Assembly (NCBI GenBank): GCA_965248265.1 | Contig: CBDFJF010000001.1 | Span: 2,464,001-2,528,000 of the forward strand | From: Candidatus Latescibacterota bacterium | GTDB lineage: Bacteria > Latescibacterota > UBA2968 > UBA8231 | Direction: 5' to 3' | Length of the DNA: 64,000 bases | Shown here: one piece after another, positions 1-64,000 of the stretch | How the letters are laid out: each line of letters begins with the position of its first letter | Numbering within the stretch: position 1 is the first letter of the stretch | Notes under the pieces: generated by a model | Database searches by the model: none | Told to the model about the DNA's origin: nothing | Seen by the model: only the letters and a program-made list of their open reading frames with translations | Translations under genes and position numbers: made by a program

Positions 1-2460
1 GTCGACTACTTCCTCATTGTCTGGGACTATGTTCACTTCGCCCGTAACAGCGGCATGACGGTTGGTCCCGGGCGCGGCTCGGGCGCCGGTAGCCTGGTCG
101 CCTATAGCTTGCGCATTACCGACACCGACCCCATCGGCCACAACCTGTTGTTCGAGCGCTTTCTCAATCCAGAACGCGTGTCACCGCCCGATTTCGACAT
201 CGATTTCGCCGATCGCGACAAGATCGTTCAGTACGTCGTCGACAAGTATGGTGAAAGCAATGTCTGCCAGATCATCACCTTCGGGACGATGGGAGCAAAA
301 GCCGTCATCCGCGACGTCGGCCGAGTGTTGGGAATGCCTTTCGGAGAGGTCGATGCCATCGCCAAGCTGGTGCCGACCGAATTGAAGATGACCCTGGACA
401 AGGCCATCGAGCGCGTGCCTGAACTCAAGGACATCAGTGTCGCCAAGGACGAGCGCGGCCAGCTCATGGCCCACGCCCGCAAGCTTGAAGGGCTGGCGCG
501 CCACGCCTCCGTCCACGCTGCCGGTGTCATCATCGCCCCCAGCGACCTGACCGAGTTCGTGCCGCTCTACCGGGCGCCGAAGGATGGCAGGATCCTGACC
601 CAATGGGACGGTCCCACCTGTGAGGAAGTCGGCTTCTTGAAGATGGACTTCCTCGGACTCAATGAACTCAACCTGATGGACGAGGCCGTGCGCCTGATCC
701 GTATTCAGGAACCGGAGTTTTCGATCGAATCGATCCCCTGGGACGACCACGCTACGCTCGATCTCTTTGGACGCGGCGAGACCGTTGGGGTGTTCCAGTT
801 TGAAAGCGGCGGCATGCGGGAGTACCTGTCGCAACTCAAGCCGGACAAGATCAGCGACATCATTGCCATGAACGCGCTGTATCGCCCTGGTCCGATGGAG
901 AAGATCCCCAACTACATCGCCCGCAAGCACGGTGAGGAGGAGATCACCTATCTGCATCCGGACCTCGAGCCGATCCTGGAGGAGACCTACGGGGTCATCG
1001 TCTACCAGGAGCAGGTCCTGCAGATCGCCCAACGGTTGGCCGGTTTCACCATCGGCAGCGCCGATATCCTGCGCCGCGCCATGGGCAAGAAAAAGGCCGA
1101 AGAGATGGCGGCGCAGGAAAAGGCCTTCATCGAGGGCTGCCTGGCCAACGATGTCGACCGCAGGGTTGCCGATCAGCTATTCGCCGAGATCGACGTGTTC
1201 TCCGGGTACGGCTTCAACAAGTGTCACGCAGCGCCATACGCCGAACTGGCCTACAAGAACGCCTACCTCAAGGCCAACTACCCTGGCGAGTACATGGCAG
1301 CCAGCCTGACCACGTCGATGAGCAACAGCGATAACGTGAAGGTGTTGCTGGATGAATGCCGGCGGATGGATATCCCGGTTCTTCCCCCCAACGTCAACGA
1401 GAGCGCCGGGAACTTCGTCCCCACCCTCGAAGGCATCCGCTTCGGTTTGGCCGCCGTCAAGAATGTGGGCGCCGGCGCCGCGCAGGCCATCGTCGATGAG
1501 CGCGTTCAGGGCGGACGTTACACCGATCTTTTTGATCTGTGTGAACGCATCGACTTGAAAGCCGTTAACCGGCGGGTGGTGGAGAGTCTGATCAGTGCCG
1601 GCGGCCTCGACACGCTGGAGGGACACCGCGCTCAGATGTTGGAGGGACTGGAACTGGCTCTCAAGAGTGCCCAGCAGATCCAACTGCAGCGCGAACGCGG
1701 ACAAATCAGCCTGTTCGACACTCCAGGGGATGACTCGGGCAATTCGGCTGTCGAGCGCCTGAGCTTGCCTGAATTCGAGGAGTGGTCGGAAGGCCAGAAA
1801 CTGGCCCATGAACGCGAACTGCTCGGCTTCTACGTTTCCAGTCACCCGCTGGATCCCTACCAACGGGATCTCGAGTATTTCACCGTTTCACTCGCCGAGG
1901 TCCAGGAGCAGGAAGAGGGTAGTCTCTTGCGCGTGGGAGGTCTGGTTGGCCGCGTCAGCACCGCCAGCGACCGCAAGGGCAATCCGATGGCCTTCGTCAC
2001 CCTCGAAGACAAGATGGACCAGAGCGACGTGGTCTTTTTCTCCGATGCCTACAGCAAGCACCGCGACCTCATTCACCAGGACCAGCCCCTGCTGGTGGAA
2101 GGCCGGCTGTCCAGGCGCAACGGCACCGGCAACGTTCAGGTTGAATCAGCCATGTTGCTTTCGCAGGCCCGTGAACGGTTGACCCGAGCCCTGCACATCT
2201 CTCTGGTAGCCGACCAGGTCGTCCCGGACATGCTCGAGCAGCTAAAGACCGTGTGCCAGGGATATTCCGGACGCTGCGAGCTGGTGATCCATCTGCGCAA
2301 CGGCGGCGACACAGACACGGTAGTGCGCTCGCGCAGTATCCAGGTCGACCCCTGTGACGAGTTGTTGCGCCAGTTGAGCGAAGTCGTCAAAGGCGGCCGT
2401 TCCTGGCTGGCACCGGAACCGTTGGCCTTTCAGGCCTACCAGCGCAAGCGAAGTTTTTGA
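1..2460 (+). CDS. dnaE: DNA polymerase III alpha subunit (5' end lies outside the window)
   Basis: Frame is open from base 1 (VDYFLIVWDY...GPGRGSGAGSLVAY). Contains FERFLNPERVSPPDFDIDF, LKMDFLGL, GVFQFES, YGFNKCH and a C-terminal OB-fold-like region. No intein seen. Confidence 0.98.
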   Translation, partial: VDYFLIVWDYVHFARNSGMTVGPGRGSGAGSLVAYSLRITDTDPIGHNLLFERFLNPERVSPPDFDIDFADRDKIVQYVVDKYGESNVCQIITFGTMGAKAVIRDVGRVLGMPFGEVDAIAKLVPTELKMTLDKAIERVPELKDISVAKDERGQLMAHARKLEGLARHASVHAAGVIIAPSDLTEFVPLYRAPKDGRILTQWDGPTCEEVGFLKMDFLGLNELNLMDEAVRLIRIQEPEFSIESIPWDDHATLDLFGRGETVGVFQFESGGMREYLSQLKPDKISDIIAMNALYRPGPMEKIPNYIARKHGEEEITYLHPDLEPILEETYGVIVYQEQVLQIAQRLAGFTIGSADILRRAMGKKKAEEMAAQEKAFIEGCLANDVDRRVADQLFAEIDVFSGYGFNKCHAAPYAELAYKNAYLKANYPGEYMAASLTTSMSNSDNVKVLLDECRRMDIPVLPPNVNESAGNFVPTLEGIRFGLAAVKNVGAGAAQAIVDERVQGGRYTDLFDLCERIDLKAVNRRVVESLISAGGLDTLEGHRAQMLEGLELALKSAQQIQLQRERGQISLFDTPGDDSGNSAVERLSLPEFEEWSEGQKLAHERELLGFYVSSHPLDPYQRDLEYFTVSLAEVQEQEEGSLLRVGGLVGRVSTASDRKGNPMAFVTLEDKMDQSDVVFFSDAYSKHRDLIHQDQPLLVEGRLSRRNGTGNVQVESAMLLSQARERLTRALHISLVADQVVPDMLEQLKTVCQGYSGRCELVIHLRNGGDTDTVVRSRSIQVDPCDELLRQLSEVVKGGRSWLAPEPLAFQAYQRKRSF

Positions 2461-2544
2461 AGCAAGGCTGAAACCGCCAGGTCGAAGCGCCCGTCTAAAA
2501 GGTCGGCGCTGCGCTCCTGCCGTTAACCCGAGTCCGCTACTAAG

Positions 2545-3108
2545 ATGAAGCTCAACGCAGCGTTATGCTTTCCTGCTCTCCTGGTCGGGCTTGTGGTCGC
2601 GGGTTGCCGCCCCAGCCACGACGCCGATGGCGGTACCGACGAACGTTCGCCGGATACCGAGATTCCGCTGGTTGGCGAATTCGACCTAAAAACCTACAGG
2701 GGCAAGGTTGTCCTCCTCAATTTCTGGGCTACCTGGTGCGGACCCTGTCGGATCGAAATTCCTGCCTTGGTCAAGTTGCGCAAGAGCTTCAAGCCGGAGG
2801 AGGTCGCCATCATCGGCGTTGCTACGGGTGAGCGCGGCGCCCAGCGGCAGGTGCAGAAGCTGCTGAAGACGGTCGCCGCGGAGTACGACATCAATTACGA
2901 GCTCTACTACGACCATGACAACGCCTTGTTCTATGAATGGGCGGAGCGTGCTTCGCTCATGGGTGCACTCCCGTCGACCCTGCTGTTCGACGCCAGCGGC
3001 GAACTCCAGGGTAAACACCTGGGCGTTCCCCGCAACCGGAGAACGGGCAAACTCGATCCCTTCGGTGTTATTGGTGAGGAGATTCAGTCGATCAAGGACG
3101 GCGGTTGA
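2545..3108 (+). CDS. TlpA/ResA-family thiol-disulfide oxidoreductase, lipoprotein
   Basis: GKVVLLNFWATWCGPCRIEIP motif, cis-Pro region LPSTLLFD, lipobox VVAGC. Confidence 0.9.
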   Translation: MKLNAALCFPALLVGLVVAGCRPSHDADGGTDERSPDTEIPLVGEFDLKTYRGKVVLLNFWATWCGPCRIEIPALVKLRKSFKPEEVAIIGVATGERGAQRQVQKLLKTVAAEYDINYELYYDHDNALFYEWAERASLMGALPSTLLFDASGELQGKHLGVPRNRRTGKLDPFGVIGEEIQSIKDGG

Positions 3109-3138
3109 GTCTGAGCCAGTCTGTCACGTGATGGTATA

Positions 3139-3179
3139 GAAAAGGGGGACGGTGTCAGACACCGTCCCCCTTCTTTTTT
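3139..3179. terminator. Bidirectional intrinsic terminator
   Basis: Perfect 15-bp inverted repeat AAGGGGGACGGTGTC-A-GACACCGTCCCCCTT (3142-3172) with A-tract on the left and T-tract on the right, between convergent genes. Confidence 0.85.
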
Positions 3180-3194
3180 AGTCTTGCCGAGCCT

Positions 3195-3479
3195 TCAGCT
3201 GACGTAATTCTTGAGTACCTTTTGTCCATGCCGCTTGACCAGAACCTCCTTGAACTTCACGATCGTCGTGCCGTCACGCAGGTTGTCGATCATCGCCTTC
3301 TTCGACATCACCAGTAGGGTGCCTCTGCGGTAATCCGGAAAGCGGCAAAAGCTGGAGGTGACCTCCTCGCCGGTGATGCAGCAGACATCCTCTACTTCCA
3401 GTTCTTGGTGCTTCCTGGGATCGAAGGAAAAATCGGTCGATTCGTCTTCTTCGGAGCGCGCGTTCGAACGCTCTGTCAT
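3195..3479 (-). CDS. Small hypothetical protein (94 aa)
   Basis: GGAGG RBS upstream, ends just before the shared terminator, no family recognised. Confidence 0.7.
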   Translation of the reverse strand: MTERSNARSEEDESTDFSFDPRKHQELEVEDVCCITGEEVTSSFCRFPDYRRGTLLVMSKKAMIDNLRDGTTIVKFKEVLVKRHGQKVLKNYVS

Positions 3480-3712
3480 CTTGTATCCTCCATGTGTACT
3501 CCGGTTGTGTACTCCGGTAATGCGGGATCTTGAGAGCTATAATAGACGGCCCCGAGCGGTTTAAATTAAATTGTCCCCAGAGCGGTCCGAATTAAATCGC
3601 CCCCCCCCAGCGGGTCGGTGCACTTTTTAAGATAGGCGCTGGAGTGGAGGTCGGGCAAGGGTCGGAGCAGGTAAGGGCTGTGATGAGGGGCCCCTCGCAG
3701 ATCGCCGTGTGC

Positions 3713-4473
3713 TCAGAAGGGTAGATCCTGGAAGCGGGACAGTATGTCGGGGCCGTTGGTAGTGACGGCGACCGTGTGCTCGAACTGGCCGACAACTTGC
3801 CGTCCTGGGTCACCGCGGTCCATTCATCGTCGAGCACGCGGGTGTCAGCAGTGCCCTCGTTCACCATCGGCTCGACAGTGAAAACGATGCCGGCCTCCAA
3901 TCTGCGACCCGTGTCCGGCATGCCGAAGTGCAGTAACTGCGGCTCCTCGTGGAAGGCCCTGCCGATTCCGTGCCCGCAGTACTCGCGCACCACCGAGAAC
4001 CCTTCGGCCTCAGCATGATTTTGTATGGCATGGCCGACGTCACCCAGACGCTGGTCGGCGCGCGAGGCCTGGAGGCCGATCTCCATGGACTCGCGGGTTG
4101 TGTCGAGCAACCGTTGGGCGACGACACTGAGAGCACCGACGCCGACACTCACATTCATGTCGCCATGGTACCCATCTTTGTGAACGGCGATGTCCACGGA
4201 AAGGATATCGCCTTCGACGAGCTTGCGATCACCGGGGATACCATGAACGACTTCCTCGTTCACGGAGATGCAGATGCTCTTCGGATATCCGCGATACCCC
4301 TTGGCGCTGGGGATAGCCCCGCAGCCGCGAATGTAATCGTCTGCCTCCTCGTCCAGCTGAGCGGTGGTAACCCCGGGTGTGATCTGATCCATCACCCGGG
4401 CCATGGCTTCCGCGGCGATGCGGCAGCTGGCGCGGATCTTTTCGACCTCCGCGGGGGACTTCAGGTGGATCAT
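3713..4473 (-). CDS. map: Methionine aminopeptidase type I, with an apparent 1-nt deletion near 3787
   Basis: SICISVNEEVVHGIP, DGYHGD, GHGIG, FHEEP, FTVEPM. The expected SAQFEHTVAVT resumes in another frame after ...DGKLSA and ends at TGA 3713-3715. Confidence 0.93.
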
Positions 4474-4590
4474 TCGGGCCTTTGGTACGGACGTGTTGCG
4501 GTCACCGCCGCGCTGGCTGCTCTTGCCATGCTCCCTGTGGACGTAAATTAGGGTCGCTGCCCGAGTGCGTCGAATACCCTCTTTAGGCCT

Positions 4591-5631
4591 ATGACTGCGA
4601 CCGACTTCATAGCTGAACCCATCATCTCTTTACTGATGCCCGTGTACCAGGCTGCCGCTACCCTGCCGGAAACGCTCGAGAGCCTGCGCTCCCAGTCGCT
4701 GGATCGCTTTGAGATCGTCGCCGTTGACGATGGCTCAACGGACGAGAGCCGAGCCATCCTCGAGGCATGGCGACGGACCGATTCCCGTCTGCGCCCGGAG
4801 TTCCAAGATCACGCCGGCCTTACCCATGCCCTTAACCATGGCCTTCGATCGTGTAAGGCACCCTACATCGCCCGCATGGATGCCGACGACTTGGCCGCGC
4901 CCCAACGGCTGGAAAAGCAGCTGCAGTTTATGGAGCACCATCCCCAGGTGAGCGTCCTCGGCACGCAGATAGAGTGTTTTCCGGCGGACCAGGTGGGGGA
5001 GGGATACCGCGTTTACTGCGAGTGGCAGAACGCCTTGATCGAGCACGAGCAGATTGCGCGGGAGATCTTCGTCGAGAGTCCCCTCACCCATCCTTCTGTC
5101 ATGCTTCGGCGCGACGAGCTGCTCGCCCTCGGAGGCTATCACGATTGTGTCTGGGCGGAGGACTACGACTTGTGGCTGCGTTACTTCTCCGCCGGCAAGC
5201 GCTTCGCCAAGTTGCCCGAAGTCCTGCTGTCATGGCGTCAACATCCGGGACGGTTGACGCGCACGGACTCGCGTTATTCGGTCGAGAATTTCCTGCGGGC
5301 GAAAGCCCACTATCTGCTCGCCGGTCCCCTGCAGGGTCGCGATGCCCTGTTCGTCTGGGGCGCCGGCAAGACGGGGCGCCGGATCTCCAAACACCTCATA
5401 CGCGGCGGCTGCACACCCACCGCATTCATCGACATCGATGACAACAAGATCGGAGGAACCTTGCGGCGGGTCCCCGTTATCGGGATGGGCGACCTGTCAA
5501 AACAGTGGTCGCAGTGGCAGCGCCCATTCCTGCTGGCGGCAGTGGCCTCTCGCGGTGCACGGAAGTTGATCCGGGAGGAATTGGAAAAACTGCAGCTGGC
5601 CGAGGGTGAGGACTTTCTGTGTGCCGCGTGA
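4591..5631 (+). CDS. GT2-family glycosyltransferase with C-terminal Rossmann-like domain
   Basis: [39 protein letters not shown]; C-terminal VWGAGKTG. Confidence 0.9.
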
Positions 5632-5722
5632 TGTCACGCAACGGTTGGAAAAATTTGCGGCGCTCTTTGGCCTGATTGTTCGGCCTAAAAACGCTTGCCA
5701 AATTTCCGGACTCTTGCTAACA

Positions 5723-6262
5723 ATGGCTATGCGCGCAGCGACCGAAAGCACACTCGAACGCCTCCAGCTGGTGCTTGGCGATATCACACAGCTGCACGTG
5801 GACGCCATCGTCAATGCCGCCAACGAGTCGCTCTTGGGTGGTGGTGGCGTTGACGGCGCCATCCATCGCGCTGCCGGACCCGAGTTGCTCGTTGAGTGCC
5901 GTACTCTGAATGGCTGCCCGACGGGTGAGGCACGCATGACCGCCGGTTACCGACTGCCGGCCAGCCACATCATCCACACGGTGGGTCCCGTGTACTCGGG
6001 CAGCGCCCGTGACGCTCAACTGTTGAGCGATTGTTACCGCAACAGTCTCCTCCTCGCTGCCGACGCCGGGCTGCAAAGTGTCGCCTTCCCGGCAATAAGT
6101 TGCGGGGTCTACGGCTACCCCATTGAAGAGGCGGCTCCGATCGCCATACATACCTCCTGCCTCCACCTGCGTGACCACGCCTCCCCGTCTGTGGTGATGT
6201 TCGTCCTGTTTAGTGATGCAGATCACCAAACGTACGAACGTCACATGAATTCTCCCTCGTAA
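5723..6262 (+). CDS. Macro-domain protein (YmdB-like O-acetyl-ADP-ribose deacetylase)
   Basis: [50 protein letters not shown]. Start 5723 or 5729. Confidence 0.93.
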
Positions 6263-6425
6263 TCAGCATCATTTGTCTAAGCATTTCTCCGCCGCAGTCG
6301 ATCTAGTAGAGTACTAGGGTTTTTGTCCGCGCCGTGAGGAACAACACTTCCGCCGGCGCGTTCGTTTTCTAGCATCAGGGCGGTGCCATCTCCTTCCCCA
6401 GCGAACCGAAGCGAGAGGAGCCTCA

Positions 6426-7172
6426 ATGCAAGACGCCAGCTATCTCAACATCGACACGGGCGAGCGAGAGACCGTTTTCTTTTTTATGCTGAATGCCTAC
6501 CTGCTCTCCCGCATTGACACGGAGCACGAGTCTACGGAAGACGAGGAGGTCAACGTCTACATGGCCGGTTTGCTGCAGTCTCTGGTAGACGGCAGCTTCC
6601 ATGCCGGCCACGGAGAGTGGTTGGCGACGACGCCAACGGACGTGTTTAGCAAGGTCGAGGAAGGTGACTCCAATCGCCATCGGCTGGAAGTCTACCGCTC
6701 CAATGCCGACTACCGCATGATCACCTTTGGCCTGTTTGCAGGATTTGGCGAACGCCACACCGACCGGCGCTCGCTAAGCACTTCAGGGGATGCCAAGCTG
6801 GAGGAAGCCCAGCAGTACTACGGCTGGGCTGCGCTGTTCAGTGCGCGCATGCCTGAGCGCTATCGCGGCTTGAGTGTCACGTTGGAAAAGCTGGCGGAGA
6901 ATTTCAACACTTACGTGGACGTGCTCTCCTACATGGGAGCCAACTACATGAACTTCATCGAGCGCTTTTCCGCCGGTGAGATGTTTCACCTCGAGCACGA
7001 AGCCCACGAGGCCGCCGTACCCAAAATCCGCGAACAGGTTCTCGACCACATGCTGGACGCCTACAACCAGTGGAAGGCGGAGCCGACACCGAGCAATCGC
7101 AAGTCGCTGACCGAGGCCTCGGCGCAGTACGTGCAGCTAGACCCGAAATTCAACCCTGAGATCTTTGCCTAG
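6426..7172 (+). CDS. Hypothetical soluble protein (248 aa)
   Basis: GAGGAG RBS, typical codon usage, no function recognised. Confidence 0.8.
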   Translation: MQDASYLNIDTGERETVFFFMLNAYLLSRIDTEHESTEDEEVNVYMAGLLQSLVDGSFHAGHGEWLATTPTDVFSKVEEGDSNRHRLEVYRSNADYRMITFGLFAGFGERHTDRRSLSTSGDAKLEEAQQYYGWAALFSARMPERYRGLSVTLEKLAENFNTYVDVLSYMGANYMNFIERFSAGEMFHLEHEAHEAAVPKIREQVLDHMLDAYNQWKAEPTPSNRKSLTEASAQYVQLDPKFNPEIFA

Positions 7173-7174
7173 TC

Positions 7175-7666
7175 CTACAGGCCCAGGATATCCCGGGTCA
7201 GCTTGGGGAAGGAATCCAGTTCGCGAACTTCGTAGCGGTTGCCCTCGACATCTTCGATGAGAGCTCGATTTCGCGGCAGGGCCCGGATCTTGTTCCGGTA
7301 CCCACGCACGTAGATGGTGCGGGGCCCGCTCGATGTCACCACGTCCATGTAAATGACGTTGTGCTCCTCGCCGAGATCCCGAAACTCCGTGATGATGGGC
7401 AGGAAGTAGGTCTTCTCCAGTTCGTGATCGAGGACAGCACTGCTCTCCGTGTCGAGTCGGTGTGGATCTTCGAGCAGTCCCAACTCGCTGCCGTCGGCCT
7501 GGATGAATCCGATATAACGATCGGCATGAACCAGTGGAAACGCGCGCCGGACACGGATGTCCTCATACCTCTTGTCAGCAACCTGGACACACAGGGTGCC
7601 GCGATTCGACCGGTAGATTCGCAAATCCTTCGCATTCAGCTGGTTGTTGTTATCCGTCATCCCCAC
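7175..7666 (-). CDS. DUF1854-family protein
   Basis: VRRAFPL...YIGF...ELG, ELEKTYFLPII, LIEDVEGNRY; directly downstream of an ABC exporter, the usual context for this family. Confidence 0.8.
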   Translation of the reverse strand: MGMTDNNNQLNAKDLRIYRSNRGTLCVQVADKRYEDIRVRRAFPLVHADRYIGFIQADGSELGLLEDPHRLDTESSAVLDHELEKTYFLPIITEFRDLGEEHNVIYMDVVTSSGPRTIYVRGYRNKIRALPRNRALIEDVEGNRYEVRELDSFPKLTRDILGL

Positions 7667-10051
7667 TCACACCAGTTGCGCAAGCTTTGTCTGGATGTCG
7701 ACCAGACGCTTGTAGGTTCCATCTTCACGCTGCATCAATTCTTTGTGTGGTCCCACCTCGACGATGCGACCCTTGTCCATGACGATCAACCGGTCCGCGT
7801 TCTTGAGTGTCGACAGGCGATGCGCGATCGCGATGGTGGTGCGATTGGCGATGAGGCGGCTCAGCGCCTGTTGTATTTCTGATTCTGTCTCCGTGTCGAC
7901 GGAGCTCGTCGCCTCATCCATAATCAAAATTCGCGGATCCCCGATCAGGGCACGCGCGATCGAGATCCGCTGGCGCTCGCCCCCGGACAAGCGACCACCG
8001 CGCTCTCCGACCTGGGTGTCATAGCCGTCCGGAAAATTGATGAACTGGTGGGCATTCGCGGCCCGCGCCGATTCCATGATCTGCATCGGTGTCGCGTCCG
8101 GTTTGCCGTAGGCGATGTTCTCGGCGATCGTGCCCTGGAACAACAGCGGTTCCTGCAGCACGACCCCGATTTGAGCCCGCACTCTTTGTTGCTGCAGGTC
8201 TTTTATGGGATGGTCGTCGATGAGAATCTCGCCGTCGGTGGCATCGTAGAATCTGGACGCCAGGTTGGCCAGTGTCGACTTGCCGGCGCCGCTGTGGCCG
8301 ACGATGCCGATCATCTCACCCGGTTCGACCGTGAAACTGACGCGATCCAGGATGCGAGCCAGGCCATCGTAGGTGAAGCTGACATCGCGAAACTCGATCT
8401 TGCCCTCGATGACGCCGGGATCGATCGCCTTGGGCTGATCCTCGACGTCCAGCTCGGTATCGAGGACTTCGAACACACGCTCGGCCGAGGTTGCCGCCTC
8501 TTCCAAACTCTCCGACAGCATGCACAGATCGCGCACCGGTTGGTGGAACATCGTCATGTAGGCGATGAACTGCTGCAGCTCTCCCAGCGACATCCTGTCT
8601 CCGAGCACCATGCCACCACCGAAATACCACAGAATCACTGACCCTACGCTGGTCGTGAAGGTGATCGCTGGCATGAACGTGGCCTTCATCTTGACCTGGG
8701 CCATCATCGACTGGCGCAGCTGCGTGTTCTTGTTGTCGAAGCGGCGATTCTCGCGATTCTCCTGGGCAAAGGACTTGACCACCTTGACCCCGGGTATGGT
8801 ATCGGCCAGCTGCGAGTTGAGCTCCGAAATCCGGCGCCATATTCGATGAAAAACCCAGTGCACCCGTGCCCGGTAGAGCAAAGTGCCCGCAACCATGAAC
8901 GGCGTCGGGATCAAGGCCAGCAGCGCCAGCCGCCAGTTCAGGTAGAACAGCGCCCCGCCGATGCCGATCAAGGTCAGGATCGAGATGGCCATGTCCTGAA
9001 AGCCGACGGTGATGAAATTGCGCATGCGATCGGTGTCACCCGTGACACGTGTCATGATGCGACCGGTGCTGACGCGGTTGTAATAATTGAGCGACAGCAG
9101 CTGCAAGTGTCCAAAGACGGCGGTCTGCAAGTCGTAGACGACGCGCTGACCGAGCCATCCGAGGGTGTATTGGCGGGCACTGCCCATCAGCGTGCGCACG
9201 ATGAACATGCCGAGAAGGCCGACAACCAACCATCCAAGAGTCGGTCCGGATTCGGCCGCCAGAGCCAGCGCGTAGTCAGCGGTTGCTAGCGCGACTTCCT
9301 GCGCCTGCAGTCGTGCCGATTCAGTGACAGCCTCGGCAACGGACTGCTCTGCCTCACTCGCCTTTAGGTAGGCCGCCGACACCGGAAACAGCACATCATC
9401 GATGAGGATCCTGTTCAACAACGGGGGCACGAGGCTGAACCCCGTGAGGACCAGAGTCAGCACGAAACCGATGGTCGCAATCCCGCGGTACCGCTTTACA
9501 TAGGTGAACAGGCGCGAAAAGGTTTCGGATTTGCGGATGCAGTTGAGGCAAATTGTGGTGTCGGCGCGCAGCGCGCGACCACACGTCTTGCAGTGTTCGA
9601 CCTTCGGAGGCGCCAGGGCAGGCGGATCGATCTCCGCCTCATGCGACAGCGGATCGGCCAGGGCTGCTTCCACTGCCAACGGAATTCCCGAGAACTTGTA
9701 GTACGCTCCCTGGGAGAAGCGGACGATCTCGCGGGTTTCGCCCGGCAGGTCGACGACGAGGGCTCCGTTGCCAACGTAGTTTTTCGTGTGGATCTTCTGG
9801 ATGTCGCGCAGAAGAATGGCTTCGATCTCGGGCTCGGACCCACCGTTGGGATGGAGGATCATGAGCCGCTCGTCCGTGAGAGCGAGCCAGGAATCGGCGA
9901 AGTTACCCTCCCGGTCGAGATCGGCTGACAACAACACCATCACCAATTCGCCCGGTTGCAGCTCGTGGCGCAGATGCTTCTCAAGCTCCTCTGGGATGGG
10001 CTCGACTAGTTCCACTCGAAACTCACTCGCGAGCGCACTCGCGACGAGCAC
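7667..10051 (-). CDS. ABC exporter (permease + ATPase) with N-terminal extension and Cys-rich linker
   Basis: Walker A GHSGAGKST, signature LSGGERQR, Walker B ILIMDEATSS, IAHRLST, TM domain, CKTC...CLNC linker. Start uncertain. Confidence 0.93.
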   Translation of the reverse strand: MLVASALASEFRVELVEPIPEELEKHLRHELQPGELVMVLLSADLDREGNFADSWLALTDERLMILHPNGGSEPEIEAILLRDIQKIHTKNYVGNGALVVDLPGETREIVRFSQGAYYKFSGIPLAVEAALADPLSHEAEIDPPALAPPKVEHCKTCGRALRADTTICLNCIRKSETFSRLFTYVKRYRGIATIGFVLTLVLTGFSLVPPLLNRILIDDVLFPVSAAYLKASEAEQSVAEAVTESARLQAQEVALATADYALALAAESGPTLGWLVVGLLGMFIVRTLMGSARQYTLGWLGQRVVYDLQTAVFGHLQLLSLNYYNRVSTGRIMTRVTGDTDRMRNFITVGFQDMAISILTLIGIGGALFYLNWRLALLALIPTPFMVAGTLLYRARVHWVFHRIWRRISELNSQLADTIPGVKVVKSFAQENRENRRFDNKNTQLRQSMMAQVKMKATFMPAITFTTSVGSVILWYFGGGMVLGDRMSLGELQQFIAYMTMFHQPVRDLCMLSESLEEAATSAERVFEVLDTELDVEDQPKAIDPGVIEGKIEFRDVSFTYDGLARILDRVSFTVEPGEMIGIVGHSGAGKSTLANLASRFYDATDGEILIDDHPIKDLQQQRVRAQIGVVLQEPLLFQGTIAENIAYGKPDATPMQIMESARAANAHQFINFPDGYDTQVGERGGRLSGGERQRISIARALIGDPRILIMDEATSSVDTETESEIQQALSRLIANRTTIAIAHRLSTLKNADRLIVMDKGRIVEVGPHKELMQREDGTYKRLVDIQTKLAQLV

Positions 10052-10369
10052 CGGTTGTGCTGCCCGTGCTTCGAAGGCCGGAATTTTCGGTATAAGATAT
10101 TGTTTTTTATTATTTTAGAGATTGGATAGCAAGTTGCGCCGGTGACCGCAACTCGATCTGGTAAGTTAGGCAGAGCCGCGCATGCTTGCAACACAACCGC
10201 TTGAAGGGAAGTAGGTTACGACAGAACCCGCTGGGCGGCGAGGTGCGCGAGGTCACGGTTGTTTGACAACCGTCATCGACAGTCGTTGTGCGTGACATTG
10301 TTGCTGTATTATCGTGATATTATTGCTGTATTATATTGTTTTTATTGACTTTTTTCAGGGAGTTCCCGT

Positions 10370-11860
10370 TTGGATTTACCACAACCGAATCCGCAGAAAC
10401 TGCAGCTCCGGGATGAGGTCATCCTACAGCTGTCCCGGGCGTTGCTACCTGACCAGGTCATTCACAGGGCTGAGGACCTCATCGTCTATGAGTGCGACGC
10501 CCTTTCAGCTTACCGACAGCTGCCAATGGCTGTCGTCCTGCCATCGTCGACGGACGAGGTCGCCGCCGCCATACGCGTCTGCGCCGGCCTGGAGATTCCG
10601 ATCATTCCGTGGGGAGCCGGCACCGGCCTCTCAGGGGGAGCACTGCCGCGTCAGGACGGGGTCGTCATCAGCCTCGCCCGCATGAACCGGATCCTCGATA
10701 TCGATCTCGACAATGGAACGGCCACGGTGGAGCCTGGCGTCACCAACCTCGCCGTGTCGAACGCCGTTGCGGCGGCTGGTTTTTACTACGCTCCGGACCC
10801 TTCGAGCCAACTCGCCTGCACCATCGGCGGCAATATCGCCGAAAACTCTGGTGGGGTGCATTGTCTCAAGTACGGCACCACGACCAACAATGTCCTGGGA
10901 TTGGAGATCGTGCTCGCCGACGGTACGATCGTCGACGTCGGCGGCAAAGCCATGGAACGCGCCGGTTATGATTTGCTGGCATTGATGACGGGTTCGGAGG
11001 GACTGCTCGGCATCATTACCAAGGCCACACTGCGGTTGCTGCGACGGCCCGAGCTTGCCCGGACGATGATGGCGGTCTACGACAGCGTCGAGACTGCCGC
11101 TCAGGCGGTCGCCGACATCATCGCCGCCGGCATGGTTCCGGCAGGCATGGAAATCATGGACCGTTTGGCGATCGAGGCGGTTGAGGACTTTTTGAGTTGC
11201 GGCTACCCGCGTGGGGTTGAGTCATTGCTGTTGGTCGAGCTTGATGGCTCAACCGCTGAAGTAGAGGCTCACGCAGGACACCTCGAACAGCTGTTGGAGC
11301 AGTCGGGCGCCACCGAGATCCGCCGGGCAAACTCGGAAGAAGAGCGGCAGAACTTTTGGGCCGGACGCAAAGCCGCGTTCCCGGCGATGGGACGGATTAC
11401 ACCCGACTATTACTGCATGGATGGTACCATCCCGCGTGGCCGCCTGGCCGAAGTATTGCGGCAGATCCAGGAGTTGTCTGCGAAGTACAACCTGGCCGTG
11501 GCCAACGTCTTTCACGCCGGTGACGGCAACCTGCATCCGCTGATACTGTACGATGGCAACCAACCCGAACAGTTAGAGAAAGCCGAACGTTTCGGAGCCG
11601 AGATACTGCAGCTGTGCGTCAAGGTCGGAGGCGTCCTCAGCGGCGAACACGGAATCGGCATCGAGAAACGCGATCTGATGCCGTGCATGTTCGGGGACGC
11701 CGATCTCGACTCGCAGGAACGCATAAAATCCGGTTTCGATCCGGCCAACATCCTCAATCCCGGCAAGGTATATCCTATTCTGAGGCGGGGGTGCATCGAG
11801 GGCGGGAAAATGCACGTCCACGGAGGTGACCTGCCATTCCCTGAGTTGGAGCGATTCTGA
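10370..11860 (+). CDS. glcD: Glycolate oxidase FAD-linked subunit GlcD
   Basis: GAGTGLSGG, YAPDPSSQLACTIGGNIAENSGGVHCLKYG, FHAGDGNLHP, GEHGIG, C-terminal PFPELERF. Confidence 0.9.
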   Translation: MDLPQPNPQKLQLRDEVILQLSRALLPDQVIHRAEDLIVYECDALSAYRQLPMAVVLPSSTDEVAAAIRVCAGLEIPIIPWGAGTGLSGGALPRQDGVVISLARMNRILDIDLDNGTATVEPGVTNLAVSNAVAAAGFYYAPDPSSQLACTIGGNIAENSGGVHCLKYGTTTNNVLGLEIVLADGTIVDVGGKAMERAGYDLLALMTGSEGLLGIITKATLRLLRRPELARTMMAVYDSVETAAQAVADIIAAGMVPAGMEIMDRLAIEAVEDFLSCGYPRGVESLLLVELDGSTAEVEAHAGHLEQLLEQSGATEIRRANSEEERQNFWAGRKAAFPAMGRITPDYYCMDGTIPRGRLAEVLRQIQELSAKYNLAVANVFHAGDGNLHPLILYDGNQPEQLEKAERFGAEILQLCVKVGGVLSGEHGIGIEKRDLMPCMFGDADLDSQERIKSGFDPANILNPGKVYPILRRGCIEGGKMHVHGGDLPFPELERF

Positions 11861-11945
11861 GAATGGCGAAACCTTGCAGACTGGAGCGGATCTCCGGCAA
11901 CCGTCTGCCTGGGATCCAGCCTGCCCTGGTCACCGAGGTTCCTCG

Positions 11946-13112
11946 ATGACGGAGCTCGTGCACCGGCCCACGGATGTCGACGCCCTTCAAGACGCCGTGC
12001 GCACGGCTACTGGCGGCCTGCGGATCGCCGGTGCAGGCACCAAGAGTTCGCTCGGTCGCTCCGTGAACGCCAGTGCCACCATTGATGCCACCGGATTGCG
12101 CGGCATCGTCACCTACGAACCCGCCGAACTCATTCTGGTAGCGCGACCGGGAACTCCGTTGACTGAGGTGGAGGAGTTGTTGGCCGCCGAAGGACAGCAC
12201 CTTGCATTCGAGCCACCGCACTGGGGAGATACGGCAACCCTGGGAGGCACCGTCGCCTGCGGTCTGTCCGGTCCACGCCGCTTCAAAGCCGGTGCACTGC
12301 GAGATTTCATGCTGGGGGCGCAGATCGTCGATGGCGACGGCGAGTGCACACGCTCAGGGGGCCGCGTAGTCAAGAACGTCACCGGTTACGATATACCCCG
12401 CCTCTTGTGCGGGTCATTCGGTACGTTGGGTATCCTCACGGAGGTGTGCCTGAAACTGTGGCCCCGTCCGGAACTTGCGCAGACCCTCATCCTGCATGGG
12501 CAATCGCCGCAGTCGGCGTTGTCCGCTTTGCTGCAGTGGGCCCGATCCCCGTATGAGATAACCGGCCTGGCGTATCAACCCGGCGACGCACATCGTCGAG
12601 CACGCACCCTGTTGCGTCTCGAGGGTGCCGAAGGTGCCGTGGTGCGACAGGCCGCATCCCTCAAAGATGCGATCGCGGCCGACAACGGCGGCAGTGCCGA
12701 ACTAGAAATCGTCGACGCCGACAACTCCGCGGCAATCTGGGCGGAGGTGAAGGAACGACCCGTGCCTGTCGATGGAGATTCACAGCGTTGGCGCTTCGCG
12801 CTACCCCCGGCAAGCGCCAACGAGTTAATCGAAGGGTTGGGAGAGTTGGGGCTGGAGCGCTACCTCGTAGACTGGGCCGGCGGACTGGTGTGGGCTGTCC
12901 TGCCGGCCGCCTCCGACCCCGTGCGCCTGCATTCGCTGGCAACGGACGGCGCCGGAACAGCCTGGCGTTTCGCGGACGGACCCGGGGATGCCAACCAGAA
13001 TGCGTTCTCTCCGTTGGAACCCACCCTGGAGCGCCTCAACCGCACCCTCAAGACCTCCATGGATCCGAGAGGGGTGCTCAATCCCGGGCTCATGCTGCCT
13101 GTGGACGAATGA
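11946..13112 (+). CDS. glcE: Glycolate oxidase FAD-binding subunit GlcE
   Basis: GIVTYEPAEL, LAFEPP, ATLGGTVACGLSGPRR, GGRVVKNVTGYD, DPRGVLNPG; follows glcD. Confidence 0.88.
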   Translation: MTELVHRPTDVDALQDAVRTATGGLRIAGAGTKSSLGRSVNASATIDATGLRGIVTYEPAELILVARPGTPLTEVEELLAAEGQHLAFEPPHWGDTATLGGTVACGLSGPRRFKAGALRDFMLGAQIVDGDGECTRSGGRVVKNVTGYDIPRLLCGSFGTLGILTEVCLKLWPRPELAQTLILHGQSPQSALSALLQWARSPYEITGLAYQPGDAHRRARTLLRLEGAEGAVVRQAASLKDAIAADNGGSAELEIVDADNSAAIWAEVKERPVPVDGDSQRWRFALPPASANELIEGLGELGLERYLVDWAGGLVWAVLPAASDPVRLHSLATDGAGTAWRFADGPGDANQNAFSPLEPTLERLNRTLKTSMDPRGVLNPGLMLPVDE

Positions 13113-13160
13113 GTCGATCCAATTGATTTGGCCGATTGAATCTGGCTGGGTGGGTTTGAC

Positions 13161-14345
13161 TCAGTATATCTGGCCAGAGCGATACCCCGGCGGTTTAGTG
13201 GCGTTGCCGCTCAACCACTCCGCCCGCCGGTCTCGGGCGTACACGTACTGGTAGTCGTAAGCGTCATCTGGGGGTGCGATGTTGCCGGTCGACGGGTACT
13301 TGGCGATCGCCTGTTCCACTAGATCAACACCTAGACCGGGCGCCGCGGGTACCGCGATGTGGCTGTCCTCGACCTGCGGCTGGCCGCTCATGACCTCATA
13401 ACGCTGCGGAACATCGTCTTCGAGATGTTCCAGGATGAGGAAGTTGGGCAGGGTCGCCATCAAGTGGACGGCCGCCATCTCCGCAACCGGTCCCAGCGAG
13501 CCATCGTGCGGTGCCACCGTGATGTGATGCGCCTCCGCCATGGCGGCGATCTTCTTCATCTGCATCAGGCCGCCGGCACGACCGGTGTCGGGCTGAACGA
13601 CATCGATGATCTCGCTCTCGATCAGCTCCTGCACTCCCCATATCATCGCGTGACGTTCGCCGGCGCCTATGGGAATGTCGACAGCCTCGGCGACCCTTCG
13701 CAGCGCCTCCACGTGCTCCGGAGCCACCGGATCTTCGTAGAACAGGAGGTTGAACGGCTCCAGCTTCTTGCCCATGGAAATGGCATCGGACGTCGTCATC
13801 CATGGCGGGCCGTGCACGTCCACCATCAGATCGACTTCATCTCCAACAGCGGTGCGAATGGCCTCGAGGTTGGCGAGTAAATTCGGTACACCGCCTGTCT
13901 TCACCGCAGTGTACCCGGCGTCGATTCGCTTCTTAGCCTGATCGGGCGAGTGGGCATGAGCATACACCCGAACCCGGTCACGCATCTTGCCACCGAGCAG
14001 TTCATATACCGGTACATCGAGGGCCTTGCCCTTGATATCCCACAACGCCATCTCGATGCCGGTCATGGCGCCGCTGCCAACGATTCCGGTCATGCCGTGC
14101 CCCATTATCCCACACAACATCTTGTGCCAGATGCGCTCGATGGCGAAAGGTTCTTCCCCGATCACGATGGGGGCCAGATCCTGGATAGCCGTCTCTACGA
14201 CCCTAGGCCAACCACTGGCCTCTCCCACTCCGTAGATGCCACTGTCCGTATGCACCCGGACGAAGAGCCAGTTCCTGGCGTTCCAACCCCCGACCTCAGC
14301 CGGCGCCGCGTGCATCAAGAAGGTCTCTATCTCGGTTATCTTCAT
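13161..14345 (-). CDS. Mandelate racemase/muconate lactonizing enzyme family protein (galactonate dehydratase-like)
   Basis: RNWLFVRVHTDSGIYGVGE, EMALWDIKGK, metal ligands D/EDP/GE, QPD; GGAGAG RBS before ATG 14345. Confidence 0.88.
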   Translation of the reverse strand: MKITEIETFLMHAAPAEVGGWNARNWLFVRVHTDSGIYGVGEASGWPRVVETAIQDLAPIVIGEEPFAIERIWHKMLCGIMGHGMTGIVGSGAMTGIEMALWDIKGKALDVPVYELLGGKMRDRVRVYAHAHSPDQAKKRIDAGYTAVKTGGVPNLLANLEAIRTAVGDEVDLMVDVHGPPWMTTSDAISMGKKLEPFNLLFYEDPVAPEHVEALRRVAEAVDIPIGAGERHAMIWGVQELIESEIIDVVQPDTGRAGGLMQMKKIAAMAEAHHITVAPHDGSLGPVAEMAAVHLMATLPNFLILEHLEDDVPQRYEVMSGQPQVEDSHIAVPAAPGLGVDLVEQAIAKYPSTGNIAPPDDAYDYQYVYARDRRAEWLSGNATKPPGYRSGQIY

Positions 14346-14464
14346 CAGCACTCTCCGCATCGATAGTGTGGTCGATCCCCGCGCTTTTGGCGGCCGCCGA
14401 ATCTAGGTATTCGACCGTCGTTTCTCCAGGGCTCGAAGGCCATGTGGAGGACGACCCTACTCGA

Positions 14465-14492
14465 TTGACAGACGTCGGGTATCCACTATATT
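14465..14492 (+). promoter_or_regulatory. Candidate sigma70 promoter for the prenyltransferase-apbE-secDF run
   Basis: TTGACA-N16-TATATT in a divergent intergenic region. Confidence 0.5.
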
Positions 14493-14658
14493 GGGGGGCT
14501 CTATCGTTGTATTTACTGGCAGTTACGACAATGCCCGGCGCAGCCGGCCGGCGGCGTACCGCCCCTACTACAACCCGACGGAAGCGGGTGCCGCTCGCCA
14601 GTTAGGTGGGCGACCTCGTGCCGCCAAAACGGCACACCGCTGTCCTTGCCGAGGTCGC

Positions 14659-15627
14659 ATGGAGCAGCTTCTGGGCCCCATCCAGCACGAGATCGATCTA
14701 TTCGAGCGACGGCTGGATGAGCGCCTCGAATCGGATGTCGAGTTGGTCCATGAAGTGGCTCGCTACATGGCCATGCTGAAGGGCAAGAGGCTGCGGCCAG
14801 CCCTGGTCGTCTTATGTGCCAAGGCGACGGGAAAGTGGGACGATCGCGTCATCGATGCCGGCGTCGGCGTCGAGATGATCCATGCGGCGACCGTTATCCA
14901 TGATGATGTCATCGACGACTCGACCACTCGTCGCGGCCAGGCTTCGGTAAACGAAAAGTGGAATGACCACGTCGCCGTGTTGATGGGCGATTTTCTCCTC
15001 GCCCGGGCGCTTTGCATACTCGTAGACCTGGACAATCTCGAAGCCATGGGTGTGGTGTCTCGCGCCACGGAGCGCCTCAGCCAGGGTGAGATCTACGAAT
15101 TCCAGATAGGACTTCAGTCCGATACTCGTGAAACGTCCTACCTGGCCATGGTTGGGGACAAAACCGCTTCGCTGATCACGGCAGCGTGCAAGATAGGCCC
15201 GCTTATTGTCGGCGCTGAGAAACGCGTCGTGGATGCACTGGCACAATACGGAGAGTACCTCGGCCTGGCCTTCCAGATCGCGGATGATCTGCTCGATTTC
15301 ACCGGCGACGCGCTACGACTGGGCAAGCCGGTCGGCCATGATCTACGTGAGGGCAAGATCACCCTGCCGCTCATCCATGCCCTGGCATCGGCGCCCGAGG
15401 CGGATCGCGCCGAAGTCGAGCGGGTGCTGCGACAGGACACCAAGACGGAAGAGGACTGGGGAAGCGTAGTCCGCTTCGTGGAAGACAACGATGGCTTGGA
15501 CACAGCCGTCGAGCAGGCTCGAGGCTATGCGGCCAAGGCGCAGGAGTGCCTGGAGGAGTTGGAGCCCTCCGTGCCGCGAACCATTCTGGAGACCGCCGTC
15601 CGGCTCGTCGTCGAGCGTGACAACTGA
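14659..15627 (+). CDS. Polyprenyl diphosphate synthase (IspB/HepT-like)
   Basis: GKRLRP, IHDDVIDDSTTRRG (FARM), AVLMGDFL, FQIADDLLD (SARM), DLREGKITLP. Confidence 0.93.
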   Translation: MEQLLGPIQHEIDLFERRLDERLESDVELVHEVARYMAMLKGKRLRPALVVLCAKATGKWDDRVIDAGVGVEMIHAATVIHDDVIDDSTTRRGQASVNEKWNDHVAVLMGDFLLARALCILVDLDNLEAMGVVSRATERLSQGEIYEFQIGLQSDTRETSYLAMVGDKTASLITAACKIGPLIVGAEKRVVDALAQYGEYLGLAFQIADDLLDFTGDALRLGKPVGHDLREGKITLPLIHALASAPEADRAEVERVLRQDTKTEEDWGSVVRFVEDNDGLDTAVEQARGYAAKAQECLEELEPSVPRTILETAVRLVVERDN

Positions 15628-15644
15628 ATTCGGGAGCCATCGAC

Positions 15645-16679
15645 TTGGCTGCTCCGAAACGTTCGGTCGGGGTGCGGTTGCTGTTTTCGGCGATCGGCTT
15701 GTTACTGGTCCTGTGGCTGCTTCCTGGCCGCGCCCCGGTGGCACCAGTCGAGAGTTATCATGTGTCCCTCGGTACGCTGGTGAAGTTCGTCCTTTACACG
15801 GACGGGGCGGCGCAAACCGCGACAGAAAGTGCGCTGGCCGAGTTCGCGCTCGTCGACTCGTTGATGAGCAGCTACTCGGCTACCAGCGAGGCCAGCCGTA
15901 TTGGGGCCCAGGCGGGCGATGAAAGAGGAGTCGTCGTCTCGGGATCCGTGATCGAGGTAATCGAACGCTCGGGTTATTTTGCCCGGACAACCGGAGGAGC
16001 CTTTGATCCAACGGTTGGAGCATTGACGGTGTTGTGGGATTTTCCTGACGCGGTAGTACCTCCAGTGGAGGCGTCGATCGATTCGGCCCGGGCACTGATC
16101 GGCTACCAGGACCTGGTGCTGGATGGTGATCGGGTGTACCTGCGTCGTCCCGGCATGCGACTCGATCTGGGTGCAGCCGCCAAAGGATACGCCGTTGACC
16201 GTGCCGTGTCAGCACTTAAAGGCGCGGGGGTCCATGCGGGTTTGGTCGAGGCCGGTGGGGATATTCGTTTCTGGGGCCAGAAACCGGATGGCGAGCCCTG
16301 GCATTTCGGTATCCGCCATCCGCGTTTTGCGGATTGCACCGTGCTGAGCGCCGATGTTGGCTTGGCGTCTCTCGCCACCTCCGGAGACTACGAACAGAGT
16401 TTTGACTATGAGCAGATCAGCTACCACCACATCCTCGACCCAGCGACGGGTTACCCCGCGCGGGGCGCCGTCAGCGTCACGGCCTGGGCGACCAGCGCCC
16501 TCGACGCGGACATTCTGTCGACGGCCCTGTTTGTCATGGGACCCGACGGTATGCGATTGGTGGAGAGTCTCGATGAGGTCGAGGCGCTGATGTTTTACGA
16601 AACAGCAGACCGGCTGGAGTATGTCTACTCACCCGGCTTGAGCGGCAGCTTGCAGTTCCCGGACTGCGCGCGCAACTGA
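15645..16679 (+). CDS. apbE: FAD:protein FMN transferase
   Basis: GAFDPTVG, LDLGAAAKGYAVD, ATSGDYEQ, YHHILDPATGYP, ADILSTALFVMG. Confidence 0.92.
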   Translation: MAAPKRSVGVRLLFSAIGLLLVLWLLPGRAPVAPVESYHVSLGTLVKFVLYTDGAAQTATESALAEFALVDSLMSSYSATSEASRIGAQAGDERGVVVSGSVIEVIERSGYFARTTGGAFDPTVGALTVLWDFPDAVVPPVEASIDSARALIGYQDLVLDGDRVYLRRPGMRLDLGAAAKGYAVDRAVSALKGAGVHAGLVEAGGDIRFWGQKPDGEPWHFGIRHPRFADCTVLSADVGLASLATSGDYEQSFDYEQISYHHILDPATGYPARGAVSVTAWATSALDADILSTALFVMGPDGMRLVESLDEVEALMFYETADRLEYVYSPGLSGSLQFPDCARN

Positions 16680-16714
16680 CACCCCCGAACCATCTCTGAG
16701 GATTTCTCTAACCG

Positions 16715-19396
16715 ATGAAGCAGAACTGGAAGCCCTTACTCGTTTTGCTGCTACTCGTCACAGCCGTGTGGTACCTGATTCCAACAGTCGAGTTTTACGG
16801 CCTGACCGACGAAGAGTTGGCATCCAAACAGCGCAACGCCCCGGCAGAGTACTACGCGCTCCAACGCGGGGCCGTCAATCTCGGGCTCGACCTTCAGGGT
16901 GGAATCCATCTGGTGATGGAAGTCGACCTCGAAGGGCTGACGGACGAGGAGAAGAGGGACGCCGTCGATCGCGCCCAGGAAGTCATCCGCAACCGCGTCG
17001 ATCAGTTCGGTGTGGCCGAGCCGACGATTCAGCGTCAGGGCGAGAACCGCATCATCGTCGAGCTGCCTGGTTTGCAGGACGTCGAGCGCGCCAAAGGCCT
17101 GATCGGGCAGACGGCGCTGCTGGAGTTCCAGCTGTTGGAGCCGGATGAAGACCGCAACAGACTCGTGCAGCGTGTCAGTACCGTCATTGCCGCACGAGGA
17201 CAGGATTCCACCGAGGAGGAGGAGAGTGCGGCGGTCACGGACACGACCGACAGTGAGGCGGAAACTCCGAGTCTGTTCGACACGGAATCGGAGCAGGATG
17301 TCAACTTGTTCGACGAGACCGCGGAGACATCCCAGACGGCTACCCTGGAATCCATGTTGACGTTGTTTGGCAACGACATGCTCATCGAGCAACGCAGGCT
17401 GCCAGCCGTTAAGGCGATGCTGGCCGATCCGGTCGCCGACGGGGCTGTACCCGACGATGTCGAGTTCCTCTTCAGCAGCAAGGCCTACGAGGTGTTCGAA
17501 GGTCGTCTTGTGCGAGCATCGGAGTCCTCTTCCGGCTCGCTCTACTACGTGATGTACTTGGTGCGGAAAAAGCCGGAAATGACCGGTAACCTGGTCGAGA
17601 CCGCCTTCGTGTCTATTGGTCAGAACGTGGAATACCTGGGCCAGCCGATCGTCAATTTCGAGACCACCGATGAAGGCGTGCGGGTGTTTCGTTCAGTGAC
17701 GGGTGGGCACATCGGCGAGCGACTCGGTATCGTCCTCGACGGGGCCGTCTACTCAGCTCCCACCATCCAGACAAAGATCTACAACGGGCGCTCCATCATC
17801 ACCGGCAGTGGCACAGAAGAGGAAGCCAAGGACCTCGGCATCGTCCTGCGCGCCGGCGCTCTTCCCGCCCGCGTGGAGATTATCGAGGACCGCACGGTCG
17901 GTCCTTCGTTGGGCCACGACTCGATCGAGCAAGGCAAGGTGGCCGGCCTCATCAGCATGATCATGATCGCCGTGTTCATGGTCCTCTACTACCGTCTGGC
18001 GGGCGTGATTGCCGATATCGCACTGACCCTCAACATGGTGTTCGTGCTGGCGGTGTTGGCTGGCTTCCACGCCACGCTGACGCTGCCGGGCATAGCCGGC
18101 ATCATCCTGACCATAGGCATGGCCGTCGATGCCAACGTCCTCATCTTCGAGCGCATTCGCGAAGAGCTGCGCGCCGGCAAGACGGTACGCGCCGCCATCG
18201 ACAGCGGTTACAACAATGCCCTGTCCGCCATCGTCGACGCCAATCTGACGACGTTCATCGTCGGCCTCGTGCTCTACGAGTTCGGCACTGGTCCGATCCG
18301 CGGATTCGCCTTGACGCTGTGCATCGGCATCGTTTCCAGTTTGTTCACCGCCTTCATCGTGACCCGATTGATCCTCGAGTTGCTTACCGCGAGGTCACAA
18401 TCCGCGACGCTCAGCATCGGCCCGGTGAACATCCTCGCCAACGTCCGTATCCGCTTCTTGTCCATGCGTAAGGCTGCCTTGGTGGCATCCGGCGGAGTCT
18501 TCGCGATCGGCCTGATATCCGTGATCGGGATCAACCACCTGAAGCCAGGTATCGATTTCGCCGGCGGCACGCTGCTGGAGCTTCATTTCGACCCGCCGGC
18601 AAGCGTCGAGCAAATCCGCGATCTCCTCGATGAGGTCGAACTCGGAGGCGGCACGGCGGACCTGAGTGCGAGTGAAATAAAGAAGTTCGGCTCTGACAAC
18701 GACATCATCATTCGCCTTTCCGAATCCGAGAGCGGCACCGATGTGGCGGACGGGATCAAGCAGGTGTTGAAGTCCGGCCTTGGCGCCAACATTCAGAATG
18801 ACCTTGAATGGGTGCGCCGGCAGGAAAAGGTGGGACCCAAGATCGGCTTCGAACTGCGCGAGAAAGCCCTCCAGGCGGTGTTGACGTCGCTCGTGCTTAT
18901 TCTCGTTTACATGGCCTGGCGGTTCCGGCAGTTCCTTTTCGGTATTGCCGCTGTCGTTGCGCTCTTTCACGACGTCCTGATCACACTGGGATTGCTCTCG
19001 GTGCTGGATATTGAGATCACCCTCGCCGTCGTCGCCGCCCTGCTTGCCATCGTCGGGTATTCACTCAACGATACCATCGTCGTGTTCGACCGCGTGCGCG
19101 AGAACCTGCTGGCGGGGCGCGCAAGAGACGGGTTCGCCGAAGTACTCAATCTCAGCATCAATGAGTGCCTCAGTCGTACTGCCGTGACCTCATTAACCAC
19201 CCTGGTGGCGGTGGTGGTGCTGATGACCTGGGGTGGCGAGGTAATTCGCGATTTCACGATAACCCTGTTCATCGGTATCCTCGTCGGCACCTACTCTTCC
19301 GTCTTCATCGCCAGTCCCGTGCTCTACTACGGACATGTTCGCTCTGAGACCAGCGGCGGCCGGGACGAGGGCCGCAAGAAAGACAAACGGAAGTGA
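16715..19396 (+). CDS. secDF: Protein translocase SecDF (fused)
   Basis: LGLDLQGG, GMAVDANVLIFERIREE, GIDFAGG, GYSLNDTIVVFDRVRE. Confidence 0.97.
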   Translation: MKQNWKPLLVLLLLVTAVWYLIPTVEFYGLTDEELASKQRNAPAEYYALQRGAVNLGLDLQGGIHLVMEVDLEGLTDEEKRDAVDRAQEVIRNRVDQFGVAEPTIQRQGENRIIVELPGLQDVERAKGLIGQTALLEFQLLEPDEDRNRLVQRVSTVIAARGQDSTEEEESAAVTDTTDSEAETPSLFDTESEQDVNLFDETAETSQTATLESMLTLFGNDMLIEQRRLPAVKAMLADPVADGAVPDDVEFLFSSKAYEVFEGRLVRASESSSGSLYYVMYLVRKKPEMTGNLVETAFVSIGQNVEYLGQPIVNFETTDEGVRVFRSVTGGHIGERLGIVLDGAVYSAPTIQTKIYNGRSIITGSGTEEEAKDLGIVLRAGALPARVEIIEDRTVGPSLGHDSIEQGKVAGLISMIMIAVFMVLYYRLAGVIADIALTLNMVFVLAVLAGFHATLTLPGIAGIILTIGMAVDANVLIFERIREELRAGKTVRAAIDSGYNNALSAIVDANLTTFIVGLVLYEFGTGPIRGFALTLCIGIVSSLFTAFIVTRLILELLTARSQSATLSIGPVNILANVRIRFLSMRKAALVASGGVFAIGLISVIGINHLKPGIDFAGGTLLELHFDPPASVEQIRDLLDEVELGGGTADLSASEIKKFGSDNDIIIRLSESESGTDVADGIKQVLKSGLGANIQNDLEWVRRQEKVGPKIGFELREKALQAVLTSLVLILVYMAWRFRQFLFGIAAVVALFHDVLITLGLLSVLDIEITLAVVAALLAIVGYSLNDTIVVFDRVRENLLAGRARDGFAEVLNLSINECLSRTAVTSLTTLVAVVVLMTWGGEVIRDFTITLFIGILVGTYSSVFIASPVLYYGHVRSETSGGRDEGRKKDKRK

Positions 19397-19427
19397 CCGC
19401 GACCTAGGCCGCAGCGCTTTCTTTGGC

Positions 19428-20666
19428 ATGAAGAACCTGGCCGTTTGCGGCATCGTCCTGGCCCTGGCGGCATTAGCGCCTTCGCTGCAAGCAGGATCGT
19501 TCTCCGAAGCGGCCTGGGGGCTCGGCACCCTCTTGTTGCTGGCCTTCGTTGGACAGTACGCCGCGCAGTGGATCGGACTACCGGCGATCACGGGTTGGCT
19601 GGTTGCCGGCTTTGTCGCCGGAGCAGGAGGCCTGGAGTTGGTCGTCCCGCCGGCCAACCAAACCCTGCTGACCCTCCGCACGATGGCTCTGCTGTGGTTG
19701 ACTTTTCAGGTCGGCCTCGGCGCACCGCCTCGCTGGAGTCATTCCCGTCACACCACCCTCCTCGTCGGTGGCACGCTGTTGACGCAGCTGATGGTGACGG
19801 TTGCCCTGATGTTCTCAACCGATTTTCCCCTGGACCAGGCCTTCGTGCTCGGCGCCCTCGCCTGTTTGTGGGGTCCGATCGTTCTCGCCTCTCTGTCTGA
19901 GTCCGATCAGTTGCGGGACTTGTCAGTCAAGGGTGCCGCGATCAGCCTAATAATCGTGGCCTCGACTGTAATCCTGTTGAATGTGCGCGAGGGCGGCGCC
20001 GAAGATGCCTACCACTTCGCCTCCATGCTACTGGTTTCGTGCTTGGCTGGTGCGTTGTCGACCGAACTCTTGTGGCGCTTGGGCATTCTATCGCATCGGC
20101 GCTCGGCGATTCTGGGCATGATCGGTCTGTTCTGTGTCGTGGCCGTGTTGGTGCAACCGTTGGGATTCTACGCTCTGCCCTTCGGCCTGTGCGCCGGGCT
20201 CGTCGTAGCCCATCGACAGGGCGAGGGCCGCTTGGTGTCACGGCTGTTCGACTCAGGTCGTCCGTTCAGCGCGATGGTATTCTTTGGTTTGGCCGCTGCG
20301 TCGTTGGGTGCGCACGGGCATTTGTGGCCGCTGGAAAGGGGCCTGCCGCAATTCGTCGTCATCCAGCTTGTCATCCTCATCGCTTTGCGCGGGGTGGCCC
20401 CGGCGTTGTGGTTTGCGAGTCAGATCGAGTCCGACTACGATCGACGAGACAGCTGGATGCTGATTCCCAAGGGGATATTGCTGTTTGAGCTCGTGCACGG
20501 TTCGGGAGTGCGCCTGCCCCAGTTGGTGGACGAAAGTCTCGCGCGCTTTCTGTACCAGTTGGTTGTCGCCGATCTGCTCGTCTACGCCATCGGCTTCTCC
20601 GTCGTGGCCAGTCTCTTGCAGAGGTTGCTGCCTTTACGCCTGCAGGTAGAGACGACGCCGGACTGA
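19428..20666 (+). CDS. Multi-pass membrane protein, possibly a degenerate cation:proton antiporter
   Basis: More than 10 hydrophobic segments; IGLPAITGWLVAGFVAG resembles CPA-family N-termini. Confidence 0.55.
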   Translation: MKNLAVCGIVLALAALAPSLQAGSFSEAAWGLGTLLLLAFVGQYAAQWIGLPAITGWLVAGFVAGAGGLELVVPPANQTLLTLRTMALLWLTFQVGLGAPPRWSHSRHTTLLVGGTLLTQLMVTVALMFSTDFPLDQAFVLGALACLWGPIVLASLSESDQLRDLSVKGAAISLIIVASTVILLNVREGGAEDAYHFASMLLVSCLAGALSTELLWRLGILSHRRSAILGMIGLFCVVAVLVQPLGFYALPFGLCAGLVVAHRQGEGRLVSRLFDSGRPFSAMVFFGLAAASLGAHGHLWPLERGLPQFVVIQLVILIALRGVAPALWFASQIESDYDRRDSWMLIPKGILLFELVHGSGVRLPQLVDESLARFLYQLVVADLLVYAIGFSVVASLLQRLLPLRLQVETTPD

Positions 20667-20831
20667 CCCTCCCTCGAAGAGCTTTTTCATGGGCGGCTGT
20701 CCGGGTGTGGTTGCGATTGTGTGGGCTATGGCTCATTAGTACATTTAGAGATTCTGATGGTTTTTACGGATGACTCTACGATTGGCCTGTTTCGTGGGGT
20801 GCCTGTCCGGTGATGTTTCTCCTATCGCTTC

Positions 20832-21533
20832 ATGGATACGATCGCGGATACGATCGCGCGCAATTGGGCAGCAACGCAGGAGCGAGTCCTTCGGGCTGCT
20901 GAGGTTGCAGGGTGTGATCCGCTTGACATTGCGGTGGTCGCGGTTACCAAAACCCGCGCTGCGCCTGAGATGGAAGCCGTCATTCTCAGCGGAGCCAGCG
21001 CAGTGGGAGAGAACCGGATTCAGGAGGCCGACTCCAAGAAACCGCAAGTGCATGGGCCGGCGGCCTGGCATTTCGTCGGCCACTTGCAGTCGAATAAGGC
21101 CGCCAGAGCCGTGGCGCTTTTCGACCTTGTGCAAAGCGTCGACAGCGCCCGGTTGGCTCGGGCCTTGAGCCGCCACGCAGGCAATGCTGACCGTGTGTTG
21201 GATATCCTGGTACAGGTCAACACCTCGGAGGCACCCGGCCAATCCGGCATGAACATCGACGCGGTGATGCCGATGCTGGAGGAGACTGCTGAGCTCGAGC
21301 ATGTGCGGGTCCGTGGTTTGATGACGATTGGCGCGCATTCGCGCGATGAACAGCTGGTGCGCACGGGCTTCTCAACTCTTAGGACTGTGAGCGAGCGAAT
21401 CGGCCGCGCCGGCATTCCAAACGTGGAAATGCGCTACCTGTCCATGGGCATGAGCGGAGACTTTGAGTGGGCCATCGCCGAGGGAGCAAACATGCTGCGC
21501 CTCGGAACATGCCTTTTCGGCCCACGTTCTTGA
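20832..21533 (+). CDS. yggS: PLP homeostasis protein
   Basis: VAVTKT, GENRIQE, WHFVGHLQSNK, LSMGMSGDF, LRLGTCLFG. Confidence 0.95.
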   Translation: MDTIADTIARNWAATQERVLRAAEVAGCDPLDIAVVAVTKTRAAPEMEAVILSGASAVGENRIQEADSKKPQVHGPAAWHFVGHLQSNKAARAVALFDLVQSVDSARLARALSRHAGNADRVLDILVQVNTSEAPGQSGMNIDAVMPMLEETAELEHVRVRGLMTIGAHSRDEQLVRTGFSTLRTVSERIGRAGIPNVEMRYLSMGMSGDFEWAIAEGANMLRLGTCLFGPRS

Positions 21534-21580
21534 GTTCGACAGCAGCAGCAATCTTCACCGAGTGAGGAGACAGACGGACC

Positions 21581-21865
21581 GTGTTCGATCACAGCAATTT
21601 CCTGATGGGTGTCATCGACATATTCAGCTCGCTGGTCAGCTTGTACAAATGGGTCGTCATCGTGCGCGTGCTGATCTCCTGGATCAACCCCGATCCCTAC
21701 AACCCGATCGTGCAGTTCCTTCGGGGCGTCACCGATCCCGCTCTGGACGCCATGCGACGGTTCGTTCCCAACTTCATGTGGTCGACGGGTCTCGATTTCA
21801 CGCCCTTGCTCCTCATCATCATATTGCAGGTGGTGGTGATGGCCCTCGACAGCATCTACATATAA
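21581..21865 (+). CDS. yggT: YggT-family membrane protein
   Basis: VLISWINPDPYNPIVQFL...TDP...LDFTP; follows yggS. Confidence 0.9.
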   Translation: MFDHSNFLMGVIDIFSSLVSLYKWVVIVRVLISWINPDPYNPIVQFLRGVTDPALDAMRRFVPNFMWSTGLDFTPLLLIIILQVVVMALDSIYI

Positions 21866-21872
21866 CCGACCG

Positions 21873-24800
21873 ATGCATACGGTAACCTTCGAAGATGTGC
21901 CCACCCAGGTCGAATTTCCGGCGCTGGAGGAACAGATCCTCCAGTACTGGAACAATGGAGATCTCTACGTCCGCTCCGTAGAGGATCGGGGTGCGGAGAA
22001 ACCGTTCATTTTCTACGACGGCCCTCCTTTCGCCAGTGGCCTGCCGCATTACGGCCATCTACTGGCATCTATCATCAAAGATGTCGTGCCGCGCTATTGG
22101 ACGATGCGCGGGTATCGCGTGGAACGCCGCTTTGGTTGGGATTGTCACGGCCTGCCCGTTGAAAACGAAGCCGAGCAGCAGCTGGGCCTGAAAACCCGAA
22201 AGGACATCGTCGAGTACGGTGTTCCTCGCTTCAACGAGTACTGCCGCAGTCTGGTGCTCCGCTACACAGCGGAGTGGGAAAACCTCATCAGACGCGTCGG
22301 CCGCTGGGTCGATTGGTCCGATCAGTACCACACCATGGACGTCGAGTTCATGGAATCGGTGTGGTGGGTGTTCAAGTCGTTATGGGACAAGGGACTGATT
22401 TACGAGGGCTACAAGTCCCTGGCATACTGTCCTCGTTGTGCCACGCCGCTGTCGAACTTCGAGGTGAATCAGGGCTACCGGGAAACACAGGATCCGTCAA
22501 TCACGGTGCGTTTTCGCGTCCGTGATCGAGCTGGTGAAAACCTCTCCATCCTCGCATGGACGACGACCCCGTGGACCCTGCCAAGCAACATGGCACTGGC
22601 TGTCGGACCCGAGATCGACTACGCCCGCGTCCGTCTGCATGGCGGCGAGCAGCTGATCCTGGCCAAGGCACTGATCGAGCAGGTCTTCCGCAAATCCGAT
22701 GCAGAGATCGTCGACGTCGAGGACCAGTCAGTAGATGAGCTTCTCGAGATGCGCTATGAGCCCCTGTTCGACTACTACCAGCACCTGGCTGATGAGGGAG
22801 CCTTCAGGGTGGTGGCAGGGGATTTCGTTTCGACCTCGGACGGAACCGGTGTGGTACATGTCGCACCCGGATTCGGCGAAGACGATTACCTGCTCGGACT
22901 GCGCGAGAAGCTTCCCGTCGTCTGCCCGATCGACAAAGATTGTCGTTTCACGTCCGAGATCGAAGACTACCAAGGTGAGTTCGTCAAAGACGTGGACACA
23001 CCGATAATCCGGCGGTTGCGTGCCGATGGCTCGCTCTTCGGTGAAGGCTCGATCGAGCACTCCTACCCCTACTGCTGGCGCTGCGAATCACCGCTCATCT
23101 ACCGGACCATCTCAACCTGGTTCGTCAAGGTCGAGCAGATCAAGGATCGCATGTTGGCGGCTAACTCGCAGATCTGGTGGATTCCTGAACACATCCGGGA
23201 CGGACGCTTCGGCAAATGGCTGGAAGCTGCCCGTGACTGGTCCATCAGTCGCAACCGCTACTGGGGAACGCCGCTACCCATCTGGCGCAATGAGGAAACG
23301 GGTGAACTGCACTGCATCGGCAGCCGCGCTGAGCTCGAACAATTGTGCGGACACGAGGTGACGGATCTTCACAAGCATTTTATAGACGAAATCGAAATCC
23401 CGTCGCCGACTGGCAAAGGGACCTTGCGGCGCATACCCGAAGTGCTGGATTGCTGGTTCGAGTCGGGCTCCATGCCATATGCCCAGAGCCACTATCCTTT
23501 CGAGAACGCGGACTATTTCGATGCCAATTTCCCAGCGGATTTCATCTCTGAGGGTCTCGATCAGACGCGCGGATGGTTCTACACCCTGACCGTGCTGGCG
23601 GCTGCCTTGTTCGACAAACCCGCCTTCAAGAACTGTGTCGTCTCAGGCATGCTGCTGGCCGAAGACGGCCGCAAAATGAGCAAGCGGCTCAAGAACTACC
23701 CGGAACCGTCCGAGATGGTACATACCTACGGAGCGGATGCTCTAAGGCTGTACCTGCTGAATTCTCCTGCGATCAAAGCGGAGGAGATGCGGTTGACGGA
23801 GAGCGGCATCAAACAGTCGCTGAGAGACGTTATCATACCGTTGTGGAACGCCTACAGCTTCTTCGTCACCTACGCGAAAATCGATGGGTGGACGCCGCAG
23901 GATGTCGAATCGACGCATCGACTCGATCGCTGGATCTTGTCGGAATTGCAGACCCTCGTCCATGTCATCAACACAGAGATGGAGGCCTACAGGTTGTATC
24001 GCACAGTGCCGGCGATGGTATTGTTCGTGGAGAAGCTGACGAATTGGTACATCCGCCGAAGTCGTCGACGTTTCTGGAAATCTGAGGATGACGACGACAA
24101 GAACTCAGCCTACTCGACCCTGTACCGCGTGCTCGTCACCTTCGCCAAGAGCCTGGCCCCGGTGCTGCCGTTCGTCACCGAGGCCATCTACCAGAATCTG
24201 GTTCGCCGATGGGACGCCGAGGCCCCTCAGAGTGTGCATCTGTGCGACATGCCCCAAGCCGACGAGTCGCGACGCGACGCCGGTCTGGAAGGCCAGATGC
24301 AACTGGCGACACGCGCGGTGACGCTGGGGCGTTCGTTGCGCAACAAGCACAAGCTGAAGATCCGTCAACCCCTGAGCCGCCTGTTCCTTCTCCCACCTGA
24401 CAAGAACAGGCTCGGAGAGCTGGAACAGGTAGCCGACTTGATCATGGACGAATTGAACGTCAAGGAAATCGTCATGGTCGAAGATGACACCCAGCTGAGC
24501 GAGGTTTCCTACAAGCCCAACTTCCGCGTGCTTGGACCCCGTTTCGGCAAGCGCATGGGAGAGGTGAACGCCTACCTGCAAAACCTTACTGCCGACGAGG
24601 TCGCACGATTGAATGCGGGTGAGGCACTGGCCGTGGCAGGAGGCGAAATCACCCTTGACGATGTGGAAATTCAACGGCGCGAACGCGACGATGTGTTGGT
24701 CGCCGTCGAGGGTAATCTCGGAGTCGGCCTGGACATACACCTCTCAGAAGAGCTTCTGCTGGAAGGCAGTGCGCGAGAAGTTGTGAACAGGATTCAGAGT

Positions 24801-25022
24801 ATGCGTAAGGAAGCCGAGCTGGCAGTGACCGACAGGATTCGCCTGTGGGTACAGGGTGACGCTGGCGTGACAACGGCGGTCGAGGAGCACCGGGAATACG
24901 TGTGCGCGGAAACCCTGGCGGTGGATCTGGTAACGGACGATCTTCCCGCCCAAGCCCTGTCGCAACAAACATGGGACATCAATGGTCACGAAGCGGTGAT
25001 CGCTTTACAGAAAGCCACTTAA
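21873..25022 (+). CDS. ileS: Isoleucyl-tRNA synthetase (IleRS2 type)
   Basis: YDGPPFASGLPHYGH, WTTTPWTLPSN, GLDQTRGWFY, KMSKR, IleRS2-type C-terminus. Confidence 0.98.
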   Translation: MHTVTFEDVPTQVEFPALEEQILQYWNNGDLYVRSVEDRGAEKPFIFYDGPPFASGLPHYGHLLASIIKDVVPRYWTMRGYRVERRFGWDCHGLPVENEAEQQLGLKTRKDIVEYGVPRFNEYCRSLVLRYTAEWENLIRRVGRWVDWSDQYHTMDVEFMESVWWVFKSLWDKGLIYEGYKSLAYCPRCATPLSNFEVNQGYRETQDPSITVRFRVRDRAGENLSILAWTTTPWTLPSNMALAVGPEIDYARVRLHGGEQLILAKALIEQVFRKSDAEIVDVEDQSVDELLEMRYEPLFDYYQHLADEGAFRVVAGDFVSTSDGTGVVHVAPGFGEDDYLLGLREKLPVVCPIDKDCRFTSEIEDYQGEFVKDVDTPIIRRLRADGSLFGEGSIEHSYPYCWRCESPLIYRTISTWFVKVEQIKDRMLAANSQIWWIPEHIRDGRFGKWLEAARDWSISRNRYWGTPLPIWRNEETGELHCIGSRAELEQLCGHEVTDLHKHFIDEIEIPSPTGKGTLRRIPEVLDCWFESGSMPYAQSHYPFENADYFDANFPADFISEGLDQTRGWFYTLTVLAAALFDKPAFKNCVVSGMLLAEDGRKMSKRLKNYPEPSEMVHTYGADALRLYLLNSPAIKAEEMRLTESGIKQSLRDVIIPLWNAYSFFVTYAKIDGWTPQDVESTHRLDRWILSELQTLVHVINTEMEAYRLYRTVPAMVLFVEKLTNWYIRRSRRRFWKSEDDDDKNSAYSTLYRVLVTFAKSLAPVLPFVTEAIYQNLVRRWDAEAPQSVHLCDMPQADESRRDAGLEGQMQLATRAVTLGRSLRNKHKLKIRQPLSRLFLLPPDKNRLGELEQVADLIMDELNVKEIVMVEDDTQLSEVSYKPNFRVLGPRFGKRMGEVNAYLQNLTADEVARLNAGEALAVAGGEITLDDVEIQRRERDDVLVAVEGNLGVGLDIHLSEELLLEGSAREVVNRIQSMRKEAELAVTDRIRLWVQGDAGVTTAVEEHREYVCAETLAVDLVTDDLPAQALSQQTWDINGHEAVIALQKAT

Positions 25023-25023
25023 G

Positions 25024-25410
25024 ATGACAGAAGAAGACCTGACTTTTTTCAAGAACCTCTTGATCGAGAAGAAAGCACAGGCCAATGCCGACTTGGAGGA
25101 CCTCGAGCGCCAATCGCGCCCCGACGATGCCCAGGAATCGTCTGACGATCGCTCCGCCTATTCCCTGCACATGGCAGATCGCGGCACCGACGCGATGGAG
25201 CGCGAAAAGACGATGCTGTTTGCCCAGCGGGAAGGGGCCTACCTGGACTACCTGGATGAGGCGCTGGTGCGGGTAGAGGACGGCACCTACGGCTCCTGCC
25301 GCGTCTGCAACGGAGAGATCGGACGCGCGCGACTGGAAGCGGTTCCGACGGCGACGCAGTGTATCGACTGCAAAAGCAAGGCCGACCAAGAGGCTGCATC
25401 TGGTGAGTGA
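25024..25410 (+). CDS. DksA/TraR-family zinc-finger protein
   Basis: HMADRGTD, GTYGSCRVC...RLEAVP...CIDC. Confidence 0.92.
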   Translation: MTEEDLTFFKNLLIEKKAQANADLEDLERQSRPDDAQESSDDRSAYSLHMADRGTDAMEREKTMLFAQREGAYLDYLDEALVRVEDGTYGSCRVCNGEIGRARLEAVPTATQCIDCKSKADQEAASGE

Positions 25411-25990
25411 TCGGACGGCTCCCGATCCGACCGATCACTTTGGTGGCGATCGCACTGATCGTTTAGGACGGGGCTTGCTTTCTTCTCACCCCCGAGTCCT
25501 CTGGATCGTCCCCGCCATTCTGCTGCTGGACCAGGCATCGAAATACCTCGTCCGCCAGCTCCTGGCCCCGCATCGTCCGTGGCCAGCCGATGCCGAGTAC
25601 TTCCGGCTGACGTATATCCACAATCCCGGGGCGGCTTTCGGTCTCGATCTCGGCAATCTGCACCTTCACACGGTCATATCCGTTGTCGCCCTCGGGTTGC
25701 TGGTTTGGCTGTTCCGGTCGCTGCCCGCCGACGCCCGCCTGGCGCAGCTGGCTCTGGTGATGGTGCTTGGTGGGGCGCTCGGGAACATCGTCGATCGCCT
25801 GATTCACGATGCCGGTGTCGTCGACTTCTTTGATGTTGGGGTGAGCGAGCGCTGGCGCTGGCCGATTTTCAACGTTGCCGATTCGTTCGTAACGATCGGC
25901 ATCGCACTGCTGGCGTTGGGTTATCACCGGCATCAACCTCCGGCACAGGCTTCTCCCGTCGAGAGCGTGGATCATGCGGAGAGCCATTGA
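25403..25990 (+). CDS. lspA: Signal peptidase II
   Basis: DQASK, NPGAAFG, GGALGNIVDR, VVDF, WPIFNVAD. Confidence 0.95.
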   Translation: MSDRTAPDPTDHFGGDRTDRLGRGLLSSHPRVLWIVPAILLLDQASKYLVRQLLAPHRPWPADAEYFRLTYIHNPGAAFGLDLGNLHLHTVISVVALGLLVWLFRSLPADARLAQLALVMVLGGALGNIVDRLIHDAGVVDFFDVGVSERWRWPIFNVADSFVTIGIALLALGYHRHQPPAQASPVESVDHAESH

Positions 25991-26956
25991 TTGACCCAGT
26001 GCGTGCAGATCCGGGTCGCTGAAGACGACGAGGCACAGCGACTGGATCGGTTCCTCGTTAGCCAGTGCCCACAGTTTTCCCGCAGCCGCATTCAATCCCT
26101 GATCGATGAACAGGCCATCAGCGTCAACGGCGCTCCGACTCGGGCCAGCTACCGGGTCCGGGGTGGCGATGACGTCTGCCTTGAACTGCCTCCTGCGGTG
26201 CCACCGATCGCCGTCAAGGCGGAGGACATCCCCCTCGACATTCGCTTCGAAGACCCTCACCTGATCGTCGTCAACAAAGCAGCCGGCATGGTCGTGCATC
26301 CCGCGCCCGGCTCATGGGACGGAACGCTCGTCAACGCCCTGCTCCACCACTGCACTGACCTGTCCGGAATCAACGGCGTGCTCCGCCCCGGAATCGTCCA
26401 CCGCCTGGACCGAGACACGACAGGGTTGCTGATTGTAGCCAAGAGCGACGAAAGTCACCGCAGCCTGGCCGCGCAGCTCGAGGAGCGCAGCCTGCAGCGC
26501 TGTTACACCGCTGTGGCCTGGGGTCATACCGAAGACGGCGGCAGCATCGACCAACCGATCGCTCGACATCCGCGCGAGCGCAAGAAAATGGCCGTGGTCC
26601 CCGGCGGTCGTGCAGCCGTGACGACCTACACGCGAGTGGAGGAACACGCCTTCGCCTCCTTGTTGGACGTACGCCTGCAGACCGGGCGCACCCATCAGAT
26701 CCGTGTGCACCTCCAGCATATCGGTCACCCTGTGTTCGGGGATCCTGTCTACGGTGGACGCGATGGGCATGTTCGCGGCATCATCCCGGAGCACCGGCCC
26801 CAGGCTCGTGCGTTGTTGAAACTACTCGACCGCCAAGCACTTCATGCGCGTTCGCTGACCTTCCGTCATCCGGTGTCAGCCGAGACCGTTTGCGTGGAAG
26901 CACCCTTACCGGCCGACATGGAGTCCGTTGTGGACGGGATCAGAGCACATTCCTAG
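25991..26956 (+). CDS. rluD: RluA/RluD-family 23S rRNA pseudouridine synthase
   Basis: S4 domain (RLDRFL), VNKAAGMVVHP, RPGIVHRLDRDTTG, TGRTHQIRVH. Confidence 0.92.
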   Translation: MTQCVQIRVAEDDEAQRLDRFLVSQCPQFSRSRIQSLIDEQAISVNGAPTRASYRVRGGDDVCLELPPAVPPIAVKAEDIPLDIRFEDPHLIVVNKAAGMVVHPAPGSWDGTLVNALLHHCTDLSGINGVLRPGIVHRLDRDTTGLLIVAKSDESHRSLAAQLEERSLQRCYTAVAWGHTEDGGSIDQPIARHPRERKKMAVVPGGRAAVTTYTRVEEHAFASLLDVRLQTGRTHQIRVHLQHIGHPVFGDPVYGGRDGHVRGIIPEHRPQARALLKLLDRQALHARSLTFRHPVSAETVCVEAPLPADMESVVDGIRAHS

Positions 26957-27117
26957 GAGCCCGTTGTGAAACCTGCTTTAGAGCTGAGGTCGAGCAATTT
27001 CGGCCGATATCAAGGCGTGCGATCGAGTCGCATCAGTTACGATGCGACGAGTGAGCACAACGCCGAGATCGGACGAAAGGGCCGGCCTCAGGCCGAATGG
27101 GGGTTTTCAACGGGCTC
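26957..27117. mobile_element. MITE-like miniature inverted-repeat element (161 bp)
   Basis: Terminal inverted repeats GAGCCCGTTG / CAACGGGCTC, flanks CTAG and ATAG, nested internal inverted repeats, no ORF. Confidence 0.6.
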
Positions 27118-27325
27118 ATAGGGGTCCATCACGTCAGACATTCCTTGCCACCTCGTGCGAGCGCAGGTAGCTTTGATGATGCGTTGGCCGGCAACCTGGC
27201 TGACCTCCTCCTCCATCGACCATCCCCGTCAAACCCACCGACTCGATTTCCGTGATACTACACCGTTGGTACAGCAGTACCGGCGGGAGCATCCGGCCTC
27301 GTCTTGGCCTGGATGGCGTACCCGC

Positions 27326-27889
27326 ATGGCACCGGTAACGGGGCAAAGGGTGCCTACGCACCCTTCATACTCAATGCTGCTGTTGGCGATTGCGATTACC
27401 GGTTGCGGCAGCATCACACCGGCCCCGCGCTTCACTCCACACGAAAAGCGCGGCGCTCAGGAGGTGGTCCAGGAGCTGGGCTCCCGTCGGCAGGCCTTCC
27501 TGAGTGCGGATTCCAAACGCTTAATGCGCGTCGTAGACGGCTACCTGGGCGTGCCCTACCAGTGGGGTGGCACCTCCAGAAAGGGCATGGACTGCTCGGC
27601 CATGACCCGGGCCATCGTGCGTGAGACCTACGGACTCGAACTCCCGCGCACGTCGGGCCAGATGTACAGACTCGGAACCCCGGTCCGCCGCGGCAACGGC
27701 CTGCGCCCGGGTGATCTCGTGTTCTTCCGCATCGACACCTCGGGTCCGGGCGTTTCACACGTGGGCGTCTACGTGGGAGACGGACGTTTTGCCCATGCCA
27801 GTTCCAGTAGGGGCGGAGTCATCGACGAACTCACCCAACCCTACTTCCAGACGCGATACGTCGGAGGACGCAGAATACTGCCGCAATGA
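27326..27889 (+). CDS. NlpC/P60 (C40) cell-wall peptidase, probable lipoprotein
   Basis: YLGVPYQWGG, GMDCS, LPRTS, PGDLVFF, HVGVY, FAHASS; lipobox AITGC. Start uncertain. Confidence 0.9.
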   Translation: MAPVTGQRVPTHPSYSMLLLAIAITGCGSITPAPRFTPHEKRGAQEVVQELGSRRQAFLSADSKRLMRVVDGYLGVPYQWGGTSRKGMDCSAMTRAIVRETYGLELPRTSGQMYRLGTPVRRGNGLRPGDLVFFRIDTSGPGVSHVGVYVGDGRFAHASSSRGGVIDELTQPYFQTRYVGGRRILPQ

Positions 27890-29244
27890 GGGGACCGAGG
27901 ATCGAGCCGGTGGTCTCAAGCCGAGCCATGTTGCCCGTCTGCGGCGTGATAATGGAGGCCTGTTTCATCGGCATCGCCCTCGCCGGTGACCTGAGACCTC
28001 AGATCCACCTGCTGTGGGGGCTGGCCTTTCCGGCCTTTGCCTGCTATGCCCTGGCCTGCTGGCGCGCTCTGCGAACCGCTAAAAAGTCAACCCTTCCCCA
28101 GATCATCGGGTTCGCCATCCTCTTTCGGCTGACGCTGTTGTCGGCCACTCCCAGCTTGTCCGATGACATCTACCGTTACATCTGGGACGGGCGCGTACAA
28201 CTGGCAGGCATCAATCCCTATCAACACGCGCCGGAATCTCCTGCCCTGGAAGCGTTGCGTGATGACGTGTACTACCCGGCCATCAATCACAAGCAGATCC
28301 GCACCATCTACCCTCCCGTTGCACAGCTGTTTTTCGCCGCTGTATGCCTGATCGATACCAGTCTTGTGATGATGAAGGTCTGCCTGGTCCTGTGTGAAGT
28401 CGCCATGCTGTTGGTGCTACTGAAGATGCTGAGGCTGCGAGGATTGTCGCACGAGCGCCTGCTGCTCTACGCCTGGAACCCCCTCGCCGTTGTTGAAGTC
28501 GCCGGCAGCGGCCACATGGACGCGCTGGCGATCACCTTGCTGATGTTGGCGACTTGCTTCTTGCTGCTGGGAAGAAAGGTGTCCAGCGTGGTGGCCCTGG
28601 GAGCCGCGGTATTGAGCAAGCTGGTGCCGCTGCTCGCCGTGCCCGTGTTCTGGCGGCACATGGCCTCCGGCACCGGCACCCTGTGTTCGACATGGCTGGT
28701 GCCCAAGGGACGTGTCGCCATGCTCGGGCTTCCGTTGATGCTGATAGGCGGCTACGCCATCTACGCGGGAGCAGGCGCCAGCCACATCTTCGACAGCTTG
28801 ACGGTCTACTTGACGAAGTGGCGCTTCAACGACGGCATCTACACAATCTTGTACGAACTGCTGAGACAGCCTGAGCTGGCCTGGGATGATGTTGCCCTCG
28901 AACGTGCCCGTGTGGTGTGTTCGCTGGCCTTAGTCGCCATCGCCATCATTACGCTCATCCGCGTCCAGGATCCTCTCAAGATCGTCTTCATATTGATGGC
29001 CGCGCATCTGTTGCTGTCGCCGACCGTGCACCCATGGTACCTGCTATGGGTCCTGCCCTTTTTACCCTTTTTCCCCAGCATGGCCTGGATCTATCTCAGT
29101 GGCGCGTCGCTGCTGTCTTACAATGTCCTCGACGGATTCCACACAACTGGAGTGTGGCAGGAGGAGGCCTGGGTCAAGTGGGTGGAGTACCTTCCGTTCG
29201 TCATCCTGACGGCAGTCTCAAGGGTGCGCGAGCGAGCCCGCTAG
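27886..29244 (+). CDS. GT-C membrane glycosyltransferase (GT87/mannosyltransferase-like)
   Basis: LSDDIYRYIWDGRVQ, TIYPP, YAWNPL, GHMD, VHPWY; many TM helices. Confidence 0.8.
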   Translation: MRGPRIEPVVSSRAMLPVCGVIMEACFIGIALAGDLRPQIHLLWGLAFPAFACYALACWRALRTAKKSTLPQIIGFAILFRLTLLSATPSLSDDIYRYIWDGRVQLAGINPYQHAPESPALEALRDDVYYPAINHKQIRTIYPPVAQLFFAAVCLIDTSLVMMKVCLVLCEVAMLLVLLKMLRLRGLSHERLLLYAWNPLAVVEVAGSGHMDALAITLLMLATCFLLLGRKVSSVVALGAAVLSKLVPLLAVPVFWRHMASGTGTLCSTWLVPKGRVAMLGLPLMLIGGYAIYAGAGASHIFDSLTVYLTKWRFNDGIYTILYELLRQPELAWDDVALERARVVCSLALVAIAIITLIRVQDPLKIVFILMAAHLLLSPTVHPWYLLWVLPFLPFFPSMAWIYLSGASLLSYNVLDGFHTTGVWQEEAWVKWVEYLPFVILTAVSRVRERAR

Positions 29245-29368
29245 ACCGGTCCCGTCTTTTTTGGATGGAAGCCCACCACGCCTATATTCTAGTTCCGGTG
29301 CGCTGCTCCGAGCGACAATCGCAGAAGTGGCATTCACCCAGCAACTGATTAGCAGATCCTTGAAGTCC

Positions 29369-30061
29369 ATGTGGCGGAAATTTATGGTCCGTTGGCAGCC
29401 AAGATTAGCCCTTCTTATGGTCATTCTATGTATCAGCGGGATATTCTCCTGTATGGAGATGGTACGCCGTGCGGAGCCCAGCAGCGGCAAGCCGGATCCC
29501 TGGTGGGGACAGGGGAACCCATCAGAGCCCGAGAGTGTCAGCAATGAGGAGACGACCTCGAGTGCGGCGGAACCCGCTGTGGCGGTTGAGGGCGGCCCGT
29601 CGATGGAGCTCCCGGTTGAGGTACATCACGTGGCTACGGTGGGCCCGTCCGGCCAATCGCTGGCACAAGCCCACGCCAAACGCGGCCAATCCCGGGAAAA
29701 GAGCACCAGACAGATTAACGAATACGCCTATTGGTGCATCGAAAACAACATGTGGGACGAAGCCCGACTTCATCTGGAGAAGGCAGTGGGGCAGGACAGC
29801 CTGTCGGCCAGCTTATTCAACAACCTCGGTGTGATCTACGAACGGCTGGGCGAGACGGACCAGGCGGACTCCGCCTATGCCCGCGCAACAGCGCTGGTGC
29901 CCCAGGCTCAAGCCTATGCAGCGAATCTGAGACGGTTGCGGGAGCGAGCTGAAGCTGCGGTCCGGGCGTTCGCGGATTCAGCAGCGGTGGAGGAAGCATC
30001 GACGGACGCTGATGTTGGCGGATCGGCCACAGATCTCGCGGCACAGGACGATAGCGAATGA
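29369..30061 (+). CDS. TPR-containing probable lipoprotein
   Basis: Hydrophobic N-terminus ending GIFSC; TPR-like WDEARLHLEKA...LFNNLGVIYERLG...A..AYARA. Confidence 0.75.
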   Translation: MWRKFMVRWQPRLALLMVILCISGIFSCMEMVRRAEPSSGKPDPWWGQGNPSEPESVSNEETTSSAAEPAVAVEGGPSMELPVEVHHVATVGPSGQSLAQAHAKRGQSREKSTRQINEYAYWCIENNMWDEARLHLEKAVGQDSLSASLFNNLGVIYERLGETDQADSAYARATALVPQAQAYAANLRRLRERAEAAVRAFADSAAVEEASTDADVGGSATDLAAQDDSE

Positions 30062-30102
30062 GGGCAACCAACCAAACGCAGCCTGTAGGGGGGAGTTTTC
30101 CG

Positions 30103-33100
30103 ATGGCCAGACTGCGCAGGGTAACCCGCGCACTCGCGCTCGCATTTATAGCTTCGCTGGTCCTCCCAAGCCTTGTCGAGGCACAGGATATCGTCTCCTC
30201 GCAGTTGCGCCAGGGGTTTGGCAAGAACAAGGTGCGCTACAAGGATTTCGATTGGCACTATGTAGAGTCCGAACACCTGGAACTGTACTACGAACCTGAG
30301 TTTGAGTACCTGGCGGATCAGGCCGTTCAGATTCTGGAAGAGGCCTACGACCACATCAGCGATATCATGCGCCACGAGCTGTCGGCGAAACCACCGATTA
30401 TAATCTTCAAGTCCCACTACGAATTTCAGCAGACCAATATCATCCACAGTTTTCTGCCGCCAGGAGTGGCCGGATTCGCCGAACCGCTGCGCTACCGGAT
30501 GGTGATTCCATTCGATGGCGATCTGGACGAATTCCGCAACGTGCTGACCCACGAGTTGATGCACATTTTCGAGTACGATGTCGTCAACCGCGGTCCGGTC
30601 AAACGCATCTCCAACCCGATCGCCAGTCCGCCTACTTGGATCATGGAGGGCATGGCCGAGTACGCGACGGAGGGCATGAACACGGTTGATGAAATGGTCC
30701 TGCGGGACGCAGTACTCACGGATGAGCTGTTGCCATTGCGCGTCATGGACTCCAGCTGGAATTACCTCCCCAACCCCTTCCTGGCCTACAAGCAGTCCCA
30801 CAGCTTGATGAATTACATCGCCGACAATTACGGACCGGAAAAAATCGGACGGATCCTGCGGGTGTGGGACGCTCAGACGAGCACGGACAAGCTGTTGGAG
30901 CGGCTCATCGACCTCGACATGCGGACACTCTACGAGCGCTGGTCCGCTCAGATGCGCAAAACATACTGGCCGCTGTTGCAGAGCAGAGATTACCTCTCGG
31001 AGCTGGCAACTCCGGTCGTTCACAGCGAGGACATGCAGGCCGTTCAGATGTCCCCACGGTGGTCCATCAGCGGTGATATGTTGGCCGTGCTGTCGACGGA
31101 TGGCGTCGAGAATCATGTCGACATCATTCGCCTGCGCAATGGCAGCTTGATCGAACGCGTCACCGGCCGCATGCGGACGACCGACTTCGACGATCTAACC
31201 ATGGGGCCGGGCACGGTGTCATGGGCACCGGATGGGCACACCATCGCCTTCGTTGCCAAGGACGGACCCGAGGACATTATCCTGCTGTGGGACCTCTACA
31301 ACAAGGAGCTGGGCAGCAGGTTCAAGTTCGACGGTCTGGAGGTCATCGAGGCGCTTGCCTGGTCACCGGACAGCCGCCGGCTGGCTTTCGCCGGCACCGG
31401 TTTCGGCCAACGCGACATTTACATCGCGGACATTTCCACGGGTGCACTGACTCAGGTGACCGGCACGCCACAGCGCGATGACTACCCGGCCTGGGCACCC
31501 GATGGCAGCGGCATCGCCTTCAGCTCGAAGAGCCACGGCCAGTTCGACATCAAGCTGTATGACCTCGAGTCGAGGCGGACCCGTTCCCTGGTCTCCAGTC
31601 CCACAGATGACCTGTGGCCGATATGGTTGCCGGAGGGCAACAAGATCGTCTTCGTATCCACTCGCGAGCGCATCAACGACCTGTTCGTCTACCACCTCGA
31701 AGAGAACAGGGAGTACCGCCTGACCCGCACCATCAGCGGGGTCATCGATCCGACACTGTCACCGGATGGCTCGCAAATCGTGCTGTCGACCTACTACCAT
31801 GGCAGGCGAGTCATCTACCGCATGGATATGCCCGAATGGCCGGAGGTCAAACACCAGAATGAAATCCTCGCGGCGCGAGCCCGGGATGCTCAACCCAGGT
31901 CGAAGACCAAAGCCGATACCTCCTCCGCTGAACTGGTGACAACGGCTTCACCCTCTGCGCTTGTCGCCATGGCCGAGGAACGCGTGGAGGACGTCGTCGA
32001 AAAACTTAGCCCCACCACGGCCACGGGACGCAGCGCCAACGCCGTCAAACTTGCGCAAGCCTCCCGGCCGTTTGGCCAGTTCGAGGAGACGGCTTCGACA
32101 GCCGACCGCGTAGAAGATGCCATCGCCGGAGACTCGACGCCGTCTGTAGTAGGCCCTCAGGGTGACGAAGATCTCGAGCTGATCAGCAGTCTTCCACGTC
32201 GTCGCTACACACCCGAACTCGAGTTCGACGGCATGGCCGTCCAGATGGGGTACTACAACGGCTTCCTGTCAGGTATCGCTCAGTTGAGCATGAGCGATCT
32301 GCTGGGCAACCACTCCCTGTCCATGTTCACCGACTACATCGGATCCAACGAGGTCAACAACGACCTCACCTTCGCCGCCGCCTACACCTACTACGGCCAG
32401 CGACCGACCTACAACGTGATGCTGTTCAACTGGAACCAGTACTTCAATGACCCGGAGGACCGGATCTTCCGCTACCGGGATCAGCTCACTCGTGGCCTGG
32501 TGCGCAGCCGTCAAGCTGGCTTGCTCTTCGATGTCGGTTACCCTCTCGATGTATATCGCCGTATCGAGTTGAGCTACAGCTTCGTGGACGAACAACGAGA
32601 GGTGGCCTGGCCGGAGGTGTTGCCGATGGAGAGCTTCACTACCCACCTCTTCAAAGCCGCCTACGTTCACGACTCGTTGAGCAATGGCCTGCTTGGCGCG
32701 ACCGCCGGAAGGCGCTACTACCTTTCCGTGGGCCGCACGGCCGTGTTCAACGACAGTGACCGCTCGCTGTCCCACCTGGAGGCGGACTATCGCCACTACT
32801 TCCGCCTGGGGCGATGGTCCGTGTTCGGCCTGCGCACCGTTGGGATCGGTTCGCTTGGACGAGACGGGTTGGAATACAACCTTGGTGGACCCGCATGGTT
32901 CATTCCGTTTTCGCCGGGATTCAACCTCAACGTGGGACCACTGCGGGGGTTTGAGTTCTCCGAATTTTCCGGTTCGCGACTTCTACTCGTGAACAGCGAG
33001 ATCAGGGTACCGTTCATCCGCAATATCGTCTTCGGCTGGCCAGGGACCTTCGCCATTCCGGCAGTGGATGGCAGTTTCTTTTTGGATGTTGGGACGGCCT

Positions 33101-33312
33101 GGAATGAGGGCGACGAACTCGACCTGTCGTTTCACAACCCACGCTACGGATTCAGTCCAAAAGATAAGACGAAGAGACTGCATGCCGGCTTCGGCTTCGG
33201 CATGCTGGTCTATTTCCTCGCGCCGCTGAACTTTGAGTTTGCCCGCCAGACCGACTTCCAGGGCAATTCCTCCGATTGGAACATGCACTTCAGCTTCGGT
33301 AAGAGCTTCTGA
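30103..33312 (+). CDS. Omp85-family protein with N-terminal HExxH peptidase-like domain and PD40/TolB-like beta-propeller
   Basis: Signal peptide, FGKNKVRY, THELMH...WIMEGMAEY, repeated WSPD/WAPDG units, barrel with LRGF and terminal aromatic residue (FSFGKSF). Confidence 0.85.
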   Translation: MARLRRVTRALALAFIASLVLPSLVEAQDIVSSQLRQGFGKNKVRYKDFDWHYVESEHLELYYEPEFEYLADQAVQILEEAYDHISDIMRHELSAKPPIIIFKSHYEFQQTNIIHSFLPPGVAGFAEPLRYRMVIPFDGDLDEFRNVLTHELMHIFEYDVVNRGPVKRISNPIASPPTWIMEGMAEYATEGMNTVDEMVLRDAVLTDELLPLRVMDSSWNYLPNPFLAYKQSHSLMNYIADNYGPEKIGRILRVWDAQTSTDKLLERLIDLDMRTLYERWSAQMRKTYWPLLQSRDYLSELATPVVHSEDMQAVQMSPRWSISGDMLAVLSTDGVENHVDIIRLRNGSLIERVTGRMRTTDFDDLTMGPGTVSWAPDGHTIAFVAKDGPEDIILLWDLYNKELGSRFKFDGLEVIEALAWSPDSRRLAFAGTGFGQRDIYIADISTGALTQVTGTPQRDDYPAWAPDGSGIAFSSKSHGQFDIKLYDLESRRTRSLVSSPTDDLWPIWLPEGNKIVFVSTRERINDLFVYHLEENREYRLTRTISGVIDPTLSPDGSQIVLSTYYHGRRVIYRMDMPEWPEVKHQNEILAARARDAQPRSKTKADTSSAELVTTASPSALVAMAEERVEDVVEKLSPTTATGRSANAVKLAQASRPFGQFEETASTADRVEDAIAGDSTPSVVGPQGDEDLELISSLPRRRYTPELEFDGMAVQMGYYNGFLSGIAQLSMSDLLGNHSLSMFTDYIGSNEVNNDLTFAAAYTYYGQRPTYNVMLFNWNQYFNDPEDRIFRYRDQLTRGLVRSRQAGLLFDVGYPLDVYRRIELSYSFVDEQREVAWPEVLPMESFTTHLFKAAYVHDSLSNGLLGATAGRRYYLSVGRTAVFNDSDRSLSHLEADYRHYFRLGRWSVFGLRTVGIGSLGRDGLEYNLGGPAWFIPFSPGFNLNVGPLRGFEFSEFSGSRLLLVNSEIRVPFIRNIVFGWPGTFAIPAVDGSFFLDVGTAWNEGDELDLSFHNPRYGFSPKDKTKRLHAGFGFGMLVYFLAPLNFEFARQTDFQGNSSDWNMHFSFGKSF

Positions 33313-33313
33313 G

Positions 33314-34060
33314 GTGGTCACCGCGATCACCCTGAGCCGCGATCGCTGGGCTCATCCGGTTCGACCTTTGGTTCTGGCCCTGGGTATTCTGGTCGGAAGC
33401 TACGGGTGTGGGGGGCCAGGAGTTTCGGGAGACTTCAAACTGGTGCATTTTGAGGCGCCGTCCAATCCCGACGCCAAACTCAGAGAAATACTGGACTCGG
33501 TGGAGACGATTGGCGTTGTCTCGGCGACGAACGTGGAGCCCCTGCAGGGACTGGATACAGAGAAGGTGATGGGGCGCTTGACGGACGCCACCGCCAGCAG
33601 CCTGCGCCAATTGCCCGATCGCCGTATCGTCACCAACGACGAAATCCGCTGGCATTTCAGGGGAGTCGTATTCGATTCGGCCTCCGTCCACTCACCTGAA
33701 ACACGAGCGGCCCTGCGGCAGGAAATGGATATCGATGCCGTGGTCCTGGTAACCTTGAAGAGCTTCGAGGCTCAGATGACCACGGTGACGCCAACCCAGT
33801 ACGGACTGACTCCGGCTGCGGGAATGAACATTTCCGTTGATCTCAAGCTGAGCCTGATCAACCTCGTCACCGGGTTGTCGTGGAGTCACACCGGTCGCCA
33901 GCGGGAATGGAAGCCGATGCAGGGGCAGCTGGTGGGTGGGTCCAATCGCATGGAACAGCAGCTGTTGACGGCGTTGGGGCAGCCGTTGAGGCACTTCCTG
34001 TCACGGGTTGCCCCACCTCCCAGCGTCGAGGATCGCCATTTTGATCTAAGCGGCGAGTGA
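33314..34060 (+). CDS. Hypothetical lipoprotein
   Basis: Lipobox-like GSYGC after a hydrophobic stretch; immediately follows the Omp85 gene. GTG start inferred. Confidence 0.7.
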   Translation: MVTAITLSRDRWAHPVRPLVLALGILVGSYGCGGPGVSGDFKLVHFEAPSNPDAKLREILDSVETIGVVSATNVEPLQGLDTEKVMGRLTDATASSLRQLPDRRIVTNDEIRWHFRGVVFDSASVHSPETRAALRQEMDIDAVVLVTLKSFEAQMTTVTPTQYGLTPAAGMNISVDLKLSLINLVTGLSWSHTGRQREWKPMQGQLVGGSNRMEQQLLTALGQPLRHFLSRVAPPPSVEDRHFDLSGE

Positions 34061-34173
34061 GGGGCGAGGATCGCCATTTTGATCTAAGCGGCGAGTGAGG
34101 GGCGAGGATCGCCATTTTGATCTAGCGGCGAATGAGGGGCGAGGATCGCCATTTCGATCTGAGCGGGGAATAA
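34027..34173 (+). repeat. Tandem repeat, 38-bp unit x ~4, duplicating the 3' end of the upstream gene
   Basis: CGAGGATCGCCATTTTGATCTAAGCGGCGAGTGAGGGG at 34027 and 34065 (identical), 34103 (37 bp variant) and 34140 (diverged, partial); no spacers. Confidence 0.95.
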
Positions 34174-34207
34174 AAAAGGATGGCGTCGATCGAATCGACT
34201 ACCATCC
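34172..34207 (-). terminator. Intrinsic terminator for the minus-strand operon
   Basis: Minus strand reads GGATGGTAGTCGAT-TCG-ATCGACGCCATCC-TTTTTT. Confidence 0.65.
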
Positions 34208-34253
34208 AGTTGTGATCATCCACTTACTTGGTGGAGTGCAGCGTCCGATGTAC

Positions 34254-34973
34254 TCAGCGCCGCTGCTTTTTCGGTGTCACACTCTTCTTCTTTTCTTTGC
34301 TGGAATCGTCACTCGACGAGCTCTTTTCGGCCGTGGTGCTGGTGGGCCGTCGCGTAGTCGTGGGTGCCTGCGTGCTTCTCTGAACAGAGGTTGAGGGTCG
34401 TCGGGTTACTGCTGGCGCGGCCCGCTGGCGACTCTCCTGACGCTGTTGCCAAACTTCCTGCTCTACCCGTTCCTGCTCCTGCTGCAGCACCGGATCAGGT
34501 GGTTCGTATTGGGTGGCTGGAGTATTATTGAGCCTGGCTGCGGCGCGCAGGTGGTCAATCTCATCGCGCGTTACAAGTTCATACCCGGGGGGTACATAGG
34601 TGCCATACGCTCCCGAGTAGTAGGGATCGTATCCGTACCCGACGGGTCCGGCTCCCGGATAGTAGCCACCGTATCCATAATTGCCAAAGAGCCCACTGCG
34701 CGAATCGAAGCCAAAAATCGGCGTGCCGTAGCCGCCATAGGCGCCCCCGTACGGTGCGACACCGGAATAACCGCGGTAAGGATCATCGTAGGGATCGTCA
34801 AACCTCCCGACGCTGGGAGCCAGGATCTCGTCCGAGTCGGCGTATGTGGCGTACTGAGGCTCGGAATAGAACTTTGAAGCAGTCACCGGTCCCTTCAGTG
34901 CGGTGTAGCAACCGCCGCCCAGCATTGCGGGCAGGATCGCGACCAAGCACAACTGCCGATGCTTGATTTTCAT
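34254..34973 (-). CDS. Tyr/Gly-rich low-complexity lipoprotein
   Basis: GGAGG RBS, signal ending GGGC-YT, YG-rich middle, Ser/Thr/Lys-rich tail. Confidence 0.75.
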   Translation of the reverse strand: MKIKHRQLCLVAILPAMLGGGCYTALKGPVTASKFYSEPQYATYADSDEILAPSVGRFDDPYDDPYRGYSGVAPYGGAYGGYGTPIFGFDSRSGLFGNYGYGGYYPGAGPVGYGYDPYYSGAYGTYVPPGYELVTRDEIDHLRAAARLNNTPATQYEPPDPVLQQEQERVEQEVWQQRQESRQRAAPAVTRRPSTSVQRSTQAPTTTRRPTSTTAEKSSSSDDSSKEKKKSVTPKKQRR

Positions 34974-35107
34974 CACACACAACCTCCACTGATTCAATGA
35001 CTTACACCGGACGCACACGATCTACAGTTGCATCCCTGGTACTTACCATACGAACTGATGGTGCTCCCAGCAAGCTCCCCTGATCCAGACCCGTAAACGA
35101 GTTTTCA

Positions 35108-36472
35108 TCAAAAACTATAGGTGAGACCGAAGAAGGCCCTGGTCACCGTTGTACTTTCCTCTAGCAGACCCTCCTTTACTTCGAAGGTTCCGCGGATCAA
35201 GGCAACGTCCGCCCGGACTGCCTCCTCGAGCAACAAGCCGGCGCCCATCGTAAAGAAACGACGATCCTGTTTGGCGACGATGAGCGGATTGCTGACCGGG
35301 TCCATCGCCAGGTCCGGGTCCCTGGGTCCGACGAACGGGAGGGGATCGGTGTAGAACCCGGCCCGCAGATCGAGTGCTACCGTGGGAACCTGATACTCCA
35401 CGCCGAAATGGTAGCGAGTTACGTCACGGTACTGATTCTCGAACGAAGCATTGGCTCGCAGGTCGTTTTCATCCTCCCCCTGGTATTCACTCTGCGACCA
35501 CTCGCTGAAATGGACGCTGGCGGCCACCAACACATCGTCCGTCGCCCTCACGGACCCGCCGGCGCCGAATTCGAGCGGCAGCGAGACCTTGTAGTTGTTC
35601 CGTATCGTTTCCACCTCAACGGAGGTGCAACTGCCGTCGTCTTCGATGACGACGTCCCTGCACACCGTGCCGTCGTCGTACTCTACCAGATTGTACCCGT
35701 TCGCCGCAGGAATGCCTTTGAAGCGATAGGCGATGGTGTGTGTCGGTCCGGTTGCCAAGGTGAACCCGAAGCGAAATTGAGGATCATCGCGAGGGGTGCG
35801 CACCAGCAGGCCCAACTTGGCGTTGAACGCCGCCTCGTACTCGTCATTGAAGGTCTCTCGCGCGGTCCATCGTTTTTGAAAAGCCAAATCCTCGACATCG
35901 TTGAAGATGAACTCCTGAAAATTCTCGTTCTCACCGCTGATGAGGTTCAGGGCAAGCCCGAGCGACACGGAGGGCGCCACGTCGATGGCGGCTGCCAGCG
36001 TGGTCATGGTGAGTTCACCCTCGTTGGTGAAGGTGTTATCGGTCCCCAGGCTGTCAGCGACACTAAAACCACCAATGCGAAGGGTGGAATCGAAGTCCTT
36101 GACCGGATTGAACCCCGCGGCAAGAACCAGGCTGCCGCGGTAAACGGGGTATGGGTAGACGAATCCGAGCGAACCGAATCGTGTGTTGCTCAAGTCGCTC
36201 TTGGCGGTGATGCCGCTCTGGTTCGCCTCATTGTCGTAGCTGTTTCGATGGAAGGTTACATAAACCTCCCTCTGGGTCATCTGCGCCAAACCGGCCGGAT
36301 TCCAGTGGACGGCAGTGAAATCGTCCGCGACACCGAGGTAAGCACCTCCCATGCCCATGGCCCGCACTCCGACTCCGGAAAAATGATCGATGGCGCGTTC
36401 CTCCTGAGCCGAAATCCGCACGGCGAGCAGGAACAGGCCTGCAGTGACTAGGGTGGCAGAGACGATGCGCAT
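35108..36472 (-). CDS. FadL/OmpP1-like outer-membrane beta-barrel
   Basis: GVRAMGMGGAYLGVADDFTAVHWNPAGL, LRAGF, terminal YSF; ATGA overlap with the upstream gene. Confidence 0.82.
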   Translation of the reverse strand: MRIVSATLVTAGLFLLAVRISAQEERAIDHFSGVGVRAMGMGGAYLGVADDFTAVHWNPAGLAQMTQREVYVTFHRNSYDNEANQSGITAKSDLSNTRFGSLGFVYPYPVYRGSLVLAAGFNPVKDFDSTLRIGGFSVADSLGTDNTFTNEGELTMTTLAAAIDVAPSVSLGLALNLISGENENFQEFIFNDVEDLAFQKRWTARETFNDEYEAAFNAKLGLLVRTPRDDPQFRFGFTLATGPTHTIAYRFKGIPAANGYNLVEYDDGTVCRDVVIEDDGSCTSVEVETIRNNYKVSLPLEFGAGGSVRATDDVLVAASVHFSEWSQSEYQGEDENDLRANASFENQYRDVTRYHFGVEYQVPTVALDLRAGFYTDPLPFVGPRDPDLAMDPVSNPLIVAKQDRRFFTMGAGLLLEEAVRADVALIRGTFEVKEGLLEESTTVTRAFFGLTYSF

Positions 36473-37284
36473 CAGAACTCCTCCGAATACCTTACCGAGA
36501 GCTCCCGGCTCATATCGGGATCCGGACCGCTGCCATCGGAGTTGCCGTTGCCGAGAACATTCTTGAACACGAATCCGACGCTGATGTTGGGCACGGCCGA
36601 CCAGTAGGCGCCAGCGTTGAGGTAGCCTTTGCCGGAACCTATGGACGTAGCGTCGTTGTCGTTGAAGGCAAAGTCGTACTCGCCTATCACGGCGAGTTCC
36701 TCGTTGATCGTCTTGTCGACTCCTACCCAACCCGACAGGTCTTCGTCGCCATCCTCCCGTTCGCGACTCCAGTTCACGCCGCCGTGCACCCCGAATTGTC
36801 CGAATCCTGAGATATAGTTCTTGCTGCCGGCGATGAAGAAGCCCTTAGATTTTACCTCGTAGCGAACGCCGCCCTCGTAGGGCCCGTACCCCTGAGTCTC
36901 GTAGCCTGCCGTGATCGCGGGAAGCCCGGTGCTCTCCTCGATGACGCGGTAGCGGGCTGTCACCTCAACTCGAGGATGCCAGTCTATGACGTCGTCTCCG
37001 ACCACGTTCACTCCACCGTAGGACAGGCCAATGCTCAGCCGCCGCATGACACCGGCATTGAGCTGCGTCAGCACTCCGCCATCCGGGAAGAGTCGCAGGT
37101 CGATGGCGAAACGTCCCTTGTCTATCAGTCCGGCGGTAGGGCTGTCCACGAGGCGGGTAGGCTCGAGAGCACCCTGGGCCTTGGCCGCGCAACAGGTGAG
37201 CACCGTGAACACGATGCCGCCCAGGCACAGCAAGAGACGGTGCCCCCGAGCGCGAGTGAGACCTCGTCTTCGTCGAACTGCCAT
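36472..37284 (-). CDS. YjbH-like outer-membrane beta-barrel protein
   Basis: Signal peptide, LVDSPTAG, PAITAG, amphipathic strands, terminal F; GAGGAG RBS. Confidence 0.65.
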   Translation of the reverse strand: MAVRRRRGLTRARGHRLLLCLGGIVFTVLTCCAAKAQGALEPTRLVDSPTAGLIDKGRFAIDLRLFPDGGVLTQLNAGVMRRLSIGLSYGGVNVVGDDVIDWHPRVEVTARYRVIEESTGLPAITAGYETQGYGPYEGGVRYEVKSKGFFIAGSKNYISGFGQFGVHGGVNWSREREDGDEDLSGWVGVDKTINEELAVIGEYDFAFNDNDATSIGSGKGYLNAGAYWSAVPNISVGFVFKNVLGNGNSDGSGPDPDMSRELSVRYSEEF

Positions 37285-37360
37285 CAGGTGCGCCTCCTCT
37301 GCGTGCATGCTTCCATTCCCGAACATCCAGTGTTCGTTCGGTATTCGTTCAATAGTTGCC

Positions 37361-37822
37361 TCATGGTCCATAAGCCCACGAGATCCGGCGCTCGTCATCG
37401 GCGATCTGTTCGAGCTCGATATCCCAGCGCGGCTGGGGTAGCAAGTCGGCACCACGCTCAGCCCATTCGAAGAGACTTATGCCCCCAGCTCCTATATAGT
37501 CTTCCAGGCCAAGGTCGACCAGTTCCGCCGCATCCGCGAGTCGGTACAGATCAAAGTGGTACACCGGTATCTGTGTGGCTGCGATTCTGCCGTAGTACTC
37601 GTTGACGAGGATGAAGGTGGGACTGTTGACCACATCCTCGACGTGAAGGCCCTGGCAGATGCCCTGTATCAGGCAGGTCTTGCCGGCTCCGAGATCACCC
37701 TGCAGGGCCAACACGTCGCCGGGCTGCAACAACGAAGCCAGCTCCGCACCCAGTGCCCGTGTTTGTTGCGCAGACCTCGTGATCACAGATCGGCTCATCT
37801 GTGATCGTGTGACTATCTCCAT
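37361..37822 (-). CDS. tsaE: tRNA t6A biosynthesis ATPase TsaE
   Basis: LQGDLGAGKT, VNSPTF, YHFDLYRL, EWAE. Confidence 0.95.
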   Translation of the reverse strand: MEIVTRSQMSRSVITRSAQQTRALGAELASLLQPGDVLALQGDLGAGKTCLIQGICQGLHVEDVVNSPTFILVNEYYGRIAATQIPVYHFDLYRLADAAELVDLGLEDYIGAGGISLFEWAERGADLLPQPRWDIELEQIADDERRISWAYGP

Positions 37823-37832
37823 GTTGCCGTCT

Positions 37833-39401
37833 CTACCGGGGTTCCATGGTTACGACGGGAAGAATCACTTCGTCCAGGGAGATGCCCCCGTGTTGAAAAC
37901 TGTCCTTGTACTGGCGTTGGTACTCGTTGAAATTGGTGGGATACACGAAATAGAAGTCTTCCTTGGCGATAATATAGTTCGATCCCAAGCCGCTCGCGGG
38001 CAAACCAAAGTCCCCAGGGTTCGTGATCATTATTGCCTCCTTGGTGTCACAACGCAGGTTCTTGCCGTGCTTGTAGCGCAGACTCGTCGAGGTCTGGCGA
38101 TCACCGCGCACCATGGATGCCCGTGTTCCCTTTATCGCACCGTGATCCGTCGTCAGCACCACGACGGCGTCCGATCGGTGGATTTTCTTCAGGGTCTCGA
38201 ACAGGGCTGAATTCTCGAACCATGAGTGGACCAGAGAGCGGAAGCCCTTCTCGTCGGGCGCAATTTCACGCAGCAGATTCGAATGCGAGCGACCGTGGAC
38301 GAGCATGTCCAGGAAGTTATAGACGATCGAGACCAGCGGCACCGACCGCAGGGAATCGATCTTGCGCGCCAAATTCTGTCCATCAGCGGCAGTAACCACC
38401 TTCATGTACTGGGATTCCCCTTTGAGCTCGATTCCCATGTCGGCGATCTGGTCATCGATGAACAAATGCTCATGCTGGTTCAGACTGTGCTCGTCTTCCT
38501 TGCCACCGGTTGACCACTTGTCCTTGTACTTGGCGGCAATCTCCGCAGGGAACAATCCACTGAAAATGGCATTGCGCGAGTATGGTGTAGCCGTCGGCAG
38601 CACCGAGTAGTGGTAGGAGCGCTTGACGTTGAAGTATTCGGAGGCCAGGGACTCTATCATCATCCAGTGGTCCAACCTGAGACAGTCGACGACGATGAAG
38701 AACACCTGGCGTCCCTGCTCCAGATGGGGAGCCACACTCTCAGACACCACATCCACGGACAGAGGGGGCGAATCCTGCTCCTCTTTAACCCAGTTGGGAT
38801 AGTTCTGTTGGATGAAACGACCGAACTCCAGATTACATTCCCGTTTCTGGTCTTCGATCATCTGGTGTAATCCCTGATCACCGAGTTGGCTGATCTCGAT
38901 GTCCCACTCGCACAACACTCGATGGATGTCGATCCAGGTCTGCCAGTTAGAATCCGCGCCGTGGAGCCACTCCCGTATCTGGCTCGCTTTGGACACGTAG
39001 GCCGGACCGGCCTGACTTTGCCTGATCTGGCGTCCGTCCAGGATTCTCTTGCACGCCATGAATATCTGGCTCGGATTGACTGGCTTGGTCAGATAGTCGT
39101 CGATGCGCTTGCCGATGGCCTCGTCCATCAGGTGCTCTTCTTCACTCTTCGTGATCATGATAACGGGGACATTCGGATCGGCCTCTTTCAGCTGCTCCAG
39201 AGTCGCCAGTCCATCCAGACCGGGCATCATCTCGTCCAGCAGCACGATGTCGAAGTTCTCCTTCTGGGCCAGGGCGATGGCATCCTCCCCGTTGTTGACA
39301 GGGGTTACATCGTACCCCCGCTCACTCAGGTACATGTGGTGAGAGCGCAGGAGATCGATCTCGTCGTCGGCCCACAGTACTCGTTTGTTATGCGATTCCA
39401 T
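37833..39401 (-). CDS. PorX-like response regulator (REC + PglZ/alkaline-phosphatase-like domain)
   Basis: LWADDEIDLL, LLDEMMPG, MITKSEEE, YLTKPVNP; VVDCLRLDHW, LPTATPYSRNAIFSG, TTDHG, FQHGGIS. Confidence 0.9.
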   Translation of the reverse strand: MESHNKRVLWADDEIDLLRSHHMYLSERGYDVTPVNNGEDAIALAQKENFDIVLLDEMMPGLDGLATLEQLKEADPNVPVIMITKSEEEHLMDEAIGKRIDDYLTKPVNPSQIFMACKRILDGRQIRQSQAGPAYVSKASQIREWLHGADSNWQTWIDIHRVLCEWDIEISQLGDQGLHQMIEDQKRECNLEFGRFIQQNYPNWVKEEQDSPPLSVDVVSESVAPHLEQGRQVFFIVVDCLRLDHWMMIESLASEYFNVKRSYHYSVLPTATPYSRNAIFSGLFPAEIAAKYKDKWSTGGKEDEHSLNQHEHLFIDDQIADMGIELKGESQYMKVVTAADGQNLARKIDSLRSVPLVSIVYNFLDMLVHGRSHSNLLREIAPDEKGFRSLVHSWFENSALFETLKKIHRSDAVVVLTTDHGAIKGTRASMVRGDRQTSTSLRYKHGKNLRCDTKEAIMITNPGDFGLPASGLGSNYIIAKEDFYFVYPTNFNEYQRQYKDSFQHGGISLDEVILPVVTMEPR

Positions 39402-39429
39402 GCGTGTGCGTCATTCCTCTCTGTCGGTT

Positions 39430-41262
39430 TCAACCGACCTGCATAGGCAGGACGATCTCGAAACTCGTACCTTTGTCCTCCGCGCTTTCCACCACCTGAA
39501 TGCGCCCGCTGTGATAGTCCTCGACGATCCGCTTGACGAAAGCCAGACCGAGACCCCAGCCTCGTTTCTTGGTGCTGAACCCGGGCTCGAAAACTCGGGT
39601 CTGATGTTCGGGCCGAATACCTCGTCCATTATCCGTGATCGTGATCTTGATCGTTTCCTTTGTTTCGGCTACGCCCAAATCCACCACGATCAGACCCTCC
39701 TTACGTCCGATGGCATCGATCGCATTTTTGAACAGATTCTCGAAAGCCCAACCCATCAATTCGCTGTTCAGCGGTATTTCGGCGACATCAGCAGCGTGGA
39801 AATCGATGCGGTGTTGGCCGAATTGTGGACCCCTGCTCTTGAAATAGCTGATCGTCTCTTCGAGGAGAGCCCGGACGTCCGTGCTCTTGAGCTCCGGTAC
39901 GGAGCCGATCTGGCTGAACCGGGAGGCGATCTGATTCAGACGACCCAGATCCTGTTGCATTTCGCGCGCGATAGAGCCGACGTCCATGCTTTCATCTTGC
40001 TTGGCATCTTCCGGTTGCGCTTGCTTGGACGCCATCAGCTCCAGCCATCCCGAAAGAGAGGATAGCGGCGTTCCCAGCTGATGGGCTGTTTCCTTGGCCA
40101 TGCCAACCCAGATTGAACGTTGCTCACTGCGGCGAATGTTGCGAAACCCTATGTATCCGATGACGGAGAACAGGGACAACACGCCCAAGGTGACGAAGGG
40201 CGCAAACTCGATTCCCTTGATCAGGTCGGAATCGCCGTAGTGGTAGAGTTTTTCGGTCTGAATCCTGAAAAATGAAGGCTCTGAATCGACGGCCATACGC
40301 CGCATGGTACGGATGGCGTCCCGCTGGTTGCTGTCCTCCGTGAACCCCGGCCCGCCCCATTCGAGTGGCCGGCCGACGCGATCGGTGATGACGAAGTCCA
40401 ATCCCTCCCAGTAGAAACGGATGCTGTCCGCGACGGGAACTCTGATTGAGTCTTGAACTCCAATCACTTCCAGCCGTTGGCGGACAACGTTGAGGGCCGC
40501 GGCACTGGTATCTCCCCTCGACGGCAACGAGGGGCCCTCCCAGGTGACGATTTCTCCACCGCTGCTGGAAATCACCATGTCGCCGCCGGCCAGCGACACC
40601 AACCCCAGCGCCCGATCGGCTGCGAAGAACAGGATCGGCTCACGTTCGGCGTCCATCCTGCCCATCACCTCCCGCACGACCTGGTAGGCCACCTGCGAAC
40701 TGTCGTCCGGGTCGGGCAGACCGGGACCGAACCAGCGCTCGATATCGCCTCGATGATTGGTGACGATGACCGGAAGTCTCTCCTTGGGATGGAGGACCAC
40801 GTCCATGAGGACCAACTGTTCCAGCTGCTCTGGCAGGCTTGTCGATGTGACCAGAGAAGCCAGGTGCGCATTGATCTCGGCTCGGTCACGCTCCCGATCC
40901 CTGAGTTCGTCAATGACATGCTCACTGTATATGAGAAAGGCCATCACCAGGACGATGGCGCCCAGGAAGAACAGGACTCGGTAGGTTGGCGACGGACCCC
41001 ATGAGGAGAGAAATCGCTGTACCCACCGTCGCGGCAGATGAAGCAAGCCTCGACCCTGTCTGCGCACGCCAGCGTGGTCCCCTACCACATCCTCCGAGTC
41101 CAGCTGGCGATCAGGTATTCCAGGATCAAGCGACCCTCTTCGCCTCCGACGCCTCGCCGGCTCCGGTGTGACCGATTGCTGGGAGTCGGGCTGAGCCCGT
41201 TCGTGCTCCAAGGGTCCCTTGGATGTGGTGTCAGCGTCCGAAATGTTGGCGTTTTCGGTCAT
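39430..41262 (-). CDS. Membrane sensor histidine kinase
   Basis: Two TM helices, WVGMAKETAHQLGTP (H-box), ENLFKNAIDA, DNGRGI, FSTKKRGWGLGL. Confidence 0.93.
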   Translation of the reverse strand: MTENANISDADTTSKGPLEHERAQPDSQQSVTPEPARRRRRRGSLDPGIPDRQLDSEDVVGDHAGVRRQGRGLLHLPRRWVQRFLSSWGPSPTYRVLFFLGAIVLVMAFLIYSEHVIDELRDRERDRAEINAHLASLVTSTSLPEQLEQLVLMDVVLHPKERLPVIVTNHRGDIERWFGPGLPDPDDSSQVAYQVVREVMGRMDAEREPILFFAADRALGLVSLAGGDMVISSSGGEIVTWEGPSLPSRGDTSAAALNVVRQRLEVIGVQDSIRVPVADSIRFYWEGLDFVITDRVGRPLEWGGPGFTEDSNQRDAIRTMRRMAVDSEPSFFRIQTEKLYHYGDSDLIKGIEFAPFVTLGVLSLFSVIGYIGFRNIRRSEQRSIWVGMAKETAHQLGTPLSSLSGWLELMASKQAQPEDAKQDESMDVGSIAREMQQDLGRLNQIASRFSQIGSVPELKSTDVRALLEETISYFKSRGPQFGQHRIDFHAADVAEIPLNSELMGWAFENLFKNAIDAIGRKEGLIVVDLGVAETKETIKITITDNGRGIRPEHQTRVFEPGFSTKKRGWGLGLAFVKRIVEDYHSGRIQVVESAEDKGTSFEIVLPMQVG

Positions 41263-41415
41263 CGTAGGCGCTCAAACCGTGTTTTGTATTCGTCGGTACC
41301 CTTTGTAAATTAAACCAGTTACAAAGGTAACACCGCCATCAATCGTCCGCTTGCGCCAACCTCACAATCAACAGGACCTCATTTGACACTTTCAGTTCCT
41401 GTATCGGACCATGCC

Positions 41416-42402
41416 ATGGCCGGGAAGATGGTCGTATGGGCTCTGGTCCTGGCAGTTGTGGGTTCTTCTTCCCCCGGCACGTTTGCCGATCCGGGTGGAG
41501 CTGATGTGGCCGAGACGGATCGAGCGCTGGTTGAGCCCCCCGACCTGGAAGCGCAGCCTGAAGGCCTTGACTACAGCCGGCTGGCTTTGACCGGTGGGAG
41601 TGCCGTCGTCGTCCACCACATCGGTTTCGAATATTTCGATCGTGCTTGGTACCAGGGGCAAAAACAGGACCGTATTCGCTGGCTGAACGACTGGGCCGGT
41701 GACACCTATGTCAACATGGACAAGGGCGGCCACTTCATGGGCGGCCTGTTCCTGTCGCGATCCCTCATCACCACCTACTCCTGGACAGGCTTCAAACCCC
41801 GAACGGCGGCAGCCCTGGGTACCTTCACCAGTTGGGTCGCCTTGCTCGAGATCGAAATGCGGGATGCCTATTTCGATCAGTGGGGTTTCAGCGTGCCGGA
41901 CTTCGCGGCCAACACCCTGGGCGCCTCGGTACCGCTGCTGCATGCGTTTGTGCCGGCGACCCGAGTCGTCAATTTCAAGTTCGGTTATTGGCCATCATCC
42001 CTGTACACGAACAGTAAGGAGCGTGACCTCGCCAATCGGCCCCATACCGACTACATCATCGACGACTACGAGGGCATGACGTTCTGGATGACCCTCGCTC
42101 TCGACGACGTCCTCTCCGGCAGGGCCGAAGAAGTGTGGCCGGATTTCCTCGGAATCGCTCTGGGCTACGGCGCACAAGGGTTGCACGGGAGCAACGTCAA
42201 AAGCAGGGGACGCGAAAGAGCCTTTAAGGACCTCCCCGATGCCCAACCGGAGCTACTGCTAGCGCTGGACTACGACGCACGTTATCTACCGGGAAAAGGT
42301 TTTCTGTGGAATCACTTCAAGACCCAGTTGAACTGGATCCACTTCCCCGCTCCTGCGATTCGCTTCTACCCTGATCTTCGCTTCTACTTGCTGTACCTGT
42401 AG
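41416..42402 (+). CDS. DUF2279/YfiM-like exported protein
   Basis: Signal peptide, MDKGGH, E..D....WGFS..D..AN.LG, DDYEGMTFW, LALDYD. Confidence 0.7.
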   Translation: MAGKMVVWALVLAVVGSSSPGTFADPGGADVAETDRALVEPPDLEAQPEGLDYSRLALTGGSAVVVHHIGFEYFDRAWYQGQKQDRIRWLNDWAGDTYVNMDKGGHFMGGLFLSRSLITTYSWTGFKPRTAAALGTFTSWVALLEIEMRDAYFDQWGFSVPDFAANTLGASVPLLHAFVPATRVVNFKFGYWPSSLYTNSKERDLANRPHTDYIIDDYEGMTFWMTLALDDVLSGRAEEVWPDFLGIALGYGAQGLHGSNVKSRGRERAFKDLPDAQPELLLALDYDARYLPGKGFLWNHFKTQLNWIHFPAPAIRFYPDLRFYLLYL

Positions 42403-42439
42403 CGAATGAGGACTCTTCTCCCCCGAGCCGATGGCTCGT

Positions 42440-43603
42440 CTACCGCAGCAGACTGAGGATCTGGTCGATGTCGGCATCAGCCGACACGGCGATGCTCGTC
42501 GCCGCCTCAGCCAGAATCTGCGAATGGGTCATCGCCGTAATCCCCCTGGCGATGTCGACCTCGCGAATGTTTGCCTCGGTTGCCTGCATCCGTTCCATCA
42601 CGGCCTCACCGGTGTTCAGACTCAGCTGCAATCGGTTTTGGAACGCGCCGATGCGATTGCGTTCGTCGATCAGCGCACTTTGAGCCTGGCGCAACGCGGG
42701 GAGCGCGTTTTGGGCATCCTCTAGAGTCTGGATTGAGATGCTCTCGAGGTTGAGTCCTGGGCCGCTGGATCCCATGTCGGCGATGCTGATGGTGGTGACA
42801 TCGTTGCTCGTCTCTGCCGGGCCGACCTGGAAGGTCAACCCCGTGATCCCCTCGACAACCAGGGTCTTGCCCGCCAGCTCTCCGTCGATGTACTGCTGCC
42901 GGCCGCTGTCGTCACGCCCACCTCCCAGTGTGACCTCGATGCCAAGATTGTCGAAACCCAGCACGACGGCATCATCGATAGCAAGAGCGCCGTCTTCCCC
43001 AAGATTGGGTACGTTCACGGTTTGGGTCAGCACGCCGTTGCCCAGGGTCAGGGTGCCGTCTTCGGGATCGTCCAGGAAAACGTAGGTACCCGGTATCGCC
43101 TCTGTGAGTCTGACACGCGCTACTCCGGTATCTTCGACATCCGCCACCGCGCTGGAGGCAATCCGGTCCACCCGGGCGACGAAACCGTTGAGCAGTTCCT
43201 TGCCGTTGTAGGTCGTGGCTCCCGCGATCCGATCGATCTCTTGCTTGAGGTCTTCGAATTCCGAGTTGATGCTGAGCCGGTCACTGTCGTTAAAAACTGA
43301 CGAAGCCCCCTGCATCGACAGATCCAACATGCGGTTGATCATGCCGCCGATGGCGTCGAGCGATCCGTCTGCTACCTGCAGCAGGGAAAAGGTCTGCTGG
43401 ATATTGCGCTGGCCCTCAACGATGGCTCGAACTTCCGAGTTGATCCCGTCGGCGAGCGCGAGACTGGCCGGATCGTCACTCGAGCGGTTGACTCGGCGAC
43501 CGCTGGACAATTGCCCTATCTGCTTGGAAACATCCGCCTGGTGAACGGCGAGCTGCCGATGGACCTGTCGCAGGTGGACGTTGTGATTGATGCGTGCTGG
43601 CAT
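42440..43603 (-). CDS. Flagellin-family protein
   Basis: RINHN...LSSGRRVNRSSDDPASLA, LQVADGSL, TTYNGKELL; C-terminal RNRIGAFQNRL...ANIREVDIA...ILSLLR. Confidence 0.92.
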   Translation of the reverse strand: MPARINHNVHLRQVHRQLAVHQADVSKQIGQLSSGRRVNRSSDDPASLALADGINSEVRAIVEGQRNIQQTFSLLQVADGSLDAIGGMINRMLDLSMQGASSVFNDSDRLSINSEFEDLKQEIDRIAGATTYNGKELLNGFVARVDRIASSAVADVEDTGVARVRLTEAIPGTYVFLDDPEDGTLTLGNGVLTQTVNVPNLGEDGALAIDDAVVLGFDNLGIEVTLGGGRDDSGRQQYIDGELAGKTLVVEGITGLTFQVGPAETSNDVTTISIADMGSSGPGLNLESISIQTLEDAQNALPALRQAQSALIDERNRIGAFQNRLQLSLNTGEAVMERMQATEANIREVDIARGITAMTHSQILAEAATSIAVSADADIDQILSLLR

Positions 43604-43647
43604 GGTCTTTACCCCGGGTTCAATTAACTAATAGACATGAACCGTCA

Positions 43648-43663
43648 AGCAAAGCGCATACCA
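43648..43663 (-). promoter_or_regulatory. sigma54 (-24/-12) promoter candidate for flagellin
   Basis: Minus strand TGGTATGCGCTTTGCT fits TGGCAC-N5-TTGCW with exact GG-N10-GC spacing, about 45 nt upstream of the ATG. Confidence 0.65.
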
Positions 43664-43849
43664 TTTACCGGGAGCTCCGGGAGAAACTCCTGACACCCAG
43701 CTTAACTTGCTGTTAATTTGGAGCTTACAAAAAAATCAGGCTGGGTAACTTGAGTTGTTGCGTGTGGCTGAATGTAGGAAGAATTGGCTGGTTCGTATTG
43801 CGCCCGGAACGGAAACCTGACCTATCCGGATCCGGGCACTGCTGGCGGA

Positions 43850-44347
43850 TCAGCTTCTGGCGAGTTGACCCTCGGGCCGCGATGAATCAACCACCGCGGT
43901 TCCGGAAAGCGTCTCCGCATCCTGGCGTTTGCGTTGATCCATGGGAACGACGTTGGCAGCTTCGGTGAGCTCTTGCGGTTTGTTGACTTCGTCAGCTGCT
44001 TCCATGGCGCAGCTGCCATGAAAGACGGCTCCCTCTGAAACGGACAAGGCGCCTGTGTAAACATCGCCGATAAAACGTGCCTGGTTGTCCAGGCGGACCT
44101 TTTCGGCCCGCACCGTACCTCGGACGACTCCGTTGACGTAGATGTCTTTGCCTTCGAGGTGGGCATACGCCTCACCTGACTGGCTGATCGTCAAGGCACC
44201 TGAACAGGACAACTCCCCTTTGAAAACGCCGTCGATGCGGACACTGTTGTCCACCTTCATGACCCCTTCGAAGACCGTCCCTCTGCCAATTATCGTGTTG
44301 AGCGTCTGCCCGCCAGCGACGGCGCCGTTTTCTCGTTTACCCAGCAT
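43850..44347 (-). CDS. Bactofilin (polymer-forming cytoskeletal protein)
   Basis: TIIGRGTVFEG...VRIDGVFKG...VNGVVRG...GAVFHGSC beta-helix repeats. Confidence 0.9.
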   Translation of the reverse strand: MLGKRENGAVAGGQTLNTIIGRGTVFEGVMKVDNSVRIDGVFKGELSCSGALTISQSGEAYAHLEGKDIYVNGVVRGTVRAEKVRLDNQARFIGDVYTGALSVSEGAVFHGSCAMEAADEVNKPQELTEAANVVPMDQRKRQDAETLSGTAVVDSSRPEGQLARS

Positions 44348-44494
44348 GATCAACTCTCGCGCCCTGTTAAAAAACGCCAAGAACGTGCCTTACAGGCACT
44401 TTCGACGGCGTGTTAATTGCCTGTTAATCCAGTATTTACGAAGACTTATGAATATAGCTCTCAGACGGGTTGAATGCAATAAGAAAATCCGCTG

Positions 44495-45706
44495 TCAACC
44501 TTTCCCCTTCTTCTTCCTTTTGCCTCGATTTTTTAGCCGTTTGCTAAATGGTGCGGACTCCAACGCCTTCTTGACTTCCTCACGATCCTGAAGCCGCTCG
44601 ACCACCACCATGACGGCAGAACTGGTGAGGTCCTCAACCGTAGTGGTGTCGATGACGGGGATGTCATCCAGCGTCGTGTTCTCCAGGATGTAGTCCTGGA
44701 TTTTCAGTATGTGTGTCATGTGAGACAGGTACTTTTCAGAGGATCGCTCCGGCGCCTCGGCCGCGCGTTGCTGGAAGCGTTCCTCAAAAACCTCCTCCTC
44801 GGATATAGACAGACACAGCGGTGCCAGGAACGCTCGGTCTTCGAATTCTGACAGATCCAGAATCCCGGGAAGCAGGTGTACCCCGTCTATGATGACGCTA
44901 GTGTTTTCCTCCATGGCGCGACTCAGTATCGCGCGCACACCAACTGCCACGGTGCGCGCCTGCTCGCGGAAACCAGCGATAACGGGATCCATCGAGGGAT
45001 CGTGCGAGTTGGTGACCTCTGAAGCTTGATACGACGAGACGTGGATAGCCGGCATGAGTTCCGGCGCCAGCGTCAAGCGCATGATCTGGCGGATGTCGTC
45101 GGTGGCGACCATGTGCGGAATATCGAGGACGTTGGCCAGACTGACTGCCAGGGTGGTCTTGCCGACACCGCTGGTGCCGCCGATGAGGATGACGAGCGGT
45201 TTGTCCAGATCCTTGAGCGCCCGCACGATGAAGTAGCGCTCGGCGTAGCTGAGGCCATGGCGCTCAGTCAGCGCCGTGGCCGCGGCCTCCTGGAGTTCGG
45301 TATGCGTGATCCGGCTGCAGCGTTGATCGATGAGTCCTGACTCGATCTCGCGGGCGATGTCGTAGGCGTCGTCGGGGGCCAGACCTGATGCCTGCAACGA
45401 TCGCGACAGCGTCTCCTTCGAGAATGGACGCGGACCCTTGCGGCGATCCACCGTTATCGTCGTCGGTCGCGATTCCCAGAACACGAGGTCGCCGATCGGA
45501 CGCTCTGGGTAGTGCTCCTGCAACATCTCGGCGATGAGCTTGAGCATGTCCTTCTTGTCGACCTCGCCCAACTCGCGTACCACCTGGCGAACTGAATCGG
45601 CGACGTCGTACGCCTCATCGTGATCGAAGCCGCGCTGGATCAGATGGTGCACCAGCATGCCGCGCATGAAAGGGATGCGCTTTTTCCCGTCGACGATGGT
45701 AGCCAA
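44495..45706 (-). CDS. 2-phosphoglycerate kinase-like protein with ATP-cone domains
   Basis: PFMRGML and PFSKETLSRSL ATP-cone-like starts, PLVILIGGTSGVGKTT, ATDDIRQIMR, IIDGVHLLPG. Confidence 0.82.
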   Translation of the reverse strand: MATIVDGKKRIPFMRGMLVHHLIQRGFDHDEAYDVADSVRQVVRELGEVDKKDMLKLIAEMLQEHYPERPIGDLVFWESRPTTITVDRRKGPRPFSKETLSRSLQASGLAPDDAYDIAREIESGLIDQRCSRITHTELQEAAATALTERHGLSYAERYFIVRALKDLDKPLVILIGGTSGVGKTTLAVSLANVLDIPHMVATDDIRQIMRLTLAPELMPAIHVSSYQASEVTNSHDPSMDPVIAGFREQARTVAVGVRAILSRAMEENTSVIIDGVHLLPGILDLSEFEDRAFLAPLCLSISEEEVFEERFQQRAAEAPERSSEKYLSHMTHILKIQDYILENTTLDDIPVIDTTTVEDLTSSAVMVVVERLQDREEVKKALESAPFSKRLKNRGKRKKKGKG

Positions 45707-45909
45707 TTCAACCTCTTCTCACGCCTGCGGAACTTCGTTTCCGGCGGATTGGGATGTCAGCCCAATATACCCCGCCCGTGATCCGGGCGGCAAGGTGGAA
45801 GATTGCTCAGCACCTCTTCAATGGAGATATTATCTCGATTGCATCGGCAACAACCGCACTCCGAGAGACATTGAATAGCTTCGGACAACATTCAGGAGTC
45901 CCAGAAACC

Positions 45910-47052
45910 ATGTCGAACCCACTATTGGAATTGCAGACCTTAGGGCAGAGCGTTTGGTACGACAACATTGAACGCGGCATGATAATCTCGGGCCAGCTTC
46001 AGCGTCTGATCGCCGAGGATGGCTTGCGTGGCATGACCTCGAATCCCGCCATTTTCGAGAAAGCGATTTCTGGCTCGCGTGAGTACGCTGGTGCGCTTCG
46101 CCAATTCGCTGGCGCAGAGCGCTCGGCACAGGAGATCTACGAGGTGATCGCTATCCAGGATATTCAGTGGGCTGCAGACGTGCTGTTGCCCGTGTACGAG
46201 GATACCGAAGGACGGGACGGTTACATTTCATTGGAAGTCTCTCCGCATCTGGCAAATGACACCGAGGCCACGGTCGAAGAAGCCTTGCGCCTTGCCAACG
46301 ATGTCGGCCGTCGCAATTTGATGATCAAGGTCCCTGGAACCAGGGCCGGGGTACCCGCCATCCAGCGTCTCATCGCGGAAGGCTTAAATATCAATGTCAC
46401 CCTGCTGTTTTCCGTCGACAGCTACGTTGACGTGGCCGAGGCCTACATCAGCGGACTGGAAACCCTGCAGACGCGGGGAGGCGACCCCGCCGGGATCGCC
46501 AGCGTTGCCAGTTTCTTCGTCAGTCGGATCGATGCGGTCGTCGACGACCGCATCGAAACCATGCTGCGTGCCGGAGTGGAGCGAGCAAGCGACCGGGTCA
46601 CGCTGCGCAGCCTGTTTGGCAAGGTGGCGATAGCCAACGCAAAAGTGGCCTACCTGCGCTACGAGGAATTAATTGCCGAACCCAGATGGCAGGCCCTGGC
46701 CTCGCAGGGCGCTCGCAGCCAACGGCTGCTATGGGCGAGCACCAGCGTTAAGAATCCGGCTTATCGGGACGTTCTCTACGTCGAAGAGCTGATTGGCCCT
46801 GATACGGTGAACACGCTTCCCGAGGCGACTCTGAACAGCTTTCGCGACCATGGAGAGGTTCGCGCCAGCCTGCAGGAAAACCCGGAGGAAGCCGTCGACA
46901 TGATGGCGGCACTGGAAGAATCGGGGATCTCGATCGATGCGATAACCGATCAGCTGCAGACCGATGCCGTCCGTCTTTTCGTCGAGCCGTTCGACAAACT
47001 CCTCGCCTCGATAGAGTCTCAGCGCGCCGCCGCGCAACCCAAGAGGGCGTAG
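45910..47052 (+). CDS. tal: Transaldolase
   Basis: GQSVWYDNI, GMTSNPAIF, LEVSP, NLMIKVPGT, NVTLLFS, VASFFVSRID, LLWASTS. Confidence 0.96.
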   Translation: MSNPLLELQTLGQSVWYDNIERGMIISGQLQRLIAEDGLRGMTSNPAIFEKAISGSREYAGALRQFAGAERSAQEIYEVIAIQDIQWAADVLLPVYEDTEGRDGYISLEVSPHLANDTEATVEEALRLANDVGRRNLMIKVPGTRAGVPAIQRLIAEGLNINVTLLFSVDSYVDVAEAYISGLETLQTRGGDPAGIASVASFFVSRIDAVVDDRIETMLRAGVERASDRVTLRSLFGKVAIANAKVAYLRYEELIAEPRWQALASQGARSQRLLWASTSVKNPAYRDVLYVEELIGPDTVNTLPEATLNSFRDHGEVRASLQENPEEAVDMMAALEESGISIDAITDQLQTDAVRLFVEPFDKLLASIESQRAAAQPKRA

Positions 47053-47074
47053 GCGAGCGAGACGAACACCAGTC

Positions 47075-48595
47075 GTGACGAATTCCTTCCTCAGCGCTCG
47101 CGACCGCATTCCCGATCCCTGCGCCCTGATCATCCTCGGAGCCACCGGCGATCTGACCCGTCGCAAGCTGGTTCCAGCTGTGTGGCAACTGTTCCGCCAG
47201 GATCGCCTGGCAGATGGGTTCGTGCTGGTGGGAGTGGCCCGTTCCGGGCGGACCTCGGAGCAGTTCCGTGATGACATGAAGGCTTCCGTGCTGGAATTTA
47301 CCGGTGTTGGGGTGGGTGAGGACGTTGAACGCGTGGATCGGTTTCTCAGTTGCCTCCACTATGTTCAAGGCGAGCTTGACGACGCCGACACCTATCGCCG
47401 GCTGGGCAAGTTTCTGCATCAGAGCGAGGTCGAGAGCGGCACACGGGGTAACCACTGCTTCTACTGCTCTGTGCCGCCGCAGGTCTATCGCAACATCGTC
47501 GACCAACTCGGTGCCGCGGGACTCAACCGGGAAGGCGAGAGCGGAAATGGGTGGGTCCGCATCATCGTTGAGAAACCCTTCGGTCACGACCTGGCCTCGG
47601 CGTGCGAGCTCAATCAGCATATTCACAAGGTCTTCGATGAACGCCAGATCTATCGGATCGACCACTACCTCGGCAAGGAGACGGTACAGAACATCCTCGT
47701 CTTCAGGCTGGCAAATTCGATGTTCGAGCCGCTGTGGAACCGGCGTTACGTCGACCACGTTCAGATCACTGCCGCGGAGACCGTCGGCGTAGAGCATCGG
47801 GCCGGGTACTACGATCGCTCTGGGGCTCTGCGTGACATGATCCAGAATCACTTGCTGCAGGTGTTGAGCGTCATTGCCATGGAGCCACCGTCGGCGTTCG
47901 ATTCAGAATCGGTGCGCATCGAAAAATTGAAGGTACTGAAGGCGATAAGGCCTATCAGCATTGGCGAGGTCGATGGGGTCGCAGTGAGGGCACAGTACAC
48001 GGCGGGGGAAGTCGATGGGGAATCACGCATCGGCTACCTTGAAGAGGAGGGCGTCGCCGCGGGTTCGCGGACCGAGACCTTCGCGGCTCTCGAGTTCACC
48101 ATCGACAACTGGCGTTGGCAGGGGGTTCCCTTCTACGTGCGCACGGGAAAGCGACTGGCCACAAGAGCGAGCGCAGTTACGCTGCAATTCAAACAACCCC
48201 CGCATCTGATCTTCCAGGACAGCGAAAATGTGAGTCCCAGCAGGCTGACCGTTCGCCTGCAGCCGGAAGAGGGCATCGCACTCTCCTTCAGTGGCAAGAT
48301 TCCGGGGCAGGATGTTGAATTGGGTACGGTGGAGATGGACTTCTGTTACGCAGATACCTTCGGCGGCCGTCATCCGGAAGCCTACGAAACGCTCTTGCTG
48401 GACTGCCTCCAGGGCGACGCCACCCTGTTTGCTTCCGCCGACTGGATCGAGAAATCCTGGGAACTGCTCATGCCGGTGCTGGAAGCCTGGGGCGCGTCAG
48501 CGTCCAGGGTGCCATCCTATCCGGCCGGCAGCTGGGGCCCCCCGCAGGCCGATCAGTTGTTCGACCGTGCCTGGAGACAGTGGGCAACCCCGTGA
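47075..48595 (+). CDS. zwf: Glucose-6-phosphate 1-dehydrogenase
   Basis: GATGDL, EKPFG, YRIDHYLGKE, RDMIQNH, PFYVRTGK. Confidence 0.98.
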   Translation: MTNSFLSARDRIPDPCALIILGATGDLTRRKLVPAVWQLFRQDRLADGFVLVGVARSGRTSEQFRDDMKASVLEFTGVGVGEDVERVDRFLSCLHYVQGELDDADTYRRLGKFLHQSEVESGTRGNHCFYCSVPPQVYRNIVDQLGAAGLNREGESGNGWVRIIVEKPFGHDLASACELNQHIHKVFDERQIYRIDHYLGKETVQNILVFRLANSMFEPLWNRRYVDHVQITAAETVGVEHRAGYYDRSGALRDMIQNHLLQVLSVIAMEPPSAFDSESVRIEKLKVLKAIRPISIGEVDGVAVRAQYTAGEVDGESRIGYLEEEGVAAGSRTETFAALEFTIDNWRWQGVPFYVRTGKRLATRASAVTLQFKQPPHLIFQDSENVSPSRLTVRLQPEEGIALSFSGKIPGQDVELGTVEMDFCYADTFGGRHPEAYETLLLDCLQGDATLFASADWIEKSWELLMPVLEAWGASASRVPSYPAGSWGPPQADQLFDRAWRQWATP

Positions 48596-48629
48596 CAACC
48601 GTATTCACGACAACCGTATTGGTGATAAC

Positions 48630-49172
48630 ATGGACTCTAATGTGCGTGAAAAGGCGGCCGCCATTCGGCTGCTGTTGATGGATGTCGATGGCGTTTGGAC
48701 GGACGGCACGATCTTCTACGTCCCGGGACCCGATGGCGAGATGGTGGAGATCAAGACTTCCCACTCTCAAGACGGTATGGCACTGAGGTGGGCGCATGCC
48801 GCCGGCATTGCCTCTGGCTTGATCAGCGGCCGCGACTCGCCCGTCGTCACCCATCGGGCGACCATGCTGGGCGTCACCTACATCTATCAGGGTTACCTGG
48901 AGAAGATCCCGCTGTTCGAGGAAATATGTGACAAAGCCGGAGTCTCAGCTGATCAGGTCGCCTTTATCGGGGATGACCTCACCGACCTGCCACTCATCAC
49001 CCGCGCCGGCTTGGGCGTCGCCGTGGCCAACGGCCGTGATGAGGTGAAGCGGAAAGCCGATTTCGTTACTCAGGCGCCAGGCGGTTACGGCGCCATCCGC
49101 GAAACCGTAGAGCTGATCATGTCAGCGCAGGGAACGTGGCAGCAGGTACTCGAAAAGTACGGCGCAGACTGA
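48630..49172 (+). CDS. kdsC: KDO 8-phosphate phosphatase (HAD family)
   Basis: LLMDVDGVWTDG, DG, ISGR, FIGDDLTD, GGYGAIRE. Confidence 0.88.
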   Translation: MDSNVREKAAAIRLLLMDVDGVWTDGTIFYVPGPDGEMVEIKTSHSQDGMALRWAHAAGIASGLISGRDSPVVTHRATMLGVTYIYQGYLEKIPLFEEICDKAGVSADQVAFIGDDLTDLPLITRAGLGVAVANGRDEVKRKADFVTQAPGGYGAIRETVELIMSAQGTWQQVLEKYGAD

Positions 49173-49179
49173 GCGGAGC

Positions 49180-50454
49180 TTACGACGCTTTCCCCACTCC
49201 GGGCGCTGGAAAACGATCACACAACGCGCGCACTTGCCCGGCAATCGCGCGATAGGCTCGCCGTCGATCCTCCAGGGTCAGATCCGCATCGCCACGCACC
49301 GCAGCAACGCGCTCCACCCATTGTGCAATCTGCGTCATTTCATCAGACCCGAATCCCCTGCTCGTCACGGCCGGGGTACCCAAACGCACGCCGGAAGGTC
49401 GCATCGCCGATCCCTTGTCATTGGGTATCAGGTTGCGGTTGCAGACGATACCTGAGGCATCCATCGCTCTGGCAAGTTGGTGACCCGTTATGCCTTTGCT
49501 GGTGGCGTCAACGAGGATGAGATGGTTATCGGAGCCACCCGTCACCAATCGAAATCCCCGCTCGACGAGCGCTTCCGCCAGGCTCTTCGAGTTGGCGCAG
49601 ATGCGTGCGGCGTACTGAGCGAACTCTTCCGTCTCCGCTTCCTTCAGGGCCACGGCGATGGCAGCCGTGGTGTGATTGTGAGGACCTCCCTGCAGTCCCG
49701 GAAACACCGCTTTGTCCAGTGCCTCTGCGAACTCCTGCCGGCACATGATCATGCCGCCACGCGGGCCGCGTAACGACTTGTGCGTCGTCGTCGTCACCAC
49801 GTCGACATACGGAATCGGAGTGGGATGCACCCCGGCGGCGACCAGTCCACTGATATGGGCGATGTCGGCGACGACGATCGCCCCGGCCCGGTGACCGATG
49901 TCCGCGAAACGCTCGAAGTCGATTTGCCGGGGATAGGCCGTGGCACCACAGAACAACAGCTTGGGGCGGCATCGTTGCGCCAGTTCGTCAATCGCGTCGT
50001 AGTCGAGACACTCCGACTCGGGATCGACGCCGTACTGTACCGCTTCGTAGTGCAATCCCGAGACGCTCACTGCCGCCCCGTGCGTCAAGTGACCGCCGTG
50101 GGCGAGGGACATGCCCATCACCGCGTCGCCCGGTTTTGCCAGCCCCAGATAGACTGCCTGGTTGGCTGGAGAGCCTGAATACGGTTGGACGTTGACGTGC
50201 TCGGCACCGAACAGTGCTCGCGCGCGGTCGATGCAGAGCGCCTCCACCTGATCGATATGCTGCTGGCCCTCGTAGTAGCGCCCGCCCGTGTAACCTTCGG
50301 AGTATTTGTTGGTCAGCACTGACCCCGTCGCCTCCAACACCGCATGGCTGACGTAGTTCTCTGAGGGTATTAACCGGATTTTGTGATGCTGGCGACGGGA
50401 TTCGGCCGCGATGATGTCGGCAATCTCAGGATCTACGGCGTGCAGCGCTCCCAT
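49180..50454 (-). CDS. glyA: Serine hydroxymethyltransferase
   Basis: LIPSEN, NKYSEG, NVQPYSGS, HGGHL, TTTTHKSLRGPRGG, FPGLQGGP. Start approximate. Confidence 0.97.
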   Translation of the reverse strand: MGALHAVDPEIADIIAAESRRQHHKIRLIPSENYVSHAVLEATGSVLTNKYSEGYTGGRYYEGQQHIDQVEALCIDRARALFGAEHVNVQPYSGSPANQAVYLGLAKPGDAVMGMSLAHGGHLTHGAAVSVSGLHYEAVQYGVDPESECLDYDAIDELAQRCRPKLLFCGATAYPRQIDFERFADIGHRAGAIVVADIAHISGLVAAGVHPTPIPYVDVVTTTTHKSLRGPRGGMIMCRQEFAEALDKAVFPGLQGGPHNHTTAAIAVALKEAETEEFAQYAARICANSKSLAEALVERGFRLVTGGSDNHLILVDATSKGITGHQLARAMDASGIVCNRNLIPNDKGSAMRPSGVRLGTPAVTSRGFGSDEMTQIAQWVERVAAVRGDADLTLEDRRRAYRAIAGQVRALCDRFPAPGVGKAS

Positions 50455-50563
50455 CGTGGTTTCGACGACCTCCGACTTTGCTTGTTGTCGTACAACCGGG
50501 TTTATTAGGCGGGACACAGGCGCCAATCAGCGCTGCTGCCGCAACATAATGAAGGGTTTTGGC

Positions 50564-52135
50564 ATGGGCAAATATCTTGGTATCGACGCCAGCACCCAGT
50601 CAATGACGGGCCTCGTCATTGATTGGAATAGTGGCGAGATCTGTCTGGAATTATCCGTCAACTTCGATGATCATTTCGCTGCGGAGTACGGCGTCGAGAA
50701 CGGCGTCGTGGACCTGGGTGAGGGTCAGGTCCATAGCTCACCGCTTATGTGGGCGCAGGCCCTCGACCTGCTTTTCGAGCGTCTCGGAGAGCAGTGTGAT
50801 CTGTCGGAGCTCGACGCCGTATCCGGCAGTGGTCAGCAGCACGGCACGGTCTATCTCAATGAAGCCGCGGCCGGGTGCTTTGCCGGCCTCGATGCCAACC
50901 TTCCTCTCGCGTCACAGCTGTCTGGTGTGTTGTCACGAGCTACCGCGCCGATCTGGATGGACACCTCGACGACGACCCAGTGCCGGCAGATCGAGGATCA
51001 GGTCGGTGGCAGTATGGAAATGCTCAATCTGACAGGCAACACCGCATTCGAACGTTTCAGCGGTCCTCAGATCCGCAAGTTCTGGCAGCAGGATCCAGCC
51101 GGGTACGCGCAGACCGACTGCATCGCTCTTGTCAGTTCCTACATGGCGAGCCTGCTTGCGGGACGCCTCGTCGGTGTGGACGCGGGTGACGGCAGCGGTA
51201 CCAATTTGATGGACATCCGCGAACGCCGCTGGAGCGCACGTGCGTTGGCGGCTACCGCCCCGGAATTGGATGAGAAGCTGTTGCCGATTCCCCCCGCGGA
51301 TGCAGTCGCGGGAGCAATCAGTCCGTATTTTGTGTCGCGGTATGGTCTTTCACCTGCCTGCCAGGTGACCCCGTTTTCGGGAGACAACCCCAGCTCTCTT
51401 ATCGGCCTCGGTCTGGTGACCCCGGGCCGGGTTGCACTCAGCCTCGGTACGTCCGATACCCTGTTCGCGTGTATGGATCAGGCGCGAGCGTCGACGACAG
51501 GAGAGGGCGCTTTGTTCGCATCGCCCGATGGCGACCACTACATGGCGTTGATCTGTTTCTTGAATGGCAGCCTGGCGCGCGAGGCGGTGCGCGACCAGTT
51601 CAACCTGGATTGGCAAGACTTCACCCAGCTGCTGTCGCAGACGCCACCGGGCAATGACGGTGCCCTGATGCTGCCCTATTTCTCGGCAGAGATTGTCCCT
51701 CACATCCCGCAACCCGGTGTGGTTCGAGATCCCTCCCTCGACCTCGTCGATGCCGGCGCCAACGTGCGGGCCGTAATCGAGGCCCAGGCGCTGTCATCCC
51801 GCCTGCACTCGGAATGGATGGAGATCCCCGTAACCTCGCTGTCGGTGACCGGTGGGGCCTCGGCCAATCCGCAGATCCTGAAAATCTTCGCCGACGTCCA
51901 CGGTTGCCCCGTGCATCGTTTCCAGACCACGAACTCCGCCGCTCTCGGGGGCGCCCTGCGCGCCGGACACGCCCACATGAAGATCTCGGGGAATCCCATC
52001 AGCTGGACTGATGTGGTCGCTCCCTTCACGCAGCCGGATGCGGGTTCGACCATAGCCCCGGATCCTGGTACACGTGCGGTGTATGATCAAGCCCTGGAGC
52101 GTTATCGCGATCTCGAACAGAGACATACATCCTGA
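50564..52135 (+). CDS. FGGY-family sugar kinase, eukaryote-like D-xylulokinase
   Basis: LGIDASTQS, SGSGQQHGTVY, PIWMDTSTT.QC, ERFSGPQIRK, GDNP, SLGTSDT, TGGASAN. Confidence 0.85.
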   Translation: MGKYLGIDASTQSMTGLVIDWNSGEICLELSVNFDDHFAAEYGVENGVVDLGEGQVHSSPLMWAQALDLLFERLGEQCDLSELDAVSGSGQQHGTVYLNEAAAGCFAGLDANLPLASQLSGVLSRATAPIWMDTSTTTQCRQIEDQVGGSMEMLNLTGNTAFERFSGPQIRKFWQQDPAGYAQTDCIALVSSYMASLLAGRLVGVDAGDGSGTNLMDIRERRWSARALAATAPELDEKLLPIPPADAVAGAISPYFVSRYGLSPACQVTPFSGDNPSSLIGLGLVTPGRVALSLGTSDTLFACMDQARASTTGEGALFASPDGDHYMALICFLNGSLAREAVRDQFNLDWQDFTQLLSQTPPGNDGALMLPYFSAEIVPHIPQPGVVRDPSLDLVDAGANVRAVIEAQALSSRLHSEWMEIPVTSLSVTGGASANPQILKIFADVHGCPVHRFQTTNSAALGGALRAGHAHMKISGNPISWTDVVAPFTQPDAGSTIAPDPGTRAVYDQALERYRDLEQRHTS

Positions 52136-52214
52136 CCGAACTGCACCACCCCGGTATCGGGAATCATGCATTGAGGGGATCGCTGTACCGTGGATGGGAG
52201 AAGTTGTTTGCTAT

Positions 52215-52742
52215 CTACGTGCTCTGTCCGAGAATCGCCTGATAGGCCACCAGAGCGGCTGCCACGTGAACATTCATGGATGGGCCCTTGCCGTACATAG
52301 GCACGAACACGGCACCATCGCATTGCTGAAGGGTGGCGGGGTACACCCCCCGGCTTTCGTTGCCGAGCACCAGGCAGGTCTTTGAGGTGTACGGGTAATC
52401 GAGGTAGCAACGTGCGCCGCGTGCCGTCTCCAGGGCCACCAGGTGATAACCCTCCTCCCTCATGGCGATGGCAGCGGCATCCATTTCGGCGATGCGTCGC
52501 CATGGGATGCGGCGGTCGTGACCTCGCGAGGTCCGGTCGATTTCTTCGTGGGGAGGCGTCAGCGTCTTGCCGCTCATGACGATTTCGCGAGCGCCGCAGG
52601 CGTCGGCTATGCGGAATATGGACCCGACGTTGCGCGGATCTTCCATGCTCTGCAGCAGAAAGGCAATTTCGGCCTGCGGTGGATAGTCGTCGGCGGCCTG
52701 CTGGAACAGCCGCTTGATCTCCACCTTGCGCAGCGGCAACAT
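52215..52742 (-). CDS. TrmH/SpoU-family RNA methyltransferase
   Basis: DPRNVGSIFR, LVLGNESRGV, VPMYG...SMNV. Confidence 0.88.
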   Translation of the reverse strand: MLPLRKVEIKRLFQQAADDYPPQAEIAFLLQSMEDPRNVGSIFRIADACGAREIVMSGKTLTPPHEEIDRTSRGHDRRIPWRRIAEMDAAAIAMREEGYHLVALETARGARCYLDYPYTSKTCLVLGNESRGVYPATLQQCDGAVFVPMYGKGPSMNVHVAAALVAYQAILGQST

Positions 52743-52762
52743 GGCTTTTGGTTTCGGGTCAG

Positions 52763-53590
52763 TCAGAAGCTGATCTTCTTGAAGCGGCGCATGTTCTCGA
52801 CGATGGCAGTCTCCACCGGCAACCGCTCCATGCTCGAGGCGCCGTAGAACCCGTCCAGCCCGTCCGTGTTGCGCAGTACGAACTCGGCGTCATCCGGCTC
52901 GGAAATCGGCCCACCGTGACAGAGCGTAATCACCTCCGGGTTGACCTCCCGGGCCGCGTCGGCGATCGCCTGTACCTTCTCCGGTGCCTCTTCCAACGTC
53001 ACCGCCGTGGTCGCGCCGATCGACCCCTTCGTCGTCAGTCCCATGTGCGCGACGACGATATCAGCACCCGCCTCCGCCATCTGCTCACCCTCTTCGGGCG
53101 TGAACGCGTACGGTGTCGTCAGCAGTCCCAGCTCAGAAGCGATGCGGATCATCTCGACTTCGAGACCGAAGCCCATGCCGGTCTCTTCGAGGTTGGTGCG
53201 AATCAAACCGTCGAACAGACCTACCGTCGGAAAATTCTGCACGCCGGAGAAACCGATGTCCTCGACTTGCTTCAGGAACAAGTGCATCTGGCGAAATGGA
53301 TCGGTGCCGCAGACCCCGGCCAGCACAGGCGTGTCGTCGACGATGGTCAGGACTTCACCGGCCATGTCCATGACGATGGCGTTGGCATCGCCGTAGGGCA
53401 TGCAACCTGCCAGCGAGCCCCGGCCAGCCATGCGATAGCGCCCCGAATTGTATATGACGATCAGATCGACGCCACCCTCCTCTTCGAACTTGGCGCTGAT
53501 ACCGGTGCCGGCGCCGGCGCCGATGATGGGTACTCCGGAGTTGATCTGCTCGCGCAGCCGAGTAAGCACCTCATCTCTCGTGAAGGCCAT
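52763..53590 (-). CDS. PEP-hydrolase-like TIM-barrel protein (TIM-barrel signal transduction family)
   Basis: [57 protein letters not shown]. Confidence 0.9.
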
Positions 53591-53608
53591 GGCCTGTCCT
53601 TTCCGCCT

Positions 53609-54028
53609 CTATGCGGTCGTCTGTGGGGGCTCGATTGTGACACCCTCCAACTTACGCAGCTCAGCTTCGGGACCGAAGGGTGCGTATATGGCGATCAATT
53701 GCATGACTTCGTCGCCCGTATTCACGGTTGAGTGATAGACAGCCGTCGGAATGTGCACGAGCGTTCCCGGACCGATCTCACGTTCGACCTCTCCTTCGGG
53801 CAGGTCCACCATCTGCAGACCACGACCGCGAATCACATAGAGAATCTCTTCGCTGTACGGATGATTATGCCGGTCGTGTCCCTTGCCGGATTCTAGGTTG
53901 ACGATGCCGGCGCTGAAGCGTTCGGCCGCCGTGACGTTGGGCTCCGACAACCATGATAACCGGCCCCAATCAAAGACCTGGGTCTCGACATCCTCCGCGT
54001 TGACGAAGGTTTTCTTTTGCTGTGTCAT
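53609..54028 (-). CDS. Cupin-domain protein
   Basis: HDRHNHPYSEEILY...IPTAVYHSTVNTG metal-binding cupin motifs. Confidence 0.88.
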   Translation of the reverse strand: MTQQKKTFVNAEDVETQVFDWGRLSWLSEPNVTAAERFSAGIVNLESGKGHDRHNHPYSEEILYVIRGRGLQMVDLPEGEVEREIGPGTLVHIPTAVYHSTVNTGDEVMQLIAIYAPFGPEAELRKLEGVTIEPPQTTA

Positions 54029-54059
54029 ACTGCCTGCCCTCCGTTGGTTGGTTTGCTCC

Positions 54060-55290
54060 TCACACGTTGTCAGTCGAGATCAACTCCAGCATCAATTCCA
54101 CCGCACGCACGGAGAACGCTGGATCGTTGATGTTGGCGTCGATTTCGTAAACGGGAATCCCCTTCCTCAGCCTGTCTTTCAAGGCGGCGAACATGGCCGC
54201 ATCAGCTTCCCGGTCGCAGAACTGCTCTCCGTCTCCATCCAGGATGGAGACTCCCTTGAGCGGCAACAGAAAGGCGACGGGGCCTGAGGACTCATTGGCC
54301 TTGCGCGCGAAGATCTCTCCCAGGCGCTGATTCTCCTCGACGTTCGTCCGCATAAGGGTAACCGCGGGATTCCAATCATAAAACTGACGGCCGGCATCGC
54401 GATAGCGTTCGGGTACGCCCTCCGGACCGTTGTAATTGGCCATGTCCACGCATCCGGGCACGATGAGGTGGGGCAGGCCCCGGCGCCCAGGGGCGCTGAG
54501 TCGATCCGTCCCGGCGCTGAAGACGCCTTCGCAGATTTCATCCGCCCATTCAGTGGTAGTGATGTCCAGGACGGCGTCAACGAGCCCTTCGTCTACGAGA
54601 GCTTCCATCGTGCGACCGCCGGCCCCAGTGGCGTGAAAGACCAGTACCTCGTAGCCACCTTCGCCGAGCGCCTGCGCACAGGCATCGACGCATTGGGTCG
54701 TGTTGCCGAACATGGAGGCGGCGATAGTCGGACGGGCCTGCACCTCCGCCTCTATCTCCTCCTCGACCATACCACAGATCGCGCCGGCCGCCCGCGCATA
54801 GATGATGCTGGACACCCGGTTAACCCCGGCCACGTCGACGATGGATGGAATCAGGGTGACATCCTTCAGGCCGACGTAGGGTGAGGTATCTCCGGATGCT
54901 ACGGTGGAGACGCAGACCTTGGGCACTCCAACTGGCAGTGCTTGCATGGCCGCTGTGATGACACTGCTGCCACCCGAGCCACCCATCCCGATGACGCCGT
55001 CGAATTGACCCTTATCGAAAAGTCTGCGCAGCACCTTGGGCGCGCCTGAACTCATCGCTTTCATGGCCTCTGCACGGTCCTGTGCGCTACGCAGAGATTG
55101 CAGATCGGCGGCACTGGCCTCGGCCACCTCTGCCGCTTCAATGTCCACGGGGAATAGATCGGTGGTACCCAGAACCCCGGTGTTCACGGTGAGGACTCGG
55201 TGTCCTCGCCGCAGTATCCGGTCCCGCAGGAACGCGTAGTCGACGTCCTTCGTATCGAAGGCGGCCGATGAGAAGGATGGTCTTGACCAT
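54060..55290 (-). CDS. Tm-1-like ATP-binding domain protein (UPF0261), with an apparent 1-nt insertion near 55263
   Basis: MVKTILLIG then, in another frame, AFDTKDVDYAFLRD; GMGGSGG, LPVGVPK, SMFGNTT, VFHATGAGG, DITTTE, TLMRT. Confidence 0.88.
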
Positions 55291-55367
55291 GGCTCTGTCG
55301 TGTATGTGTGCTTCAGGGGTCACTGTGGTACGATGATGCTTTGTCAGGCGGCGGTCAAGCGAGGAGG

Positions 55368-56201
55368 TCAGTCCAGCTGGCGGCGCTTCACCCACAGAAT
55401 GAGAAGGTTGACGGCGATGAAAACCCAGATGGAGGCAACGGCCATTTGACGTTGCTCGCCGACCACCTCGTGCTCGTCGACAAGCTCCTGTGCTGCCACG
55501 AGCTCGCTCGCGATCGAGGCAAGGCTCCGGTCAGTTACTTCGACGGACATGGCGTGGGTGCCTGCTCCCGCGTCGGTAAGTGCCGTGCGGGCGGCCGCCA
55601 CCAGCGGCTGCGCCCTGCGCAGACTGCGATCCATCGTCGCCAGGCTGTCGACGATCGTCGACATCGCCACGAGTTGCGCGGCGGCCTGGCGCAAGTCATT
55701 CCGTATCGCCAGGCCAGTGGCCAGCTCTGACGATCCTGTTTCGTGACAGGGCGAGCAAGTCGTGTCCATCATGGCCGGCTCGGCTCCGCGCACGTCGTGA
55801 TTGCTGTGGCAGCTTATGCAGGTCGGATTCTTTGAATCGTTCCAGTCAGCGTGAGGCCCTTGGGCGAAGAACCTGACGGAAGCCACATGACAGGTGCCGC
55901 AGACGCGTACTATGTCCTGCCGCTGTGGGCGGCCGATGAAGCCGGTCCCCGGCGCCTTGGCAAGATCGTTGTCGGCCTCAAAGGGCAAACCCCCATGGCA
56001 GTCGTTGCACAGCAGCAGACCGGAGTGGAAATGGATGCTCTGGGCGAACGCCTCACCCTGTTCATAGTGACACAGGGCGCATGCAACGTCATCGAGATCG
56101 ACCTCGGGGGCGGCTATGGCAGCAGTCACGCCGAGCGCGAAACAGGCCGGGCTCAGCCAACGCAGCAACTGATCTGACCGGTTCCGCCTGCTCGCACTCA
56201 T
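55368..56201 (-). CDS. Membrane-anchored pentaheme cytochrome c
   Basis: Five CxxCH motifs (CALCH, CNDCH, CGTCH, CISCH, CSPCH), signal peptide, helical stalk, C-terminal TM; ATGA overlap with cytochrome b. Confidence 0.88.
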   Translation of the reverse strand: MSASRRNRSDQLLRWLSPACFALGVTAAIAAPEVDLDDVACALCHYEQGEAFAQSIHFHSGLLLCNDCHGGLPFEADNDLAKAPGTGFIGRPQRQDIVRVCGTCHVASVRFFAQGPHADWNDSKNPTCISCHSNHDVRGAEPAMMDTTCSPCHETGSSELATGLAIRNDLRQAAAQLVAMSTIVDSLATMDRSLRRAQPLVAAARTALTDAGAGTHAMSVEVTDRSLASIASELVAAQELVDEHEVVGEQRQMAVASIWVFIAVNLLILWVKRRQLD

Positions 56202-57388
56202 GGGCCGGTTTGTTCGGAGGCTGATTCGTCGACGAGATGCGGTATCCCACGCATGTCGAAGTGGTAGGCCTTGCCCATGACGGTCCTCGTCGTCTCTGAC
56301 AAATGCCCGAGCACCCCCAACACCACAACCACGGCTGCGACCACCGTCATCCCGAGAATAACTCGCGGCCTCCGGCGCGGGTGGCGCTCGGGGGAGATGT
56401 CGATGACCAGGGGCAGCGCTACCAGGAGGAGGAGGAGGAGCGGCGGAACATGCACGCCGACGGCCTCGGGAACGTACTTGAGCAACTGGTACGCCGGCAG
56501 GAAGTACCACTCGGGCTTGATTCCCAGGGGGGTGACCAGGGGGTCAGCACGGTCTCCAAGATGGGGAGGCAGCAGCAGGGCGAGGGTCAGCAGCACCCCC
56601 GTCACCAGATAAACCGTCGTCAGATCTTTCAGCGTGTGATTCGGGTAGAACGGCTCCCCGCCAGCCTGGGAAACATCATGGGCGGGCGGTTCCGTTTCGT
56701 CCGTCCGGGTCAATGGCGAAATGCCCTGATAGCGGACCAGGACCAAGTGCAGGGACACCATGCCCAGCAGCGCCAACGGCAGCACGAATACGTGAATGAC
56801 GAAGAAACGGCCCAGGGTCGAATCGGCCACTTCGGTACCGCCGATCATGAACTGCTGAATCGCGGGTCCCAGAACCGGTATCGATGCCGGCGCTTCGGTC
56901 GCGACGACGGTGCCCCAATAGGCGACCTGGTCCCAGGGCAGCAGGTACCCGGTAAATCCAAAAATGAGGATGATCGCGAGCAGAGCCACGCCGATGATCC
57001 ACGTAACCTCTCGCGGGCGTTTGTAGCCGCCATAGGCGAACACCCTGGCCATATGCAGGAGAGCGACGATGATGATGAGGTGGGAACCCCAGCTGTGCAT
57101 GGAGCGCATCAGCCAGCCCAACGGAATGTCGGTTATGATACGCTCGACGCTGGCGTAGGCTTCGCGCGCGCTCGGCTTGTAGTACACCATCAGCAGGGCG
57201 CCGGTCAGCAGTTGGATACTCAGCAGAGCCATCAGGGCCGAGCCCAGAGTGAACGTCCAGTTGACGTGGGCGGGGACCGGCTTGGTGAGGTTGGCGCCGA
57301 GTCGTTGCGCCAGGTGACTCGCCGGAAAGCGATCGTCCAGCCACTGCCACAAGGGAACGAGCACTCGAGCCCACACTAGCTGTCTCAA
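56198..57388 (-). CDS. Cytochrome b of a Rieske/cytochrome b complex (fused b6 + subunit IV type)
   Basis: RSMHSWG...LLHMARVF, TGYLLPWDQ, RFFVIH...LH, IKPEWY. Start uncertain. Confidence 0.93.
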   Translation of the reverse strand: MRQLVWARVLVPLWQWLDDRFPASHLAQRLGANLTKPVPAHVNWTFTLGSALMALLSIQLLTGALLMVYYKPSAREAYASVERIITDIPLGWLMRSMHSWGSHLIIIVALLHMARVFAYGGYKRPREVTWIIGVALLAIILIFGFTGYLLPWDQVAYWGTVVATEAPASIPVLGPAIQQFMIGGTEVADSTLGRFFVIHVFVLPLALLGMVSLHLVLVRYQGISPLTRTDETEPPAHDVSQAGGEPFYPNHTLKDLTTVYLVTGVLLTLALLLPPHLGDRADPLVTPLGIKPEWYFLPAYQLLKYVPEAVGVHVPPLLLLLLVALPLVIDISPERHPRRRPRVILGMTVVAAVVVVLGVLGHLSETTRTVMGKAYHFDMRGIPHLVDESASEQTGP

Positions 57389-57410
57389 TGTACTACCGAC
57401 GGATCGCGAC

Positions 57411-57860
57411 TCATGAGATGGGCTTGGCCCGGAGGCCCGCCTCATCGACGACGATTTCTACGCGACTCAAAGGGTCTCTGGCGGGACCGCGCAGCACTTC
57501 ACCCAGCAAGTTATAGCGGGCTCCGTGGCATGGGCACTCGACCTGCTCAACCTCCGAGTTCCACGCTACCGTGCAGCCCAGATGCGTGCAGGTGGCCTGA
57601 ATGCCGATGAACTCGCCGTTCGGGCGGCGCAGAACCAGGATCTTGCCCAGATCATTGCGGGCTACCACGCCCTGGTTGGCGGCTAGCGCGTCCGGGGACA
57701 ATGGCTCGCCTTCGCTCCCGCGCAGCAGGTCCGAAGTGGCAGCACCACTGCGCAACGGCCACAGATAGGCCAGGATAGTACCCAGAAAGCCACTGAGGCT
57801 TCCCAGCATGCCTACGCCGAGAAGGAGATTCACGACGCGGCGTGTGAGGGATGGTTTCAA
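57411..57860 (-). CDS. Rieske [2Fe-2S] protein
   Basis: CTHLGC and CPCHG; N-terminal twin-Arg (TRR) plus TM helix. Confidence 0.92.
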
Positions 57861-57959
57861 ATCAGGCCACGGGAACGCATCACCGGGCTCGCGGGCGCGA
57901 TCGCCCGCGAGCCACAGTTTAGCTATCGCCCGATAATCTCAGAGAGAGGTCGGCGCCGA

Positions 57960-58400
57960 TCAGCGCAGGAGCTTGCTGATCACGGATTTTACCGAAGCCC
58001 ACGTCGATTCTTCGACGGCGGTCGATACCATTTCGGGCGGATGACTGTCGGCATCGCCGGGAAAGTAGACTTCGTCCATTTCTGGATTGTCATCCCCGAT
58101 TGCCCAGGTGCCCTCTGGATCCCCCAGCTCTTCGCCGTTGGTGTAGCCGTCGCCATCCGAATCGATGGCAGCCAGTTCAGCCCCCCACACGACATCGAAC
58201 CCCGACAGAAAGTTCTCCTCGATTTCCAGGCCGAAAGAATTGCGCGCATCGCCTCCAGAAGCACTCATGTGGCAATTCAGGCAGTTGTTCACGGTGCCGT
58301 TCGGGATCTGTCCCGGCCTGTGAGCTCGACCGTCCACCTGCGAGGGCAGAGTGAGTGCGACCAGACCCAGGACCAACGTGCAGGAAATAATGCGTTTCAA
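57960..58400 (-). CDS. Exported monoheme cytochrome c-like protein with temptin-like motif
   Basis: AGGAG RBS, signal peptide, CLNCH, RNSFG, DSDGDGYTNGEELGDP, tail STAVEESTWASVK. Confidence 0.78.
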   Translation of the reverse strand: MKRIISCTLVLGLVALTLPSQVDGRAHRPGQIPNGTVNNCLNCHMSASGGDARNSFGLEIEENFLSGFDVVWGAELAAIDSDGDGYTNGEELGDPEGTWAIGDDNPEMDEVYFPGDADSHPPEMVSTAVEESTWASVKSVISKLLR

Positions 58401-58711
58401 AAAAAGTTCTCCTATTAATCAATTGCGCACCGTTTGCTGAACAGCCATAAAGATAACGAAGAGGTGGTCTTTGAGGCAAAAGTGTTACGAGGGTAGGATC
58501 CGATGGAGAAGTGATCGTCGACGTGAGCACATCAACCCAGTCTCCTCATACGCCATTCCTGCGAAGATGCAGCGCATCGGTGTTGACTCCTGAGTTGGGG
58601 TGCGACTGTCCGGGGGTCGCGCAACTGATATATTTGCGAAGGCACAGGGTTTTTGTTGATCAAGCACTATCAAACAGAGGCAGTGGTGACAAACCTCGAG
58701 CTTGAGCGGCC

Positions 58712-59755
58712 ATGACGCCGTCTTCGCCAGCTCCCAGCAGTCCCCATGAGCACAGGGAAGTTATCGGTGTTCTGTTGGCACAACTAGGAACCCCGGCGGC
58801 ACCTACAGCTTCTGCATTGCGACCCTATCTGCGGCAGTTCTTGTCCGACCCGCGGGTCGTCGATCTGCATCCATTGAGGTGGTGGCCGATTCTATATGGC
58901 ATCGTCCTGACCTTGCGCCCCGCTCGCTCGGCTCGTCGGTACCGCAACATCTGGCAGAAGGATGGGTCGCCGTTGATGATCTACTCACAGCAACAGACGG
59001 CCCTCTTGCAGCAGCAATTGGGCGATTCCTTCAGAGTCGTCCTCGGCATGCGCTATGGCCAACCCAGCATCGACGTGGCCGTTCGTGAGCTGCTGTCGCA
59101 GGGCATCGATCGCATCCTCCTGTTCCCGATGTTCCCCCAGTTCTCATGTGCGACCACCGGGTCGGTCTACGACGCCGTCTACGACGCCCTTCAGGGACGC
59201 AACGGGCCCTGGAGTTTCGAACGCCGCCGGTCGATGCCGGCTCTTCGTATCGTTCCGCCCTACTACGACCACCCCGCCTACATCGACAGTCTCAAGGGTA
59301 CGATAGAGGAGACGGTGACGTCCGCGATGCACCCGCCCGAGCGCTATCTGTTCACCTTCCATGGGATTCCGCGTCGGTATGTCGAAGAAGGCGATCCCTA
59401 CCGCTGGCAGTGCGAAGAGACGGCCCGCCTACTGGCGGCGAGTCTTGAGTTGGACTCAGATAGTTGGCTGGTGGGTTTTCAATCCCGCTTCGGCAAGGAG
59501 CCGTGGCTGGAGCCCTACACCGAGGAGGAGCTGGTTCGTCTAGGACGCGACGGTGTGCGCCGCCTGATCGCCGCCTGTCCGGGGTTCACGGCGGACTGTC
59601 TCGAAACTTTGGACGAAATCGGCAGGGAGGGGGCCGAGCAGTTCGCCGAGGGTGGTGGACGGGAACTCACCCTGGTGCCATGCCTCAACACCCATCCGAC
59701 TTGGATCGAGGCGATGGCGCAGATCACCCGCGAGAACAGCAACGGTTGGGCCTGA
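58712..59755 (+). CDS. hemH: Ferrochelatase
   Basis: LGTP, YLRQFLSDPRV, GSPL, MRYGQP, FHGIP, GDPY, FQSRFG..PWLEP, FTADCLETLDEI. Confidence 0.96.
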   Translation: MTPSSPAPSSPHEHREVIGVLLAQLGTPAAPTASALRPYLRQFLSDPRVVDLHPLRWWPILYGIVLTLRPARSARRYRNIWQKDGSPLMIYSQQQTALLQQQLGDSFRVVLGMRYGQPSIDVAVRELLSQGIDRILLFPMFPQFSCATTGSVYDAVYDALQGRNGPWSFERRRSMPALRIVPPYYDHPAYIDSLKGTIEETVTSAMHPPERYLFTFHGIPRRYVEEGDPYRWQCEETARLLAASLELDSDSWLVGFQSRFGKEPWLEPYTEEELVRLGRDGVRRLIAACPGFTADCLETLDEIGREGAEQFAEGGGRELTLVPCLNTHPTWIEAMAQITRENSNGWA

Positions 59756-59788
59756 ACGCATCTTGACTTGCAGACTTGCGGGTGGCAA

Positions 59789-61198
59789 TCACGTCTGTGC
59801 GGCGGCGGCCTGTTCCTTTTCTGAGAATACCCGCCCTGCGTAGCGGGCAGCCACTATCCACACCAGCAGAATCGCAACGGTCGCCAACGACAGCCAGCGC
59901 ACATTCTCGAAGCCGGCGAACCATGTAGCGATCACCAGATTGATGCCCACGGCCACAGCCTTGGCAAAGCGCTGGATGAACATGTCGATGAAGGCCTTAG
60001 CCTTGTATTTCTCATCCCGTGTCGTAGGCACGTACAACACTTCCTTGGCCGACTGGTTGATCGAATAGCTGAAACCGTTGTCGGTCGTGTTCAGAAAGCT
60101 GCCCAGCAGTAGGCCGGGAACGATCAGAAAACCGGCCGAGCCCAGACAGGCGGCGACCGGCAGGAAGAGCAGCGCCACGCCCACACCAAATCGAACCATC
60201 ACGAAGCTGGTCAAGAAAAGCTGCACGACTAGAGCGACTCCGTTGGTGAAGGAGTACACCCTTGGCCAGTGCGTGTAGTGATCATCTCCCAGATAATGGA
60301 ACACCGTGTCCGTGAACTGAAAATCCATGATGGTCGAAACCATTTCGTACAACCCGACGATGGCCATGATCGACAGCAAATAGGGCGATCGGAAAACCAG
60401 CCGCGCCCCCTCCAATGCCGAACTGCCCTCCGGCTTTGCCTCTTCCTGATTGGTCGGCGCTGCTTCGGGAGGTGGATTGCGTTGCACCAACCGGCCAGCC
60501 ACCATGGCAATGAGGGCAATCAGCACCGCGATTCCCAGACAGATCCAGAGCCAAACCGAAGGACTCATCGACGATTTAACGTTGACGGCAACCACTGAGC
60601 TGCCGAAAAATCCTCCTACGACACCGCCCAACCCGATCAGTCCATACAGCCGCTTGGCGACGTCAGGTGTCACGCTGTCGTTCAGAAAAGCGAAGAACGT
60701 CACCACCATCAAGGTGCTGAAGAGGTCACCAAAGAGATAGAACGACCATGCCGTCCCGCCTCCGGGACTGTCCAGGACGAAACCGTAGAGTACGTAGGCG
60801 ACAATGAAGAACCCACAGAAGATATAGGTGAGTTGTTGGCGCCGGAGAGACCGGGCCAGAAAGGCAAAGGCCGCTGCTGCCGCGAAAGCCACGACCATGT
60901 TCATGACCTTCGCGACCTGCTCAGCCCCTGACGGCTGCAGTTGCCAACCCCACCAGTCGAAACCGGACTCGGCGATATAGCCGATGAAGACTCCCTTCTT
61001 GATCGGCTTCAGGATCCAGAAGCTGGTGATGACCAGGAAGAAATAGAGGAACATCAGCAGGGCCATCAGTCTCTCTTCGGGACGGAAGCCTGTGATCTGC
61101 TTTACGATAAAGGCGATAAAGATGGCGCCCAGGAGCCACCACCAATTCGCGAGAATGTCTGCGAATGCCTGGAAGAAAGTGAATCCGAATGATTCCAT
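59789..61198 (-). CDS. NTT/TLC-family nucleotide (ATP/ADP-type) translocase, MFS fold
   Basis: FFLVITSFWILKPIK, FFAFLND..T...AKRLYGLIGLGG, YSINQSAKEVLYVP...EKYKAKAFID; about 12 TM helices, no HEAT or cNMP fusion. Confidence 0.83.
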   Translation of the reverse strand: MESFGFTFFQAFADILANWWWLLGAIFIAFIVKQITGFRPEERLMALLMFLYFFLVITSFWILKPIKKGVFIGYIAESGFDWWGWQLQPSGAEQVAKVMNMVVAFAAAAAFAFLARSLRRQQLTYIFCGFFIVAYVLYGFVLDSPGGGTAWSFYLFGDLFSTLMVVTFFAFLNDSVTPDVAKRLYGLIGLGGVVGGFFGSSVVAVNVKSSMSPSVWLWICLGIAVLIALIAMVAGRLVQRNPPPEAAPTNQEEAKPEGSSALEGARLVFRSPYLLSIMAIVGLYEMVSTIMDFQFTDTVFHYLGDDHYTHWPRVYSFTNGVALVVQLFLTSFVMVRFGVGVALLFLPVAACLGSAGFLIVPGLLLGSFLNTTDNGFSYSINQSAKEVLYVPTTRDEKYKAKAFIDMFIQRFAKAVAVGINLVIATWFAGFENVRWLSLATVAILLVWIVAARYAGRVFSEKEQAAAAQT

Positions 61199-61273
61199 TT
61201 GCGCTCCAGTCTGTAGCGCTTCAGTTAGTAATTTTGACGACTATGCTACTGGACGTAGCCAGCAGCCACGCAC

Positions 61274-62959
61274 TCAGCTGTCGCGCTCGATTCGCACTAT
61301 GCGACTGCGCCCGTCGTCCCAGTTGTGGAAGTAGACTCGAATGGCCTTGCCCCAGTCGTCATCTCCACGACGGGTGCGGATTTCGTAGCCGTGAAAACCC
61401 GTGCGTAACCCTGGAGCTATGATGATGGCCGTCGGGATCACCGACCCCTGGCGCTCACCTGCCTCGCTTACCGCTTTTCCGGTGTCGTCGAGGAGGCGGT
61501 ACTGGTAACGCGTCTGATCCGCCGACTCCAGCCCGCCGCTGACGGCCAGATCCTCAAAGCGCAACTCGCCGTCAATCAGCTCGAAGTGATCCAGGGGATT
61601 GACCCTGGCATACCAGAAGCGACCGATCATGTCCCGCCTTTCGATGATGAGTCGGGCCAGTTCTTCGGCGGCGTCCGGGTTGGATAACAACCCTGTGCCG
61701 ACGATAGCGCGAATCTCCTCATCGGTGAAGGCCATGACGATTTTGGCACCCCAATATGCGTCACGGTTGGTGCAACGCTCGAAGGCCGGATTCGGATAGG
61801 TCGGCACCCAGCGCGCGGGTCGGAAGGTCGCATTCTCGAAATAACCGATCGAGGGGTACTGGATTGGCTGGGGTTCCTCCCAGCCTTTGCGGTAGAATCC
61901 AAGGGACACGATAGAAAGACCGATGGTGCGCGGGTCCCACACGTACTCGTTGCCGTACTTGGGCGGATGCGGCATCAGGTTGTTGCTACCGAAAGCCGAG
62001 CCCATGTCGATGAGGTAGTGGCGCACGTAGCGACGTGCGCCGTCCTCTTCGCTCACGTACATGTCAAGGGTGTTGGCGGCACGCCGATCGGCGTCGTTCA
62101 TCCACGAGCCGATCACCCTCAGACCCCGCAGCTCACGCCGGTGCTCGTGGTCGACCCGATCGTTGGAATCATCCTTACGGCGGCCGTGGTAGTCGAAAAT
62201 ACCAACAGGTTTGCCGGACAAAAACTTGCTTGCCACGCAACGCAGGCGACCATCCGCCTGGGGGATGATGTTGTCGAGGATCGCCTGCATGTCGCGCTCT
62301 TCCATCTTGCGCTTGCCGCCGCCTCGTTTTGGCACCTTGGCTTTGGGGCCGATCACGAGCCGCGATGGATCGAAGTAGACGACCGAATTTCGCGGTACGT
62401 TGTAGCCGGCCGCGTGCAGGAACTTGGTGGCGATTATCTCCGCCGAAGATCCCATCTCGTTGTTGCCTTCGGAATCGAATTTCAGCAGGTAGTACTGGCC
62501 AGACGCGTCCTTGATCGTGAAGCCGGCGGTGCCACCCTCGAACTTGCCCGCGACGATCTCCAACGGTCCAGAGTCATCCGGATGTGCCCATCCAGGTCCC
62601 ACCTCCAGCTCTTCGATCGACATCGGTTTCAGAAAATGGCGGTTCGTGTACCACGAAGAGCCGGGCACCTCGTCCAGAACATTGACGTTGTCCGCTTCAC
62701 GGGGCGGTGCAACCCGCAGGATGTTGCCGATGCGCCTGGTCGTCCACCCCAGGTCCAGCAATTTTCCCACCTGGAAAAAGAGGGTGTGATCGGCAATATC
62801 CCAGACCTGATTTTCCCTGATTTCAAGTGGCTCTGGCATGCTCTTGTTATCCGCGTCGAACCATTTGACTGGAGCGGTGGACAGATCCGGTTCTGCGCTT
62901 GCGGACCCCGCGAACGCCAGCGTACTCACCACAAGAGTTGTGGACCGCAGAACCCTCAA
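61274..62959 (-). CDS. Exported hypothetical protein with atypical kinase-fold motifs
   Basis: Signal peptide ending ASA; GKFEGGTAGF, LLKFD, SAEIIA, NDADRRAAN, YLIDMGSAFG; TTGA overlap with the upstream gene. Confidence 0.8.
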   Translation of the reverse strand: MRVLRSTTLVVSTLAFAGSASAEPDLSTAPVKWFDADNKSMPEPLEIRENQVWDIADHTLFFQVGKLLDLGWTTRRIGNILRVAPPREADNVNVLDEVPGSSWYTNRHFLKPMSIEELEVGPGWAHPDDSGPLEIVAGKFEGGTAGFTIKDASGQYYLLKFDSEGNNEMGSSAEIIATKFLHAAGYNVPRNSVVYFDPSRLVIGPKAKVPKRGGGKRKMEERDMQAILDNIIPQADGRLRCVASKFLSGKPVGIFDYHGRRKDDSNDRVDHEHRRELRGLRVIGSWMNDADRRAANTLDMYVSEEDGARRYVRHYLIDMGSAFGSNNLMPHPPKYGNEYVWDPRTIGLSIVSLGFYRKGWEEPQPIQYPSIGYFENATFRPARWVPTYPNPAFERCTNRDAYWGAKIVMAFTDEEIRAIVGTGLLSNPDAAEELARLIIERRDMIGRFWYARVNPLDHFELIDGELRFEDLAVSGGLESADQTRYQYRLLDDTGKAVSEAGERQGSVIPTAIIIAPGLRTGFHGYEIRTRRGDDDWGKAIRVYFHNWDDGRSRIVRIERDS

Positions 62960-63999
62960 AACTCCTGCTCCAATGAAAATCCCGTGAGCAGGCTCTCTTC
63001 CGCGCTGTGGGCGAGGCGCAATCCGAGAAGCAATCCGGTCTGCGAGCGCAGACTCATCCCGCCTCCGGTCGACGACACGAAGTTGCCGGTTTCGATATCG
63101 CCGTATTCATCGAACACCTGGCCCTCTTCGTGGAAGAGGAACGCGTTCCACGTATCCCAGACCGGCCATCGGTACTCAACCGCCAGCAGCAGCGAGCCCT
63201 GGCCACGCAGAGCACCACGCTCATACCCGCGCAGGCGCTGGCTGCCGCCCAGATGGGGCAGATCGGGGAATGGCACGAGGCCATCGTCGATGTCATGGAC
63301 TCTGTCCAGGCGCACTCGTCCGGCCAGGATGCGGTTGCGCCAGAACAGGGTTTGAAAACGCTGGGCCTCGGCGGCGAGGCGGACGAAGCGCGCCTCATCC
63401 GACCCGGTGACGTAATCGACCCCGGCCATCAACAGGTTGCCGCTTTCGGGGTAGAAGGTATCGCGAAATGAATGGTAGACGTCCTGGTGGTGGATCAACA
63501 TGCGCCCGGGGAAGTGGTAGTTTAACGGGTGCGACAGCGATCGCACCGGCTCCTCGAAGTCGCGGTCGTCGTATTCGATGGTGGCGCCCACCGTGAGAAG
63601 GGAGATCGACTTGCCCAATCCACCAAGCTGGCTCGCGGCGGGGGTGAGGCCGAAGGTACCGACTACAGGTGGTGTCGTCGGCACCTGTGTCGAGAAGTCC
63701 CTACGACCCCAGCCGAGGCGGCCCTCCACTGAAAAACCCTTGCTATACAGATGCAGGGGGCCGTCGTTCGAACGCCATCCCACCGTGGCCAGGATATCGG
63801 CACGCTCCACGGCGAACAGGGCTCCCAATCGGTCCTCGACGCTGCCGTTGGCAGTGGAGCCCTCGTCGTTCGTCTTGAGGTAATCAACTTCGACGTCCCA
63901 GTAGGTAGTTGCCCCTGCGAAGTCAGTGTATTGCAGCCACCCGCTGTGACGGTCGGCATCCCTGACCGTGTAGGCCGCGTTCAGTACGTGACTGCGACC
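62956..63999 (-). CDS. Omp85 (BamA/TamA)-family beta-barrel, 5' end lies outside the window
   Basis: Frame is open to the window edge; LGGSQRLRGY, AVEYRWP, amphipathic strands, terminal Phe (FSLEQEF). Confidence 0.82.
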   Translation of the reverse strand, partial: GRSHVLNAAYTVRDADRHSGWLQYTDFAGATTYWDVEVDYLKTNDEGSTANGSVEDRLGALFAVERADILATVGWRSNDGPLHLYSKGFSVEGRLGWGRRDFSTQVPTTPPVVGTFGLTPAASQLGGLGKSISLLTVGATIEYDDRDFEEPVRSLSHPLNYHFPGRMLIHHQDVYHSFRDTFYPESGNLLMAGVDYVTGSDEARFVRLAAEAQRFQTLFWRNRILAGRVRLDRVHDIDDGLVPFPDLPHLGGSQRLRGYERGALRGQGSLLLAVEYRWPVWDTWNAFLFHEEGQVFDEYGDIETGNFVSSTGGGMSLRSQTGLLLGLRLAHSAEESLLTGFSLEQEF

Positions 64000-64000
64000 G

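Follow-up and report, generated by a model that had tools for sequence, protein, structure and literature searches.

What would a free-living bacterium do with a carrier of the ATP/ADP transporter family that is encoded directly behind an exported kinase-like protein and an Omp85 barrel? The question is raised by a stretch of 64,000 nt from a Candidatus Latescibacterota bacterium (assembly GCA_965248265.1, contig CBDFJF010000001.1, positions 2,464,001-2,528,000 of the forward strand), hereafter the window; the genome is referred to as G000. A preliminary description had named three co-oriented genes, and all three are present as open reading frames on the minus strand. O-B (62956-64000), assigned by Pfam Omp85, encodes an Omp85-superfamily barrel (O) without a POTRA match and runs past the window end. 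X-B (61274-62959, TTG start) encodes a 561-aa protein (X), predicted to be exported and, from profile alignment and conservation, to have a HipA-like kinase fold. The last gene of the operon, T1 (59789-61198), encodes a 469-aa inner-membrane carrier placed in the TLC/NTT (ATP/ADP transporter) family by Pfam, NCBIfam and phmmer. The overlap described between the first two genes was confirmed, the stop of O-B and the start of X-B sharing TTGA at 62959-62956, and the gap of about 75 nt before the transporter gene is exactly 75 nt (61199-61273, minus strand), and a ribosome-binding GGAG lies 9 nt ahead of the ATG. No terminator-like or promoter-like site was found in this spacer, and no Rfam family matched in the locus. 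The next gene after T1 is a convergent ferrochelatase gene on the plus strand (58712-59755). The trio is real, but the window cuts the barrel gene and holds only the distal part of a longer array, which in the genome reads barrel-A, kinase-like-A, barrel-B, kinase-like-B, carrier, a tandem pair-of-pairs.

In the O-X-T1 locus we see one instance of a conserved gene module of the cell envelope, with O and X as its core pair. The gene-neighbourhood check proposed earlier showed that the arrangement recurs widely, seen from both the X side and the T1 side. In 58 of the 68 loci whose flank reaches 1.3 kb or more, O lies immediately upstream of X. Of the 50 loci with 6 kb or more of flank, 28 have a TLC-class ORF after X on the same strand within 6 kb, and the other 22 have no downstream TLC gene; such an ORF lies within 600 nt of X in 26 of 71 loci. 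Among 151 genomes of the phylum, a T1 orthologue was found in 19 besides G000, with X directly upstream in 16 of these and O in 2 more. The X gene itself is present in 36 of the 151, and these include all 22 genomes with a T1-like match (the orthologue in 20, nothing but a TLC-HEAT paralogue in 2), as against none of the 115 X-negative genomes; because related genomes are not independent, there were fewer independent events than such linkage counts suggest. Chance adjacency of X and T1 is remote, since G000 has only three TLC genes in 7.3 Mb, and the tree of X has TLC-linked genes in each of its two deep clades. T1 is nonetheless not obligatory for the O-X pair: 14 of the 36 X-bearing genomes have no T1-like match at E<=1e-30, some of the X genes in genomes without such a match being fragments, and 2 more have only the TLC-HEAT paralogue. 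The module ranges mainly over the FCB group and neighbouring phyla (Latescibacterota, Calditrichota, Rhodothermota/Bacteroidota, KSB1, Ignavibacteriota, Poribacteria and others), and we found no published description of it.

The family of X is large and unnamed, with 2832 clusters at 50% identity; its members are 38-91% identical across phyla and occur in one or two copies per genome. X-B has no match in Pfam, NCBIfam models or PDB sequences. A signal peptide to about residue 22 opens the protein and is followed by a conserved N-terminal region; the kinase-like core spans about 125-345, and the C-terminal region covers about 450-560. The signal peptide previously ascribed to the protein holds up, in that the hydrophobic leader terminates in SASA/EP and orthologues carry a like leader or a lipobox. 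Among the 244 members with complete N-termini, 239 have a hydrophobic leader and 116 a lipobox-like Cys, X-B itself having an ordinary signal peptide.

The kinase motifs, said to stand in the right order, gain support from profile-profile alignment to HipA kinases. A profile of the X core (259 sequences, residues 125-345) aligned to the HipA profile in hhalign with an E-value of 1e-4 and a score of 39.4 over 185 columns, compared with 12.7 for the reversed alignment, at most 18.8 for 20 column shuffles and 13.5 for an Omp85 profile. The hhalign probability was only 58%, and this one clear hit in ten comparisons emerged after a deeper alignment and restriction to the core. In register with HipA, the Ser/Thr kinase that is the toxin of the HipBA pair, are the P-loop-like Gly-rich stretch, the ATP-binding Lys (Lys160), the Asp-x4-Asn catalytic loop (Asp291..Asn296) and the Mg-binding Asp (Asp318). 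These residues are kept in nearly all of the 259 members (K160 in 249, D291 in 249, N296 in 251, D318 in 253), and D267, H271, R275 and R278 are invariant (259/259). Weak Pfam matches to HipA_C and HipA_2 appeared in 7 and 6 of 45 members, all other families being singletons; none of the HipA models reached its cut-off against X. In a language-model search (Atlas), whose hits serve as leads only, the named neighbours of X were all atypical kinases (0.79-0.82), and the secretory-pathway and spore-coat kinases Fam20C, Four-jointed and CotH were among the nearest named clusters (0.78-0.81). These three are kinase-fold enzymes that work outside the cytosol and depend on an ATP supply to that compartment. 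X, which no Fam20C or CotH sequence model matched, would resemble them in its proposed working, not in family membership. The alignments and residue counts support X as an exported protein with a HipA-type kinase-like core and a conserved catalytic residue set, and it looks active as a kinase. Identification of X as a HipA toxin was rejected: unlike HipA, X carries either a signal peptide or a lipobox, has a conserved N-terminal region of 100 aa and a C-terminal extension of 200 aa, has no HipB-like partner, and instead neighbours an Omp85 barrel and a carrier.

T1 has 12-13 hydrophobic segments and matches Pfam TLC (PF03219) with 80.9 bits against a cut-off of 21, and MFS_1 with 35.8 bits. 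Searches with phmmer matched it to the plastid ATP/ADP carrier 9j3j (E 3.2e-16) and to 9j3n, a chain named ADP,ATP carrier protein 1 (E 1.9e-12). It aligns to both of these NTT/TLC carriers (TC 2.A.12) over residues 150-460 and retains two of the best-conserved stretches, AK(R/K)xY..G.G and KE..Y.P...K.K.KA.ID. Judged by these alignments, T1 is a true homologue of the solved plastid and chlamydial ATP/ADP carriers. The family homology behind the earlier NTT assignment thus stands, but the score against the NCBIfam model for the NTT family (TIGR00769), 76 bits, is far under the cut-off of 387. Unlike the known carriers, T1 has a gene linked to that of an exported kinase-like protein, and its owner is a free-living bacterium that encodes its own ATP synthase and purine pathway. 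Because this 7.3-Mb genome has ATP synthase and PurH, the bacterium has no need of imported ATP.

O matches the Omp85 superfamily (BamA/TamA, TpsB, PlpD and POTRA-less barrels) over its C-terminal 150-200 residues and also matches the barrel region of BamA, O-B scoring 38.2 bits against Pfam Omp85 (PF01103; cut-off 24). It retains two motifs of significance, the LRG(Y/F) loop motif and the F.(D/E).G motif. Unlike the other members, O is just 380-480 aa long, has no Pfam POTRA match, begins with about 100 aa that are specific to its family, and is paired with X, not with TamB, a TpsA cargo or a patatin domain.

Further genes accompany the module. Metallophos genes, most with lipobox-type N-termini and weakly resembling cyclic-nucleotide phosphodiesterases and purple acid phosphatase, adjoin X in 11 of 80 loci, and PAP2 genes occur in 6 of the 80. 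One X member (P0259) is an X-PAP2 fusion. Another (P0273) is fused to a GT4 glycosyltransferase, a normally cytoplasmic enzyme and a poor fit with an exported kinase. In relatives such as L009, L010, L014, L016, L017, L063 and L081, the order is O-X-(Metallophos)-T1-TLC_HEAT-cNMP_binding-response regulator-PAS kinase. These genes after T1, with the PAS gene a histidine kinase, would fit a signalling role equally. In G000, the corresponding TLC_HEAT-cNBD-RR-RR-PAS_HK block sits next to an RND pump, 1.9 Mb from O-X-T1, which indicates that O-X-T1 can stand alone. The NTT-HEAT and cyclic-nucleotide-binding operons of free-living bacteria described by Major, Embley and Williams (2017, PMC5381601) contain the same TLC-HEAT/cNMP-binding pair that follows T1 in many related loci and lies elsewhere in G000. 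In that paper, however, the words kinase and Omp85 are absent, and neither the O-X-T1 unit nor its link to the NTT-HEAT block is described.

The trio suggests nucleotide-fuelled phosphorylation outside the cytoplasm of free-living bacteria. In our best explanation, which we hold tentatively and at a little below an even chance, the locus would be a conserved envelope module with X as an exported kinase and T1 exchanging ATP/ADP. X would be an active NTP-dependent phosphotransferase whose site of action is the periplasm or the inner face of the outer membrane, where O would hold or handle it. T1 would exchange nucleotide over the inner membrane, sending out cytoplasmic ATP and taking back ADP (with phosphate), and would thereby supply X with a donor in a compartment without its own ATP source; neighbouring phosphatases would strip the mark that X sets. 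The substrate could be an envelope protein or an envelope lipid or glycolipid, the latter being conceivable because PAP2 genes are linked to X and its fold is akin to that of lipid kinases. Much of this reading was already outlined in the preliminary description, and it is partly supported, by the co-occurrence, the exported kinase-like X, the NTT homology and the phosphatase neighbours. The loci and genomes without a carrier gene speak against a strict dependence, as do the low NTT-family score of T1 and the probable defect of O-B in G000.

A looser coupling is rather unlikely. O and X would then make up a complex in the outer membrane, with X as a structural part, a user of a non-ATP donor or a pseudoenzyme, and T1 would carry an unrelated solute and be merely co-regulated. 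T1 is indeed only a distant NTT relative, almost half of the X loci are without a nearby TLC gene, and X has no sequence-level match to any solved kinase. Against this, T1 matches are strictly nested in X-bearing genomes (22/22 versus 0/115), most T1 orthologues (16/19) immediately adjoin X, and the catalytic-type residues of X are strongly conserved. That same catalytic set of Lys, Asp, Asn and Asp would be needless in a binding protein, which counts against a scavenging role for external nucleotides or organophosphates, with X binding or processing them in the periplasm or at the outer membrane, Metallophos and PAP2 proteins trimming them and T1 importing. Omp85 barrels are not known to serve as nutrient channels, the bacterium makes its own purines and ATP, and the phosphatases would break down the very nucleotides carried by an NTT. 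Such scavenging is unlikely, even though characterised NTTs all import for their owners (PMC5381601), the Metallophos neighbours have the weak likenesses given above, and sequencing runs that contain a small part of the stretch bear the label marine or seawater metagenome, a lead only.

We regard it as quite unlikely that T1, with the TLC-HEAT, cNMP-binding, response-regulator and PAS histidine-kinase genes, forms a nucleotide-sensing or signal-transport pathway with O and X as its envelope-side sensor or output. The gene order recurring in relatives and the block present in G000 speak for it, as does the NTT-HEAT and cNBD pairing, already known and of unknown function (PMC5381601). Against it stand the distance between the blocks in G000 and the occurrence of O-X without any TLC gene; the conserved catalytic site of X is left unexplained by it, and the ATP-supply reading is compatible with such a pathway. 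Highly improbable is a secreted HipA-like kinase toxin, exported via O and aimed at other cells, although HipA is a toxin kinase and two-partner secretion loci have the order tpsB-tpsA, barrel and then cargo. O has no Pfam POTRA and X no Pfam match, TPS-domain families included; no small immunity-like gene beside X is conserved; the identity and copy number of X are unlike those of polymorphic toxins; and about half of the X members are lipoproteins.

The barrel gene cut by the window has a history of its own. The window holds the C-terminal 347 aa of O-B (62956-63999 and beyond), and the full ORF read from the genome is 382 aa, reaching the equivalent of 64104. O-B is without the first 65-100 residues, signal peptide included, that are present in all 10 aligned orthologues and in the paralogue O-A, and its barrel homology starts immediately past the point where the upstream kinase-like gene, X-A, ends out of frame. 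Contigs of runs X1 and X3 span this junction with 0 differences, and contigs of a relative from another study (X5, X6) all break there, at L002 position 5152. On this reading of the sequence, a deletion in G000 took away X-A's C-terminal domain together with the O-B leader. O-B is probably defective in G000, and the intact set is probably O-A, X-B and T1.

The locus comprises three packed open reading frames (ORFs) on the minus strand at 59789-64000, encoding an Omp85 barrel (O-B; 62956-63999, running off the window end, with its C-terminal 347 residues in the window), a kinase-like protein of 561 residues (X-B, protein P0002; 61274-62959, with a TTG start that overlaps the O-B stop in TTGA), and a 469-residue carrier of the TLC/NTT (ATP/ADP transporter) family (T1; 59789-61198), which is separated from X-B by a 75-nt spacer carrying a GGAG ribosome-binding motif. 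The preliminary description had given this layout accurately, including the overlap and the gap of about 75 nt, and retrieval of the upstream flank, as it had proposed, revealed a second barrel-kinase pair on the same strand. In L002, a fetched locus of 17 kb around the window end (L002 position p is window position p + 58999), the upstream paralogue O-A, an Omp85-domain protein of 436 residues, occupies 6447-7757, and X-A, a 449-residue paralogue of X-B, occupies 5087-6436. The complete gene order is O-A, X-A, O-B, X-B, T1, and a downstream, convergent ferrochelatase gene closes the operon. X-A and X-B share 42% identity across 408 residues, and O-A and O-B share 32% across their final 150 residues. 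No Rfam regulatory RNA was found in the nine loci scanned, and a promoter and terminator scan of the locus gave a result at chance level.

Further 5' on the same strand (L002 7685-16853), an Abhydrolase_2 esterase of the alpha/beta hydrolase type ends a few bases from the likely O-A start. The same stretch encodes a 761-residue protein with only a weak match to a rhamnosidase C-domain, an HtrA/DegP-type protease with two PDZ domains, a ClpB-like double AAA+ ATPase, and DUF5610 and DUF5723 proteins. The ORF clusters that recur across related loci contain no ORF from this stretch.

Neither Pfam nor NCBIfam nor the PDB sequences gave a match to X-B, and the X sequence together with two family profiles likewise matched no solved structure. 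The X family is nevertheless large, with 1633 matches in a word-indexed search, all of them "hypothetical" where named, and 2832 clusters at 50% identity in an exhaustive search. A hydrophobic leader is present in 239 of the 244 members with a complete N-terminus, and a lipobox-like Cys in 116 of them; X-B and its close relatives carry a leader of the Ala-x-Ala type, while X-A and most distant members have lipoboxes. These leaders, along with a core that falls in register with HipA by hhalign, bear out the earlier reading of the 561-residue protein as exported with its kinase motifs in the right order.

The kinship with HipA is distant. Among 45 diverse members scanned against Pfam at E ≤ 10, no curated HipA model scored above its cut-off, and the only families matched more than once were HipA_C (7/45) and HipA_2 (6/45, with the best sub-threshold E of 0.0021). 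The X core (residues 125-345, 259 sequences) was aligned by hhalign to a HipA profile that combined the E. coli protein with 26 HipA_C proteins of the phylum. The comparison gave a score of 39.4 over 185 columns (E 1e-4, corresponding to about 1e-3 once corrected for the 10 comparisons run in all; probability 57.7%), against 12.7 for the reversed core, at most 18.8 for column shuffles and 13.5 for an Omp85 profile. It was the one clearly positive result of the six in the final set, in which a second comparison reached E 0.017 in the same register and three C-lobe-only comparisons returned nothing. A shallower profile of 45 X members did not match the single E. coli HipA sequence, and reached a probability of at most 3.6% against three small HipA alignments. 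HipA_2 (PF20613) was not found in the 61 genomes of the phylum searched, and a search for shorter X relatives returned only fragments without Pfam domains.

The alignment pairs the Gly-rich stretch of X with the HipA P-loop, Lys160 with HipA lysine 181, the helix AE..A....AAGYNVP with NE.....LA...G..VP, Asp291..Asn296 with Asp309..Asn314, and Asp318 with Asp332, the HipA positions having been checked. In HipA the paired residues serve to bind ATP (Lys), in catalysis (Asp, with the Asn) and to bind metal (the last Asp); among 259 X members, Lys160 is kept in 249, Asp291 in 249, Asn296 in 251 and Asp318 in 253. A second motif, Asp267, His271, Arg275 and Arg278, is invariant across all 259. Additionally, the model of an X homologue in the ESM Atlas is a confident one (pTM 0.86). 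Compared through two stored X homologues, the nearest named Atlas clusters by sequence features were Fam20C, HipA_2, CotH, PI3/PI4-kinase and LepB_N, all of them atypical kinases, at 0.78-0.82, values that shuffled proteins often reach, so that these neighbours serve as leads only. The Atlas structure search with the same homologues recovered only the family's own unnamed clusters. Taken together, the sequence evidence makes it very probable that X is exported and is an enzyme with a HipA/PI3-4-kinase-like core, which would transfer phosphate. One member, P0273 (955 aa), joins a GT4 glycosyltransferase to a kinase-like domain missing the family's first 80 residues; the fusion may have arisen in gene calling, or the protein may be a cytoplasmic form.

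X appears to work like the HipA-type kinases while falling outside the HipA models, and it likewise falls outside the models of the secreted kinases Fam20C and CotH (PF06702, PF08757): scans of 23 and of 45 X members found neither at E ≤ 10, and the two appeared only among the Atlas neighbours, at 0.79-0.81. The closest functional analogy to the module as a whole is with the eukaryotic secretory-pathway kinases, which rely on lumenal ATP import.

The barrels pass the Pfam Omp85 model (PF01103, cut-off 24) at 37.9-38.2 bits for O-B and 32.3 bits for O-A. No POTRA-family match was found in O-A, O-B or their orthologues, in which only about 100 residues precede the barrel; this sets O apart from BamA, TamA and TpsB, Omp85 proteins with POTRA domains before the barrel. 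Membership of a two-partner secretion system was rejected, since O lacks POTRA and X has neither a TPS domain nor any Pfam match.

T1 passes the gathering score of the Pfam TLC family (PF03219) with 80.9 bits against 21 (E 1.1e-22), and stays below the cut-off of the NCBIfam NTP/NDP exchange transporter model TIGR00769, with 76 bits against 387.2. In a phmmer search of solved structures it matched the plastid ATP/ADP carrier 9j3j (E 3.2e-16) and 9j3n, whose chain is named ADP,ATP carrier protein 1 (E 1.9e-12); the alignment to both spans residues 149-460 and keeps the stretches AK(R/K)xY..G.G and KE..Y.P...K.K.KA.ID. The protein has 12-13 hydrophobic segments. Judged from sequence, T1 is truly related to the NTTs, though at a distance, and falls inside the TLC superfamily and outside the curated NTT equivalog. 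The window's own genome carries two more TLC genes, encoding a 414-residue protein and a 914-residue TLC-HEAT fusion. The former lies at L120 5168-6412 (contig positions ~105167-106411), scores 45.5 bits with Pfam TLC, and is away from both clusters discussed here.

We next consider how regularly these genes occur together. All ORFs were clustered in 80 loci, namely L002 and 79 loci with X relatives, taken at one genome per species; the counts below come from crude ORF calling in metagenome-assembled, related genomes. Among the 83 X genes of at least 400 residues, 68 had at least 1.3 kb of upstream flank, and in 58 of these 68 an Omp85-cluster ORF ends within 500 nt upstream of X on the same strand. 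The other ten include two with a Metallophos gene between O and X and one ORF-calling artefact. Downstream, 71 loci had 1.5 kb of flank or more, and in 26 of them a TLC-cluster ORF starts within 600 nt of X; of the 50 loci with 6 kb or more, 28 have such an ORF no farther than 6 kb away on the same strand. X genes linked to a TLC gene come from the two deep clades of the X tree alike, and their genomes carry at least eight different phylum-level labels.

Seen from the carrier, the linkage is tighter. T1 orthologues (54-71% identity) occur in 19 genomes besides the window's own among 151 of the phylum, and 16 of the 19 have an X gene that ends immediately upstream of the T1 orthologue. In two (G007, G028) an O-type gene directly precedes it, with X elsewhere in the genome, and in the last one neither X nor O lies within 1.5 kb. 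Of the 151 genomes, 36 carry X, and all 22 genomes with a T1-like match (E ≤ 1e-30) are among these 36, with none among the other 115; in two of the 22 (G063, G102) the match is only a weaker one of TLC-HEAT type. The nesting of T1 within X is strict, to be read as a pattern and not as a probability because related genomes are not independent. The expectation that the three genes recur together elsewhere held in both directions. The module centres on the O-X pair, to which T1 adds a third member, dedicated yet dispensable.

Two loci of one genus, L135 (G007) and L137 (G028), have no kinase-like gene between the O-type barrel and T1; G028 has such a gene at a distance of 10 kb and G007 at 2.7 Mb. 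A further kinase-like gene, 56% identical to X-B, sits on a 2039-nt contig binned as Candidatus Heimdallarchaeota (L041, JACZSS010000710.1). The contig is most likely a binning contaminant, because in the X tree its gene pairs with a KSB1 sequence inside an otherwise bacterial clade of mostly Calditrichota and Bacteroidota.

Phosphatases recur near X as well. A Metallophos phosphoesterase of 340-440 residues adjoins X in 11 of the 80 loci, with a lipobox-like N-terminus in most of the 11 and a weak likeness to purple acid phosphatase (E 6e-5) and class III cyclic-nucleotide phosphodiesterases. PAP2 phosphatases, whose active sites face the periplasm, are encoded near X in six loci, and in the family representative P0259 (782 aa) an X domain and a PAP2 domain at its C-terminus form a single protein. 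Genes for a TLC-HEAT fusion, a cNMP-binding protein, response regulators and PAS histidine kinases come after T1 in many loci. Three loci have an AcrB-type pump gene immediately upstream of O; in the relatives L016, L003 and L005, O-X-T1 is flanked immediately by AcrB on the upstream side and by the TLC-HEAT block on the downstream side. In the window's own genome, the corresponding genes form a second cluster on the minus strand (L119 1033-15746, within contig positions 630000-646000), in the order TolC-like OEP, HlyD-type adaptor (MFP), AcrB, TLC-HEAT (914 aa), cNBD, two response regulators and PAS histidine kinase. Since this cluster is 1.9 Mb from O-X-T1, the two blocks are separable, united in some genomes and split in this one. 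One Latescibacterota subclade (L028, L029, L050, L051, L076; ~8600-13700 in each) carries after X, in place of a TLC gene, a patatin-Omp85 gene (PlpD-like, 743 aa) and a 903-residue Omp85-like gene, with three Omp85-family genes in a row.

What might such a module do? The periplasm is generally held to lack ATP, a view that shapes ideas on how envelope machines are powered. It is conceivable, at somewhat under even chances, that T1 feeds a nucleotide donor to X outside the cytoplasm. T1 would export ATP and take back ADP and phosphate, and an ATP/ADP(+Pi) exchanger in a cell making its own ATP would run outward for ATP. ADP and phosphate are known counter-substrates of NTTs, and the match between these and the products of a kinase-phosphatase pair points to T1 as a possible supply line. 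O would anchor, present or translocate X, whose substrate may be a lipid or an envelope protein; a lipid would fit the link to PAP2 and the relation of the fold to lipid kinases. The fuller picture, which we put forward only tentatively, is an ATP-fuelled extracytoplasmic cycle in free-living bacteria of several phyla, in which an NTT-family carrier would swap ATP for ADP and phosphate, a HipA-like lipoprotein kinase on a POTRA-less Omp85 barrel would phosphorylate an outer-membrane lipid or protein, and PAP2 or Metallophos lipoprotein phosphatases would erase the mark.

Several other readings bear on the same observations. The carrier could be loosely coupled to the pair and move an unrelated solute, which we regard as unlikely. 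The lack of a TLC gene near X in many loci fits this reading, and the two-way gene linkage and phyletic nesting that tie the NTT subfamily to X speak against it. Scavenging of nucleotides or organophosphates, with phosphoesterases beside X, would be a decidedly unlikely use of the module; outright energy parasitism was rejected, because the genome encodes its own ATP synthase and PurH. A signalling pathway shared with the TLC-HEAT/cNBD/two-component block, which follows O-X-T1 in some relatives and is far from it here, seems slighter still. That X is a secreted HipA-like toxin is very improbable. A HipBA toxin-antitoxin system was rejected, since X is exported by signal peptide or lipobox and there is no HipB; no small DNA-binding gene is conserved beside X, its neighbours being the Omp85 barrel and the TLC carrier instead. 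The tie of the carrier to X and to the phosphatases makes both the question of periplasmic ATP and that of the role of NTTs directly testable with three or four cloned genes.

The module as a system matches no known bacterial kind. In PMC5381601, NTT carriers are reported to be widely distributed with their role in free-living bacteria left open, and a pairing of NTT-HEAT and cNBD genes in such bacteria is described with its function unknown; the paper mentions neither kinases nor Omp85. The literature searched, with most subscription journals outside its scope, held no account of the X family, the O-X pair or an NTT-fed periplasmic kinase, and the phrase "periplasmic kinase" had no occurrence in the papers retrieved. 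Here an NTT subfamily is tied to extracytoplasmic phosphatases and to an exported enzyme whose kinase-type active site appears intact. If the proposed cycle is true, the bacterial periplasm would have in it a first dedicated route of ATP supply, and a function would be at hand for the NTTs of free-living bacteria. Even if ATP export is wrong, there is a large unnamed exported HipA-like family with a dedicated Omp85 partner, and these two alone would represent new outer-membrane biology in poorly studied phyla.

Finally, the two barrel-kinase pairs of this strain are joined by what looks like a deletion. O-B, at 382 residues, is without a signal peptide and the first 65-100 residues when aligned with ten orthologues and O-A, and X-A ends about 120 residues before other family members, with its final 21 codons read in a different frame from the family's. 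Right where X-A homology stops, homology to the N-terminal segment of the barrel starts in the frame of O-B. This junction lies at L002 ~5105-5170 (contig positions ~2528104-2528169, window equivalent 64104-64169), just past the window end. Contigs of sequencing runs X1 and X3, two runs of one sample that is probably the source sample, span L002 2932-7800 and 4320-7800 with no differences; a truncation of O-B by misassembly was rejected, as both sets bridge the junction unchanged. In runs X5 and X6, from another study in which a relative is present, four of four long contigs stop matching at L002 5152 and carry 487-980 extra letters off the stretch beyond it. These observations are most simply read as a real, strain-specific deletion of about 0.6 kb or more that took the X-A C-terminal domain and the O-B leader, and because the leader was removed, this strain probably does not export O-B. 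Its genome keeps O-A, X-B and T1 intact.
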